DNA of 54,063 nt from positions 89,589 through 143,651 of the forward strand of contig CALXWM010000001.1 in the NCBI GenBank assembly GCA_944392425.1, read 5' to 3'. The position numbers were made by a program, and so were the translations under genes. This stretch comes from an uncultured Clostridia bacterium. GTDB taxonomy: Bacteria > Bacillota > Clostridia > TANB77 > CAG-508. The notes below the pieces were generated by a model. That model was not told the DNA's origin. It saw nothing but the letters and a program-made list of their open reading frames with translations, and made no database searches. The stretch's first letter is position 1; every line of letters begins with the position of its first letter. This document shows, piece by piece, positions 1 through 54,063 of this stretch.

Positions 1-2
1 CA

Positions 3-635
3 GAGATAAAATCTCTATCAAAAGTTCCAATTGGTTTAGATAAAAGGACAATTGAAATTAGTACTTATAATTTTACTAGTGATTTAGTTACAATTATTAC
101 TGGTAAAAATATAGAATTTATGGTTCAATTTATAAACAATTTAATACAAATATTTAAAATGATAAAAGATGCTGAAGTAGTTATATTAGATGTCGAGCAA
201 TTACTTAATGATAATAGTGAAGAAATAGACTTAAATATTCAAAATTTAATGTTAGAAATGAATAATAACATTAAAAAAGAAAAAACAAAAATTTGTATAA
301 TAATTGGAATAGAAAAATTCTTGAATAATATTCAAGATGATACAAGCTTTAATGAATTATTGAGTAAAGCAGATAAACTTGATGGCTATAGATTTATAAT
401 TGTAGATACTGTTTCTAAAATAAAAAATCGAGAATATGACAGTTGGTTTAAGAACTTTGCTTCAAAAGAATCTGGAATATGGATTGGAAATGGAGTTACG
501 GATCAATATTTGATAAATTTAAATGCCAATATAGGAAGTTTGGATAATAATTGTGGTCAGTCTTTTGGTTATAAGATAAGGAGAGAAGAACCAATACAAA
601 TAAAGATATTGGGTATTGATGAAGAAATAAAATAA
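3..635 (+). CDS. essC: Type VII secretion FtsK/SpoIIIE-family ATPase EssC, C-terminal part (5' end outside window)
   Basis: The frame is open from the window edge (EIKSLSKVPIGLDKRTIE...). VPIGLD and GIWIGNGVTDQYLI resemble the last degenerate ATPase domain of Firmicute EssC. An EsaB-like ORF follows. Confidence 0.7.
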   Translation, partial: EIKSLSKVPIGLDKRTIEISTYNFTSDLVTIITGKNIEFMVQFINNLIQIFKMIKDAEVVILDVEQLLNDNSEEIDLNIQNLMLEMNNNIKKEKTKICIIIGIEKFLNNIQDDTSFNELLSKADKLDGYRFIIVDTVSKIKNREYDSWFKNFASKESGIWIGNGVTDQYLINLNANIGSLDNNCGQSFGYKIRREEPIQIKILGIDEEIK

Positions 636-657
636 ACATAAAAGGAGTAAATATACA

Positions 658-909
658 ATGGATAGAGTATTTGTTAAAGTTTATGTACCTATGATTGAAA
701 AAATATATGACGTATGGATTCCTACGCATAAAAAAATATATAATATTATAAAACTATTAACAAAGGCCATTAACGAAATAAATGAAGGAATTTATATTCC
801 TAAAAAAATGCCTTTATTATATGATAAATTGACTGCAGAAAGATTTGATTTAAATATTACTATACAGGAGTCTACTATAAGAAGCGGAACTGAAGTTATA
901 TTGATTTAA
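658..909 (+). CDS. EsaB/YukD-like ubiquitin-fold T7SS accessory protein
   Basis: 83 aa with an AAGGAG RBS. The pattern YDVWIP...I..GTEVILI resembles YukD/EsaB, and it lies next to essC. Confidence 0.65.
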   Translation: MDRVFVKVYVPMIEKIYDVWIPTHKKIYNIIKLLTKAINEINEGIYIPKKMPLLYDKLTAERFDLNITIQESTIRSGTEVILI

Positions 910-936
910 ATTTAATGTAAAAGAGGAAAAAAGAAA

Positions 937-1815
937 ATGAATTTGTTAGATAATATAATTAAAAAGGATATAAAACCAATAAATGATAAAATTGCTGTTA
1001 TAGAAGATTTATTAAAAGAAAACAGAAGGCTGATTTCTTTTATAGGGTCAGAAAAAAGTGGTACATCGTTTATGGTAAATACAGTTGCAACATTTTTGTC
1101 AATGCAGGGAATAGAAGTTGCTATATTGGATACAACAAAAAATAAAAGTTCATATTATATTTATACAAAAAATGATGAAAGTTTAAGAAAGACAGCGACT
1201 AATAGTATAAATGGATTGATAGGAGGTATTGCAAATGGTATAAAGGTAAATAGTCACTTAACAGTATACACTTCTTTACCATCAAACTATGATAATATAA
1301 AAAAGTTTGAACCTATAGTACAAACTTTACTGAAAAATCATACACTAATATTAGTAGATTGTGATTCTGATACTCCTATGCCATATTTTTCATATTCGCA
1401 AGAAATATATGTTGTTCAAACAATGGACATACTTACAATACAACCGATGACAGAATTATTATTAAAAATGAAAAATGCAGGTATAATATTAGACAATAAG
1501 ATTAGAGTTATAGTAAATAAGTATGTGACATTAGAAAACATTACAGAAAAAGAAATAATAAGTGGAGTATCATTCTATAATGATCCTTCAATGTTGTATA
1601 TGAGACAACTTTTTGATAAGACTACAGTTAGGTATTGCGTAGTACCTTTTGTAATAGATGCATATGTAAAATATTTAAATTGCATAGCAAACTGCAATAT
1701 TGACATTAGAGATTTCCCTCAGCAACTTATGCAATCTATAAAAGTCATTTCAAGTAACATATGCCCAGCTATTGCACAAGCTGGAACAAATAAATCAAAT
1801 GCGCAAAAACAATAA
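937..1815 (+). CDS. ParA/MinD/CpaE-like P-loop protein with degenerate Walker A
   Basis: ISFIGSEKSGTSF (deviant Walker A), VAILD and LILVDCD motifs of SIMIBI-class ATPases. Confidence 0.6.
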   Translation: MNLLDNIIKKDIKPINDKIAVIEDLLKENRRLISFIGSEKSGTSFMVNTVATFLSMQGIEVAILDTTKNKSSYYIYTKNDESLRKTATNSINGLIGGIANGIKVNSHLTVYTSLPSNYDNIKKFEPIVQTLLKNHTLILVDCDSDTPMPYFSYSQEIYVVQTMDILTIQPMTELLLKMKNAGIILDNKIRVIVNKYVTLENITEKEIISGVSFYNDPSMLYMRQLFDKTTVRYCVVPFVIDAYVKYLNCIANCNIDIRDFPQQLMQSIKVISSNICPAIAQAGTNKSNAQKQ

Positions 1816-2017
1816 AAAATGATAAAAATAAAAGTGATTATATTTTTATTTAACTGATTTATAAGTAAAATTAAACAAGTTAAATAATTTTAATTATTGT
1901 TATTGTAATAGTATTTAAGGGATAAAGTATATAATTTCGTAGGAGTGTAGTTTGAAAGAAAAACTTTTCATAACTATGTGTACCTTTGAGCAAAGTGAGA
2001 AAGGAATGAAATTTATT

Positions 2018-2992
2018 ATGAAAACTACAGCTTTATTAACATATATAAAAATAAAACATGATTTAAGTAAAGATGAATCAAAGGGATTTGGAAAATTACT
2101 ATTTAACAAAAAAAAACTTATTAATAAAAAAGGAATAATAGAGGAATTGATGAAAGAGTCAAAACCTCTTTTAAATACACGTGAATATATTCAATTAAGT
2201 TTACAAAAAGATATAGATAGTATAAATGTTAAACAAGAAGAGATAAGCGAATTGCTTAATACATCTATTACATTTATAACTTTGAACGATTATAATAAAT
2301 TAAAAGTAGAGTTAAAGAATACAGATACTAGTTCTACTAGTGGGTCTGGTAGAATTAGTGCTATAAGAAATCTATTAAATAGATGTAAGTATGATTTAAG
2401 CATAGAAGAGTTGACAAAATTAATAGAAAAATCAAAAAACAGAGAAATTGATTTTCTAACACAAAAACTATATGGTAGAACAGAAACTAAATTTACTGAT
2501 GAAGCGTTAGAAGCACAAAAAATAATAACAAAGTCATATGTAAGGCTTAAAATAAATGAATATAAACAAATTCTAAAAGATTCTTATGAGCTAATACAAA
2601 GTGACTTTCCTGATGCTTATGGAAATGCAGTATTTATAAAAACTCCAAAAGCAGAATTAGCACTGGAAATTCTAAAGCATACTAATATAGTAATATCTTC
2701 CTTTGAAGAATATACTTCTTTAAAGGAAAACGTGAAAAAAATTGTAGAAAACTTACCTGAAAATATAAAACAAGATAAGATTGATGACCTAAATACATTT
2801 TCGCAATATGTGTTAAGGCAAAATCTACTATTTGATTTTGGATATAGACAAAAGATTACAGTAAAAGAAATATATTATGGTACTATAGAAGAGCAAAACG
2901 ACACTATGTCAAAGTTATTAGAAGAAAAAGATAGATTTGAGTACTTATATGGAAGTATATCTTTAAAATCAGGAAACGACTTTTATGATTAG
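2018..2992 (+). CDS. Hypothetical protein
   Basis: Long ORF with host-like codon usage. The AAGGA RBS at 2001-2005 favours ATG 2018 over the track start at 1952. Confidence 0.6.
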   Translation: MKTTALLTYIKIKHDLSKDESKGFGKLLFNKKKLINKKGIIEELMKESKPLLNTREYIQLSLQKDIDSINVKQEEISELLNTSITFITLNDYNKLKVELKNTDTSSTSGSGRISAIRNLLNRCKYDLSIEELTKLIEKSKNREIDFLTQKLYGRTETKFTDEALEAQKIITKSYVRLKINEYKQILKDSYELIQSDFPDAYGNAVFIKTPKAELALEILKHTNIVISSFEEYTSLKENVKKIVENLPENIKQDKIDDLNTFSQYVLRQNLLFDFGYRQKITVKEIYYGTIEEQNDTMSKLLEEKDRFEYLYGSISLKSGNDFYD

Positions 2993-3006
2993 AAAAGGAG
3001 AAAAAA

Positions 3007-3555
3007 ATGCAAATAAATAAAGCAAGAAAAAAAGCATATACAGAAGTATGCGAAGTATTAAATCATATGACGAAAACTGATGTTGATAAAATACCAAATG
3101 AAATTTTGACATACTATTCTGATAATTCTGATAAAAAATATAATTTTAAAATAGATGAAACAAAAACTTTCGCTGAACAGGAATTATCATATACAGCAAA
3201 AGTGGTTTTAGCAATTCTTTATAGAGATTATTGGGCAACTCAAGAAGAAAAAGAAAGTATTACAAAAAAGGAGAAGGAAGATATAAATAATCAGAAACAA
3301 TTAAACTCTTCTTATGCATATATATTAAATTCATTAGATAATTCAGCCAAAATAGCAACTATTCAAGATGAAGATGAACAAATAAATAATTCGCAAAATT
3401 TTAAAAATAACATTGAGGAAAAATTCCGACCAGTATCACAAATTATTGCTAACATAAATGAAAAAAAAGAACCAAATACAATATTAATTAAAAAAAATGA
3501 AAACGCATTTATAAAAATAAAAACAACAATAAAAAACATTTTTAAGAAAAAATAA
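3007..3555 (+). CDS. Hypothetical protein
   Basis: 182 aa ORF with an AAGGAG RBS, directly after the preceding gene. Confidence 0.65.
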   Translation: MQINKARKKAYTEVCEVLNHMTKTDVDKIPNEILTYYSDNSDKKYNFKIDETKTFAEQELSYTAKVVLAILYRDYWATQEEKESITKKEKEDINNQKQLNSSYAYILNSLDNSAKIATIQDEDEQINNSQNFKNNIEEKFRPVSQIIANINEKKEPNTILIKKNENAFIKIKTTIKNIFKKK

Positions 3556-3788
3556 TTATAAAGAATACATATATATAAATATTACAAATTATAAAAAATG
3601 TTACGATTATAATTTTCAGTAAAAACAATATTAAAATTAATATAATATTAAATTAGCTGTGAACAGTAAAGTTTTGTAAAAATTAAAAAGTAAAATACTT
3701 GAAAAACCGCTCAATTCATTGTATAATTATAAAATTGTGTATATTTATTTAACAAATAAACTTTATGACATTAAGGAAAGGGATTTTT

Positions 3789-4850
3789 ATGTTTGAAAAC
3801 TTAGATGAAGTTGAAAAAAAATATGAGGAGTTAACTAAAAAAATTAGTGACCCAGAAGAAATTGCAAAGCAAAATGAATGGCGTAAAAATATGAAAGAAC
3901 ATGCAGACTTAGAGCCAATTGTTTTAAAATATAGAGAATATAAGCAAACAAAGCAAAGCTTGGAAGAAGCAAAAGAAATGCTTTCAGACCCAGAACTTAA
4001 GGCATTGGCAGAGGAGGAAATGCAAAAAGATAAAGAGCTTTTGCCAAAACTTGAAGAAGAATTAAAGGTATTATTAATACCAAAAGACCCTGATGATGAC
4101 AAAAACGTAATTTGCGAAATCAGAGCAGGTGCTGGTGGAGAAGAGGCTGCTTTATTTGCAGGAACATTATTTAGAATGTACTCAATGTATGCAGATAGAA
4201 AGCATTGGAAATTAGAAGTATTAAATGAAAATGAAACTGGACTTGGAGGCTACAAAGAAATTTCTTTTATGATAAAAGGAACAGGTGCATATAGTAGATT
4301 AAAATATGAAAGTGGCGTACACAGAGTACAAAGGGTTCCTGAAACTGAGGCAAGTGGAAGAATTCATACTTCAACTGCAACTGTTGCAGTACTTCCAGAA
4401 GTTGAAGATGTTGATGTAGAAATAAACCCAGCAGACATTAAGATGGAAGTTTTTAGAGCTTCAGGTGCTGGCGGACAACACGTTAATAAAACATCATCTG
4501 CTGTAAGATTAATCCATATTCCAACAGGTATGGTTGCAGAATGTCAAACTGAAAGATCACAAGTTCAAAACAGAGAATATGCGATGAAATTACTTCGTTC
4601 TAGACTATATGAAAAAGAAAAAGCTGAAAGAGATAGTGCACTAGAAAATGAGAGAAGAAGCCAAATAGGTAATGCAGAAAGAAGTGAAAAAATCAGAACA
4701 TATAACTATCCTCAAGGACGTATTACAGACCATAGAATTGGAATGAGCATTTATCAAATGGATAATTTCTTAAATGGTGACTTGGATGAAATGATAGATA
4801 ATTTAGCTGCAGCAGATACAGCTGAAAAATTAAAAGGAAATGAAGAATAA
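3789..4850 (+). CDS. prfA: Peptide chain release factor 1
   Basis: GGQ motif (SGAGGQHVN), PET recognition loop (VQRVPETE), [15 protein letters not shown] and [15 protein letters not shown]. Confidence 0.97.
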
Positions 4851-4871
4851 TTAAAAAATAAATAACAGAAA

Positions 4872-4910
4872 ACCTCAAATGCTTTTTTCAGGCATTTGAG
4901 GTCTATTTAT
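4872..4910 (+). terminator. Intrinsic terminator after prfA
   Basis: Stem ACCTCAAATGC/GCATTTGAGGT followed by a T-rich tail. Confidence 0.7.
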
Positions 4911-5084
4911 TTAATTGAAAAACCTAACAAGGCAAATATATTTGCTTACAATTGATTGTTAAAAAAATATTTGAATAATTAAAAAGTTTGTACATATACA
5001 TATATTAAAACATTTAAAAGTGAGAAAACAATTAAGAATTATAAAAGCAAAATTTTTTGTTATGCAAATAGAAAGGAAATTTTT

Positions 5085-5888
5085 ATGGGAATTTCAACGG
5101 TTGCAATGTTAGGCTTGTTTTTTGGAACAATTGGAACTACAATAGGTGGATTAATAGGCATTTTTTCAAAAAGAAATTCAAATAAATTTTTAAGTTTTAT
5201 ATTAGCCTTCGCATCTGGACTAATGCTTGCTGTTATTTGTTTTGACTTAATTCCAGAAGCAATTGAAATTTCTTCAATTTACACTACAATTTTAGGTATT
5301 ATACTTGGAATAATTGTAATGATTCTATGTGATAATGCTGTAAAAAATATTTTTAATAAAAAAGATAAAACAAGTAATTATTCTTTTAAGAATTCCAAAA
5401 ATGCAAAGTTAAAAGAAAATAATAAAATTTCTGCTAGGAATAGAGGATTATTAAAAACAGGAATAATTGTAAGTATTGGGCTAGCACTTCATAACATTCC
5501 AGAAGGTTTAGCAATAGGTTCAGGATTTGATTCATCAACTTCTTTAGGATTATCGCTTTCAATTGCAATATGTTTGCACGATGTTCCGGAAGGAATAAGC
5601 ATGGCTGTTCCTATGAAAAATGGAGGAATGAGTCCATTTAAAGTAATGCTGTACGTAATTCTATCTGGGATAGCAACAGGTTTAGGAGCACTAATTGGAG
5701 CATTAATAGGAAACATATCTGAACAAATTATTGCAGTATGTTTAAGTTTTGCTGCTGGTGCAATGCTTTACATTGTAACAGGTGAGCTTATACCAGAAGC
5801 AAATGAATTATATAAGGGAAGAATCACATCTTTGGGTAATATGATGGGATTTATAATTGGATTATTTGCGATGCTGATTGAATTCTAA
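5085..5888 (+). CDS. ZIP (ZupT/GufA) family divalent metal transporter
   Basis: LHNIPEGLAIG and LHDVPEG metal-site motifs with multiple TM helices. Confidence 0.9.
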   Translation: MGISTVAMLGLFFGTIGTTIGGLIGIFSKRNSNKFLSFILAFASGLMLAVICFDLIPEAIEISSIYTTILGIILGIIVMILCDNAVKNIFNKKDKTSNYSFKNSKNAKLKENNKISARNRGLLKTGIIVSIGLALHNIPEGLAIGSGFDSSTSLGLSLSIAICLHDVPEGISMAVPMKNGGMSPFKVMLYVILSGIATGLGALIGALIGNISEQIIAVCLSFAAGAMLYIVTGELIPEANELYKGRITSLGNMMGFIIGLFAMLIEF

Positions 5889-5916
5889 AAATTAACAAAA
5901 ATAAAACGAAAAAACA

Positions 5917-5945
5917 TTGACAATAATAACGAAATATAGTATATT
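5917..5945 (+). promoter_or_regulatory. Sigma-A promoter for the small hydrophobic ORF
   Basis: TTGACA-17 bp-TATATT. Confidence 0.6.
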
Positions 5946-6028
5946 TTGAAAATAGAGAATGAGAGAAAGCAGTGTGTGTGCTACCACTTTACATACACAG
6001 TTTTTACTGTGAGAATGGAGGTGGTGCT

Positions 6029-6139
6029 ATGTACATAATATTAATAAACTTACTTAGTCTATTTTTCTTCGGATTAATAGCTGTATCTATCATAGCAATT
6101 GCCTTAATTATAACTTTGGTTATTATTTTGAGCAAATAA
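6029..6139 (+). CDS. 36-aa single-TM hydrophobic peptide, probable type I toxin
   Basis: GGAGGTG RBS; MYIILINLLSLFFFGLIAVSIIAIALIITLVIILSK*. Absent from the ORF track because it is short. Confidence 0.65.
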   Translation: MYIILINLLSLFFFGLIAVSIIAIALIITLVIILSK

Positions 6140-6225
6140 AAATGCACCACATTACGCTTCGCCAAGCTATGTGGTGTAACTATATCTTATAGGTAGCACA
6201 CATTTCTGTGGCATCTCATTTTCTA
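6138..6225 (-). ncRNA. Putative antisense antitoxin RNA
   Basis: Perfect minus-strand TTGACA (6259-6254)-17-TATAAT (6236-6231). The hairpin CACCACAT/ATGTGGTG has an adjacent A-run (U-run on the minus strand) that could act as terminator. Confidence 0.55.
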
Positions 6226-6313
6226 TTCCTATTATATAATAAGTTTTTTAAAATGTCAATTTTTTCGTCAATAAAATTTTTATATTTTATAATGCAATCA
6301 AGTTTTATTCCTA

Positions 6314-6858
6314 CTGGTAATGCAGGAATTCCGACGCATTACTTGAGTCGTGGAACAACGCCTACGTCAAAATTCGTCTACAAGGCGAAGATGATTCCGC
6401 TTGAAGTGATTGTTCGCAATTATTCTGCGGGTAGCTTTTGCCGTAGGTATGGCTGCAAGGAAGGCATTAAGTTCGAGCCAGAGATTGTCGAGATGACGTT
6501 CAAGGACGACAAGCTTCATGACCCGTTGATTGTTGAGGATGCGGTGGTTGCCCTGAAAATTGCGGACTCATTTGCGGTTGAAGGCATCCACCACTATGCA
6601 AAACGGATAAACGAGGTGGCAAAGGACTTCTTCGCAGAGCTTGGACTTACCCTGATTGACTTCAAGGTTGAGTTTGGCATTGCCAAAGGACACGGTTTGA
6701 TTCTGGCGGATGAGTTCAGCCAGGATACTTGTCGCTTGCATGATGCAAACGGCAAATCCGTTGACAAGGATATTTTCCGCAAAGGCGGTGCGACAGGAGA
6801 GGTCAGCGAGGTCTATAATAAGCTCGTGGAAATGTTGCAGGAGCAGCAATCCTACTAA
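6314..6858 (+). pseudogene. purC: 5'-truncated SAICAR synthetase fragment of foreign, GC-rich origin
   Basis: GIPTHY...MIPLEVIVRN..AGS, FKDDKLHDP, LIDFKVEFG, LADEFSQDTCRL and DKDIFRK. The N-terminal segment and an RBS are missing, and GC content jumps abruptly. Confidence 0.8.
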
Positions 6859-6887
6859 ATCAAACTAGAGCATGAGTTACACGTTTC

Positions 6888-6922
6888 AGGGGCGAGTGGC
6901 AAAAAAAGCTGCTCGCCCCTTT
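6888..6922 (+). terminator. GC-rich terminator carried with the purC fragment
   Basis: Stem AGGGGCGAGTGGC/GCTGCTCGCCCCT. Confidence 0.7.
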
Positions 6923-7086
6923 CCTAAAAATAAAATAGAATATTCCTTGACTATAAAAACAAAATATAGTAAAATCTTTAAGTACGAACAAAAGTTTTAC
7001 AATAATAAGTTTGCATAAAGCAAAATCAAGAAGGTTTATAGGTTAATCCATAAAAATCTAAATATATACAAGGAATAATATTATCA

Positions 7087-9432
7087 ATGGAAGAACTATT
7101 AAATGAATTAAATCCAAGACAAAGAGAAGCAGTTGAAGCAACTGAAGGACCATGCTTAGTTATAGCAGGTGCCGGTTCTGGAAAAACAAAAGTGCTTACA
7201 TATAAAATCAGTTATTTAATGCAAGCAAAGGGTGTAAAACCATGGAATATATTAGCTATTACATTTACCAATAAAGCAGCAAATGAAATGAAAGAAAGAG
7301 TAGAGCGATTAGCAAGTGACGCCATAAATGATATATGGCTTGGAACATTCCACTCTATTTGTGTGCGAATACTTAGAAAATTCATAGATAGAATAGGGTT
7401 TGACACTTCATTTGCAATATTTGACTCAACAGACCAAAGAACATTAGTTAAGAATTGTATGAAAGAGCTTAACATTGACCCAAAATTATTTACGGACAGA
7501 TCTATTTTATCTGAAATAAGTAATGCAAAAAATGAAATGTTAACTCCTGAAAAATATGAGGAAAGAGCAAACGGAGATTACAGAAAAGAAATAACTTCAA
7601 AAGTTTATTACTTATACCAAAAAAAGCTTAGGGAAAATAATGCTATAGACTTTGACGATATTATAAATTACACTATAAATATTTTAACAGATAATCCTGA
7701 TGTACTAGATTATTATTCTAGTAAATTTAAGTACATATTAGTTGATGAGTATCAAGATACAAACAAATCTCAATTTATGTTAGTATCACTTTTTGCTTCA
7801 AAGTATGGAAATATTACTGTTGTTGGAGATAGTGACCAATCAATTTATCGTTTTAGAGGAGCAGATATAACTAATATACTTAATTTCGAAAAAGATTTTC
7901 CGGGTGCAAAAATAGTTAAGCTAGAGCAAAATTATAGATGCACTGGAAATATTTTAAAAGCTGCAAATGCTGTTATTAAGCATAATGAAAACAAATATGA
8001 AAAAGTACTTTGGACAGAAAATGATGAAGGCAAGCTTCCTTTTGTATATTGTGGTGAAGATGAATATGACGAAGGTAGTTTTATAGTTCAAGAAATAAAT
8101 CATTTAAGAAGAGAAGAATATTACAAATATTCAGATTTTGTGGTTTTATATAGAATGAACTCTCAATCAAGAGCAATTGAAGATGTACTTAGAAGAGAAG
8201 ACATACCATACAAAATTGTTGGAGGTTTAAAATTCTATGAAAGAAAAGAAATTAAAGATATTATTGCATATTTAAGATTAATTGCAAACCCATCAGATAA
8301 TCTTTCATTAGAAAGAATAATAAATGAACCTAAAAGAGGTGTAGGAAAAACTAGCTTAGAAAACATTGAAAAGATTTCGGCAGAAAATGGAATTTCAATG
8401 TATCAGGTTATTAAAGAAGCGGATAAATTTTTGCCTAGAATTTATCAAAATACTAGAGAATTTATAAAAGTAATCGAAGAGTTACGTGCAACAGATGTGC
8501 CTGTATCAGAACTTATTAAACAAACATTAAATAAAACAGGTTATACTCAAGCTTTAAAAAATGAAAATACAATTGAAGCAGAAAGCAGAATTGAAAACTT
8601 AGAGGAATTTTTAACTGTTGCTATGGAATTTGAAAAAGAGTCAGCAGATAATAATTTAAACGAATTCCTTGAAAGCATTTCGTTATCTAGTGATACAGAC
8701 AGTTTGGAAGAATCAGATGATATGGTAACATTAATGACTCTTCATAGTGCTAAAGGTTTGGAATATCCAGTAGTATTCTTGGTTGGTATGGAAGATGGAG
8801 TATTTCCAGGACACAAATCAATGGACAACCCAGAAGACATAGAAGAAGAAAGAAGGCTATTTTATGTTGGTATAACTAGAGCTCAGCATTATTTATATTT
8901 AACATTTGCAAGAAAAAGAACAATATTTGGCTCAACGAGTTATAATCCACCATCAAGATTTTTAAAAGAGATTCCAGTAGATTTACTTGATGGATATGAA
9001 GATGCCTTTGCTGAAAAAGAGGAAGAAGACGAATTTGAGGACTCTAAGTATTCATGGAGCTATGGCAATAGAGCAAATGGCTATGCGGATAGGTTCGCTT
9101 CAAAAGTAGTTTCATATAAGGTGTCAGCAGATAGCTTGAATAATGGAATGAGTTTTGGAGAGAAGTCTCAAATTAATGATGATGCACAGCCAAGCTTCCA
9201 ATTTAGAACAGCAGAAAGTTTTTTAAATAATTTAAATAAAAAGAAAACATCAAGTGCAGTTGACTTATCTCAATATAAAGTTGGTCAAAAGGTATTTCAC
9301 AAAAGATTTGGAGAAGGTACAATTACTAACTTAGAAAGAGAAGAAGATGATATTAAAGTAGATATAGAGTTTGATAAATTTGGTCATAAAAGATTAATGG
9401 CTAAGTTTGCTGGTCTAGAAATTTTAAATTAA
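7087..9432 (+). CDS. pcrA: ATP-dependent DNA helicase PcrA (UvrD family)
   Basis: AGAGSGKT, VDEYQD, VGDSDQSIY.FRGA, LEQNYR, TLHSAKGLEY and EEERRLFYVGITRA, plus a C-terminal Tudor-like domain. Confidence 0.96.
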   Translation: MEELLNELNPRQREAVEATEGPCLVIAGAGSGKTKVLTYKISYLMQAKGVKPWNILAITFTNKAANEMKERVERLASDAINDIWLGTFHSICVRILRKFIDRIGFDTSFAIFDSTDQRTLVKNCMKELNIDPKLFTDRSILSEISNAKNEMLTPEKYEERANGDYRKEITSKVYYLYQKKLRENNAIDFDDIINYTINILTDNPDVLDYYSSKFKYILVDEYQDTNKSQFMLVSLFASKYGNITVVGDSDQSIYRFRGADITNILNFEKDFPGAKIVKLEQNYRCTGNILKAANAVIKHNENKYEKVLWTENDEGKLPFVYCGEDEYDEGSFIVQEINHLRREEYYKYSDFVVLYRMNSQSRAIEDVLRREDIPYKIVGGLKFYERKEIKDIIAYLRLIANPSDNLSLERIINEPKRGVGKTSLENIEKISAENGISMYQVIKEADKFLPRIYQNTREFIKVIEELRATDVPVSELIKQTLNKTGYTQALKNENTIEAESRIENLEEFLTVAMEFEKESADNNLNEFLESISLSSDTDSLEESDDMVTLMTLHSAKGLEYPVVFLVGMEDGVFPGHKSMDNPEDIEEERRLFYVGITRAQHYLYLTFARKRTIFGSTSYNPPSRFLKEIPVDLLDGYEDAFAEKEEEDEFEDSKYSWSYGNRANGYADRFASKVVSYKVSADSLNNGMSFGEKSQINDDAQPSFQFRTAESFLNNLNKKKTSSAVDLSQYKVGQKVFHKRFGEGTITNLEREEDDIKVDIEFDKFGHKRLMAKFAGLEILN

Positions 9433-9490
9433 AGATTAAAGATAAAAAATAATAAATAAACAATAAAAATATGAACAAAATATACAAATA

Positions 9491-9645
9491 AAAAAGGTCA
9501 CAATATACTTCTCGACATTTCAGCGAACGGTTGCAGCGCGAGCATTTTCGATTATAACTAAGTAGGACTGCAGAGTGTAGCGGGCAAGCTGGAGCGAAGC
9601 GACCCGCGCAGTGAAATGGGAGAGAATGTATATTGTGACCTTTTT
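9491..9645. repeat. Structured GC-rich interspersed repeat, copy A
   Basis: 17-bp terminal inverted repeat AAAAAGGTCACAATATA. The core is nearly identical to the reverse complement of 12617-12765. Confidence 0.85.
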
Positions 9646-9675
9646 ATATTATTTTATTAATTTTTAAAATTTAAT

Positions 9676-10290
9676 CTATTTAAAATTCTTTTGACTAGTA
9701 TAAATAGCATTATGCTTAATTACAGGAGTTCCACGTTCTTTTATTAGCATAGCAACAGCTTCTTGACTAGTTAAAAAATTACCAAACTCAGTAATACCAG
9801 AATAAAGTTTACCAATATATCTGTAATTTTGATTTATATTTAAACAAATTAGAACATATTTACCATTATATTTATAAAGCTCAATTGTTTTGCAAAATTC
9901 TCTCAATCTATTAATCTTTTGCTTTTTTAAAAAATTACAAAAATTAAAAAAATGTTCTATGTCTACAAAACTATAAACCAAGGTATTATCTTTTTGAACT
10001 GGAACTTTTAAAGGCTTAACTTTTTTAGAATTTTTAGATTTAGGAATTAGTTTTGTTATAGTAAATATAAAATCACCATTATACATACTTTTGGCATCAA
10101 TTCTTATTCTACTATTATCTATATGAAATCCAACTTCATCCTCAGCTTTATCAAGTATTTCTAAAAAGGATTTACGAGCTTTAGAAGGGTTAGACATAAA
10201 ATTATCTAAATCGCCGTTACTGCTTTCTAACAATTCATCATTAGATACGGTAACTCTTAATTTATATTCACTTAATTTTTCAAACTTCAT
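9676..10290 (-). CDS. mecA: ClpC adaptor protein MecA
   Basis: MKFEKLSEYKLRVTVS N-terminus and a LVYSF...LYKYNGKY.L...EFG C-terminal domain. Confidence 0.8.
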   Translation of the reverse strand: MKFEKLSEYKLRVTVSNDELLESSNGDLDNFMSNPSKARKSFLEILDKAEDEVGFHIDNSRIRIDAKSMYNGDFIFTITKLIPKSKNSKKVKPLKVPVQKDNTLVYSFVDIEHFFNFCNFLKKQKINRLREFCKTIELYKYNGKYVLICLNINQNYRYIGKLYSGITEFGNFLTSQEAVAMLIKERGTPVIKHNAIYTSQKNFK

Positions 10291-10496
10291 AGAATTTCCT
10301 TTCTTGTTATAACAATGGTATTTATGAAATAGTTTTTTATGTATCTATTAGTATATCATATGATTCATGCTTTTACAATGTTTTGATAAAAAAATTAAGA
10401 CAATTTTTCCACAAAATACCTTGAAAATTAATGGAAAAGAATATATAATACAAATGTTAAATTATAAATATCCGTAAGATAAAATGGAGGTAACAT

Positions 10497-10754
10497 ATGG
10501 CAACAAGAGATAAAAGTACATTCGTACTAATAATATTTATATTATGTGGACTTGTTATAGGAGGACTAATTGGAGAGCTGACACAGGGAGTAAGTTGGCT
10601 TAGTTGGCTATCATATGGACAAAGTTTTGGATTAACAGAGCCAATTTCTTTAGACTTAGGAGTTGTAAATTTATCATTTGCAATAATGTTTAATATAAAT
10701 ATTTCTAGTATAATTGGAATAATAATTTCTATATTCATTTATAGAAAATTCTAA
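10497..10754 (+). CDS. Small membrane protein (DUF4321-like)
   Basis: 85 aa hydrophobic ORF with GGAGG RBS and an LDLGVVNLSF motif. This family usually sits upstream of maf/radC. Confidence 0.7.
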   Translation: MATRDKSTFVLIIFILCGLVIGGLIGELTQGVSWLSWLSYGQSFGLTEPISLDLGVVNLSFAIMFNINISSIIGIIISIFIYRKF

Positions 10755-10790
10755 TAAAAAGGAGTTTTTGGGGGCAGAAAGGATTTACTT

Positions 10791-11477
10791 ATGCCACTTA
10801 AAATGAAACAATTGCCAGAATCTGAAAGACCATATGAAAAATTATTAATGTATGGTGCAAAAAAGTTATCAAATGCAGAACTTTTGGCAATAATAATTAA
10901 AACAGGAACAAAAGAAGAGACATCAGTAGATATTGCTAACAGAATTTTATTACTTTCGGAAAATATTAGTGGACTTGCAAGTATTGGAATTGAAACTTTG
11001 GAAAAAATTAAAGGTATAGGAAAAGTTAAAGCAATTCAAATTAAGGCAGTATGTGAGTTAGCTACAAGAATAAATAATCCTATAAACAATCTAAAAACAA
11101 AAGTAATTAGACCAAGTGATGTTGCCGGTATATTTATGCAAGAACTAAAAAATGAAAAACATGAAAAGTTAAAACTAATTTTATTAAATTCAAAAAACGA
11201 AGTAGTAAAAAATATTGAACTAAAAACAGGATCAATTAATCAAATATCTGTAGCTCCAGCTGAAATTTTAAAGGAAGTAATTAAAGAGGAATTAGATAAA
11301 TTTATACTAATACATAATCATCCAAGTGGAGATTCCACACCAAGCAAAGCAGATTTAGATTTTACTAAAAAAGTAGAAGAGTGCTCTAAATTATTCAAGT
11401 TAAATTTTTTAGATCATATTGTAATAGGAAAAGACAACTATACAAGTATTAAAACTATAGAAAATAAAAAACAATAA
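10791..11477 (+). CDS. radC: RadC/JAB domain protein
   Basis: ERPYEKL..YG...LSNAELLAII, HNHPSGD..PS..D and LDHIVIG. Confidence 0.93.
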   Translation: MPLKMKQLPESERPYEKLLMYGAKKLSNAELLAIIIKTGTKEETSVDIANRILLLSENISGLASIGIETLEKIKGIGKVKAIQIKAVCELATRINNPINNLKTKVIRPSDVAGIFMQELKNEKHEKLKLILLNSKNEVVKNIELKTGSINQISVAPAEILKEVIKEELDKFILIHNHPSGDSTPSKADLDFTKKVEECSKLFKLNFLDHIVIGKDNYTSIKTIENKKQ

Positions 11478-11559
11478 AGTAATTGAGCATAATCAAAAAG
11501 CATAATTATAAATATCTGCAATTTATTATATAAAACATACAAGAAAGGAATTTTTAGCA

Positions 11560-12597
11560 ATGAATCTTGATTTATTAAACTTTAATTCAAAAGATATAGG
11601 TATGGACCTAGGAACTGCAAATATTTTAATTGCCTTAAAAGGGAAGGGTATAGTTTTAAGAGAACCATCAGTGGTTGCTTTAGACAAAGTTACTGGTGAA
11701 ATTGTTGCAACTGGTAAAGAAGCAAGAGAAATGCTTGGAAGAACACCGGAAAATATTAAAGCAGTAAGACCTATGCAAGATGGGGTTATAGCAGATTTTA
11801 CTGCAACAGGGTTAATGCTTAAAAATATGCTAAAAAAGGTTTGCCAAAAATATAATGCAGGAAAGCCAAGAGTAGTAGTTGGAGTTCCATCAGGTATTAC
11901 AGAAGTTGAAAGAAGAGCCATAGAAGAAGCTTTTTTACAAGCAAATGCTAAAGAAGTATATTTAATTCAAGAACCTATGGCAGCTGCTATTGGTGCAGGA
12001 ATAAATGTAAAAGAGCCTATGGGAAATATGATAGTAGACATTGGTGGAGGAACTACTGAAGTTGCAGTTATTTCACTTGGAGGAATAGTTGCAAGTAACT
12101 CAATAAGAGTTGCAGGAAATGAAATAGATGAAAGTATAGTAGAATATTTAAAAAGCCATAAAGGCATAGCGATTGGACAAACAGCAGCAGAAAGCTTAAA
12201 AATAGAGCTTGGTTGTGCACTTCCTTTAGTGTCTGAAATTACTAAAGAAATTAGAGGAAGAGATTTAGATACAGGACTTCCTAAGAATGTAACAGTATCA
12301 TCTAAAGATATTGAGCAGGCTATGAGAAAACCAATAAATGAAATATTAGAAGCAATAATAAATACATTATCTGTTACTCCACCAGAACTTTCAGCTGATA
12401 TTATCGTAAATGGTATTTATTTGGCAGGTGGTGGAGCACAAATAAGAAATTTAGATAATTTAATTGCACAAAGAACAGGTGTACAAACATATGTGGCAGA
12501 TACACCACTTGAATGTGTTGCAATAGGTGCAGGAAAAGTACTAGAAAACATAGATAATCTAAAAAGCGTATTAATGAATGCAGGAAAGAAAATGTAA
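11560..12597 (+). CDS. mreB: Rod shape-determining protein MreB
   Basis: DLGTAN, EPSVVA, EPMAAAIGAG and DIGGGTTEVAVISLGG. Confidence 0.96.
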   Translation: MNLDLLNFNSKDIGMDLGTANILIALKGKGIVLREPSVVALDKVTGEIVATGKEAREMLGRTPENIKAVRPMQDGVIADFTATGLMLKNMLKKVCQKYNAGKPRVVVGVPSGITEVERRAIEEAFLQANAKEVYLIQEPMAAAIGAGINVKEPMGNMIVDIGGGTTEVAVISLGGIVASNSIRVAGNEIDESIVEYLKSHKGIAIGQTAAESLKIELGCALPLVSEITKEIRGRDLDTGLPKNVTVSSKDIEQAMRKPINEILEAIINTLSVTPPELSADIIVNGIYLAGGGAQIRNLDNLIAQRTGVQTYVADTPLECVAIGAGKVLENIDNLKSVLMNAGKKM

Positions 12598-12616
12598 TTA
12601 ACTTATAATTCATTAC

Positions 12617-12765
12617 AAGCTCAAATATACATTCTTCCACATTTCACTGCGCGGGTCGCTTCGCTCCAGCTTGCCCGCTACACTCTGCAGTCCTACTTAG
12701 TTAAAATTTAAAATGCTCGCGCTGCAACTGTTCGCTGAAATGTTCCAGAACATATATTTGAGCTT
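12617..12765. repeat. Structured GC-rich interspersed repeat, copy B (inverted relative to A)
   Basis: Terminal IR AAGCTCAAATATA/TATATTTGAGCTT; the core is the reverse complement of copy A. Confidence 0.85.
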
Positions 12766-12819
12766 ATAAAAAGTTATAGGAACTTTAAAACCTAAATAAA
12801 TAGAAGGAATGATTATTTA

Positions 12820-13632
12820 ATGAAAAATAAAGCTGGCTTAATTGGAATTATCATAACAGTAGTAGTATTAATAGTTGTTGTAATAGTTTCAAATATTAGT
12901 ACAGGAAACTTGTCATTTATAGAAGGTGTGGCTGGTACGATATTTGTTCCAATCCAAAACGGAATAGTATTTTTAAAAAATAAAATTACAGGAAATGAAC
13001 AAGAAAATAGTGATATAGCAAGCTTACAAGAAGAAAACAGAAGCTTAAAAGATGAAAATAGTAAATTACAAGAACAACTAAGAGAACTGGAAATATTAAA
13101 ATCAGAAAATAATACCTTAAAAGAATATGTTAATTTAAAAGATAAATATTCTGAATTTACAACTGTACCAGCTTATGTAATAGAAAGAAGTATTAGTAAT
13201 TATGAAAAAATAGTTGTCATAAATGCAGGAACCGATGATGGTGTAAAAGAAAATATGCCAGTCATATCAGAATCAGGATTAGTTGGATATGTAATTTCAG
13301 CAACAAATAATACTGCAAAAATTCAAACGATAATAGATACTGCAAGTAGTGTTAGTGCAAATATTTCAAATGTGCAAGATAGTGTAATACTTAGAGGAAC
13401 TCTTAACAACACAGAAACAGTAAGAGCAACATATATACCAGCAGATAGCACAATTCTTCAAGGAGATCAAGTTGTAACCTCAGGTCTTGGCGGAATTTAC
13501 CCAAAAGGTATTTTAATAGGTACTGTAAAAAGTGTTGTCAATACCAAAAATGAGGCAGACAGATATGCAGAAATTGAAGTGGCTACAGACTTTTCAAGAC
13601 TAGAAACAGTATTAGTAATCACTCAAAATTAA
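12820..13632 (+). CDS. mreC: Rod shape-determining protein MreC
   Basis: N-terminal TM, coiled coil, GLVG and VVTSGLGGIYPKGILIG. Confidence 0.93.
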   Translation: MKNKAGLIGIIITVVVLIVVVIVSNISTGNLSFIEGVAGTIFVPIQNGIVFLKNKITGNEQENSDIASLQEENRSLKDENSKLQEQLRELEILKSENNTLKEYVNLKDKYSEFTTVPAYVIERSISNYEKIVVINAGTDDGVKENMPVISESGLVGYVISATNNTAKIQTIIDTASSVSANISNVQDSVILRGTLNNTETVRATYIPADSTILQGDQVVTSGLGGIYPKGILIGTVKSVVNTKNEADRYAEIEVATDFSRLETVLVITQN

Positions 13633-13704
13633 TAATTTGATATATATTCTGGAGCTTTTAGTGACCCGAGGCAGAGTAAATATCAAAGTTTAAAGGAGAT
13701 TAAA

Positions 13705-14238
13705 TTGCGAAAATTTAAAGTTATTCTAATTTTATTATTAACATTTTTTATAATATATTTTTTACAATTAAATTTCTTCTCTTGGTTTAATATAGGTGGA
13801 ATAATGCCAAACCTTATAATTGTTTTAACACTATTTATAGGATTATTTATAGGAAACAAAACAGGAGCTATATTTGGCATAATATTTGGTATAATTATAG
13901 ACCTAAACCTTGGAAAAACAATAGGTATAACATCAGTTTTATTGGCTATTATAGGCTTACTTGGAGAGTATATGGACAAAAACTTTTCAAAAGATAGCAG
14001 AGTAACTATAATAGTAATGTCTGCTGTAAGCACAATTATTTATGAAGTATTTACATATGCTATAAATATTTTTCAATATGGAGGAGTACCAGAAATACTT
14101 ACATTTACACTTACTCTACTAGTGGAAATATTATTCAACACAATGCTTATAATTATATTTTATCCTTTAATGAAAAAATTAGGATATTATTTAGAAGAAC
14201 AATATAAAGGTAAAAAGATTTTAACAAGATATTTTTAA
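13705..14238 (+). CDS. mreD: Rod shape-determining protein MreD
   Basis: Hydrophobic protein with MPNL and G..FGII.D motifs, located after mreC. TTG start with AAGGAG RBS. Confidence 0.88.
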   Translation: MRKFKVILILLLTFFIIYFLQLNFFSWFNIGGIMPNLIIVLTLFIGLFIGNKTGAIFGIIFGIIIDLNLGKTIGITSVLLAIIGLLGEYMDKNFSKDSRVTIIVMSAVSTIIYEVFTYAINIFQYGGVPEILTFTLTLLVEILFNTMLIIIFYPLMKKLGYYLEEQYKGKKILTRYF

Positions 14239-14298
14239 TTTTATACATAAATTAATATCAAAAAATAAAAAACGATAATAAAAGAGATTGGAGGAATA

Positions 14299-16368
14299 GT
14301 GGAAAGTAGAAAAGATAACAAATTAAGATACAATATTGCTATAGCAATTGTATATATAATTGGAATAATACTTTTACTTCAACTTTTTAATTTGCAAATA
14401 GTAAATGGTCAAGAATATAGGGAAGAATCAAACACAAGGCTAACAAGGGAAACCACCATAAAAGCAGCAAGAGGAAACATACTAGACAGTAGTGGCGAAA
14501 AACTAGTATCCACAAAATTGGTATACAATGTGGAAATCTATAAGACAAAAGTTGATACACAAACATTAAATAATGCACTTTTATTGTTAGCACAAACTTT
14601 AGAGCAAAATGGTGACAAATATGTAGACAATTTTCCAATAACAGTTGAACCATATGCTTTCAAAAATGAAGAAACAGCACAAACTTTTAAAGAACAGAAT
14701 AAACTAGACTCAAGTTATGATGCAGAAGCTTGCTTTAATTATTTTAAGCAAGAATATGAAGTAAATACAGGCAATGTGCAAGATGCCAGAAAAATAATTA
14801 CATTAAGATATGAAATAGAAAAAGATGGATATAGCAATACTAAATCAGTTGAATTAGCAGAAAACATTAGTAATAGTAGCTTAGCAAAATTAAATGAAAT
14901 GGGTTCAAGTTTTCCAGGAATAAGCACAACATCAGAGCCAACCTTGTCATATCCTTATGGACTTTTAGCATCACATATTTTAGGATATGTTGGTCCAATA
15001 AGTGAAGATGAATTAAAAGCAAATCCAGATGAGTATGACCAAAATGATATAACTGGTAAAACAGGTATAGAGCAAGTTTTAGAGAAATATTTAAAAGGAA
15101 CTGATGGTGTTAAGCAAATAGACATGTCAGTAGATGGTGTAGTAACAGATGAATACATTGCAAAAGAAGCAGTAGCAGGAGCAGATGTAATGCTTACCAT
15201 AGATAGTGACCTACAAAAAATAACTGAAGATGCATTACAAAAAAACATACAAATGATGCAAAATGGAGAGCTTAAAGATGCAGAAATGGCAAAAGAAGGA
15301 GCAGCTGTTGTAGTAAATGTAAAAACGGGCGAAATATTAGCAATGGCAAGTTATCCAAACTATGATCCTTCATTATTTATAGATGGCATAAGTACAGAAA
15401 ACTGGAATAATTATCTAAATGCAGAAGATCACCCACTTATGAACAAAGCAATAAGCTCAATTTCACCACCAGGCTCAACATTTAAAATGGTAACAGCAAT
15501 AGCAGGACTTGAAAGTGGAGCAATAGATGTAAACACAAAAATAAATGACACTGGAGTTTATAGATATTATAAAGACTATCAACCAAAATGTTGGAAAAGC
15601 GGTGGTCATGGATGGCTAAATGTAACAAAAGCCATAGAAGTATCTTGTAACTACTTCTTCTATGAAACAGGTAGAAGAACAGGCATAGATAGATTAGTTC
15701 AAGTTGCTTCAGCATTTGGACTAGGACAAAAAACAGGTATAGAATTGCCAGGAGAAGAAGCAGGAGTTTTAGCTTCTAGAGAAACAATGAGCCCTTGGAT
15801 TGATGGATATACTGTTCAAGCAGCTATAGGACAACTTAATAACTCATTCACACCACTTCAAATGGCTAAATATGTTGCAATGGTTGCAAACGGAGGTCAT
15901 AACCTAAATTTAACAATAATAAAATCTGTAACTAATTCTGATGGAACAGAAGTGCCAAAAGAAGAAATAGAAAGCTATGTAAATGAAAAATTAGGCGTTA
16001 GCGGAAATAGTGGATCTGATTTAAGTATTAGTGAAGAAAACTTAAATGCAGTGAAAGAAGGAATGAGAGGAGTTACAAGTGATGGATCTGGTACAGCTTA
16101 TAGATATTTCTCAGACTTTGATATAGAAGTAGGTGGAAAAACAGGTTCTGCATCAACAAATGAAAGTGGAAATGCCAACGCATGGTTTGTTGGATTTGCA
16201 CCATTTGATGACCCAGAAATAGCTGTAGCCGTATATATTAAAGACGGTCAGCACGGAGCTTCTACGGCAGTAACTGCTAGAGATATATTTGCACAATACT
16301 TTGGTATGAACTCAGAACAAATTACTGAAGACATGACTGCTACATCTGATATGCAAACAGTTAGATAA
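14299..16368 (+). CDS. mrdA: Class B penicillin-binding protein 2
   Basis: STFK (SxxK), SCN (SxN) and KTG motifs; RGNILD dimerisation motif. Confidence 0.92.
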   Translation: MESRKDNKLRYNIAIAIVYIIGIILLLQLFNLQIVNGQEYREESNTRLTRETTIKAARGNILDSSGEKLVSTKLVYNVEIYKTKVDTQTLNNALLLLAQTLEQNGDKYVDNFPITVEPYAFKNEETAQTFKEQNKLDSSYDAEACFNYFKQEYEVNTGNVQDARKIITLRYEIEKDGYSNTKSVELAENISNSSLAKLNEMGSSFPGISTTSEPTLSYPYGLLASHILGYVGPISEDELKANPDEYDQNDITGKTGIEQVLEKYLKGTDGVKQIDMSVDGVVTDEYIAKEAVAGADVMLTIDSDLQKITEDALQKNIQMMQNGELKDAEMAKEGAAVVVNVKTGEILAMASYPNYDPSLFIDGISTENWNNYLNAEDHPLMNKAISSISPPGSTFKMVTAIAGLESGAIDVNTKINDTGVYRYYKDYQPKCWKSGGHGWLNVTKAIEVSCNYFFYETGRRTGIDRLVQVASAFGLGQKTGIELPGEEAGVLASRETMSPWIDGYTVQAAIGQLNNSFTPLQMAKYVAMVANGGHNLNLTIIKSVTNSDGTEVPKEEIESYVNEKLGVSGNSGSDLSISEENLNAVKEGMRGVTSDGSGTAYRYFSDFDIEVGGKTGSASTNESGNANAWFVGFAPFDDPEIAVAVYIKDGQHGASTAVTARDIFAQYFGMNSEQITEDMTATSDMQTVR

Positions 16369-16515
16369 TATATACGTCGTCTGAGCTTGCTTAAGGCTCA
16401 GAACATATATTGTAATTTTATGGTTGAATAATAAATAAATGAATGTTATAATAATTTTAAATTTACAAAAGATAAAGGGAGGTTTGGAAAATTATATTAT
16501 TAGGGGAAATTAAAG

Positions 16516-17130
16516 ATGTCTAGATGCATTAATATTTATTTTAAAAAAGATAGTATTGTACTTAAAATTAAAGAAGACGCAACAACTAACGAAATTTTAA
16601 CTGAGTTACAAGAAAAATTGCCGGATTTAAAAGACTTCTACAAAGACGAAAGGACTCCAATATTAGTTACTGGAAAAATTCTTAAAAGGTTTGAAATTGA
16701 CAATATACAAAAAATGATTCAAAGCATAATAAAGGTAAAAGTTGATTTTGACAGTCCTAAAACATTGGGACTTCATGATATAAAAAGAACTTTTAGAAAA
16801 GACATACAAATATCTGAAACTAAGTTTTATAAAGGTTCTATAAGATCAGGCCAAAGACTAGAATTTGAAGGAAGCATAGTTATAATTGGCGACGTAAATG
16901 ATGGTGCAGAAGTAATTGCAGAAGACAATATTGCTGTTGTTGGAAGCCTTAGAGGAATGGCACATGCAGGAGCTAAAGGAAATGAAAAAGCAATTATTGC
17001 AGCAAACATCATATTATCACCACAAATAAGAATTTCTAGTAAAATTTTAGAAAGAGACAGAAAAGACATAGAAAGAGAAAGCTTCACATATGCATACATA
17101 AACGATGATGGAATGATAGAAATGGAATAG
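16516..17130 (+). CDS. minC: Septum site-determining protein MinC
   Basis: IRSGQ..EFEGSIVIIGDVN.GAEVIA and LRGMAHAG. Confidence 0.9.
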   Translation: MSRCINIYFKKDSIVLKIKEDATTNEILTELQEKLPDLKDFYKDERTPILVTGKILKRFEIDNIQKMIQSIIKVKVDFDSPKTLGLHDIKRTFRKDIQISETKFYKGSIRSGQRLEFEGSIVIIGDVNDGAEVIAEDNIAVVGSLRGMAHAGAKGNEKAIIAANIILSPQIRISSKILERDRKDIERESFTYAYINDDGMIEME

Positions 17131-17131
17131 T

Positions 17132-17369
17132 TTTTCAGTTGGAGACGGTCCTAAATCGAAAATTTAATAATATGCAATATAAATCACAATATACATTCTT
17201 TCTCATTTCACGGCAGAACCACTGCCGCACGTTTCACTTCGCTCCTACGTCGCCTGCGTTCAACTGAAATGTCAAGAACATATATTGTGATTCTTTAGAT
17301 AATTTAATGTTCAAAAAAGGGCGTCCCTAATTGAACTTTTTTCGATTTAGGACCGTCCCCAACTGAAAA
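17132..17369. repeat. REPIN/MITE-like element: 31-bp inverted repeats enclosing a divergent third copy (C, 17182-17292) of the structured repeat
   Basis: TTTTCAGTTGGAGACGGTCCTAAATCGAAAA (17132-17162) matches its reverse complement at 17339-17369 with one mismatch. Confidence 0.75.
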
Positions 17370-17531
17370 TTAATTTAATAATAGCAGTAATAATGCGATG
17401 TAAAGGAACTTATCCTTTACATCTTCTTTATATAAAATAAAGAGAATAAGCATTATTAAAAGGTCATCTGTATGCAATTTAAAACCAAATATGTTTATTA
17501 CCCCATCATCATCTACTGGAAACAAATTCAA
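17370..17531 (-). CDS. 53-aa small membrane protein
   Basis: TTG start overlaps the upstream TGA and has a GGTGGTG RBS: MNLFPVDDDGVINIFGFKLHTDDLLIMLILFILYKEDVKDKFLYIALLLLLLN*. Absent from the ORF track. Confidence 0.6.
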   Translation of the reverse strand: MNLFPVDDDGVINIFGFKLHTDDLLIMLILFILYKEDVKDKFLYIALLLLLLN

Positions 17532-18148
17532 TTCTTATCACCACCAAACAAGTCAAAAGCTTGTGTTATTTTTCCCATCTTAATCAGTTTAATATATTCA
17601 TCTACTTTTTCCTTTTTTTCATTACGCAAATAAGGCTTTAGCGACATTAACAACTTAGACATGTCGTCATCATTATTAAAGGATTTCATCTTAGACATTA
17701 CGCCTTGAAGTTTCATCATTGTTTCAATATCTATATTAGGAAAATCTAAGCTTCCTTCATTGCTGTTTTGACTTGAATTTTGACTATTTGAGTGATTATT
17801 ATTGCTAGTATTGCTATTGTTGTTATTACCCCTTTGAGAATAAGTAGAAGAATACTTATTATAATTGTTTTGATTATTATAATTATTTTGATTATTGTAA
17901 TTATTAGAATTACTATAATTGCTATGATTATTGTAATTGTTAGAATTGCCATAATTGTTTTGACTATTGTAATTGCTATGATTATTATTGTAGTTATTAG
18001 CATTATTATGGCTATTTTGATTATTTATATTATTTGTTCCATTATTTTGCATATTTTTAACAAGACTTTTCAATTCATCAGGAATCTGATTATTGTTAAT
18101 CATTTCTTGAGCTTTTTTTATCATATTAGCCATATCATTATCATTCAT
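17528..18148 (-). CDS. Asn-rich hypothetical protein, probably sporulation-associated
   Basis: GGAGG RBS before ATG 18148. The C-terminal LLMSLKPYL...KVDE.IK motif and an upstream CATATAAT sigE/sigK-like -10 suggest sporulation. Confidence 0.7.
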   Translation of the reverse strand: MNDNDMANMIKKAQEMINNNQIPDELKSLVKNMQNNGTNNINNQNSHNNANNYNNNHSNYNSQNNYGNSNNYNNHSNYSNSNNYNNQNNYNNQNNYNKYSSTYSQRGNNNNSNTSNNNHSNSQNSSQNSNEGSLDFPNIDIETMMKLQGVMSKMKSFNNDDDMSKLLMSLKPYLRNEKKEKVDEYIKLIKMGKITQAFDLFGGDKN

Positions 18149-18474
18149 AGTTAAGCCTCCATTATACAAATATTACAATCAAAATCTCTTACGCAAACTT
18201 AATATATAACTATAATATTATATGCAACAGCTTGGGATTTGTTACAATTTTGTAAAGAAAATTTAATAAAAAAGCTGTGAAAACGGCTTCCGTATGCGGA
18301 AAAAATAAATAGAATTAAAATTTTCAAAATGAATTATTGATATTAATTGAAAGAAAGGTTAATATATGAAAGAATATTAATATAAATTAATAAAAAATAT
18401 GTTAAAAACCTTGAAAAATAGCAAAAAAGAAGGTATAATTAAGTTATGTTAATTTAAAAATTAGGAGGGTTACT

Positions 18475-21400
18475 ATGCAAAAAATATTGAGCAAAGCTAT
18501 AGCCATTATGTTGATTGCAATTTTAGTTGGATTTAATTGCATTACAACAGGCGTATATGCAGCAAATATCATTGAACAAAACAATGAAACATCTGAAGAA
18601 AATATTACTTTTGATGTAAAACTAGGAAATGAAAGTTCACATGAAGGATATGAGTACACAGCAGACATAGATTCTACTGACACAAACTTATATCTTAATA
18701 TTGGTGTGAAAAATACAGGATATTTAAAAAATATTGCAATAAACCTAGAAAATTCAAATTTCAAAATTGATTATTCAAAAGTAAATAATGATCAAATTAA
18801 AAACATAACAGATTATACTGTAGAGCTAAATCAAATAGCTACTAACAGAACAGTAGAACTAGTAATACCAATCATACCAACAATGAATGATAGTATTGCA
18901 ATAGATGAACTTGGTAAAGACAGTACAATTAAATTTTTAGCTACTTACATAAATGAAGACAACAAAGAAAAATCTATCGAAAAAGATATGACAGTTCACC
19001 TTAACTGGACAACAGCTGAAGAAAATTTGGTTGGAGAATTAAGCCAAGATGTAATTAGATATTTAAATTATAATGGCAAGACTATGTTAAGCTTTTTATT
19101 AAGTGATGGCTTAAAAGATTCTAAATTACCAGTAAGTTCAAAACAAATACAAGTAAAAGTACCTACAGTAAATTCTTTAAACCCTGAAGAAGTTATAGTA
19201 ACCGCAATAGATACACTTGCTACAAATGGTAAAGCAGATGGGGTTAATTTTACTACAGATAACTATACATACGATAGTCAAACAGGTATGCTTACAATAA
19301 ATGTTTCTAACCCAGCAAATGAACAAGGTATGGTAGCTTGGAATAAAGGAAGTCAAGACAGGTTTGTTATTACATATATATATGGTACAAATACAAATGA
19401 AGAGGCAATAGATGTTCATACAGAAGTAACAACTAATACAACATTATTAAATGGACAAGTTATTACTGTAAACATGGAAACAAAGGATTACAGCTTGGAT
19501 TCAAAAATTGGTGACATAGCAACAGTTGAAGTTGTACCACAAGAGGCTACAATAAATAAAGGATATATGTATTCAAACAAAGATAAACAAGATGGTCAAA
19601 TCGAAACAGAGTTTAGCGAAAAATATAGAATAAATATAGGATTGGCAGAAGCACTTAATGAAGTTACTGTTAAAGAAAATGGAGATTTCTTAGGAGAAGT
19701 TAATGCAAGCAATTATATTTATGATAAAAAAGTTGGCGTTACAAAGGATGAACTTACAAAAGTTTTAGGTGAAGATGGATATATTAATGTTTTAACATCA
19801 GACGGAACAACAATTGGAACATTAAATAAAGATACATTAGAATTAGACATTAATAATTCAAATATAACTTTTGTTACAAGCAAACCTCAAACTGAAGGAG
19901 AGATAAATTTAAATATAACAAAGGCTATTAAAGGAAATTTAGATTATACAAAAAGTCAAATTTCTAGTTTTAAAACATTATCTACAAAAGTACAAATAAA
20001 TAATGAATCAGTTGGAGAGATTTCTTTAGAAGAACCAACTTCAAAAGTAAATATGGAAATAAGCAATAATAATTTATCTACAGTTGTAACAAATGAAAAT
20101 GTTGTAATGAATATCACATTAGAAAGAGATGATATAACAGATAATTTATTTGCTAATCCAGAACTTAATATTACATTCCCAGAAGAAGTTACAAATATAG
20201 TAGCAAAAGATGCTACATTATTATATGAAGATGAATTAGTAAGTGAAAACTTAAATGTAAATGGAAGAACAATAAATCTTAAATTAGATGGAGTTCAAAC
20301 AAAATATAGTTCTCAATCCACTTCAAAAGGAACAGTTATTAGATTAGTTTTAGATTTAACATTAAATAATTTAAGTCCAAGTAAGCAAACTAATATATCA
20401 CTTTCATATACTAACGATAATGATAACTATGTAAATATTGCAAAAGAAGCAAATACAAACACAGTAGAGTTGCCTGTAAATGTAGTTGCTCCTACTGGAT
20501 TTGTAACAACTCAAAGTATTTGGGGTTATAATGGAGATGAAAAAGTAACTGCTCAAGAAGAAGAAGTTATAGGAAAATTACCAGTATTATCATCTGAAAA
20601 GACTGCAACAATTTCAGGAACAATTGTAAACAATTTAGGGAAAGATGCTGAAGGGTTGAAGATTCTTGGAAGGATACCTTTTAAGGGTAATAAACAAGTT
20701 GATGGAAGCAGTGATTTAGATTCAACATTTGATACAACACTTGCAGGAGAAGTAACAGTAGAAAATTTGGATGCTACAATTTACTACTCTGCAAATGGAG
20801 AAGCAACAACGGATTTAGAAGACCAGTCAAATGGATGGAATACTGAATATACTCAAGATGCTAAATCATATATGATAGTATCAAATGGAAATGTAACAAA
20901 TGCTGCAACATTTAATTTTAGTTACAATGTAAAAATCCCTGCAAATATAGATTATGCAAATGTTACTAAAGCAGTATATGGAGTATACTACAATAATAAT
21001 GCTGAAGAAGGAAATAAACAAAATGTAGTTTTAGCAGGTGCAGTAGGAATAAAGACAGAAGATATACCTGTATTAGAAACAACAATTAGAGTAGTAGATA
21101 GAAATAATGGAGAAGAAATCCAAGAAGGCGGAATGGCTAAAGCTGGAACATATATTAAATGTATAGTGAAAGTACAAAATACAGGAAAAGAAACAGCTAA
21201 AAATGTTAAAGGAAAAATAGATATTCCATCAGGCTGTACAGTAATAGAAAATGAAAATAATTTTGATATTCCAAAAAGTGAATCTAAGCAAGAAACACTA
21301 GAGTTTGGAGATATAGAACCTGGAAAAGAATCAACATGTGAAATTGAGATGCTTGTTCAAGTTGGATTGATTGAAGAAACAGATTTATCATTAAAGGCTG

Positions 21401-23304
21401 AGGTTAATGCAGACAATATAAATGGAACTAGCGTATCTGTATTTAATATGAAATCTACAGATGGAACTGTTAATTTAGAACTTTATTCTGATGAATCATC
21501 AAATAGGGTTGATTCTAATGAAGAATTTAATAACAGATTAGTGATTAAAAACTATTCTGATTATGAAAAAAGAAATTTAGCAGTTACTATTAAAATTCCA
21601 GAAGAATTAGAATATGTATCAGGAGATGATAATGGAAAGTATAACAAGGATTCTAATACACTGACTTATTCTATTGATTCTGTAGAAAAATGGGGAATAG
21701 AGAGTATTAGTTTTAAATTAAGAGTAAAAGAAGTAGAAGGATACAGTAGAAAAATTACAATGCAAGCATCAGCAACGTTTGATAATGTAATAATTAAGGA
21801 TGATCAATCTGAAGATATACAAAAAGATGATTCTAGTTCTAATAGCATATACTTTGAATTAGGAAATATTAACTATAATGTTAGTTACACATCAAATATT
21901 AGTGATAATGAAATTTTAGATACAGATGAGTTAGAATATTACATAGAAATGAAAAATGAATCAAATAAAGATATAATTGTAAATATTTCGGATATTTTAC
22001 CAGAAGCTTTATACTGTAAAGAATATGAAATTGTTAATGGAAATAATAAATATTCTAAAGAACAAGTTACTAATTCAGTTTCAATGGAAGAAACTATAAA
22101 AGCTGGGGAATCTTTAAAATTAACTATAAAAGCAAAAGCATATACCCTTCCAAAAGGTGAAAGTACAAATATAGAAAATAAACCTATAGTTACTATTAAT
22201 GGAACAAGTATAGAATTAACTCCAATAAGTCATAAAATAAATGGAACAGGTATTTATAATTCTGGTGATGAAGATAATGGAGATAATACAGTTTCAGGAA
22301 CATATAGAATAAGTGGTGTTGCATGGAAAGACGAGAATAAAGATGGTAAAAAGGAAGAGACAGAGCAAAGATTATCAGGAATAAATGTTATTCTTTATAG
22401 TAAAGATGGAAATTTAGTGTTTGATGCAAATGGCACACAGATAAAAGCTACAACAGATGAAGAAGGAAAATATGTTCTTGCTAATGTACCTACTGGAGAA
22501 TATATTGTTATAGCAGAATATGATACCTCAGAATACTTATTAACTGATTATAGAAAAGATGGATTATCAAACAGTGAAAATTCAGATTTCGTAGAAGCAA
22601 CACTTGATGGAAAACCAGTAGCTGCAACAAATATATTTACAATATCTAATGCAAATTTCTATAATACAGATATAGGATTAAAAGAAAGAGAAGAATTTGA
22701 TTTAAAATTAGAAAAAACAGTATCTAAAGTAACTGTAACAAATACAAAATTAGATACAAAAGAGTATGAATATAACTCTAAATTTGCAATGGTAAGTTTA
22801 CTTAATACATATGTTGAATATTCGACTGTTTTAATCGAATATAAAATTGATATTACTAATGAAGGAAAAATAGCAAGTTATGCAAAAGAAATTGTGGATT
22901 ATTTACCAGAAGGAATGGCTTTTAGCTCAGATTTAAATAATAATTGGTATTTAGGATCTGACGGAAACGCTTACAATGCATCTTTGGCTAATAGCATAAT
23001 AAACCCAGGAGAAACAAAATCAATTACTCTTGTTTTAACAAGAAAAATGACTGGAGAGAATACAGGAACAGTTGTAAATACAGCTGAAATTTCTAAAGCA
23101 TATAATGAATATGGAATAGAAGATGGAGATTCTATGCCAGGAAATAAGAAAGATGACGAAGACGATATATCAACAGCTACAACATTACTTGCAATGAGTA
23201 CAGGTAAAGAGATAGCTTCATTTATAGGAATTACATTGGGAATTATTTCTATAGTAGTATTATCTGTTTATTTAATAAAAAAATTTATAATAAAAAAAAT
23301 ATAG
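18475..23304 (+). CDS. Large secreted surface protein with DUF11/SdrD-B(CnaB)-like Ig domains and C-terminal anchor
   Basis: Signal peptide; ISGVAWKDENKDG...LSGINVIL...TTDEEGKY SdrD-B-like motif; LAMSTG followed by a TM and basic tail. Confidence 0.8.
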   Translation: MQKILSKAIAIMLIAILVGFNCITTGVYAANIIEQNNETSEENITFDVKLGNESSHEGYEYTADIDSTDTNLYLNIGVKNTGYLKNIAINLENSNFKIDYSKVNNDQIKNITDYTVELNQIATNRTVELVIPIIPTMNDSIAIDELGKDSTIKFLATYINEDNKEKSIEKDMTVHLNWTTAEENLVGELSQDVIRYLNYNGKTMLSFLLSDGLKDSKLPVSSKQIQVKVPTVNSLNPEEVIVTAIDTLATNGKADGVNFTTDNYTYDSQTGMLTINVSNPANEQGMVAWNKGSQDRFVITYIYGTNTNEEAIDVHTEVTTNTTLLNGQVITVNMETKDYSLDSKIGDIATVEVVPQEATINKGYMYSNKDKQDGQIETEFSEKYRINIGLAEALNEVTVKENGDFLGEVNASNYIYDKKVGVTKDELTKVLGEDGYINVLTSDGTTIGTLNKDTLELDINNSNITFVTSKPQTEGEINLNITKAIKGNLDYTKSQISSFKTLSTKVQINNESVGEISLEEPTSKVNMEISNNNLSTVVTNENVVMNITLERDDITDNLFANPELNITFPEEVTNIVAKDATLLYEDELVSENLNVNGRTINLKLDGVQTKYSSQSTSKGTVIRLVLDLTLNNLSPSKQTNISLSYTNDNDNYVNIAKEANTNTVELPVNVVAPTGFVTTQSIWGYNGDEKVTAQEEEVIGKLPVLSSEKTATISGTIVNNLGKDAEGLKILGRIPFKGNKQVDGSSDLDSTFDTTLAGEVTVENLDATIYYSANGEATTDLEDQSNGWNTEYTQDAKSYMIVSNGNVTNAATFNFSYNVKIPANIDYANVTKAVYGVYYNNNAEEGNKQNVVLAGAVGIKTEDIPVLETTIRVVDRNNGEEIQEGGMAKAGTYIKCIVKVQNTGKETAKNVKGKIDIPSGCTVIENENNFDIPKSESKQETLEFGDIEPGKESTCEIEMLVQVGLIEETDLSLKAEVNADNINGTSVSVFNMKSTDGTVNLELYSDESSNRVDSNEEFNNRLVIKNYSDYEKRNLAVTIKIPEELEYVSGDDNGKYNKDSNTLTYSIDSVEKWGIESISFKLRVKEVEGYSRKITMQASATFDNVIIKDDQSEDIQKDDSSSNSIYFELGNINYNVSYTSNISDNEILDTDELEYYIEMKNESNKDIIVNISDILPEALYCKEYEIVNGNNKYSKEQVTNSVSMEETIKAGESLKLTIKAKAYTLPKGESTNIENKPIVTINGTSIELTPISHKINGTGIYNSGDEDNGDNTVSGTYRISGVAWKDENKDGKKEETEQRLSGINVILYSKDGNLVFDANGTQIKATTDEEGKYVLANVPTGEYIVIAEYDTSEYLLTDYRKDGLSNSENSDFVEATLDGKPVAATNIFTISNANFYNTDIGLKEREEFDLKLEKTVSKVTVTNTKLDTKEYEYNSKFAMVSLLNTYVEYSTVLIEYKIDITNEGKIASYAKEIVDYLPEGMAFSSDLNNNWYLGSDGNAYNASLANSIINPGETKSITLVLTRKMTGENTGTVVNTAEISKAYNEYGIEDGDSMPGNKKDDEDDISTATTLLAMSTGKEIASFIGITLGIISIVVLSVYLIKKFIIKKI

Positions 23305-23317
23305 AAAGGAGGAGACC

Positions 23318-26300
23318 ATGATAAATATTAAAAGAGGTAACATAATTAAGATAATTTCAATGTTATTGTTTGTAGGCATTATTGCAATATCTTTTATACT
23401 GACAAGTTTTTATAGTTTTACTAAAACTGATGTTGAAGATATATCTTTAAATGCTGGTGGATCTGTAATTCTAGGAAATATAGATGGATGTAATACTTAT
23501 GAACTATACACTATGCCATCTTCAGATGGAAGAGTATATTATTGTGGGAATCCACTAGAGTCTTCAGCAAGAAGAGTAACAAATTCTAAACAAACAGATA
23601 AATATCCAGTTATTATGGACGGAGGATATGCGGCATCTAGACAAGAAACAACATATAACTTAATTAAATCTGGAAAAATTGCTCAAAGTATTGCATATGC
23701 AAAATGGCAGGGTGCAAGTAATTCTGAGTTACAAAATATAATTTGGGCTTCATGGCAATGGAGTAGTTATGCACCTAATTGTTTAACCGGTAATGATGGA
23801 TTGGCATTAAGTGTTAATTCTGCTGGAGTACAAGGAAGATCTCAAAGATTTGCCAATTTTATTTACAGAGCATTAGAAAATGAAAATACATTTAATTATA
23901 CATATGAACCAACAGAAGAAGACTCGAAAGATATAAAAGTAATGATAGACCAAAAAGCAACTACTTATACAGTAGGACCATATAAACTAGATTTTTCAAC
24001 AAGTACTCAAACTACTCTTGATGGACAAATGGCCTTAGGAGATTTAGTTTATGACGAAATAGTAAATAATTATAGTGGAAAATTTATTTGGGGACAAGTT
24101 ACAGCAGATATAACAGATGAAAATGGTGGAATAAATACTGATGTGGCAAATGTTGAAGTATTAGATGCTTCTGGAAATGTTATATCTACTAAATTTCCTA
24201 AATTTGGACAAGAATTTTATATAAGATATACATCATCAGATAAAATAAAAGAAATATGTCCAAATATATACATAAGTTTTGTACCGAAAATACAAGGGAC
24301 ATCAGAAACATATGAATCTTCTCAAGTTGAATATATTATACATGATGACTATTCTGGACAAGTATTAAAACCGGTTATGAGATCATATAACTATTTATAT
24401 ATGGATAATATAGATGGATTTGTTGATTTAAATAAATTTAATTTTGGAGAATACCAAAATTATGAGAATACTTTAAACGATATGAAAAATTTTGTTGAAA
24501 ATGGTTTAACCAATGTTGCAATTGCAGCTGGATATCCAATTTCGGATTTGACATTGGATATTGGTACAAAGGGAAATGGGTACCATTTGGGAATCTATAC
24601 TATAAATGGAGGACAATTTTATGAAGGAAGCGCAATGATAGTAACAGGAAAAGATAATGCTGGTTCAATTACAGAATATCACATTAGAGAAATTGATGGT
24701 AGAGAATGGTGGACAGAAAGTATACCAGATGGATTTAGTGGAACAATTTTAGAAACTAGAACACGTAATAAATATAAAGATTTTGCTATGTTTCAAGTAG
24801 GATTTGGGGGTGGTTTCAGTCACAGAGAAGAAAGTGATGAATATTTTGATGGTGAAAGTCCAAGTGAATCGGCATATGATAAATTAATAAAATGGCTAGA
24901 AGAAAATATAAGAAGAGCGATAGTTTTTGATAAAGATTATCCAAAAATAACAGAACAGAATAAATATTTACAATCTGCAGTAGCTGTTACAATTACACCG
25001 CCTACTGTACCAGGAAATCCCGTTCCTCCTGTAACACCAAGTAAAAACGTTATAGAAATAAAATTCCCTGGCAGAATTATTAATATGTATTTAGGTGGTT
25101 ATGTTTGGGAAGACTTAGGTTTTACGAAGGAAAGTGTAATTAATGGTAGATTTGATAGCGATGAGAGTAAATATGCAGGAATCCAAGTTAAATTACATGA
25201 TAACAACACTGGACAAGTAGTTGCAACAACAACTACAGACTCAAATGGTGCATATGGCTTTAAAGATTTACATCCAATGCATAAATATTATGTTGAATTT
25301 ACATATAATGGGCAAATATATCAGCACACATATTATAAGGATGATTTATCTGGAGGATATTCAACAGCCCAAGAGAAAGATTCTGATAGAGAATCTTTGA
25401 ATCAAAGATTTGAAACTATTGATTCTACACCTAATAATTATGAAACAAATAAAGCATATGGATTATACATAAGAATACAGGCTAGTGATGGAACATATAT
25501 ACCATATAATCCTAGTGTTTATGCAGATGGACAAAATGCAGGTGCACTTAGATTTTGTGACGTATTCGAAATATTTAGACAATTAAATGTAAATTCAAAA
25601 AATATAAATAATAGTAACCATGAGACTATGAATAGCACATATAATACATTAAATTATGAAAGGTCTTATTCGGATACAGAACAAAGTTTTAAGAATAAGA
25701 TTCAAGAAATTGCTAGAAATAGTGGAAAAACGATTTCAGATAGTGAATTAAATAGTATATGGACTTTTATAAATCATTGTTTAATAAGTGCTTATACTAC
25801 AAATTATCCAAAAGAAGATAGATTTGTGCTTGATGATGTAGATAATCCTCAAGATGGTAATGTAATAGGTTATCCATATTTATATAATTCTAAATCTGAT
25901 CAAAGTAGAAATGTTGATTTTGGTATAAACCAAAGAGATACAGCTGATTTAGCACTTCAAAAAGACGTATATAAAGCAACTGTTAGGGTAAACGGTAAAA
26001 CTCAAACATACATGTACAACAATAAAGATTCTTATATTGATGAAAACGGAAATTGGGATATACCAATAAGAGTTGCCGACCAAGCATATAGTGGACTATA
26101 TAATGGTGTAACAAGATATACTAGAGAAATACGTAAATCAGAGTACTTATATGATGGAACTATATACAGTTCAGGAGGAACAGATGCAAGAGACTTAAAG
26201 GTATATGTTACATATAGAATTGTAGTTAGAAATCAATCACAAACTTTTGATACAACTGTAAATGAAATAGTTGACTATTTTGATACATCAGAATATATGT

Positions 26301-29296
26301 TTGACGGAACATTAAACGGAGATACTTATACTCCAAACGAATATTCAGACTTTAAGCATTCTACAGTAACTTCATATATTGGAGACAAAAATGGAAATTA
26401 TCTAGCTCCACTTACTGTAAAAACTTCCTCAAGTTTAGGTAATGGTGTAGGAAATAAAGATATAGGACATGGATATACAACTGAAGGCGATACACAGTCA
26501 CCAATTTACTTAACAGGAATGAATGAGAGATTAGCAGCTGGTGGTGGAATGACATATATTTATTTAACATTTGAAGTTAAAAAATCAACAGATGAAAATG
26601 GAATGGATAACAGAATACAAATGGATGTTAATGTTGCAACTGGAGAAGCTGATGGTGTAGGTAAACAAAATATAGCGGAGATAAATAGTTATTCTACTTA
26701 TTATCGTTCTGGAGAAACTATACCAGGTTCATTAGATTCAGGAAATAAAGATAAAGATGTTGGAGGAAAAGTTGCTGGTTCAATAGATAGAGATTCAAAT
26801 GCTGGAAGTTTGACAAGCCAAGACTTGGATGACGAAGGAGACTTAATCATTACGGATAATCCAGTGACAAATAGAACAGAAGACGATACAGATAAAGCTC
26901 CAAATATTAGATTAGTATTTCCAGCAAATGACGACTATGAAAGAGTTGCAAGAGGATATGTATATGAAGATGAAAGAAACCAAGAATCAAATCAAGCTGT
27001 AGTTGGAAATGGTAGATATGATGAAGGTGAAACAAAAATAAATGGTGTAACAGTTCAATTAGTTGAATTAGTACAAAATGTTGATGCTAATGGTATACCA
27101 ATTAAAGATGCCAACGGAAATTATGAATATTTAGGTGAATACATTTGGAACGCAAGAACTTGGAAACCAGGAGAAAATGGAAATCAAGGACAATGGGTAA
27201 ATGTAAATAGTAGTGAAAACTCAGGAAGCCTAAGATACTATAGTGGTCAAGGAGACTCAGAAGAAAACCATACAGTATCACCAATTATTTCAGGTGTAGG
27301 AGCAACACAAATTTCTGGTTATACGTTCGGAGAAAATTCAACTGGTGAATATGTTTTCAAAGCTATGCCAGCAGGTGACTTTATAGTAAGATTTATTTAT
27401 GGTGACACTACTCAAACAGTACTTACAACAGCAGATGGAGAAGGTGCAGAAGTAGTAGAGTTATTAAAAAATGACACTACTGCAAATGTAGACTCACATG
27501 ATGGATATATTTCAACATCAGGATTAAATGCTAAATCTTACAATGGTCAAGATTATAAGAGTACAACATATCAATCAGTAAGAGATGGAGAAAATATAAC
27601 ATCAGTACCACAAAACTCTTCATACAATGGAATATATGGCTATGGATATGAGTATAATAGTGAAACTGGCGAGATAGTACTTGATAGTAATAATTACAAT
27701 ACTCAAAATTACAATTATACAGAAAGCAAACAACCAAGCAGAGGAGTAGCCGGAGAGGTAATTAGTAATTATATTAATGAAGAAGACGGTAGAGATAAGT
27801 CAGTAAATTACTATTACAATATAGGCGAAAGCCAAGTTCAAACAGGTATATCTGATGCAAAAGACGTTGGAAATGTAAGAGATGCTACTGATAACTATGG
27901 TAGAGGTATTGCGGGTATTGATGGGGAAGAAGACCAAACTATAGTAAATGGTAGGTCAGAAGTATTAACAGCAGGTCTTAAAGTTGCAAGTACAGATGAC
28001 TTAGTAGATGGAGCAGGAACTTCAGTAAATAAACAAATAGCAATGTTAAAAGGACTAATGGAAAATACTGAAATGGTAGCTCAAACTGGTGTAATTAATA
28101 CTGAAGTAGAGTGGAATACAAACATAACTAATGGTCAAAGCGTAAGCAACTCAAAAGACTATGTATTAGAAGACATAGACTTAGGTTTAGAAGAAAGACC
28201 AATAGCACAATTAAAAATGAATAAAGAAGTATCAAATGTAAGAATTACATTACAAAATGGTACAGTATTATTCGATACAAATAGACCAGTAACAAATATG
28301 CCATTTGCTGATCATGAAGGACATATAATAACATATGATCCAACAAATCCAAATGGAAGAGCATATAGATTAATATCAGTTGCAATAGCAAATAATAGCA
28401 CAAAGACACCAGAATTAATCACAACATACATGGACGAAGAGTTAATGTATGGTGCAAGAATTGAGGTAGACTACACATTTACTGTAACAAATGTTGGTGA
28501 AGTAGATTACTTAGATAAGCAATTCTACTACACAGGAACAACAAATGATACTAGTGCAAGCAATATATCTACAACAACTGCAAATACAGTGGTAGATTAT
28601 ATTACAAACAATATGCAGTTCTTACCAACAAACTCAAGCAATACAACATGGTCTATTAGAACAGTAAATGAGCTAACAACAAATCCAAATGCTGAAAATA
28701 ACAATTATCAAGATATTACAAACTTTGAAGCAAATAATAGTGAAGAAGGACCAACACTAGTTGGAAACCAAACAGAGTTAATTAATAATAAGTACTACAA
28801 TACATTAAACACATATAATACTATAGTAACAAACAAAACAATGGGAGATACAGCATTGTATCCAGAAAAGGCAAATGTAGACGCTGACGAAGAAGTTACT
28901 AACCCACAAAGCTCTATTCAAACAACAATGATGTTATCTACAACATTAACACCTGATTCTGGAGAAGACACTATGGTATACAACAACTTATCTGAAATAG
29001 TACAAGTATCTAACTCACAAGGTAGAAGATTAAAATGGTCAGTAACTGGTAACCAACCAATGGCAAACCAAGACTTAGGCTCAGATACACCAGTAGATGA
29101 ACAAGACGAAATTTATACTAAGGTAGACTTAGTAACACCTAAGGAAATAGATGCTGACAGTTCACAAGAAATATTAATACTTCCACCAACTGGTAGCAAT
29201 AGAAATTACACATTGTGGATTATAGTTGGAATAGTAGCTTTAGCAATTATTGCTGGAGGAGTAATACTAATAAGAAGATATTTTAAGAAGAAATAA
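23318..29296 (+). CDS. Large sortase-anchored adhesin (probable N-terminal thioester domain, SdrD-B-like domains, LPPTG)
   Basis: N-terminal signal/TM; GGYVWED...TTTDSNGAYGF SdrD-B-like motif; LPPTG followed by a TM and RRYFKKK. Confidence 0.8.
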   Translation: MINIKRGNIIKIISMLLFVGIIAISFILTSFYSFTKTDVEDISLNAGGSVILGNIDGCNTYELYTMPSSDGRVYYCGNPLESSARRVTNSKQTDKYPVIMDGGYAASRQETTYNLIKSGKIAQSIAYAKWQGASNSELQNIIWASWQWSSYAPNCLTGNDGLALSVNSAGVQGRSQRFANFIYRALENENTFNYTYEPTEEDSKDIKVMIDQKATTYTVGPYKLDFSTSTQTTLDGQMALGDLVYDEIVNNYSGKFIWGQVTADITDENGGINTDVANVEVLDASGNVISTKFPKFGQEFYIRYTSSDKIKEICPNIYISFVPKIQGTSETYESSQVEYIIHDDYSGQVLKPVMRSYNYLYMDNIDGFVDLNKFNFGEYQNYENTLNDMKNFVENGLTNVAIAAGYPISDLTLDIGTKGNGYHLGIYTINGGQFYEGSAMIVTGKDNAGSITEYHIREIDGREWWTESIPDGFSGTILETRTRNKYKDFAMFQVGFGGGFSHREESDEYFDGESPSESAYDKLIKWLEENIRRAIVFDKDYPKITEQNKYLQSAVAVTITPPTVPGNPVPPVTPSKNVIEIKFPGRIINMYLGGYVWEDLGFTKESVINGRFDSDESKYAGIQVKLHDNNTGQVVATTTTDSNGAYGFKDLHPMHKYYVEFTYNGQIYQHTYYKDDLSGGYSTAQEKDSDRESLNQRFETIDSTPNNYETNKAYGLYIRIQASDGTYIPYNPSVYADGQNAGALRFCDVFEIFRQLNVNSKNINNSNHETMNSTYNTLNYERSYSDTEQSFKNKIQEIARNSGKTISDSELNSIWTFINHCLISAYTTNYPKEDRFVLDDVDNPQDGNVIGYPYLYNSKSDQSRNVDFGINQRDTADLALQKDVYKATVRVNGKTQTYMYNNKDSYIDENGNWDIPIRVADQAYSGLYNGVTRYTREIRKSEYLYDGTIYSSGGTDARDLKVYVTYRIVVRNQSQTFDTTVNEIVDYFDTSEYMFDGTLNGDTYTPNEYSDFKHSTVTSYIGDKNGNYLAPLTVKTSSSLGNGVGNKDIGHGYTTEGDTQSPIYLTGMNERLAAGGGMTYIYLTFEVKKSTDENGMDNRIQMDVNVATGEADGVGKQNIAEINSYSTYYRSGETIPGSLDSGNKDKDVGGKVAGSIDRDSNAGSLTSQDLDDEGDLIITDNPVTNRTEDDTDKAPNIRLVFPANDDYERVARGYVYEDERNQESNQAVVGNGRYDEGETKINGVTVQLVELVQNVDANGIPIKDANGNYEYLGEYIWNARTWKPGENGNQGQWVNVNSSENSGSLRYYSGQGDSEENHTVSPIISGVGATQISGYTFGENSTGEYVFKAMPAGDFIVRFIYGDTTQTVLTTADGEGAEVVELLKNDTTANVDSHDGYISTSGLNAKSYNGQDYKSTTYQSVRDGENITSVPQNSSYNGIYGYGYEYNSETGEIVLDSNNYNTQNYNYTESKQPSRGVAGEVISNYINEEDGRDKSVNYYYNIGESQVQTGISDAKDVGNVRDATDNYGRGIAGIDGEEDQTIVNGRSEVLTAGLKVASTDDLVDGAGTSVNKQIAMLKGLMENTEMVAQTGVINTEVEWNTNITNGQSVSNSKDYVLEDIDLGLEERPIAQLKMNKEVSNVRITLQNGTVLFDTNRPVTNMPFADHEGHIITYDPTNPNGRAYRLISVAIANNSTKTPELITTYMDEELMYGARIEVDYTFTVTNVGEVDYLDKQFYYTGTTNDTSASNISTTTANTVVDYITNNMQFLPTNSSNTTWSIRTVNELTTNPNAENNNYQDITNFEANNSEEGPTLVGNQTELINNKYYNTLNTYNTIVTNKTMGDTALYPEKANVDADEEVTNPQSSIQTTMMLSTTLTPDSGEDTMVYNNLSEIVQVSNSQGRRLKWSVTGNQPMANQDLGSDTPVDEQDEIYTKVDLVTPKEIDADSSQEILILPPTGSNRNYTLWIIVGIVALAIIAGGVILIRRYFKKK

Positions 29297-29318
29297 AATT
29301 TAATATATCTTAAAATGC

Positions 29319-29352
29319 AAAACTAGGACACTATATGATGTCCTAGTTTTTT
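29319..29352 (+). terminator. Intrinsic terminator
   Basis: AAAACTAGGACA/TGTCCTAGTTTT followed by a T-run. Confidence 0.8.
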
Positions 29353-29646
29353 GCGTATTTACAGTTTACAACTAATTTATTTTTTTCAAAAGTTGAAATA
29401 TATGTTTTGAAGCTGTAAATTTGACAAAAAATTCGTACATCTATTGTAATTTTAAGCATTTTAAGATAAAATAAGTAAAAAATATATCACAATTTGTAAA
29501 ATACTTTTTTAGTTTACAATACTTATTTTGACAAAAAAATTCATGGACAAGTATTAAAATATGCTTAATAAAAATTATGCAAGTTTGAAGTTTGAGCTTT
29601 AAATTAGCAATTTAAGTGTAAATTAAAAAAGTAAGAGGTGTGAAGG

Positions 29647-32094
29647 ATGTTACAAAATATTTCAAAAGAATTAGATTACGATGAAAATGAAAAACAAGTT
29701 AAAGTAAACAGTGACTTCAAAGAACTAGCCAAAAAAATATTTACAAAGCAAAATATTGCAGTATATTTATTAACATTTTTAATATCAATGGTTGGACTTG
29801 GTGAAGACAACTTAATAGCACCATTTGGTATTGCTTTTACAGCAGCATGCATAAGTAATGGAATGCCACTGGCAATTGTATTTATATCAAGCATTATAGG
29901 TACTACAGTCAAATTTGGTTTTAATGGCTTACTTATGTACATAGTTGCTTCATTAATAGTTTTGCTATTTTCAGTAATAGCTAAACCTAAAAGGGTTTAT
30001 GATGATTCTAACGAAAATGTTAGATTAGGTGCAAGGCTTACATTTGCGGTATTTGCAGTTCAATTAATATACATATTATTTACAGGATTTTATATGTATG
30101 ACTTTTTAACTGCTATAATGGTTGCTATTACAAGTTATATATTTTATAAAATATTTGTAAACTCGATTTCAGTTGTTAAAGAATATGGAATAAAAAGGGT
30201 ATTTACTGTTGAAGAGGTTATAGGTGCTAGCTTACTTTTAGCAATAGCCATATCTGCAGTAGGAAATTATAGCATTTTAGGATTTGGTGTCAGAAATATA
30301 TTTTGCATTTTTATGGTTTTGTATTTAGGATATAGAAATGGAATGCTAGTAGGGGCTACAGCAGGAATTACAATAGGTGTTGTTATAAGCATTCTAGGAG
30401 GAGAAGAACAAATACTCATTGCAGCTTATGCAATATCTGGTCTAGTGGCAGGACTTTTAAATAAATTTGGAAAAATAGGTGTAATAATTGGATTCATTAT
30501 AGGAAATATTGCTGTGGCATATGCTGCAAATGGTGGAGTGCACAATATAATTATGTTCCAAGAAATTTTAATTGCATCAGTTGGTTTGCTTTTTGTTCCA
30601 AAGATTACAAAAATAAATATAGAAGATGTTTTGCCAAATACTAAACTTTTGCCAGAAGCAGGTGGAAGTCTGGAAGAAAGTAGCGAAACTTTGGACAAAC
30701 TAAATAGTATTTCCAAAACAATTTCAGATATGGCAAATAATTACGAAGAAAACGATATTTATGATAGAAATTTAGAAATGTTTGAGGACGAGCTATTAAA
30801 TAGCTTAGATGGTTTAGAGGGCAATAATTTATACGATGATATATATAATAACGAAGACAATATAATAGAAGATATTTTCGAGTATTTGCAAGAAAATGGT
30901 GTGATGACTGACAATGGTCTTATAAGCGTATTTGCTAAGCATAACATATATTTAATGAATTCAGAAAATGACCACTTAAAAGCCGAAGAATTAGATGAAA
31001 TGCGTGAGATAATAAAGGCTATAAATACTGCATATAGAATTAGTAAAAACAATTTTATATGGCAAAAAAAGCTTGATGAAAATAATAAAAATGTATCAGA
31101 ACAATTAAAAAATGTTTCTAAAGCTATAAATAATATAGCAAATGGAATTAAAGAAAATGCTGATGAATATGAAAATGAAAAGAAAGAAGTAGAAGATCTT
31201 TTAAAAGAAAAAGGAGTAGCTTTAAAAGAATTATCTATTAAAAAAGAAAACTCAGGAAGAATTACAATAAATGCATATACAAATATTTGTGATAACTTAG
31301 AAGGAAAGAATTGCCCTATAAAGCCTATAGATAAAGTCTTAAGTAAAGTGTTTGACGAAAAATTTATGCTACAAGATCAAAAATGTGGAATAAGACTTAA
31401 CAAAAACATATGCTCATATTTATTTACATCAGATGATAGATATATTATTCAAACAGGTATAGCTAAAACTAAGAAAGATGATTCAATCGTTTCAGGAGAC
31501 AATATATCTCAAATAAGATTAGGCGATGGAAAATACATGCTTGCAATAAGTGATGGAATGGGATCAGGGGCTGATGCTAGAAGGAACAGCAAAATTGCAA
31601 TAAGCATGTTAGAAAGACTATTTAGTACAGGTTTTGACAAAGAAACTTCAATAAATTTAATAAACTCAGCCATTATGAACGCAAATAAAGAAGATATGTA
31701 TGCAACTCTTGATATTGAAATTTTAGATTTATATGCAGGAAAAATGCAAATATTAAAAAATGGTGCTTGTCCTACATATATTAAAAAGAAGAAGAATGTG
31801 AATATTATAAAATCCACATCATTACCTACAGGAATAATTAGCGATATTAGTGTTGATACCTATGATACAGATTTAACTGATGGCGATATAGTAGTAATAT
31901 GCAGTGATGGAATAATAGAATCTAATAAAGAGTATGCAAATAAAGAATTATGGGTAAAATATTTATTAGAAGAAATACAAACTGATTCTCCAGAGAGGAT
32001 TGCAGATATTATATTACATGAAGCTATAGACAATGATTTTGGAAAAGCTAAAGATGATATGACAGTAATTGCTTTTAAAGTAAATAAAAAATAA
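29647..32094 (+). CDS. spoIIE: Stage II sporulation protein E (membrane PP2C phosphatase)
   Basis: Multi-TM N-terminus; VSGD, ISDGMGSG, YATLD, CSDGI and DDMTV PP2C motifs. Confidence 0.92.
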   Translation: MLQNISKELDYDENEKQVKVNSDFKELAKKIFTKQNIAVYLLTFLISMVGLGEDNLIAPFGIAFTAACISNGMPLAIVFISSIIGTTVKFGFNGLLMYIVASLIVLLFSVIAKPKRVYDDSNENVRLGARLTFAVFAVQLIYILFTGFYMYDFLTAIMVAITSYIFYKIFVNSISVVKEYGIKRVFTVEEVIGASLLLAIAISAVGNYSILGFGVRNIFCIFMVLYLGYRNGMLVGATAGITIGVVISILGGEEQILIAAYAISGLVAGLLNKFGKIGVIIGFIIGNIAVAYAANGGVHNIIMFQEILIASVGLLFVPKITKINIEDVLPNTKLLPEAGGSLEESSETLDKLNSISKTISDMANNYEENDIYDRNLEMFEDELLNSLDGLEGNNLYDDIYNNEDNIIEDIFEYLQENGVMTDNGLISVFAKHNIYLMNSENDHLKAEELDEMREIIKAINTAYRISKNNFIWQKKLDENNKNVSEQLKNVSKAINNIANGIKENADEYENEKKEVEDLLKEKGVALKELSIKKENSGRITINAYTNICDNLEGKNCPIKPIDKVLSKVFDEKFMLQDQKCGIRLNKNICSYLFTSDDRYIIQTGIAKTKKDDSIVSGDNISQIRLGDGKYMLAISDGMGSGADARRNSKIAISMLERLFSTGFDKETSINLINSAIMNANKEDMYATLDIEILDLYAGKMQILKNGACPTYIKKKKNVNIIKSTSLPTGIISDISVDTYDTDLTDGDIVVICSDGIIESNKEYANKELWVKYLLEEIQTDSPERIADIILHEAIDNDFGKAKDDMTVIAFKVNKK

Positions 32095-32297
32095 TTAGAA
32101 ATAGGTGCTTTTATAAGCATCTATTTCTTTGCTAAAAACAAGATACAAAAACAAAAAATATTTACGGAAATAATAAAAAAACAGAAAAATGTCAAAATTT
32201 TTAAAAAATTTGTAATATAAATTTAATATTATAAATAGAAATGTTACTTCCGCAGAATTAAAGGCTACAGAACATAAAAGGAAAACTGATTGGTAGC

Positions 32298-41215: not shown

Positions 41216-42742
41216 ATGGCTAATAGAGGTAGAAGGTATGATGGTGAACCAAAGCTAAATATAAAAAAAGTACTTGCAGTATTAATCATACTAGCAGTAA
41301 TAATAATGTGTATAGTTTTAATTGTTAAATTTGCAACACCTGATGGAAATACAGAAACTAAAATAGTAGCTAATTCATATATTACTGTATTTTCTAATAA
41401 TAAGTGGGGAGTTATTAATTCTAAGGGAGAAACAATAATAGAGCCAACTTATGATGATATGATTGTAATACCAGATCCAACTAAAGCTGTTTTTATATAT
41501 CAATCAAATGTTAATTTACAAGATGGAACATATAATTCTAAGGCTATAAATGATAAAGGAGAAGATTTATTTACTTCTTATGAGAAAGTAGAAGCACTTC
41601 AAAATCTAGATTCTAACAATTATGTGACATATGATACAAATGTACTTAAAGTATCTAAAAATGGAAAATACGGATTAATTAACTTTAATGGAACAGAAAT
41701 ATTAAATTCTATATATGATTCGATTTATCCACTATCTGGAGTAAAAAATAGTTTTGTTACTGTTAAAGATGGATTATATGGTTTAGTAGATAATAGTGGA
41801 AATGTAATTATAGATAATTTATATACTGCAATTACAAGTCTTACAAATAAATATGAAGACGGATATGTTGTAAAAGAACAAAATGGAAATTATGGCTTGA
41901 TTAATTATAATAAAAAGCAAGTTTTAGAATGTAAATATTCAGAAATTAAAAATGTTTGTGGAAATAATTTATATGTTGTTAAAGAAAATGGAACATTAGA
42001 ATTAATTAATCAAGATGGAAGTGTTTTAATTAATAGTGGATTTGATGATATTAAAAGTATAGACAGTGGCAATATAGTATTTGTAAAAGGTAACAAATAT
42101 GGAGTAATGACCAAAGAAGGAACTGTATTAATAGAGCCAAATTATGATGAATTAAAATATGCGTTTGATGGTAATTATATAGCTAAAAAAGATAATAACT
42201 ATGGAATTATAAATACATCAAATGAAACAAAATTAGATTTTACATATACTTATATAACATATATGTCAGATGAAAGCTTTATAGAAGCAGATAAATCAGA
42301 TGGTAAAACAGACCTTTTAGATACTTCATTTAATGTTAAAGTTACAGGAATTGTTTCAGAGATAGATACAAATAAAGGATATGTAAAAGTTAGAGTAGAT
42401 AATGAATATAAATACTATAATTTTAGATTAGAAGAAAAAACATCGCAAGATATTTTCACAACTAATACATTATTCTTATCTAAGAAAAATGGTAAATATG
42501 GATATGTTAATAGAGACGGTGTTGTAATAGTAGATTATATTTATGATGATGCTACAGAACAAAATGAGTATGGATTTGTAGCAGTAAAACAAAATGGAGT
42601 ATGGGGAGCAATTGACCAAAATGGAAATGTAGTAGTTACTCCATCATATGAATTAGCACAAAATACAGTAATTAGTTTTATAGGAAAGTGGCACTTAGCT
42701 CCAGACCTAAATGCAAATTACTATACAGATGTTAATGAATAA
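41216..42742 (+). CDS. Membrane-anchored WG-repeat (WG_beta_rep/KWG) protein
   Basis: N-terminal TM and repeated NGKYG.IN..G..II...YD motifs. Confidence 0.85.
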   Translation: MANRGRRYDGEPKLNIKKVLAVLIILAVIIMCIVLIVKFATPDGNTETKIVANSYITVFSNNKWGVINSKGETIIEPTYDDMIVIPDPTKAVFIYQSNVNLQDGTYNSKAINDKGEDLFTSYEKVEALQNLDSNNYVTYDTNVLKVSKNGKYGLINFNGTEILNSIYDSIYPLSGVKNSFVTVKDGLYGLVDNSGNVIIDNLYTAITSLTNKYEDGYVVKEQNGNYGLINYNKKQVLECKYSEIKNVCGNNLYVVKENGTLELINQDGSVLINSGFDDIKSIDSGNIVFVKGNKYGVMTKEGTVLIEPNYDELKYAFDGNYIAKKDNNYGIINTSNETKLDFTYTYITYMSDESFIEADKSDGKTDLLDTSFNVKVTGIVSEIDTNKGYVKVRVDNEYKYYNFRLEEKTSQDIFTTNTLFLSKKNGKYGYVNRDGVVIVDYIYDDATEQNEYGFVAVKQNGVWGAIDQNGNVVVTPSYELAQNTVISFIGKWHLAPDLNANYYTDVNE

Positions 42743-42830
42743 AAAATTAGTAGATTAGTTACAATGATAATTAAAATATGATTTTAAATAAAATTTAAGA
42801 TAAAAGTCTTAAAGAAATGGAGAACAAAAG

Positions 42831-43613
42831 ATGGAAGAAAAACAAAGTTGTAAAATAATACCGATAATAACAAATGAAAAAGAAATGTATAAATTTTATG
42901 AGTTTGTATTAAACATAGGTTATGAAATAAAAGTATTTAATAAAAAACAAGATTCTCATATTTATAAATATTTTCTTCCAAGGGTTAGAGATTATCTATT
43001 TTGGACATTTAATTTAAAAGATGTTGATAAATTCAAAAAAATGAATAAAGAAATGCAAGCAGCTGTATGTAATAATTACTCATGTACAATATTTGAAAAA
43101 GAAAGTATGCTTATTGTAGCATTTAATACAGGGATAATTTTTATAATAGGTAATGATACAAAAGAAGCGGAAAGAATTAAAAAGTATGAGGGACTATTAG
43201 ATATATCTAAAATAAATATAGATAGTGATAAAGTATATAAAGTCGACGTTCAAGAAGTAGAATACTTATACATTTATATAATTACTTTATATAAATATGT
43301 AACATTAAACAAGTTAGATAAAGCAATGGAAAATAAAGATTATTTTGATAAAAACAGAAATGATTTTGTTAAGTTTGTACAAGGTATTTATTCTAAAAAG
43401 ATTACTGAAAATTTATCTGGAAATAAAATGGAAAATGATTGGGAACAAAAATTAGGATTAGATAAACTGTATATTTCAGTAGAAAATAAATTTGATATAC
43501 TTTATAGAAATATTAAATTAGACAATCATAATACAATGTTTAGAATTATAATTATTTTATTAGTTGTATTAATTATAATAGGAACAATTAACCTAGGAAA
43601 CTATTTAATGTAA
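42831..43613 (+). CDS. Hypothetical protein with C-terminal TM helix
   Basis: 260 aa ORF with GGAG RBS and a hydrophobic C-terminus. Confidence 0.65.
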   Translation: MEEKQSCKIIPIITNEKEMYKFYEFVLNIGYEIKVFNKKQDSHIYKYFLPRVRDYLFWTFNLKDVDKFKKMNKEMQAAVCNNYSCTIFEKESMLIVAFNTGIIFIIGNDTKEAERIKKYEGLLDISKINIDSDKVYKVDVQEVEYLYIYIITLYKYVTLNKLDKAMENKDYFDKNRNDFVKFVQGIYSKKITENLSGNKMENDWEQKLGLDKLYISVENKFDILYRNIKLDNHNTMFRIIIILLVVLIIIGTINLGNYLM

Positions 43614-43631
43614 AATTGAAAGGAATTATAC

Positions 43632-44009
43632 ATGAACATAAAAACAGGTACTGACATAATAGAAGTAGAAAGAATCAAGGAAAGTATAGAAAAATTAGGG
43701 GATAAGTTTTTAAATAGAGTATTTACTGATAATGAAATAGCATATTGCGAAAGTAAAAAAGCTAATAAATATGAGCACTATGCTGCAAGATTTGCAGCGA
43801 AAGAGGCTATATTTAAATCAATTTCTCCTTTATTAGATAACAAATTTAGCATTGACTGGACGTATATAGAAATACTTAATGATAATCAAGGTAGACCATA
43901 TGTAAATTTTTATAAAGATAAATTAAAAAAAGTTAATATAGACTTAAGTTTATCTCATATAAAAGAATATGCTGTGGCAATGGCTGTTGCAGTTTTTGAA
44001 AATAAATAA
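43632..44009 (+). CDS. acpS: Holo-[acyl-carrier-protein] synthase
   Basis: GTDIIEVERI, AARFAAKEAIFKS, GRP and LSLSH. Confidence 0.95.
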   Translation: MNIKTGTDIIEVERIKESIEKLGDKFLNRVFTDNEIAYCESKKANKYEHYAARFAAKEAIFKSISPLLDNKFSIDWTYIEILNDNQGRPYVNFYKDKLKKVNIDLSLSHIKEYAVAMAVAVFENK

Positions 44010-44084
44010 ATTTAGTTTAATAATAAAACATACAATATATATTTATTGTATGTTTTTAAAAATTAATTAATAAAGAGGTATTTT

Positions 44085-44972
44085 ATGGAATTTTTTGATT
44101 CACATGCACATTATGATGATGCAAAATTTGATGACAATAGAGAAAATTTAATAATGGATATATTTAATTCTGGAGTAACTAAAATTATTAGTGCAGGATA
44201 TAGCTTAGAAGGAAGCAAAAAGAGTTTAGAACTTTCTAGTAAATATAATTTTATATATTCGACAGTTGGTATATCTCCAAATGATTTAGTGGAAAGAGAT
44301 TTAGAAGAAAATATTACAAAAGTTAATGAGAATAATAGTATACAAGTAGAAAATAATAGAGTAGAATTTATAAACAATAATTATCCACAATTAGTAGGCG
44401 AAAAGTGGATAAAAGACATAGAAGAGATAGATAAATTAATTAGTGATAATTTGAGCTCAAAACGAATTGTGGCGGTTGGAGAAATTGGATTTGATTATCA
44501 TTATGATACAGACAAAAAAATTCAATATGAGGCATTCTCGAAGCAAATAGATATTGCTAACAAATATGACTTACCTATAGTAATTCACACAAGAGATGCA
44601 GTAATGGATACTTTAACAATGTTAAAAGAACATCCTGTAAATAAAAAAGGAGTATTCCACTGTTGTCCACTTAATAGAGAACTGGTAAAAGAAGCATTAA
44701 AGATAGGATTTTACATATCTATGGCAGGACCAGTAACTTTTAAAAATTCAAAAAATGCAAATGAGATCATTGAAATGTGTCCAATGGATAAAATTTTAAT
44801 AGAAACAGATAGTCCTTACTTAGCACCAGAGCCAGTTAGAGGTACTAGAAATGACTCAAGAAATTTAAAATATATTGCACAAAAAATAGCCAGTATAAAA
44901 GGTATGGCTGTTGAAGAAGTAGCAAAAGCTACTTATGAAAATACAATGAGGTGCTTTAATATAGATAATTAA
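44085..44972 (+). CDS. tatD: TatD family deoxyribonuclease
   Basis: DSHAH, VGEIGFDY, IHTRDA and ETDSPYLAP. Confidence 0.92.
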   Translation: MEFFDSHAHYDDAKFDDNRENLIMDIFNSGVTKIISAGYSLEGSKKSLELSSKYNFIYSTVGISPNDLVERDLEENITKVNENNSIQVENNRVEFINNNYPQLVGEKWIKDIEEIDKLISDNLSSKRIVAVGEIGFDYHYDTDKKIQYEAFSKQIDIANKYDLPIVIHTRDAVMDTLTMLKEHPVNKKGVFHCCPLNRELVKEALKIGFYISMAGPVTFKNSKNANEIIEMCPMDKILIETDSPYLAPEPVRGTRNDSRNLKYIAQKIASIKGMAVEEVAKATYENTMRCFNIDN

Positions 44973-44998
44973 AAGAGCTTGACTTTGCAAGCTCTTTA
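44972..44998. terminator. Bidirectional terminator between tatD and lemA
   Basis: AAAGAGCTTG/CAAGCTCTTT. Confidence 0.7.
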
Positions 44999-45547
44999 TT
45001 AAAATTCAACTTTTACAGCTTTTTTAGCCTCGTCATTATCTACATTAAATAATGTAGAAGCTTTGAAACCAAACATACCAGCTACTAAGTTAGATGGAAA
45101 TGTTTCTAATTTAGTGTTATACATTGTAACTGTATCATTATAAAATTGACGAGAATAAGAAATTTTGTTTTCTGTATCTGATAGTTCTGTTTGCAAATTA
45201 TTAAAAGATTGATCTGCTTTTAAGTTAGGGTAATTTTCAGCTACAGCCATAATAGTTTTTAGAGTATCTGTAAGTTGACCTTCTAACTCAGCTTTTTGCT
45301 CAACTGTTTTAGCATCTGCCCATGCAGAACGTAAGTCTGTTACTTTTGTAAGAGTTTCTTGTTCATGAGTCATATATCCTTTTACAGTTTCTACTAAGTT
45401 AGGTATTAAATCAAACCTTCTTTGTAATTGAACATCAATTTGACTCCAAGCATTTTGAACTCGTTGCCTTAATGTTACTAATTGGTTGTATATAACAACT
45501 AATACAATTGCAATAACGACAACGATGGCTAATATTATCCAACCCAT
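44999..45547 (-). CDS. lemA: LemA family protein
   Basis: AWSQIDVQLQRRFDLIPNLVETVKGY, ENYPNLKA and FPSNLVA. Confidence 0.93.
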   Translation of the reverse strand: MGWIILAIVVVIAIVLVVIYNQLVTLRQRVQNAWSQIDVQLQRRFDLIPNLVETVKGYMTHEQETLTKVTDLRSAWADAKTVEQKAELEGQLTDTLKTIMAVAENYPNLKADQSFNNLQTELSDTENKISYSRQFYNDTVTMYNTKLETFPSNLVAGMFGFKASTLFNVDNDEAKKAVKVEF

Positions 45548-46030
45548 AATATCCTCCTTTAAAATAAATTAATATTGTACATAAACTGTATTTTATGCAC
45601 TATATTCAATAATATAATAATAATATACCACAGTATGCAAGATTTTACAATGGAAACGTTCATTTTTGTGAAAAAATTTTAATTTAATTTAGTGTCAAAA
45701 GGGACACTCCTGCTTGACACAACAACAAATCAAAAACATAGTTATTTAATTCGATTTGACATATTTTGTAGAAAAATGTTTAACGATTTATGTGCTAAAA
45801 TATTAAAATCATATTGACACAAAATGGCAAATATTGTAAAATACAAAAAGATTAGACTTTAGTCAAATTTCTAAAAATGGGGGCAACTAAAGAAAGGAGG
45901 TAAATTAATCACTAAAGACAAATGATTAATTTACTAATCTAATTTTTAAAAAATTGTGCCAATGTAGGGTTTGAAATAAAAAAGTATTGAAAAAACATCA
46001 ACAATTTGGTACAATGGAAAGGAAGAACAA

Positions 46031-46894
46031 ATGCTAGATAAAAAAGATGCCCCGTTATTAGATGACTACGTGTTTAAACGTACATTTACAAGGGATGATC
46101 CAAATGGAATATTAAGAGACTTTTTAGAGTCAGTATTAAAAATCAAATTAAGGAATGTACAAGTATTAAATGCAGAAATACCAAAAGACATATTAGATGA
46201 AAGAGGTAGTGTCTTAGACATTAGAGCGGAGCTAGACAATACAAAAATAGTGGACATAGAAATGCAAGTGAAAGACCAAGGAAATATTTCCAAGCGTAGC
46301 ACAGTGTATATGAGTAAAAACATTGCTACTCAAATAAAAACAAGTGAAGACTATCAAGGTTTAAAACCATCAATAGTAATAAACATCTTAAATTTTAATA
46401 GATATAAAAGGAATAGCTATCATTCAATAGCTCACATGAAGTTTGAGAAGACGCGTAAAGAAGAATATGTGGATTTAGGATATAAAGAGGAAGAGCAACT
46501 AGCAACAGATGTGTTAGAAATGCATTTTATAGAATTGCCAAAGTTTATAAAAAAGAATCCTGAAATAAAGACAAAGCTAGATGAATGGCTGTGGCTTATA
46601 GCAGGAAGGGAGGATAAAGTAGAAATGTCAAAGTTAGATAATCCAGAAGTAAAGAAAGCGATGAAGTTGGTAGATGAAATAATGGCAGATCCAAAAGAAA
46701 GAGAAATAATTGAAGCAAGAGCAATGGCAAAATTTAACTATGACACAGGAGTAGCGTATGCAAAAGAACAGGGAAAGAAAGAAAGTAAAAAAGAAGTAGC
46801 AAAAAGAATGAAAGAACTAAAAATAGCCGATGAACAAATTTGTCAAATATTGAATATAACAACAGATGAACTAAAGGAATTAATAGAAAAATAG
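46031..46894 (+). CDS. Rpn family PD-(D/E)XK nuclease (recombination-promoting nuclease/putative transposase)
   Basis: DYVFKRTF, LDIRA....VDIEMQV and HFIELPKF, with a C-terminal helical tail. Confidence 0.88.
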   Translation: MLDKKDAPLLDDYVFKRTFTRDDPNGILRDFLESVLKIKLRNVQVLNAEIPKDILDERGSVLDIRAELDNTKIVDIEMQVKDQGNISKRSTVYMSKNIATQIKTSEDYQGLKPSIVINILNFNRYKRNSYHSIAHMKFEKTRKEEYVDLGYKEEEQLATDVLEMHFIELPKFIKKNPEIKTKLDEWLWLIAGREDKVEMSKLDNPEVKKAMKLVDEIMADPKEREIIEARAMAKFNYDTGVAYAKEQGKKESKKEVAKRMKELKIADEQICQILNITTDELKELIEK

Positions 46895-47204
46895 ATAAGA
46901 TGGGGGAAATGTAGAGAAATAATTCTCTGCATTTTTATGTCAAAAGGGATGCCCACTATCTAAAAAGTTACTCTCCTGTTTGACGCAAACTTCACATCAT
47001 CTCAAAAGACACCTTTGTTTTTTTAGATCAAATAATATTGGACGAAACACTGTAAATAGCATAAATTATAATATAAGTAAACATTACTTTATGTAACCAA
47101 GTAGCAAAACCTTACAACCAAGCAAAGTTTACGGAAGCACGTTAAATTTGACATTTTAGATAAAAAATGTTATAATTATAACTGTGTTACTTAAAGGAGG
47201 TTTT

Positions 47205-48149
47205 ATGAGGAAACGAATAAGTAAACAAAACAAGCAGGAGAGAGCAACTATATCACTCAAAAAAATATTTGTAATGGCTTTAATATTTTTAATATTAGCT
47301 GGCACAATGAGTGTTATGGCTACAAATCAAAAGCTTACATCTGTTAAAATATTACTTTCAAGTGGATATGAAATGGATGTTATGACAACATCTACTAAAG
47401 TATCAGATATTTTAGCAGAAAATCATATTGTTGTTTTAGATGGCGAAAGTGTTACACCAGACATTGATGAAGAACTTTCTGACAATAAAACAATTACAAT
47501 AACAAAAGGCGCTACAGAAGCTGATACTGATGACAACTACATGTCAGCAGAAGAAATATTAGCTAGTTATACACAAATTGTTGAAAAGGTAGTTACTGAA
47601 GAAGTAGAAATACCTTTTGAAACAGTTACTAAAGACGTATCAAATGGAAGCTCAACTACACAAAATAGAGTAATACAAAAGGGTGAAAATGGTTTAAAGA
47701 GAGTAACATATAGAATAAGATACCAAAATGGTGCCGAAATTGAAAAAACAGAAATATCATCAGAAATTGTTAAAGAACCGGTAGATAAAATAGTAGAAGT
47801 TAGAACAAAACAAGTTACATCAAGAGGTGGAGTTGTTTCTGGTTCTGTTGCAGAATACCAAGTATATGCAGAAAAAAGATGTTTTGATTATGGGTGGAGT
47901 GATGCAGACTTCCAAGCTTTAGTTAAATTATGGAATAAAGAAAGTAGATGGAATCCATATGCATGCAACTCAAGTTCAGGAGCTTATGGTATACCACAAG
48001 CATTACCTGCATCAAAAATGGCTACTTATGGAACAGACTACCGTACAAACTATAAAACACAGATTGAATGGGGATTAAGCTATATTAAATCAAGATATGG
48101 TACTCCATCAGCTGCATGGAATCATTCATGTAGAAAAGGATGGTATTAA
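47205..48149 (+). CDS. YabE/RpfB-like cell-wall enzyme (DUF348-like + G5 + lytic transglycosylase-like domain)
   Basis: G5 motif (EIPFETV...QKGENG...EPVDKIV) and C-terminal LWNKESRWNP.A.N.SSGAYGIPQALP. AAGGAGG RBS before ATG 47205. Confidence 0.85.
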   Translation: MRKRISKQNKQERATISLKKIFVMALIFLILAGTMSVMATNQKLTSVKILLSSGYEMDVMTTSTKVSDILAENHIVVLDGESVTPDIDEELSDNKTITITKGATEADTDDNYMSAEEILASYTQIVEKVVTEEVEIPFETVTKDVSNGSSTTQNRVIQKGENGLKRVTYRIRYQNGAEIEKTEISSEIVKEPVDKIVEVRTKQVTSRGGVVSGSVAEYQVYAEKRCFDYGWSDADFQALVKLWNKESRWNPYACNSSSGAYGIPQALPASKMATYGTDYRTNYKTQIEWGLSYIKSRYGTPSAAWNHSCRKGWY

Positions 48150-48158
48150 AATGAACTT

Positions 48159-48202
48159 AAAAATCCAATAGTGTAAGCAATAGCTTTGCTATTGGATTTT
48201 TT
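48159..48202 (+). terminator. Intrinsic terminator
   Basis: AAAAATCCAATAG/CTATTGGATTTTT. Confidence 0.75.
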
Positions 48203-48362
48203 CATTATAAGTTCTACTTAACAGAAAATAACATAGATCTTTTTTATTAAGATTATTATAGGAAAATTCAATATTATGTAGAATAATATATATGGAAACA
48301 ATTAAATAGGTTTATGGGTAGCCTTTTAAAAACCTAAATACATTATTCAAGGAAAAATAAAA

Positions 48363-49130
48363 ATGAAGCTAATTTCATGGAACGTAAATGGACTAAGAGC
48401 AGTAATAAATAAAGGATTTAAAAATTTTTATAATGATATAAAAGCAGACATTATGTGTTTGCAAGAAACAAAAATGCAACAAGACCAAATAAGTATGGAT
48501 ATAAACGATATTTTTAAAGATAGATATGTGTACTGGAATAGTGCAGAAAAGAAAGGCTATTCAGGAACTGTTGTCATCTCAAAAATAAAACCTATAAATG
48601 TTACATATGGAATAGGAAAAGATGAACACGACAAAGAAGGCAGAATTATTACACTAGAATTTGATAGTTTTTATCTAGTAAATTGTTATACTCCAAATTC
48701 AAAAAGAGAGTTAGAAAGATTAGACTACAGAATGATTTGGGAGGATGAAATTAGAGCATATTTAAAAGAACTTGACAAAACTAAACCAGTAGTATATTGT
48801 GGTGATTTAAATGTAGCTCATAATGAAATAGATTTAAAAAATCCATCATCAAATCATCATAATGCAGGATTTACAGATGAAGAACGTTCAAAAATGACAG
48901 CTCTATTAAACGAAGGATTCATTGACACATTTAGATACAAATATCCAGAAAAAACTGGTGCATATTCTTGGTGGTCATATATGTTTCACGCAAGAGAAAA
49001 CAATGCAGGGTGGCGTATAGACTATTTTATAGTATCTGATTCAATAAAGGATAAAATAGAAGATGCAAAGATTTTATCTGATGTGATGGGCAGTGACCAT
49101 TGTCCGGTCGAACTAGATTTGAAAGTGTAA
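48363..49130 (+). CDS. xth: Exodeoxyribonuclease III / AP endonuclease
   Basis: [28 protein letters not shown] and SDHCP. Confidence 0.95.
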
Positions 49131-49237
49131 TTTAAATATAATAGATAGAATTACTTAATAATAAATTAGTTTGAAAAAAATAAAAAAGTCGTTAGCAAAT
49201 TGAGTAAATAAACTTATAAAAAAGAAAGGGTTTTACT

Positions 49238-50392
49238 ATGAAAAAAGAAAAAGTAATGGGAACTAAAAGATGGTTTTATTGGGTTTCTATAGGAGTTGTT
49301 TTAATAATAATTTATAAATTATTAGACAATTTTACAGGTATAGGCGAATGGATAGGCAATTTTTTTATTGTACTTGCACCATTTATAGAAGGTATACTTA
49401 TAGCATATATTTTATATACACCTTGTAAAAAAGTAGAAAAATTTTTAGAGAAAAGAAAGAATAAATTCATAAAAAAGCACGCTAGGGGAACAAGTATTAC
49501 TATAGTATATATTTTAGTATTTGCCTTAATTGTATGGTTTATGACAGCTATTATACCAACAATTGCAAGTAGTGTATCAGATTTAATAAGTAATGTACAA
49601 AGCTACTATAACGCTGTAGTTTCAGAAAGCCCAGACTTAAGCATAACACCATTTATACAGGATAATATATTAAAACCTGTTGTAGATTGGATACAAAATA
49701 TAGACTTTGAATCATGGTTTACAATGGATAAAATTAGAGAATATTTATCATCTGCTATGGGCTTAATCAGAGGAGTTGTTAATATATTTATAGCTATAAT
49801 CTGCTCAGTATACATTTTGGCACAAAAAACTAGAATTGTTAGATTTTTAAATAAATTTGCAAGAGCTGTGCTTACTGAAAAAGGATATAGAAGATTTGAA
49901 AAATACTTTGATCAAGGAAACAATATTTTCTTTAGATATTTATCAAGCCAAATGTTAGATGGAATAGTTGTTGCACTTATTACTAGTATAGCAATGAGCT
50001 TAATGGGAGTAAAATATTCAATTTTACTTGGAACATTAATAGGATTCTCAAACCTAATACCATACTTTGGAGCAATATTTGGTGTAGCAATTGCAATTAT
50101 TATAACAATACTTACTGGTGGATGGCAGCAAGCGTTAATTATGGGTATTGTTGTAATTGTGTTACAACAACTAGATGCAAACTTAATAAATCCAAGAATA
50201 ACAAGCTCATCATTAAAGGTAAGTCCATTACTTATAATGTTTGCTGTAACTGTTGGTGGAGCATATTTTGGAGTGCTAGGTATGTTCTTAGCAGCACCAG
50301 TGTTTACTTTAATTAAAGTAATAGTAGACGATTTTGTAAATGAAAGAAATAGGGAAAAGGATAGGAAAAATAACGTGGATGTAATTGAATAA
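49238..50392 (+). CDS. AI-2E family transporter
   Basis: Multi-TM protein with NLIPYFG, QQLDANLINPRI and G.LGMFLA.P motifs. Confidence 0.9.
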   Translation: MKKEKVMGTKRWFYWVSIGVVLIIIYKLLDNFTGIGEWIGNFFIVLAPFIEGILIAYILYTPCKKVEKFLEKRKNKFIKKHARGTSITIVYILVFALIVWFMTAIIPTIASSVSDLISNVQSYYNAVVSESPDLSITPFIQDNILKPVVDWIQNIDFESWFTMDKIREYLSSAMGLIRGVVNIFIAIICSVYILAQKTRIVRFLNKFARAVLTEKGYRRFEKYFDQGNNIFFRYLSSQMLDGIVVALITSIAMSLMGVKYSILLGTLIGFSNLIPYFGAIFGVAIAIIITILTGGWQQALIMGIVVIVLQQLDANLINPRITSSSLKVSPLLIMFAVTVGGAYFGVLGMFLAAPVFTLIKVIVDDFVNERNREKDRKNNVDVIE

Positions 50393-50463
50393 AATTTAAA
50401 AGAACTTTAAGAAGTATTTCCATTTTCTAAGAGGTGCTTTCTTAAAGTTCGTCTTTTTTTTAA

Positions 50464-50691
50464 TTATTTATTTTTTCTAGGATATGGCTTGATTTCATCA
50501 GTTAAACCAAGAAGATAATCAGCTGATGTATTATAAAACTTAGCTAATAAACATAGCTTATCAATTGGAATTTGTCTTTCGCCTTTTTCATATAATCCAT
50601 ATTGCTGTCTAGTAATACCTAAAGCTACAGCAACTTGCTTTTGCAATAAATCGTTATCTTCTCTAAGATCTTTTAATCTTTTTAAATACAT
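50464..50691 (-). CDS. XRE-family HTH transcriptional regulator
   Basis: RLKDLRED.DL.Q..VA..LGITRQQY..YE.G.R and SADYLLGLTD. Confidence 0.9.
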   Translation of the reverse strand: MYLKRLKDLREDNDLLQKQVAVALGITRQQYGLYEKGERQIPIDKLCLLAKFYNTSADYLLGLTDEIKPYPRKNK

Positions 50692-50826
50692 TATAAATTT
50701 AATTCCTTTCCTAATTAGACTTAAAATAAAATTTTTAATTAAATAGAAGAAATAAATTTTTTCTATTCAATAAAAGTGCAAAATTTATGTTTAAAATAAC
50801 CTTTATAAAAATTTATCACGAATTTA

Positions 50827-50865
50827 TTTGAATGCCTTGACAGGCATTCAAACGAATGCTAAAAT
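50827..50865 (+). promoter_or_regulatory. Sigma-A promoter with palindromic operator over the -35 box
   Basis: TTGACA (50837-42)-17-TAAAAT (50860-65) with extended TG. TTTGAATGCCT/AGGCATTCAAA arms are centred on the -35. Confidence 0.7.
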
Positions 50866-50942
50866 ATTTAATGTAAATGACTAAAATATATGAATAACGT
50901 AGAATATAAATTATTAAAAAACAAAAGAAGGAGGAGTTTAAA

Positions 50943-51066
50943 ATACGTAAAAGTGCAGAAAAAGTGAATAACGCAAGAAAAAAAGAAAGTAGAAAAACAC
51001 TTATTATAAAAAAAGTTAAAAAAGAAGTGAAGCGGGATTACTTTAATAGCGTTAGTGGTTACAACC
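50943..51066 (+). pseudogene. 5' remnant of a type IV pilin-like gene (class III signal peptide), interrupted
   Basis: AAGGAGGAG RBS, then a basic leader (I)RKSAEK...KKVKKEVK and, after a +1 shift, GITLIALVVT. The hydrophobic helix breaks off at about 51065. Confidence 0.65.
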
Positions 51067-51245
51067 ATATTCTCTTATGACGAAAATGTAAAGTCTAGTA
51101 ATAACAAAGGTTTCCTCCTACAAACAATTTAGTAAAAATCATAAATTTTCAAATATTTAAAAGATGAATTGTAAAAAATAAAAACAATTTCATCTTTTTT
51201 TGATTTTATAATAAAAATTTAAAATTGAGAGGAGATTTAAAAATT

Positions 51246-51638
51246 ATGGAGAACAAAGAATTAAAAGAAAGATTTATTGATGAAAGAACAGGAATAGAAT
51301 ATGTAAGACAAGGAGATTATTATATTCCAAATTTAGTATTACCAAAACAAAAGAAAATACATTTGAATAAATACGGAAGAATGAGATTAAACTATTTAAA
51401 AGAACATAAAAAAGCAGAATATACAATAATGTTTATGGAAAATACAATAATAGACCATTTAGAAGAAATACAGGAAACAGCAACTAAAAGAGTTAATCAA
51501 ATTATTGATGATTTGAAAGCAAAAAGTAATTTAACAGAAGATATGAAAAATACAGATATGCTTTATTGGGTGGGAACTATGAATGCAATTAGGCAACAAG
51601 CAGAGGAGATTATATTAAATGAATTAATATATGTATGA
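51246..51638 (+). CDS. tnpV: TnpV family protein
   Basis: Y.RQGDYYIPNL, KYGRMRLNYLKEH and WVGTMNAIRQQAEEII..ELIY. Confidence 0.88.
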   Translation: MENKELKERFIDERTGIEYVRQGDYYIPNLVLPKQKKIHLNKYGRMRLNYLKEHKKAEYTIMFMENTIIDHLEEIQETATKRVNQIIDDLKAKSNLTEDMKNTDMLYWVGTMNAIRQQAEEIILNELIYV

Positions 51639-51747
51639 AAATTTATAGATTTAATGGAAAAATTTTGAGTTTTATGATATAGTATGAACTAATAAAAGAG
51701 AAAATGTAATTTGGCAACAGCCGTTGCTAAATTAGAAAGAAGGTAAA

Positions 51748-52812
51748 ATGAACGAATTAGAGAACATAGATAACATAAATATAGATGATTTATATAATAA
51801 AATAGTTGATAAAATTGAAAAAGCAAAAAGAAATGTAGCATTAAAAGTAAATGAAGAAATGACAATATTATATTGGAATATAGGAAAAGATATAACTGAA
51901 AATGTCTTAAATTATGAAAGAGCTGAATATGGAAAGGCTGTAATAAAAAAGTTAAGTCAAAGGTTAACAGTTGAATATGGACGAGGATATAGTAGTGCAA
52001 ATTTATTTAGAATGCTAAAAGTCTATGAATATTATCCAGATTTTCAAAAATTCTCGACACTGTCGAGAAAATTAAGTTGGTCACATTTTGTTGAACTATT
52101 ACAAGTTAAAGATAGTTTAAAAAGAGATTTCTACACAACAATGTGTGAAAATGAGTTTTGGGGAGTTAGAACATTAAGAGAAAGAATTGGCTCAGCATTA
52201 TTTGAAAGAACAGCAATATCTAAAATGCCAGAACAGACTATTGTAAATGATTTGAAATTGCTAAACGAAGAAAACAAGATGACAACTAATTTATTTTTTA
52301 GAGATCCATATATATTAGACTTTTTGGATTTAAAAGACACTTATAGCGAAAAAGATTTAGAAAATGCAATTATAAGTGAATTAGAAAAGTTTATTTTAGA
52401 AATGGGAAATGATTTTGCTTTTCTAGCTAGGCAAAAAAGAATAACAATAGATGGAGAAGATTATTATATAGATTTATTATTCTATCATAGAAAAATGAAA
52501 AGGTTAGTAGTTATAGAATTAAAGCTAGATAAATTTAGACCAGAATATAAAGGTCAGGTTGAATTATATTTGAAATGGTTAGACAAATATGAAAAAGCAG
52601 AAGGAGAAGAATCACCAATTGCAATCATATTATGTGCGACAAAAAGTGATATGATGGCACAATTACTAGAATTAGATAATAGTGGAATACATGTTGCACA
52701 ATATTTGACAGAATATGTACCAAAAGAAATATTAGAACAAAAATTTATGGATAGTATAGAAAAGGCTAAAGTTCAACTAGAACAAAGAAAAAATATTGAA
52801 GATAAAGAGTAA
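51748..52812 (+). CDS. YhcG/DUF1016 family PD-(D/E)XK nuclease
   Basis: YWNIG, YGRGYS..NL..M, LSWSH, RDPY.LDFL, IDLLFYHR..LVVIELK and IAIILC. Confidence 0.92.
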   Translation: MNELENIDNINIDDLYNKIVDKIEKAKRNVALKVNEEMTILYWNIGKDITENVLNYERAEYGKAVIKKLSQRLTVEYGRGYSSANLFRMLKVYEYYPDFQKFSTLSRKLSWSHFVELLQVKDSLKRDFYTTMCENEFWGVRTLRERIGSALFERTAISKMPEQTIVNDLKLLNEENKMTTNLFFRDPYILDFLDLKDTYSEKDLENAIISELEKFILEMGNDFAFLARQKRITIDGEDYYIDLLFYHRKMKRLVVIELKLDKFRPEYKGQVELYLKWLDKYEKAEGEESPIAIILCATKSDMMAQLLELDNSGIHVAQYLTEYVPKEILEQKFMDSIEKAKVQLEQRKNIEDKE

Positions 52813-53000
52813 TCTAAATTTTCTCGACACTGTCGAGAAAATTCAAAATAAAAAATTGCTTTGAATTTAGAAATAAGTTCAAGGCGATTTTTTTTGGAAA
52901 TTTTTTATCTACAATTTTAAGATATAAACTTATATTGCTTATATATCAAAAGCGAAAATAAAGCCAAAATAAAGCGAACGAATTTGAAAGAGAGGAGGGG

Positions 53001-53504
53001 ATGGCAATGTCAAATTTAAATTTAAAAGGATTATGGATTCCAATAGAAATATTAACAGACAAAAATTTAAGTGATAAAGAAAAACATATATATTCACTTG
53101 TAATATTTTTAAGTCAAGAAAAACAATATTGCTTTTGTACCAATAAAACTATAGGCGAACTTTTAAATATATCAGTAACACAAGTATCAAAGCTAGTAAA
53201 TTCATTAAAAGATAAAGGTTATATAAATATTGAAATGGTATATAAAGAAAATAGTAAAGAAGTAGATATTAGAAAACTAATACCTATTGAAGAAAAGTTA
53301 AATACCCTATTTAACAAAAGTTTAATACCCTCCCCAACAAAACTTCAATACCCTATTGAAGAAAAGTTTAAGGATAATAAATATAATATAAATAAATATA
53401 AAAATACTAATAATAAAAGGCTTTGCAATTTTGAACAAAGAGATTACGAAAAAGAAGGCTTTGATTTTAATAGCTTATATGCAAATAATAATTTTACATC
53501 GTAG
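53001..53504 (+). CDS. HTH-domain replication initiator-like protein
   Basis: WIP.EIL.D..LS..EK, CF.TN and L..KGYI winged-HTH pattern with internal direct repeats. The true start may be ATG 53007. Confidence 0.65.
   Translation: MAMSNLNLKGLWIPIEILTDKNLSDKEKHIYSLVIFLSQEKQYCFCTNKTIGELLNISVTQVSKLVNSLKDKGYINIEMVYKENSKEVDIRKLIPIEEKLNTLFNKSLIPSPTKLQYPIEEKFKDNKYNINKYKNTNNKRLCNFEQRDYEKEGFDFNSLYANNNFTS
53279..53369 (+). repeat. Four ~23-bp iteron-like direct repeats
   Basis: AATACC(C)TATTGAAGAAAAGTT-like units at 53279, 53301, 53324 and 53347. Confidence 0.7.
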
Positions 53505-53766
53505 TTATGCTGTAAAACAAAATGAAAGTGTAGGTTTTTTTAAAGTAAAACTTATGCTTTTATTTTGGAATTTTGAAACCGAATAGGTTTCAAAAAGAGT
53601 CAAGAAAAAATATATAATATGTTTTTCTTGGCTCTCTTAACCATAAATTGCGGATAGCAAATTATGGTTAAGCATAAAAATATACTTGTTATATTTTTAT
53701 GGAAAAACTAAAAATGCAGTAAAGCTATTTTTAGTTTTTTGGGGTGCAGGAACTCCTGCCACACTG

Positions 53767-53810
53767 ACACTTTTTAGCAATAGCGTAAAAAAAGTGTTGT
53801 AGTGTGTTAC
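53767..53810 (+). promoter_or_regulatory. MOBV-type oriT / RSA site
   Basis: Inverted repeat ACACTTTTT/AAAAAGTGT followed by TGTAGTGTGTTAC, resembling the pMV158-family nick region, upstream of the relaxase. Confidence 0.7.
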
Positions 53811-53974
53811 AATACAAAGTAAAAATGCGAGGTGCAGAGGTAGTTTCTATATGTGGAATTGCTACTAGAAAAGCACCTTGTGTTTTTGCTTGTATTACCC
53901 CTTACGATAGCCAAGCTATCGCCCATTATGAGAGTCAAAAAAGTCGGCTAAAAATTAGAAGGAGGTTATAGAAT

Positions 53975-54063
53975 ATGAGTTTTGCAATTATTAGAAACAC
54001 AAAATACAAAAGAGAAAATTTAAAAGGAATATACAGACACAACGAAAGAAGAAATAAAAATTA
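53975..54063 (+). CDS. MobV/Pre-family relaxase, N-terminus (runs off window)
   Basis: GGAGG RBS; MSFAIIRNTKYKRENLKGIYRHNERRNKN contains the HNER motif I of Mob_Pre. Confidence 0.8.
   Translation, partial: MSFAIIRNTKYKRENLKGIYRHNERRNKN

Follow-up and report, generated by a model that had tools for sequence, protein, structure and literature searches.

Nearly all genes of the YhcG (DUF1016) family carry a DNA palindrome inside their reading frame, at the codons immediately preceding (S/T)W(S/T)H. The in-frame palindrome marks the family as a whole, yhcG of E. coli K-12 among its members, and its use as a family hallmark arises from this analysis and not from a published definition. In the window (the whole stretch of 54,063 nucleotides that was analysed, from an uncultured Clostridia bacterium) the palindrome at codons 102-108 of an intact YhcG gene is this gene's copy of the nearly universal YhcG palindrome, and beyond the stop codon stands a satellite copy whose sequence changes in step with it. 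We infer, at somewhat less than even probability, that the palindromes are symmetric DNA sites which the YhcG protein itself may bind and act through. Literature searches found no published description of a YhcG palindrome, and the passages on DUF1016/YhcG in PMC9881135, PMC11341870, PMC4316617, PMC7967276 and PMC13734603 do not mention one.

The YhcG gene of the window

The features of the locus, in window coordinates, are as follows.

51655-51683, + strand: promoter-like site TGGAAA-17-TATAGT with TG (9/12 matches)
51707-51734, no strand assigned: upstream palindrome TAATTTGGCAAC-AGCC-GTTGCTAAATTA, in the 5' leader, directly 5' of the ribosome-binding site (sequence)
51735-51743, + strand: ribosome-binding site GAAAGAAGG, 4 nt 5' of the ATG at 51748 (sequence)
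51748-52812, + strand: YhcG/DUF1016 gene, intact, 354 aa (ORF list, Pfam, PADLOC)
51748-52257, + strand: N-terminal head (aa 1-170), predicted long helix and ParB/Noc/KorB-like helical domain (model, fold searches)
52046-52073, no strand assigned: in-frame palindrome "site A", core 52051-52069 (sequence, repeat search, family comparison)
52294-52731, + strand: predicted PD-(D/E)XK nuclease domain (aa 183-328) with E218, D242, E257 and K259 (Pfam, alignment, fold)
52817-52843, no strand assigned: post-stop satellite palindrome AATTTTCTCGACA-C-TGTCGAGAAAATT with perfect 13-bp arms (sequence, repeat search, orthologues)
52850-52893, + strand: intrinsic terminator, a 20-bp stem followed by a T-run (-20.5 kcal/mol, z -7.2)

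Both domains of YhcG/DUF1016 (PF17761 and PF06250) are present in the 354-aa protein: DUF1016_N at aa 19-154 (E 7.2e-45, profile positions 2-137 of 137) and YhcG_C at aa 183-328 (E 7.2e-48). PADLOC PDC-S02 also matches the protein (1.3e-122), and a PDB sequence search returned a best E of only 0.08. The tail of YhcG is a predicted PD-(D/E)XK nuclease with catalytic E, D and ExK residues: E218, D242 and K259 are invariant and E257 nearly so in an alignment of 70 sequences, and the fold of the domain matches NucS, AdnAB, BpuSI, Hjc and Cas4 with Z of 7-9.

A transcript that starts from the promoter-like site would carry the upstream palindrome at about +17 to +44, and orthologues have TATAAT about 20 nt 5' of their own upstream palindrome; promoter-like sites are no commoner in the scan than in shuffles (13 found, 14.8 expected), so that the evidence for a promoter at 51655-51683 is weak. 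The gene is presumably the cargo of a small mobilisable element of the order TnpV - YhcG - HTH_36/DnaD_N, with a relaxase-like ORF in relatives. A search of viral contigs gave no confirmed close relative of the window gene and tblastn in phage records gave 14 matches, all distant, so the gene is not typically phage-borne.

Palindromes in and around the gene

The original prediction, made from the sequence alone, described three palindromes here, namely one formed by the codons for FSTLSRKL just before SWSH, a recurrence of its 23-mer after the stop codon with 13-bp arms from 52817, and a third before the ribosome-binding site that reads LATAVAKL, and all three were found as described. The in-frame palindrome TTCTCGACA-C-TGTCGAGAA, at 52051-52069 inside the open reading frame 51748-52812, has perfect 9-bp arms and covers codons F102-K108 immediately 5' of SWSH, FSTLSRKL being aa 102-109; site A encodes a modelled helix at aa 99-106 and the turn preceding SWSH. 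The 23-mer at 52051-52073 is exactly repeated at 52821-52843, 8 nt beyond the stop codon, and the direct repeat has a longer form of 28 nt (52046-52073 vs. 52816-52843, 93% identity). With up to three mismatches allowed the 23-mer occurs at two places only in the window (0 in 100 dinucleotide shuffles), and with up to two mismatches at the same two places only in the whole 1,535,296-base genome (reversed control 0); none of the other strong palindromes of the genome, among those listed (arms of at least 12), repeats its sequence.

The upstream palindrome is of a different type from the in-frame and post-stop palindromes, is present in a single copy, has 12-bp arms with one G.T mismatch, ends 13 nt before the ATG and translates as NLATAVAKL in the register originally named. 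Orthologues have a palindrome at the same upstream place with other, co-varying arms, and the window's upstream type is found on both sides of a YhcG gene that is 35% identical (locus L007). In locus L013 the in-frame palindrome TGGCAACA-GCT-TGTTGCCA, encoding WQQLVAKL, equals this upstream type except for one central base, and thus an allele with the upstream-type palindrome in frame, for which the original prediction had suggested looking, does exist. The upstream palindrome may be pictured as the site of another YhcG allele type, which would have remained in the element backbone.

A palindrome at one codon position across the family

Across a survey set of 91 non-redundant bacterial and archaeal YhcG loci, the codons preceding (S/T)W(S/T)H proved palindromic, as predicted, at p<=0.05 against synonymous-codon shuffles in 82 loci, with a median palindrome score of 10.5 compared with 4.6 in the shuffles and with a score unmatched in 200 shuffles for 64 loci. 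A score of at least 9 was reached at the in-frame site in 69 of the 91 loci vs. 12 of 2389 windows of 54 nt taken elsewhere in these genes. When the search was widened to the open reading frame +-100 nt, palindromes scoring at least 9 were present in 80 of 90 genes vs. 30 of 151 control flanks of similar length, and those scoring at least 12 in 47 of 90 vs. 6 of 151. The in-frame site is weak in 13 loci, eight of which have another palindrome of at least 10 in or beside the gene.

The sites of the family are 25-31 bp long and their arms co-vary among loci, even where the protein sequence changes as a result. Conserved in the DNA are the outer AATT(G) and the central CA-C-TG, and in the encoded segment I/F ... 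Q/K-L at the outer positions and T/S-L at the centre, whilst in both arms the inner 4-6 nt differ freely from allele to allele. The statement in the original prediction that the segment before SWSH is highly variable is therefore right for the inner residues, which vary only in ways that preserve the palindrome, and wrong for the outer and central ones.

Matched copies within a locus

A second copy of a locus's own palindrome was found nearby in 29 of 71 loci, compared with 0 of 71 for a complemented control (up to 5 mismatches of 21), and these copies are located 3' of the stop codon, 5' of the start codon or, in frame, 35 codons upstream. Within the clade of the window gene, where aa identity ranges from 100 to 67%, the in-frame arms are of three types, CTCGACA, GTCGACA/GCCGACA and TGCGACA, each of which is matched in the post-stop copy, so that the predicted co-variation of flanking copies with the in-frame codons is seen both here and across loci. 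The same layout of in-frame and post-stop copies occurs in a Phenylobacterium MAG (21/21 bases) and in E. coli K-12 yhcG, the sequence of which was obtained by coordinates and which has three in-frame palindromes (L116 10130-10240) and one 3' of the stop codon (10971-10995). A Buttiauxella gene used as a query in E. coli genomes was found on two plasmids only.

Since homologues are palindromic and their flanking copies recur and co-vary, the post-stop copy is not a one-off duplication. That it arose by a single local duplication and serves as a terminator only is a notion to which we give almost no credence: it does lie just beyond the stop codon and forms a stable stem, but the layout recurs in independent lineages with co-varying sequence, and the post-stop palindrome is followed by CAAAATAAAAAA with no T-run on the + strand, whereas the strong T-run terminator at 52850-52893 comes next, is kept in relatives and stands there also 3' of palindrome-free genes (L019, L024 and L011). 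The post-stop copy is thus not the terminator; the terminator scan flagged palindromes only, on the minus strand. The post-stop copy was also considered as the relic of a former gene, which was rejected, as it has no SWSH-type codons 3' of it, its arms are symmetrically extended and it tracks the in-frame copy.

The original prediction had further suggested that the palindromes are exchangeable mini-cassettes. As swappable units they found no support, and the Logan contigs of four runs (two RNA libraries and two DNA), which cannot reveal rare variants, RNA ends or expression, contain no joint that would link 52051 to 52821 through a deletion or an inversion. Three small contig joints were observed, 51889>52057 (side 22), 52648>52820 (side 30) and 51266>51911 (side 20); given their short sides and 90% likeness they probably come from homologues of other organisms. 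The original prediction also named recombination or ssDNA hairpin sites. In an explanation of this kind, which we consider rather unlikely, the palindromes, as hairpin or duplex, would delimit a YhcG cargo cassette open to exchange, in the way that attC follows integron cassettes. Several boundaries fall where it would place them: L007, which shares the TnpV/HTH_36 backbone, matches the window at an identity of 0.83-1.00 as far as the upstream palindrome, at 0.53-0.73 over the gene and at 0.87 again from 52850, immediately 3' of the post-stop palindrome; homology with L004 and L101 begins at 51730, within the right arm of the upstream palindrome; a contig of one DNA run departs from the window sequence at 52844; and in an RNA-library run a different palindrome stands directly 5' of 52848. 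The site directly 3' of the stop codon is also variable in sequence and constant in shape. However, such edge boundaries are expected from ordinary homologous exchange in conserved flanks, no recombinase is linked to the sites, the sites are perfect palindromes of 25-31 bp, unlike attC, and the nearly universal copy lies in frame and so cannot be a cassette end; the contigs, a weak test, show no joint from 52051 to 52821.

A further explanation requires no function at all. In the Ripley model quasi-palindromes are corrected by intramolecular template switching during replication, and the YhcG palindrome may be such a sequence, kept perfect in this way whilst the protein tolerates a permissive helix, with satellites arising and homogenising likewise; we regard this as unlikely. 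Arms that change jointly despite altering the protein would follow from it, as would intergenic copies which are longer and more perfect than the coding ones and look as if "perfected" from one or the other of the in-frame arms (L037 vs. L101; E. coli K-12). What template switching leaves unexplained is the retention of the palindrome at one codon from archaea to E. coli, the extra palindrome in 8 of the 13 genes with a weak site, the conserved outer AATT(G) and central CA-C-TG, and a copy 770 bp away that stays matched through three arm types.

Mismatches in the arms and RNA structure

Control at the RNA level would be exerted by one hairpin in each part of a single transcript (5' leader, coding region, 3' UTR), or by pairing of the copies within or between mRNAs to give an RNase target, and we think this improbable. 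All three palindromes are inside the predicted transcript, from the promoter-like site to the terminator, and fold at -13.7 (upstream, z -4.8), -9.7 and -13.4 kcal/mol (z -4.3 to -5.8), and pairing between copies would explain the continued identity of the in-frame and post-stop copies. Against this, the complementarity reaches a 1-nt centre, which is unpairable in a hairpin, Rfam 15 gave no match at E<=1 in 51000-53600, and some satellites are far from the gene, at -1473 and -596 relative to the in-frame site. Wobble pairs are also not in excess: the 62 mismatches up to 12 nt from the centre comprise 16 G.T (G.U in RNA), 9 A.C (p 0.23) and 37 of other kinds, a count from which 15 "GCT-loop" sites were excluded, these being alternatively readable as an innermost G.T from ACG/GCG codons. 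An apparent wobble excess in a first count (G.T 38 vs. A.C 9) was discarded, as it was due to the outermost, codon-fixed position. As the symmetry extends up to the centre and wobble is not favoured, double-stranded recognition fits better than an RNA stem; the missing wobble bias is also in keeping with template switching.

The N-terminal head of YhcG

The head is modelled (pLDDT 90.6) as a long dimerising helix, aa 12-54, and a domain at aa ~40-155 that resembles the DNA-binding domains of ParB, Noc and KorB, a predicted resemblance which is new here. With the N-domain alone as the query, the top 4 of 48,161 chains in VIA-align all belonged to the ParB family, namely ParB-parS 6s6h_B (Z 7.2, rmsd 5.8, 110 aligned), Spo0J 1vz0_A (Z 7.1, rmsd 2.5, 89 aligned) and KorB 1r71_A and 8qa8_A (Z 5.9 and 5.8), with only 7 chains at Z of at least 5, and the top 10 rows in Foldseek were all ParB or Noc (E 0.1-0.27, probability 0.96-1.00); these scores are modest, as Z of ~7 in VIA-align and the Foldseek values fall in the range common for helical proteins. 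At E<=1, HTH_ParB (PF17762) is weakly matched by 29 of the 65 N-domains of the family, with a best E of 0.0014, and the next family is matched by 7 members; all 29 are below the 22.6-bit cut-off and the window protein is not one of them. An hhalign comparison of the YhcG head with a ParB HTH alignment (probability 3%, E 0.015, 40 columns) pairs LSWSH with L(T/S)EGH and WSVRTL with SVR(D/E). Pfam finds DUF1016_N and YhcG_C only in the window protein, with no N-terminal ParB/Srx CTPase domain, and YhcG is therefore not a ParB, the predicted likeness being confined to its DNA-binding head.

The head is also predicted to form a two-fold symmetric dimer, through antiparallel long helices (aa 11-52) and aa 65-77. 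The homodimer prediction scored an ipSAE of 0.74 (best control 0.00), with at least 69% of contacts in agreement between runs and a partner pLDDT of at least 65; an ipSAE this high was obtained for 20 of 30 proteins with a solved pair structure and for 1 of 23 with a solved single-chain structure, counts that are only approximate here as the alignment was self-made.

The palindromes as possible sites of the YhcG protein

The idea in the original prediction of a self-recognition operator gains support from the modelled ParB/Noc/KorB-like domain and the predicted symmetric dimer, a combination that would be coincidental under template switching. In a stronger form of this idea the peptide encoded by the palindrome would itself read the site. 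PMC7383237 describes ParB DNA-binding domains that bind palindromic parS as two-fold dimers, using a recognition helix and later helices. In our tentative own-site reading the palindromes built into and beside the gene would serve YhcG as parS serves ParB, and a YhcG dimer would act in cis on its own gene through them. The likeliest effect would be a promoter-independent negative feedback by roadblock, or the tethering of a potentially toxic nuclease, and control borne by the palindromes would move with the YhcG gene to any point of insertion.

Several observations count against the own-site reading. The inner arms vary freely, yet the predicted recognition helix (aa 81-92) has no matching co-variation with them (partial r -0.10; 52 sequences with no tree correction, a weak test). 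Arm co-variation stands out only in encoded segments, with a partial r of 0.20 at aa 101-112 and 0.10 at aa 61-82 (52 sequences, likewise weak), and its confinement to these favours template switching. The sites measure 25-31 bp vs. 16 bp for parS. The modest fold scores and the hhalign probability of 3% also weigh against it. As one gene may be surrounded by several palindrome sequences, four in L012 and two types in the window, base-by-base reading by one protein is hardly possible, and the "perfected" intergenic copies count against own-site binding since a purely mutational process would yield the same.

A stronger form of the own-site reading, which we think doubtful, is that YhcG genes (and RhuM genes too, to judge by the same sign) are self-contained modules in which the coding DNA of the ParB-like domain holds the protein's own site, with a private palindrome for each allele and with the palindrome-encoded helices beside the recognition helix co-changing. 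If the site does lie inside the protein's own coding DNA, recombination could not part the two; private palindromes, if real, would give mobile defence genes a promoter-independent, allele-specific self-control and would form a natural set of orthogonal protein-DNA pairs.

Significance

YhcG/DUF1016 is a very widespread, uncharacterised nuclease family whose members include E. coli K-12 b3220 and a candidate defence gene of PADLOC, and which is often met in restriction-modification loci and mobile elements. A palindrome held at one codon, with arms that co-vary at the protein's cost and matched satellites at the ends of the gene, is an apparently undescribed constraint on coding DNA. The putative ParB-like head and predicted two-fold dimer give a concrete hypothesis, that YhcG binds its own gene, which is testable in K-12. 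Own-site binding, if true, would be the first functional handle on the family and would explain how cargo genes in foreign operons bring their own control; if template switching alone maintains the palindrome, this would be a striking example of a protein family shaped over very long times by a mutational process.

Comparison with known systems

Quasi-palindrome hotspots are comparable in that imperfect palindromes are perfected and a change in either arm is carried over to its partner, as in the co-varying YhcG arms; they differ in occurring in arbitrary genes, whereas the YhcG palindrome is at one conserved codon across domains of life and has matched satellites.

Integron attC sites share with the YhcG palindromes an imperfect palindrome directly 3' of a cassette ORF, a variable sequence of constant shape and exchange boundaries at the sites. 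They are 57 bp or more, with unpaired bases and a neighbouring IntI integrase, whilst the defining YhcG copy is inside the ORF and the sites here are perfect palindromes of 27-31 bp.

REP elements and their RAYT genes are alike in that short palindromes lie on either side of a gene for a nuclease-type protein and are its presumed targets. REP/REPIN sequences have tens to hundreds of dispersed extragenic copies, in contrast to the 2 copies of the YhcG palindrome in 1.5 Mb, the main one in frame, and RAYT is an HUH Y1 transposase where YhcG is a predicted PD-(D/E)XK protein with a ParB-like head.

The closest parallel in structure is to ParB-parS, Noc-NBS and KorB-OB, whose helical HTH domain ranks first, at modest scores, among the structural matches of the modelled YhcG head; the sequence signal is weak. 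In B. subtilis a parS site is found inside the spo0J gene itself. ParB, Noc and KorB bind palindromes as two-fold dimers, according to PMC7383237, whereas the YhcG dimer is a prediction. YhcG also differs in having a PD-(D/E)XK nuclease in place of the N-terminal CTPase domain, and its sites differ in being 25-31 bp long with free inner arms and in occupying one codon position family-wide, where the protein sequence yields to the palindrome.

Palindromes in and beside the YhcG gene

Three palindromes, two of them copies of one sequence, lie in or beside an intact YhcG/DUF1016 gene, and a separate terminator follows (window coordinates):

51707-51734: upstream palindrome, adjoining the RBS on its 5' side; single copy, sequence unlike the other two
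51748-52812, + strand: intact YhcG/DUF1016 open-reading frame, 354 aa (ORF call, Pfam, PADLOC)
52051-52069: in-frame palindrome TTCTCGACA-C-TGTCGAGAA, codons 102-108, immediately 5' of SWSH (read from sequence)
52821-52843: exact repeat of the 23-mer 52051-52073, 8 nt 3' of the stop, within the post-stop palindrome (52817-52843, perfect 13 bp arms)
52850-52893: terminator, 20-bp stem and T-run (-20.5 kcal/mol, z -7.2)

The open-reading frame matches DUF1016_N (7.2e-45) and YhcG_C (7.2e-48) in Pfam and the PADLOC candidate PDC-S02 (1.3e-122), its closest named record is from an uncultured Clostridia MAG (L036, 99% amino-acid identity), and near-identical DNA is contained in chicken-gut metagenome runs of several studies. 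The original prediction, an in-frame palindrome with an exact 23-mer copy after the stop and a third palindrome before the RBS, was confirmed from the sequence; at ≤3 mismatches the 23-mer occurs at these two places and no others in the window (100 shuffles give 0), and at ≤2 mismatches at the same two places only in the 1.54-Mb, 28.8% G+C genome. A second DUF1016 gene of this genome (G000:C28:596-1900, outside the window) carries two frameshifts, as a pseudogene or an assembly error, and retains the palindrome ATTTTGAACGC-ATT-GAGTTCAAAAT 5' of LSWTH.

The in-frame palindrome across the YhcG family

The in-frame palindrome is a hallmark of the YhcG family. We took 80 loci from one-genome-per-species contigs (the best 80 of 595 relatives among 600 candidate stretches), which, added to the relatives' loci, made 93 sites that could be aligned (91 non-redundant), spanning Clostridia, Proteobacteria, Bacteroidota, Planctomycetota, Cyanobacteria, Chlamydiota and methanogenic archaea. 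The usual form at the 91 sites is AATTGTnnnnnCA-C-TGnnnnnACAATT, whose inner bases vary from gene to gene yet remain complementary, the peptide shifting with them (IVSTLSRQL, IVYTLCRQL, IVHTLCAQL, IVVSLIRQL and others). The suggestion that this segment is highly variable was thus half right, as it does vary, but solely in ways that preserve DNA symmetry. The codons before SWSH are palindromic in homologues as anticipated: the median score was 10.5 against 4.6 in synonymous-codon shuffles, 82/91 sites reached p ≤ 0.05 against such shuffles, 64/91 were not equalled in 200 of them, and a score of at least 9 was found at 69/91 in-frame sites versus 12/2389 other windows from the same genes.

Nearly all YhcG genes retain at least one palindrome. 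Within the ORF ±100 nt, 80/90 genes have one scoring at least 9 (30/151 control flanks of ~1.3 kb) and 47/90 one scoring at least 12 (6/151 control flanks); where the in-frame score falls below 8 (13 loci), eight have another of at least 10 in or adjoining the gene, for example on both flanks in L007, two per side in L012 and after the stop in L026.

Control by the palindromes at the RNA level, favoured by the predicted RNA folding of all three window palindromes and their position within the likely transcript, is unlikely: complementarity extends to a 1-nt centre, unpairable in a hairpin, and the 62 mismatches ≤12 nt from the centre comprise 16 G.T, 9 A.C (p 0.23) and 37 others. An Rfam search gave no match. 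A G.T excess in a first count was due to the outermost, codon-fixed position. The pattern looks like duplex-DNA symmetry or copying; that a functionless palindrome is simply kept up by template switching seems rather unlikely.

Satellite copies and concerted evolution

Satellites, second copies of a locus's own palindrome, were sought within ±1500 nt at the 71 loci scoring at least 9, the query being the 21 nt at the centre of each in-frame palindrome. At ≤5 mismatches, 29/71 loci have one, versus 0/71 for a complemented (not reversed) control, whose best match had 6 mismatches. Fourteen are a second in-frame site ~35 codons upstream, which the window gene lacks, seven lie 5' of the start codon and eight directly 3' of the stop, the last being found in seven members of the window gene's clade and in L081 (a Phenylobacterium MAG, 21/21 bases); palindromes of this kind cluster within 100 nt of ORF ends. 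Across the clade (L003, L036, L101, L037, L004, L039 and L040; 100-67% amino-acid identity) the post-stop copy changes in step with the in-frame one over three arm types. Where coding makes the in-frame copy imperfect, its post-stop counterpart is symmetrised, taking the variant of the left arm in L037 and L004 and that of the right arm in L101. E. coli K-12 yhcG (L116, NC_000913.3), with no repeat feature annotated at its palindromes, has the following layout:

10130-10240: three in-frame palindromes in tandem
10971-10995: post-stop palindrome, 16 nt after the yhcG stop, between yhcG and the convergent nanQ

The K-12 post-stop arm is identical to the variant in the right arm of the second in-frame palindrome. 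Matching flanking copies therefore recur in homologues and co-vary with the in-frame copy as predicted, and the refutation proposed at the outset, that homologues lack palindromy or flanking copies, fails on the concerted clade copies, L081 and the K-12 layout.

The accompanying suggestion, that the post-stop copy is a one-off duplication acting as a terminator, is scarcely credible. No T-run follows it, and the real T-run stem is that at 52850-52893. This terminator module is kept in related genomes, with no palindrome before it in 3/5 distinct contexts (L019, L024, L011), so the palindrome's association is with the YhcG gene rather than the terminator. The module and the next gene's leader (52846-52951) are 78-92% conserved across L007, L011, L012, L019 and L024, and are found 3' of differing cargo genes in relatives.

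The upstream palindrome and cassette boundaries

Orthologues have a palindrome at the position equivalent to the upstream one, centred 26-28 nt 5' of the ATG and ~20 nt past a TATAAT box, with arms that differ and co-vary (GTACAGA, GTGCAGA, GAGCAGA). The window's upstream type (TTGGCAAC...GTTGCCAA) stands on both sides of the L007 YhcG (35% identical; same TnpV/HTH_36 backbone) and, as had been envisaged, is in frame elsewhere, in L013 of another YhcG subfamily (WQQLVAKL, one central base different). Identity between the window and L007 is 0.83-1.00 up to the upstream palindrome, 0.53-0.73 over the gene and 0.87 from 52850, and homology with L004 and L101 starts at 51730; on these comparisons the gene and post-stop palindrome behave as an exchangeable cargo unit within a conserved backbone, and the upstream palindrome belongs to that backbone or to the slot's former occupant. 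That the palindromes are themselves recombination or cassette-exchange sites, as first offered, is unlikely.

Between TnpV and HTH_36 one slot is filled by YhcG alleles just 31-35% identical. One contig from a DNA run departs from the window exactly after the post-stop palindrome (52844), and one from an RNA-library run has another palindrome, AATTTTTGCAAC-AGCG-GTTGCAAAAA, immediately 5' of the terminator module (52848). An 85%-identical orthologue (L038, CANAUI010000043.1, 1501-2457) stops at aa 318, is followed by unrelated DNA with an opposite-strand ORF, and is without the post-stop palindrome. Three direct repeats with 23 nt spacing (53290-53371), in the 3' portion of the HTH_36/DnaD_N ORF (53001-53504), resemble iterons and could indicate the mobilisable element's replication origin; the right-hand part of that element lies beyond the contig end at 54063 (G000:C1:143651), 1.25 kb past the gene.

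A candidate ParB-like head, a nuclease tail and a predicted dimer

The full-length model (pLDDT 76) is helical to aa 170 and continues into a PD-(D/E)XK domain, whose catalytic residues are conserved in the family and whose fold matches NucS, AdnAB, BpuSI, Hjc and Cas4 (Z 7-9). For the head alone (aa 1-170; pLDDT 90.6, pTM 0.78), a VIA-align search of 48,161 chains ranked four ParB-family chains first: ParB-parS 6s6h_B (Z 7.2), Spo0J 1vz0_A (Z 7.1; 89 residues at rmsd 2.5) and the two KorB chains 1r71_A (Z 5.9) and 8qa8_A (Z 5.8). SopB and VirB came further down, and Z ≥ 5 was reached by 7 chains only. Foldseek likewise put only ParB and Noc in its top ten rows (E 0.1-0.27, probability 0.96-1.00), the site-bound Noc domain 6y93_A giving a target-normalised TM of 0.71. 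Weak HTH_ParB matches occur in 29/65 family heads (E 0.0014 at best, none reaching the family cut-off), placing profile positions 31-100 on aa ~81-151, and hhalign of the head with the ParB HTH gave an equal register (LSWSH~L(T/S)EGH, WSVRTL~SVR(D/E)) at a probability of only 3%. In the ParB register the recognition helix would be aa 83-95, the palindrome-encoded helix (aa 99-106) would come next, and the upstream in-frame site of other genes would encode the first HTH helix. In ParB, according to one report, the recognition helix and later helices touch palindromic parS as a two-fold dimer (PMC7383237).

A YhcG homodimer is predicted through antiparallel long helices (aa 11-52) plus aa 65-77, with an ipSAE of 0.74 against 0.00 for the best control, run agreement of at least 69% of contacts and partner pLDDT of at least 65. 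The 0.74 mark was reached by 20/30 proteins solved as pairs and 1/23 solved as single chains, counts that apply only roughly here, because the YhcG prediction used an alignment of our own.

Palindromes as candidate sites of the YhcG dimer

The best-supported explanation, which we hold tentatively, is that the palindromes would be the YhcG dimer's own symmetric DNA sites, built into and beside its gene. YhcG would then act in cis through them, the most plausible effect being promoter-independent feedback on, or tethering of, a nuclease travelling as cargo. Against this, no covariation is seen between the recognition helix and the arms (a weak test), one gene can be flanked by several palindrome types, the sites are long and the fold scores modest. 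No description of the in-frame palindrome was found in the passages on DUF1016/YhcG examined in the literature; new from the window are the exact post-stop satellite, which evolves in concert, placement at gene boundaries, the cassette boundaries, the candidate ParB-like head and the dimer prediction.

RhuM-family genes have an in-frame palindrome of their own that co-varies, TTCAACTnnnnnnA-A-TnnnnnnAGTTCAA or CAGTT...AACTG, ~10 codons after the HTH, including one in the same genome (G000:C51:1831-1861, outside the window). Among distinct sites in relatives (L117-L146), 25/30 score at least 9 and 24/30 reach p ≤ 0.05 against synonymous shuffles.
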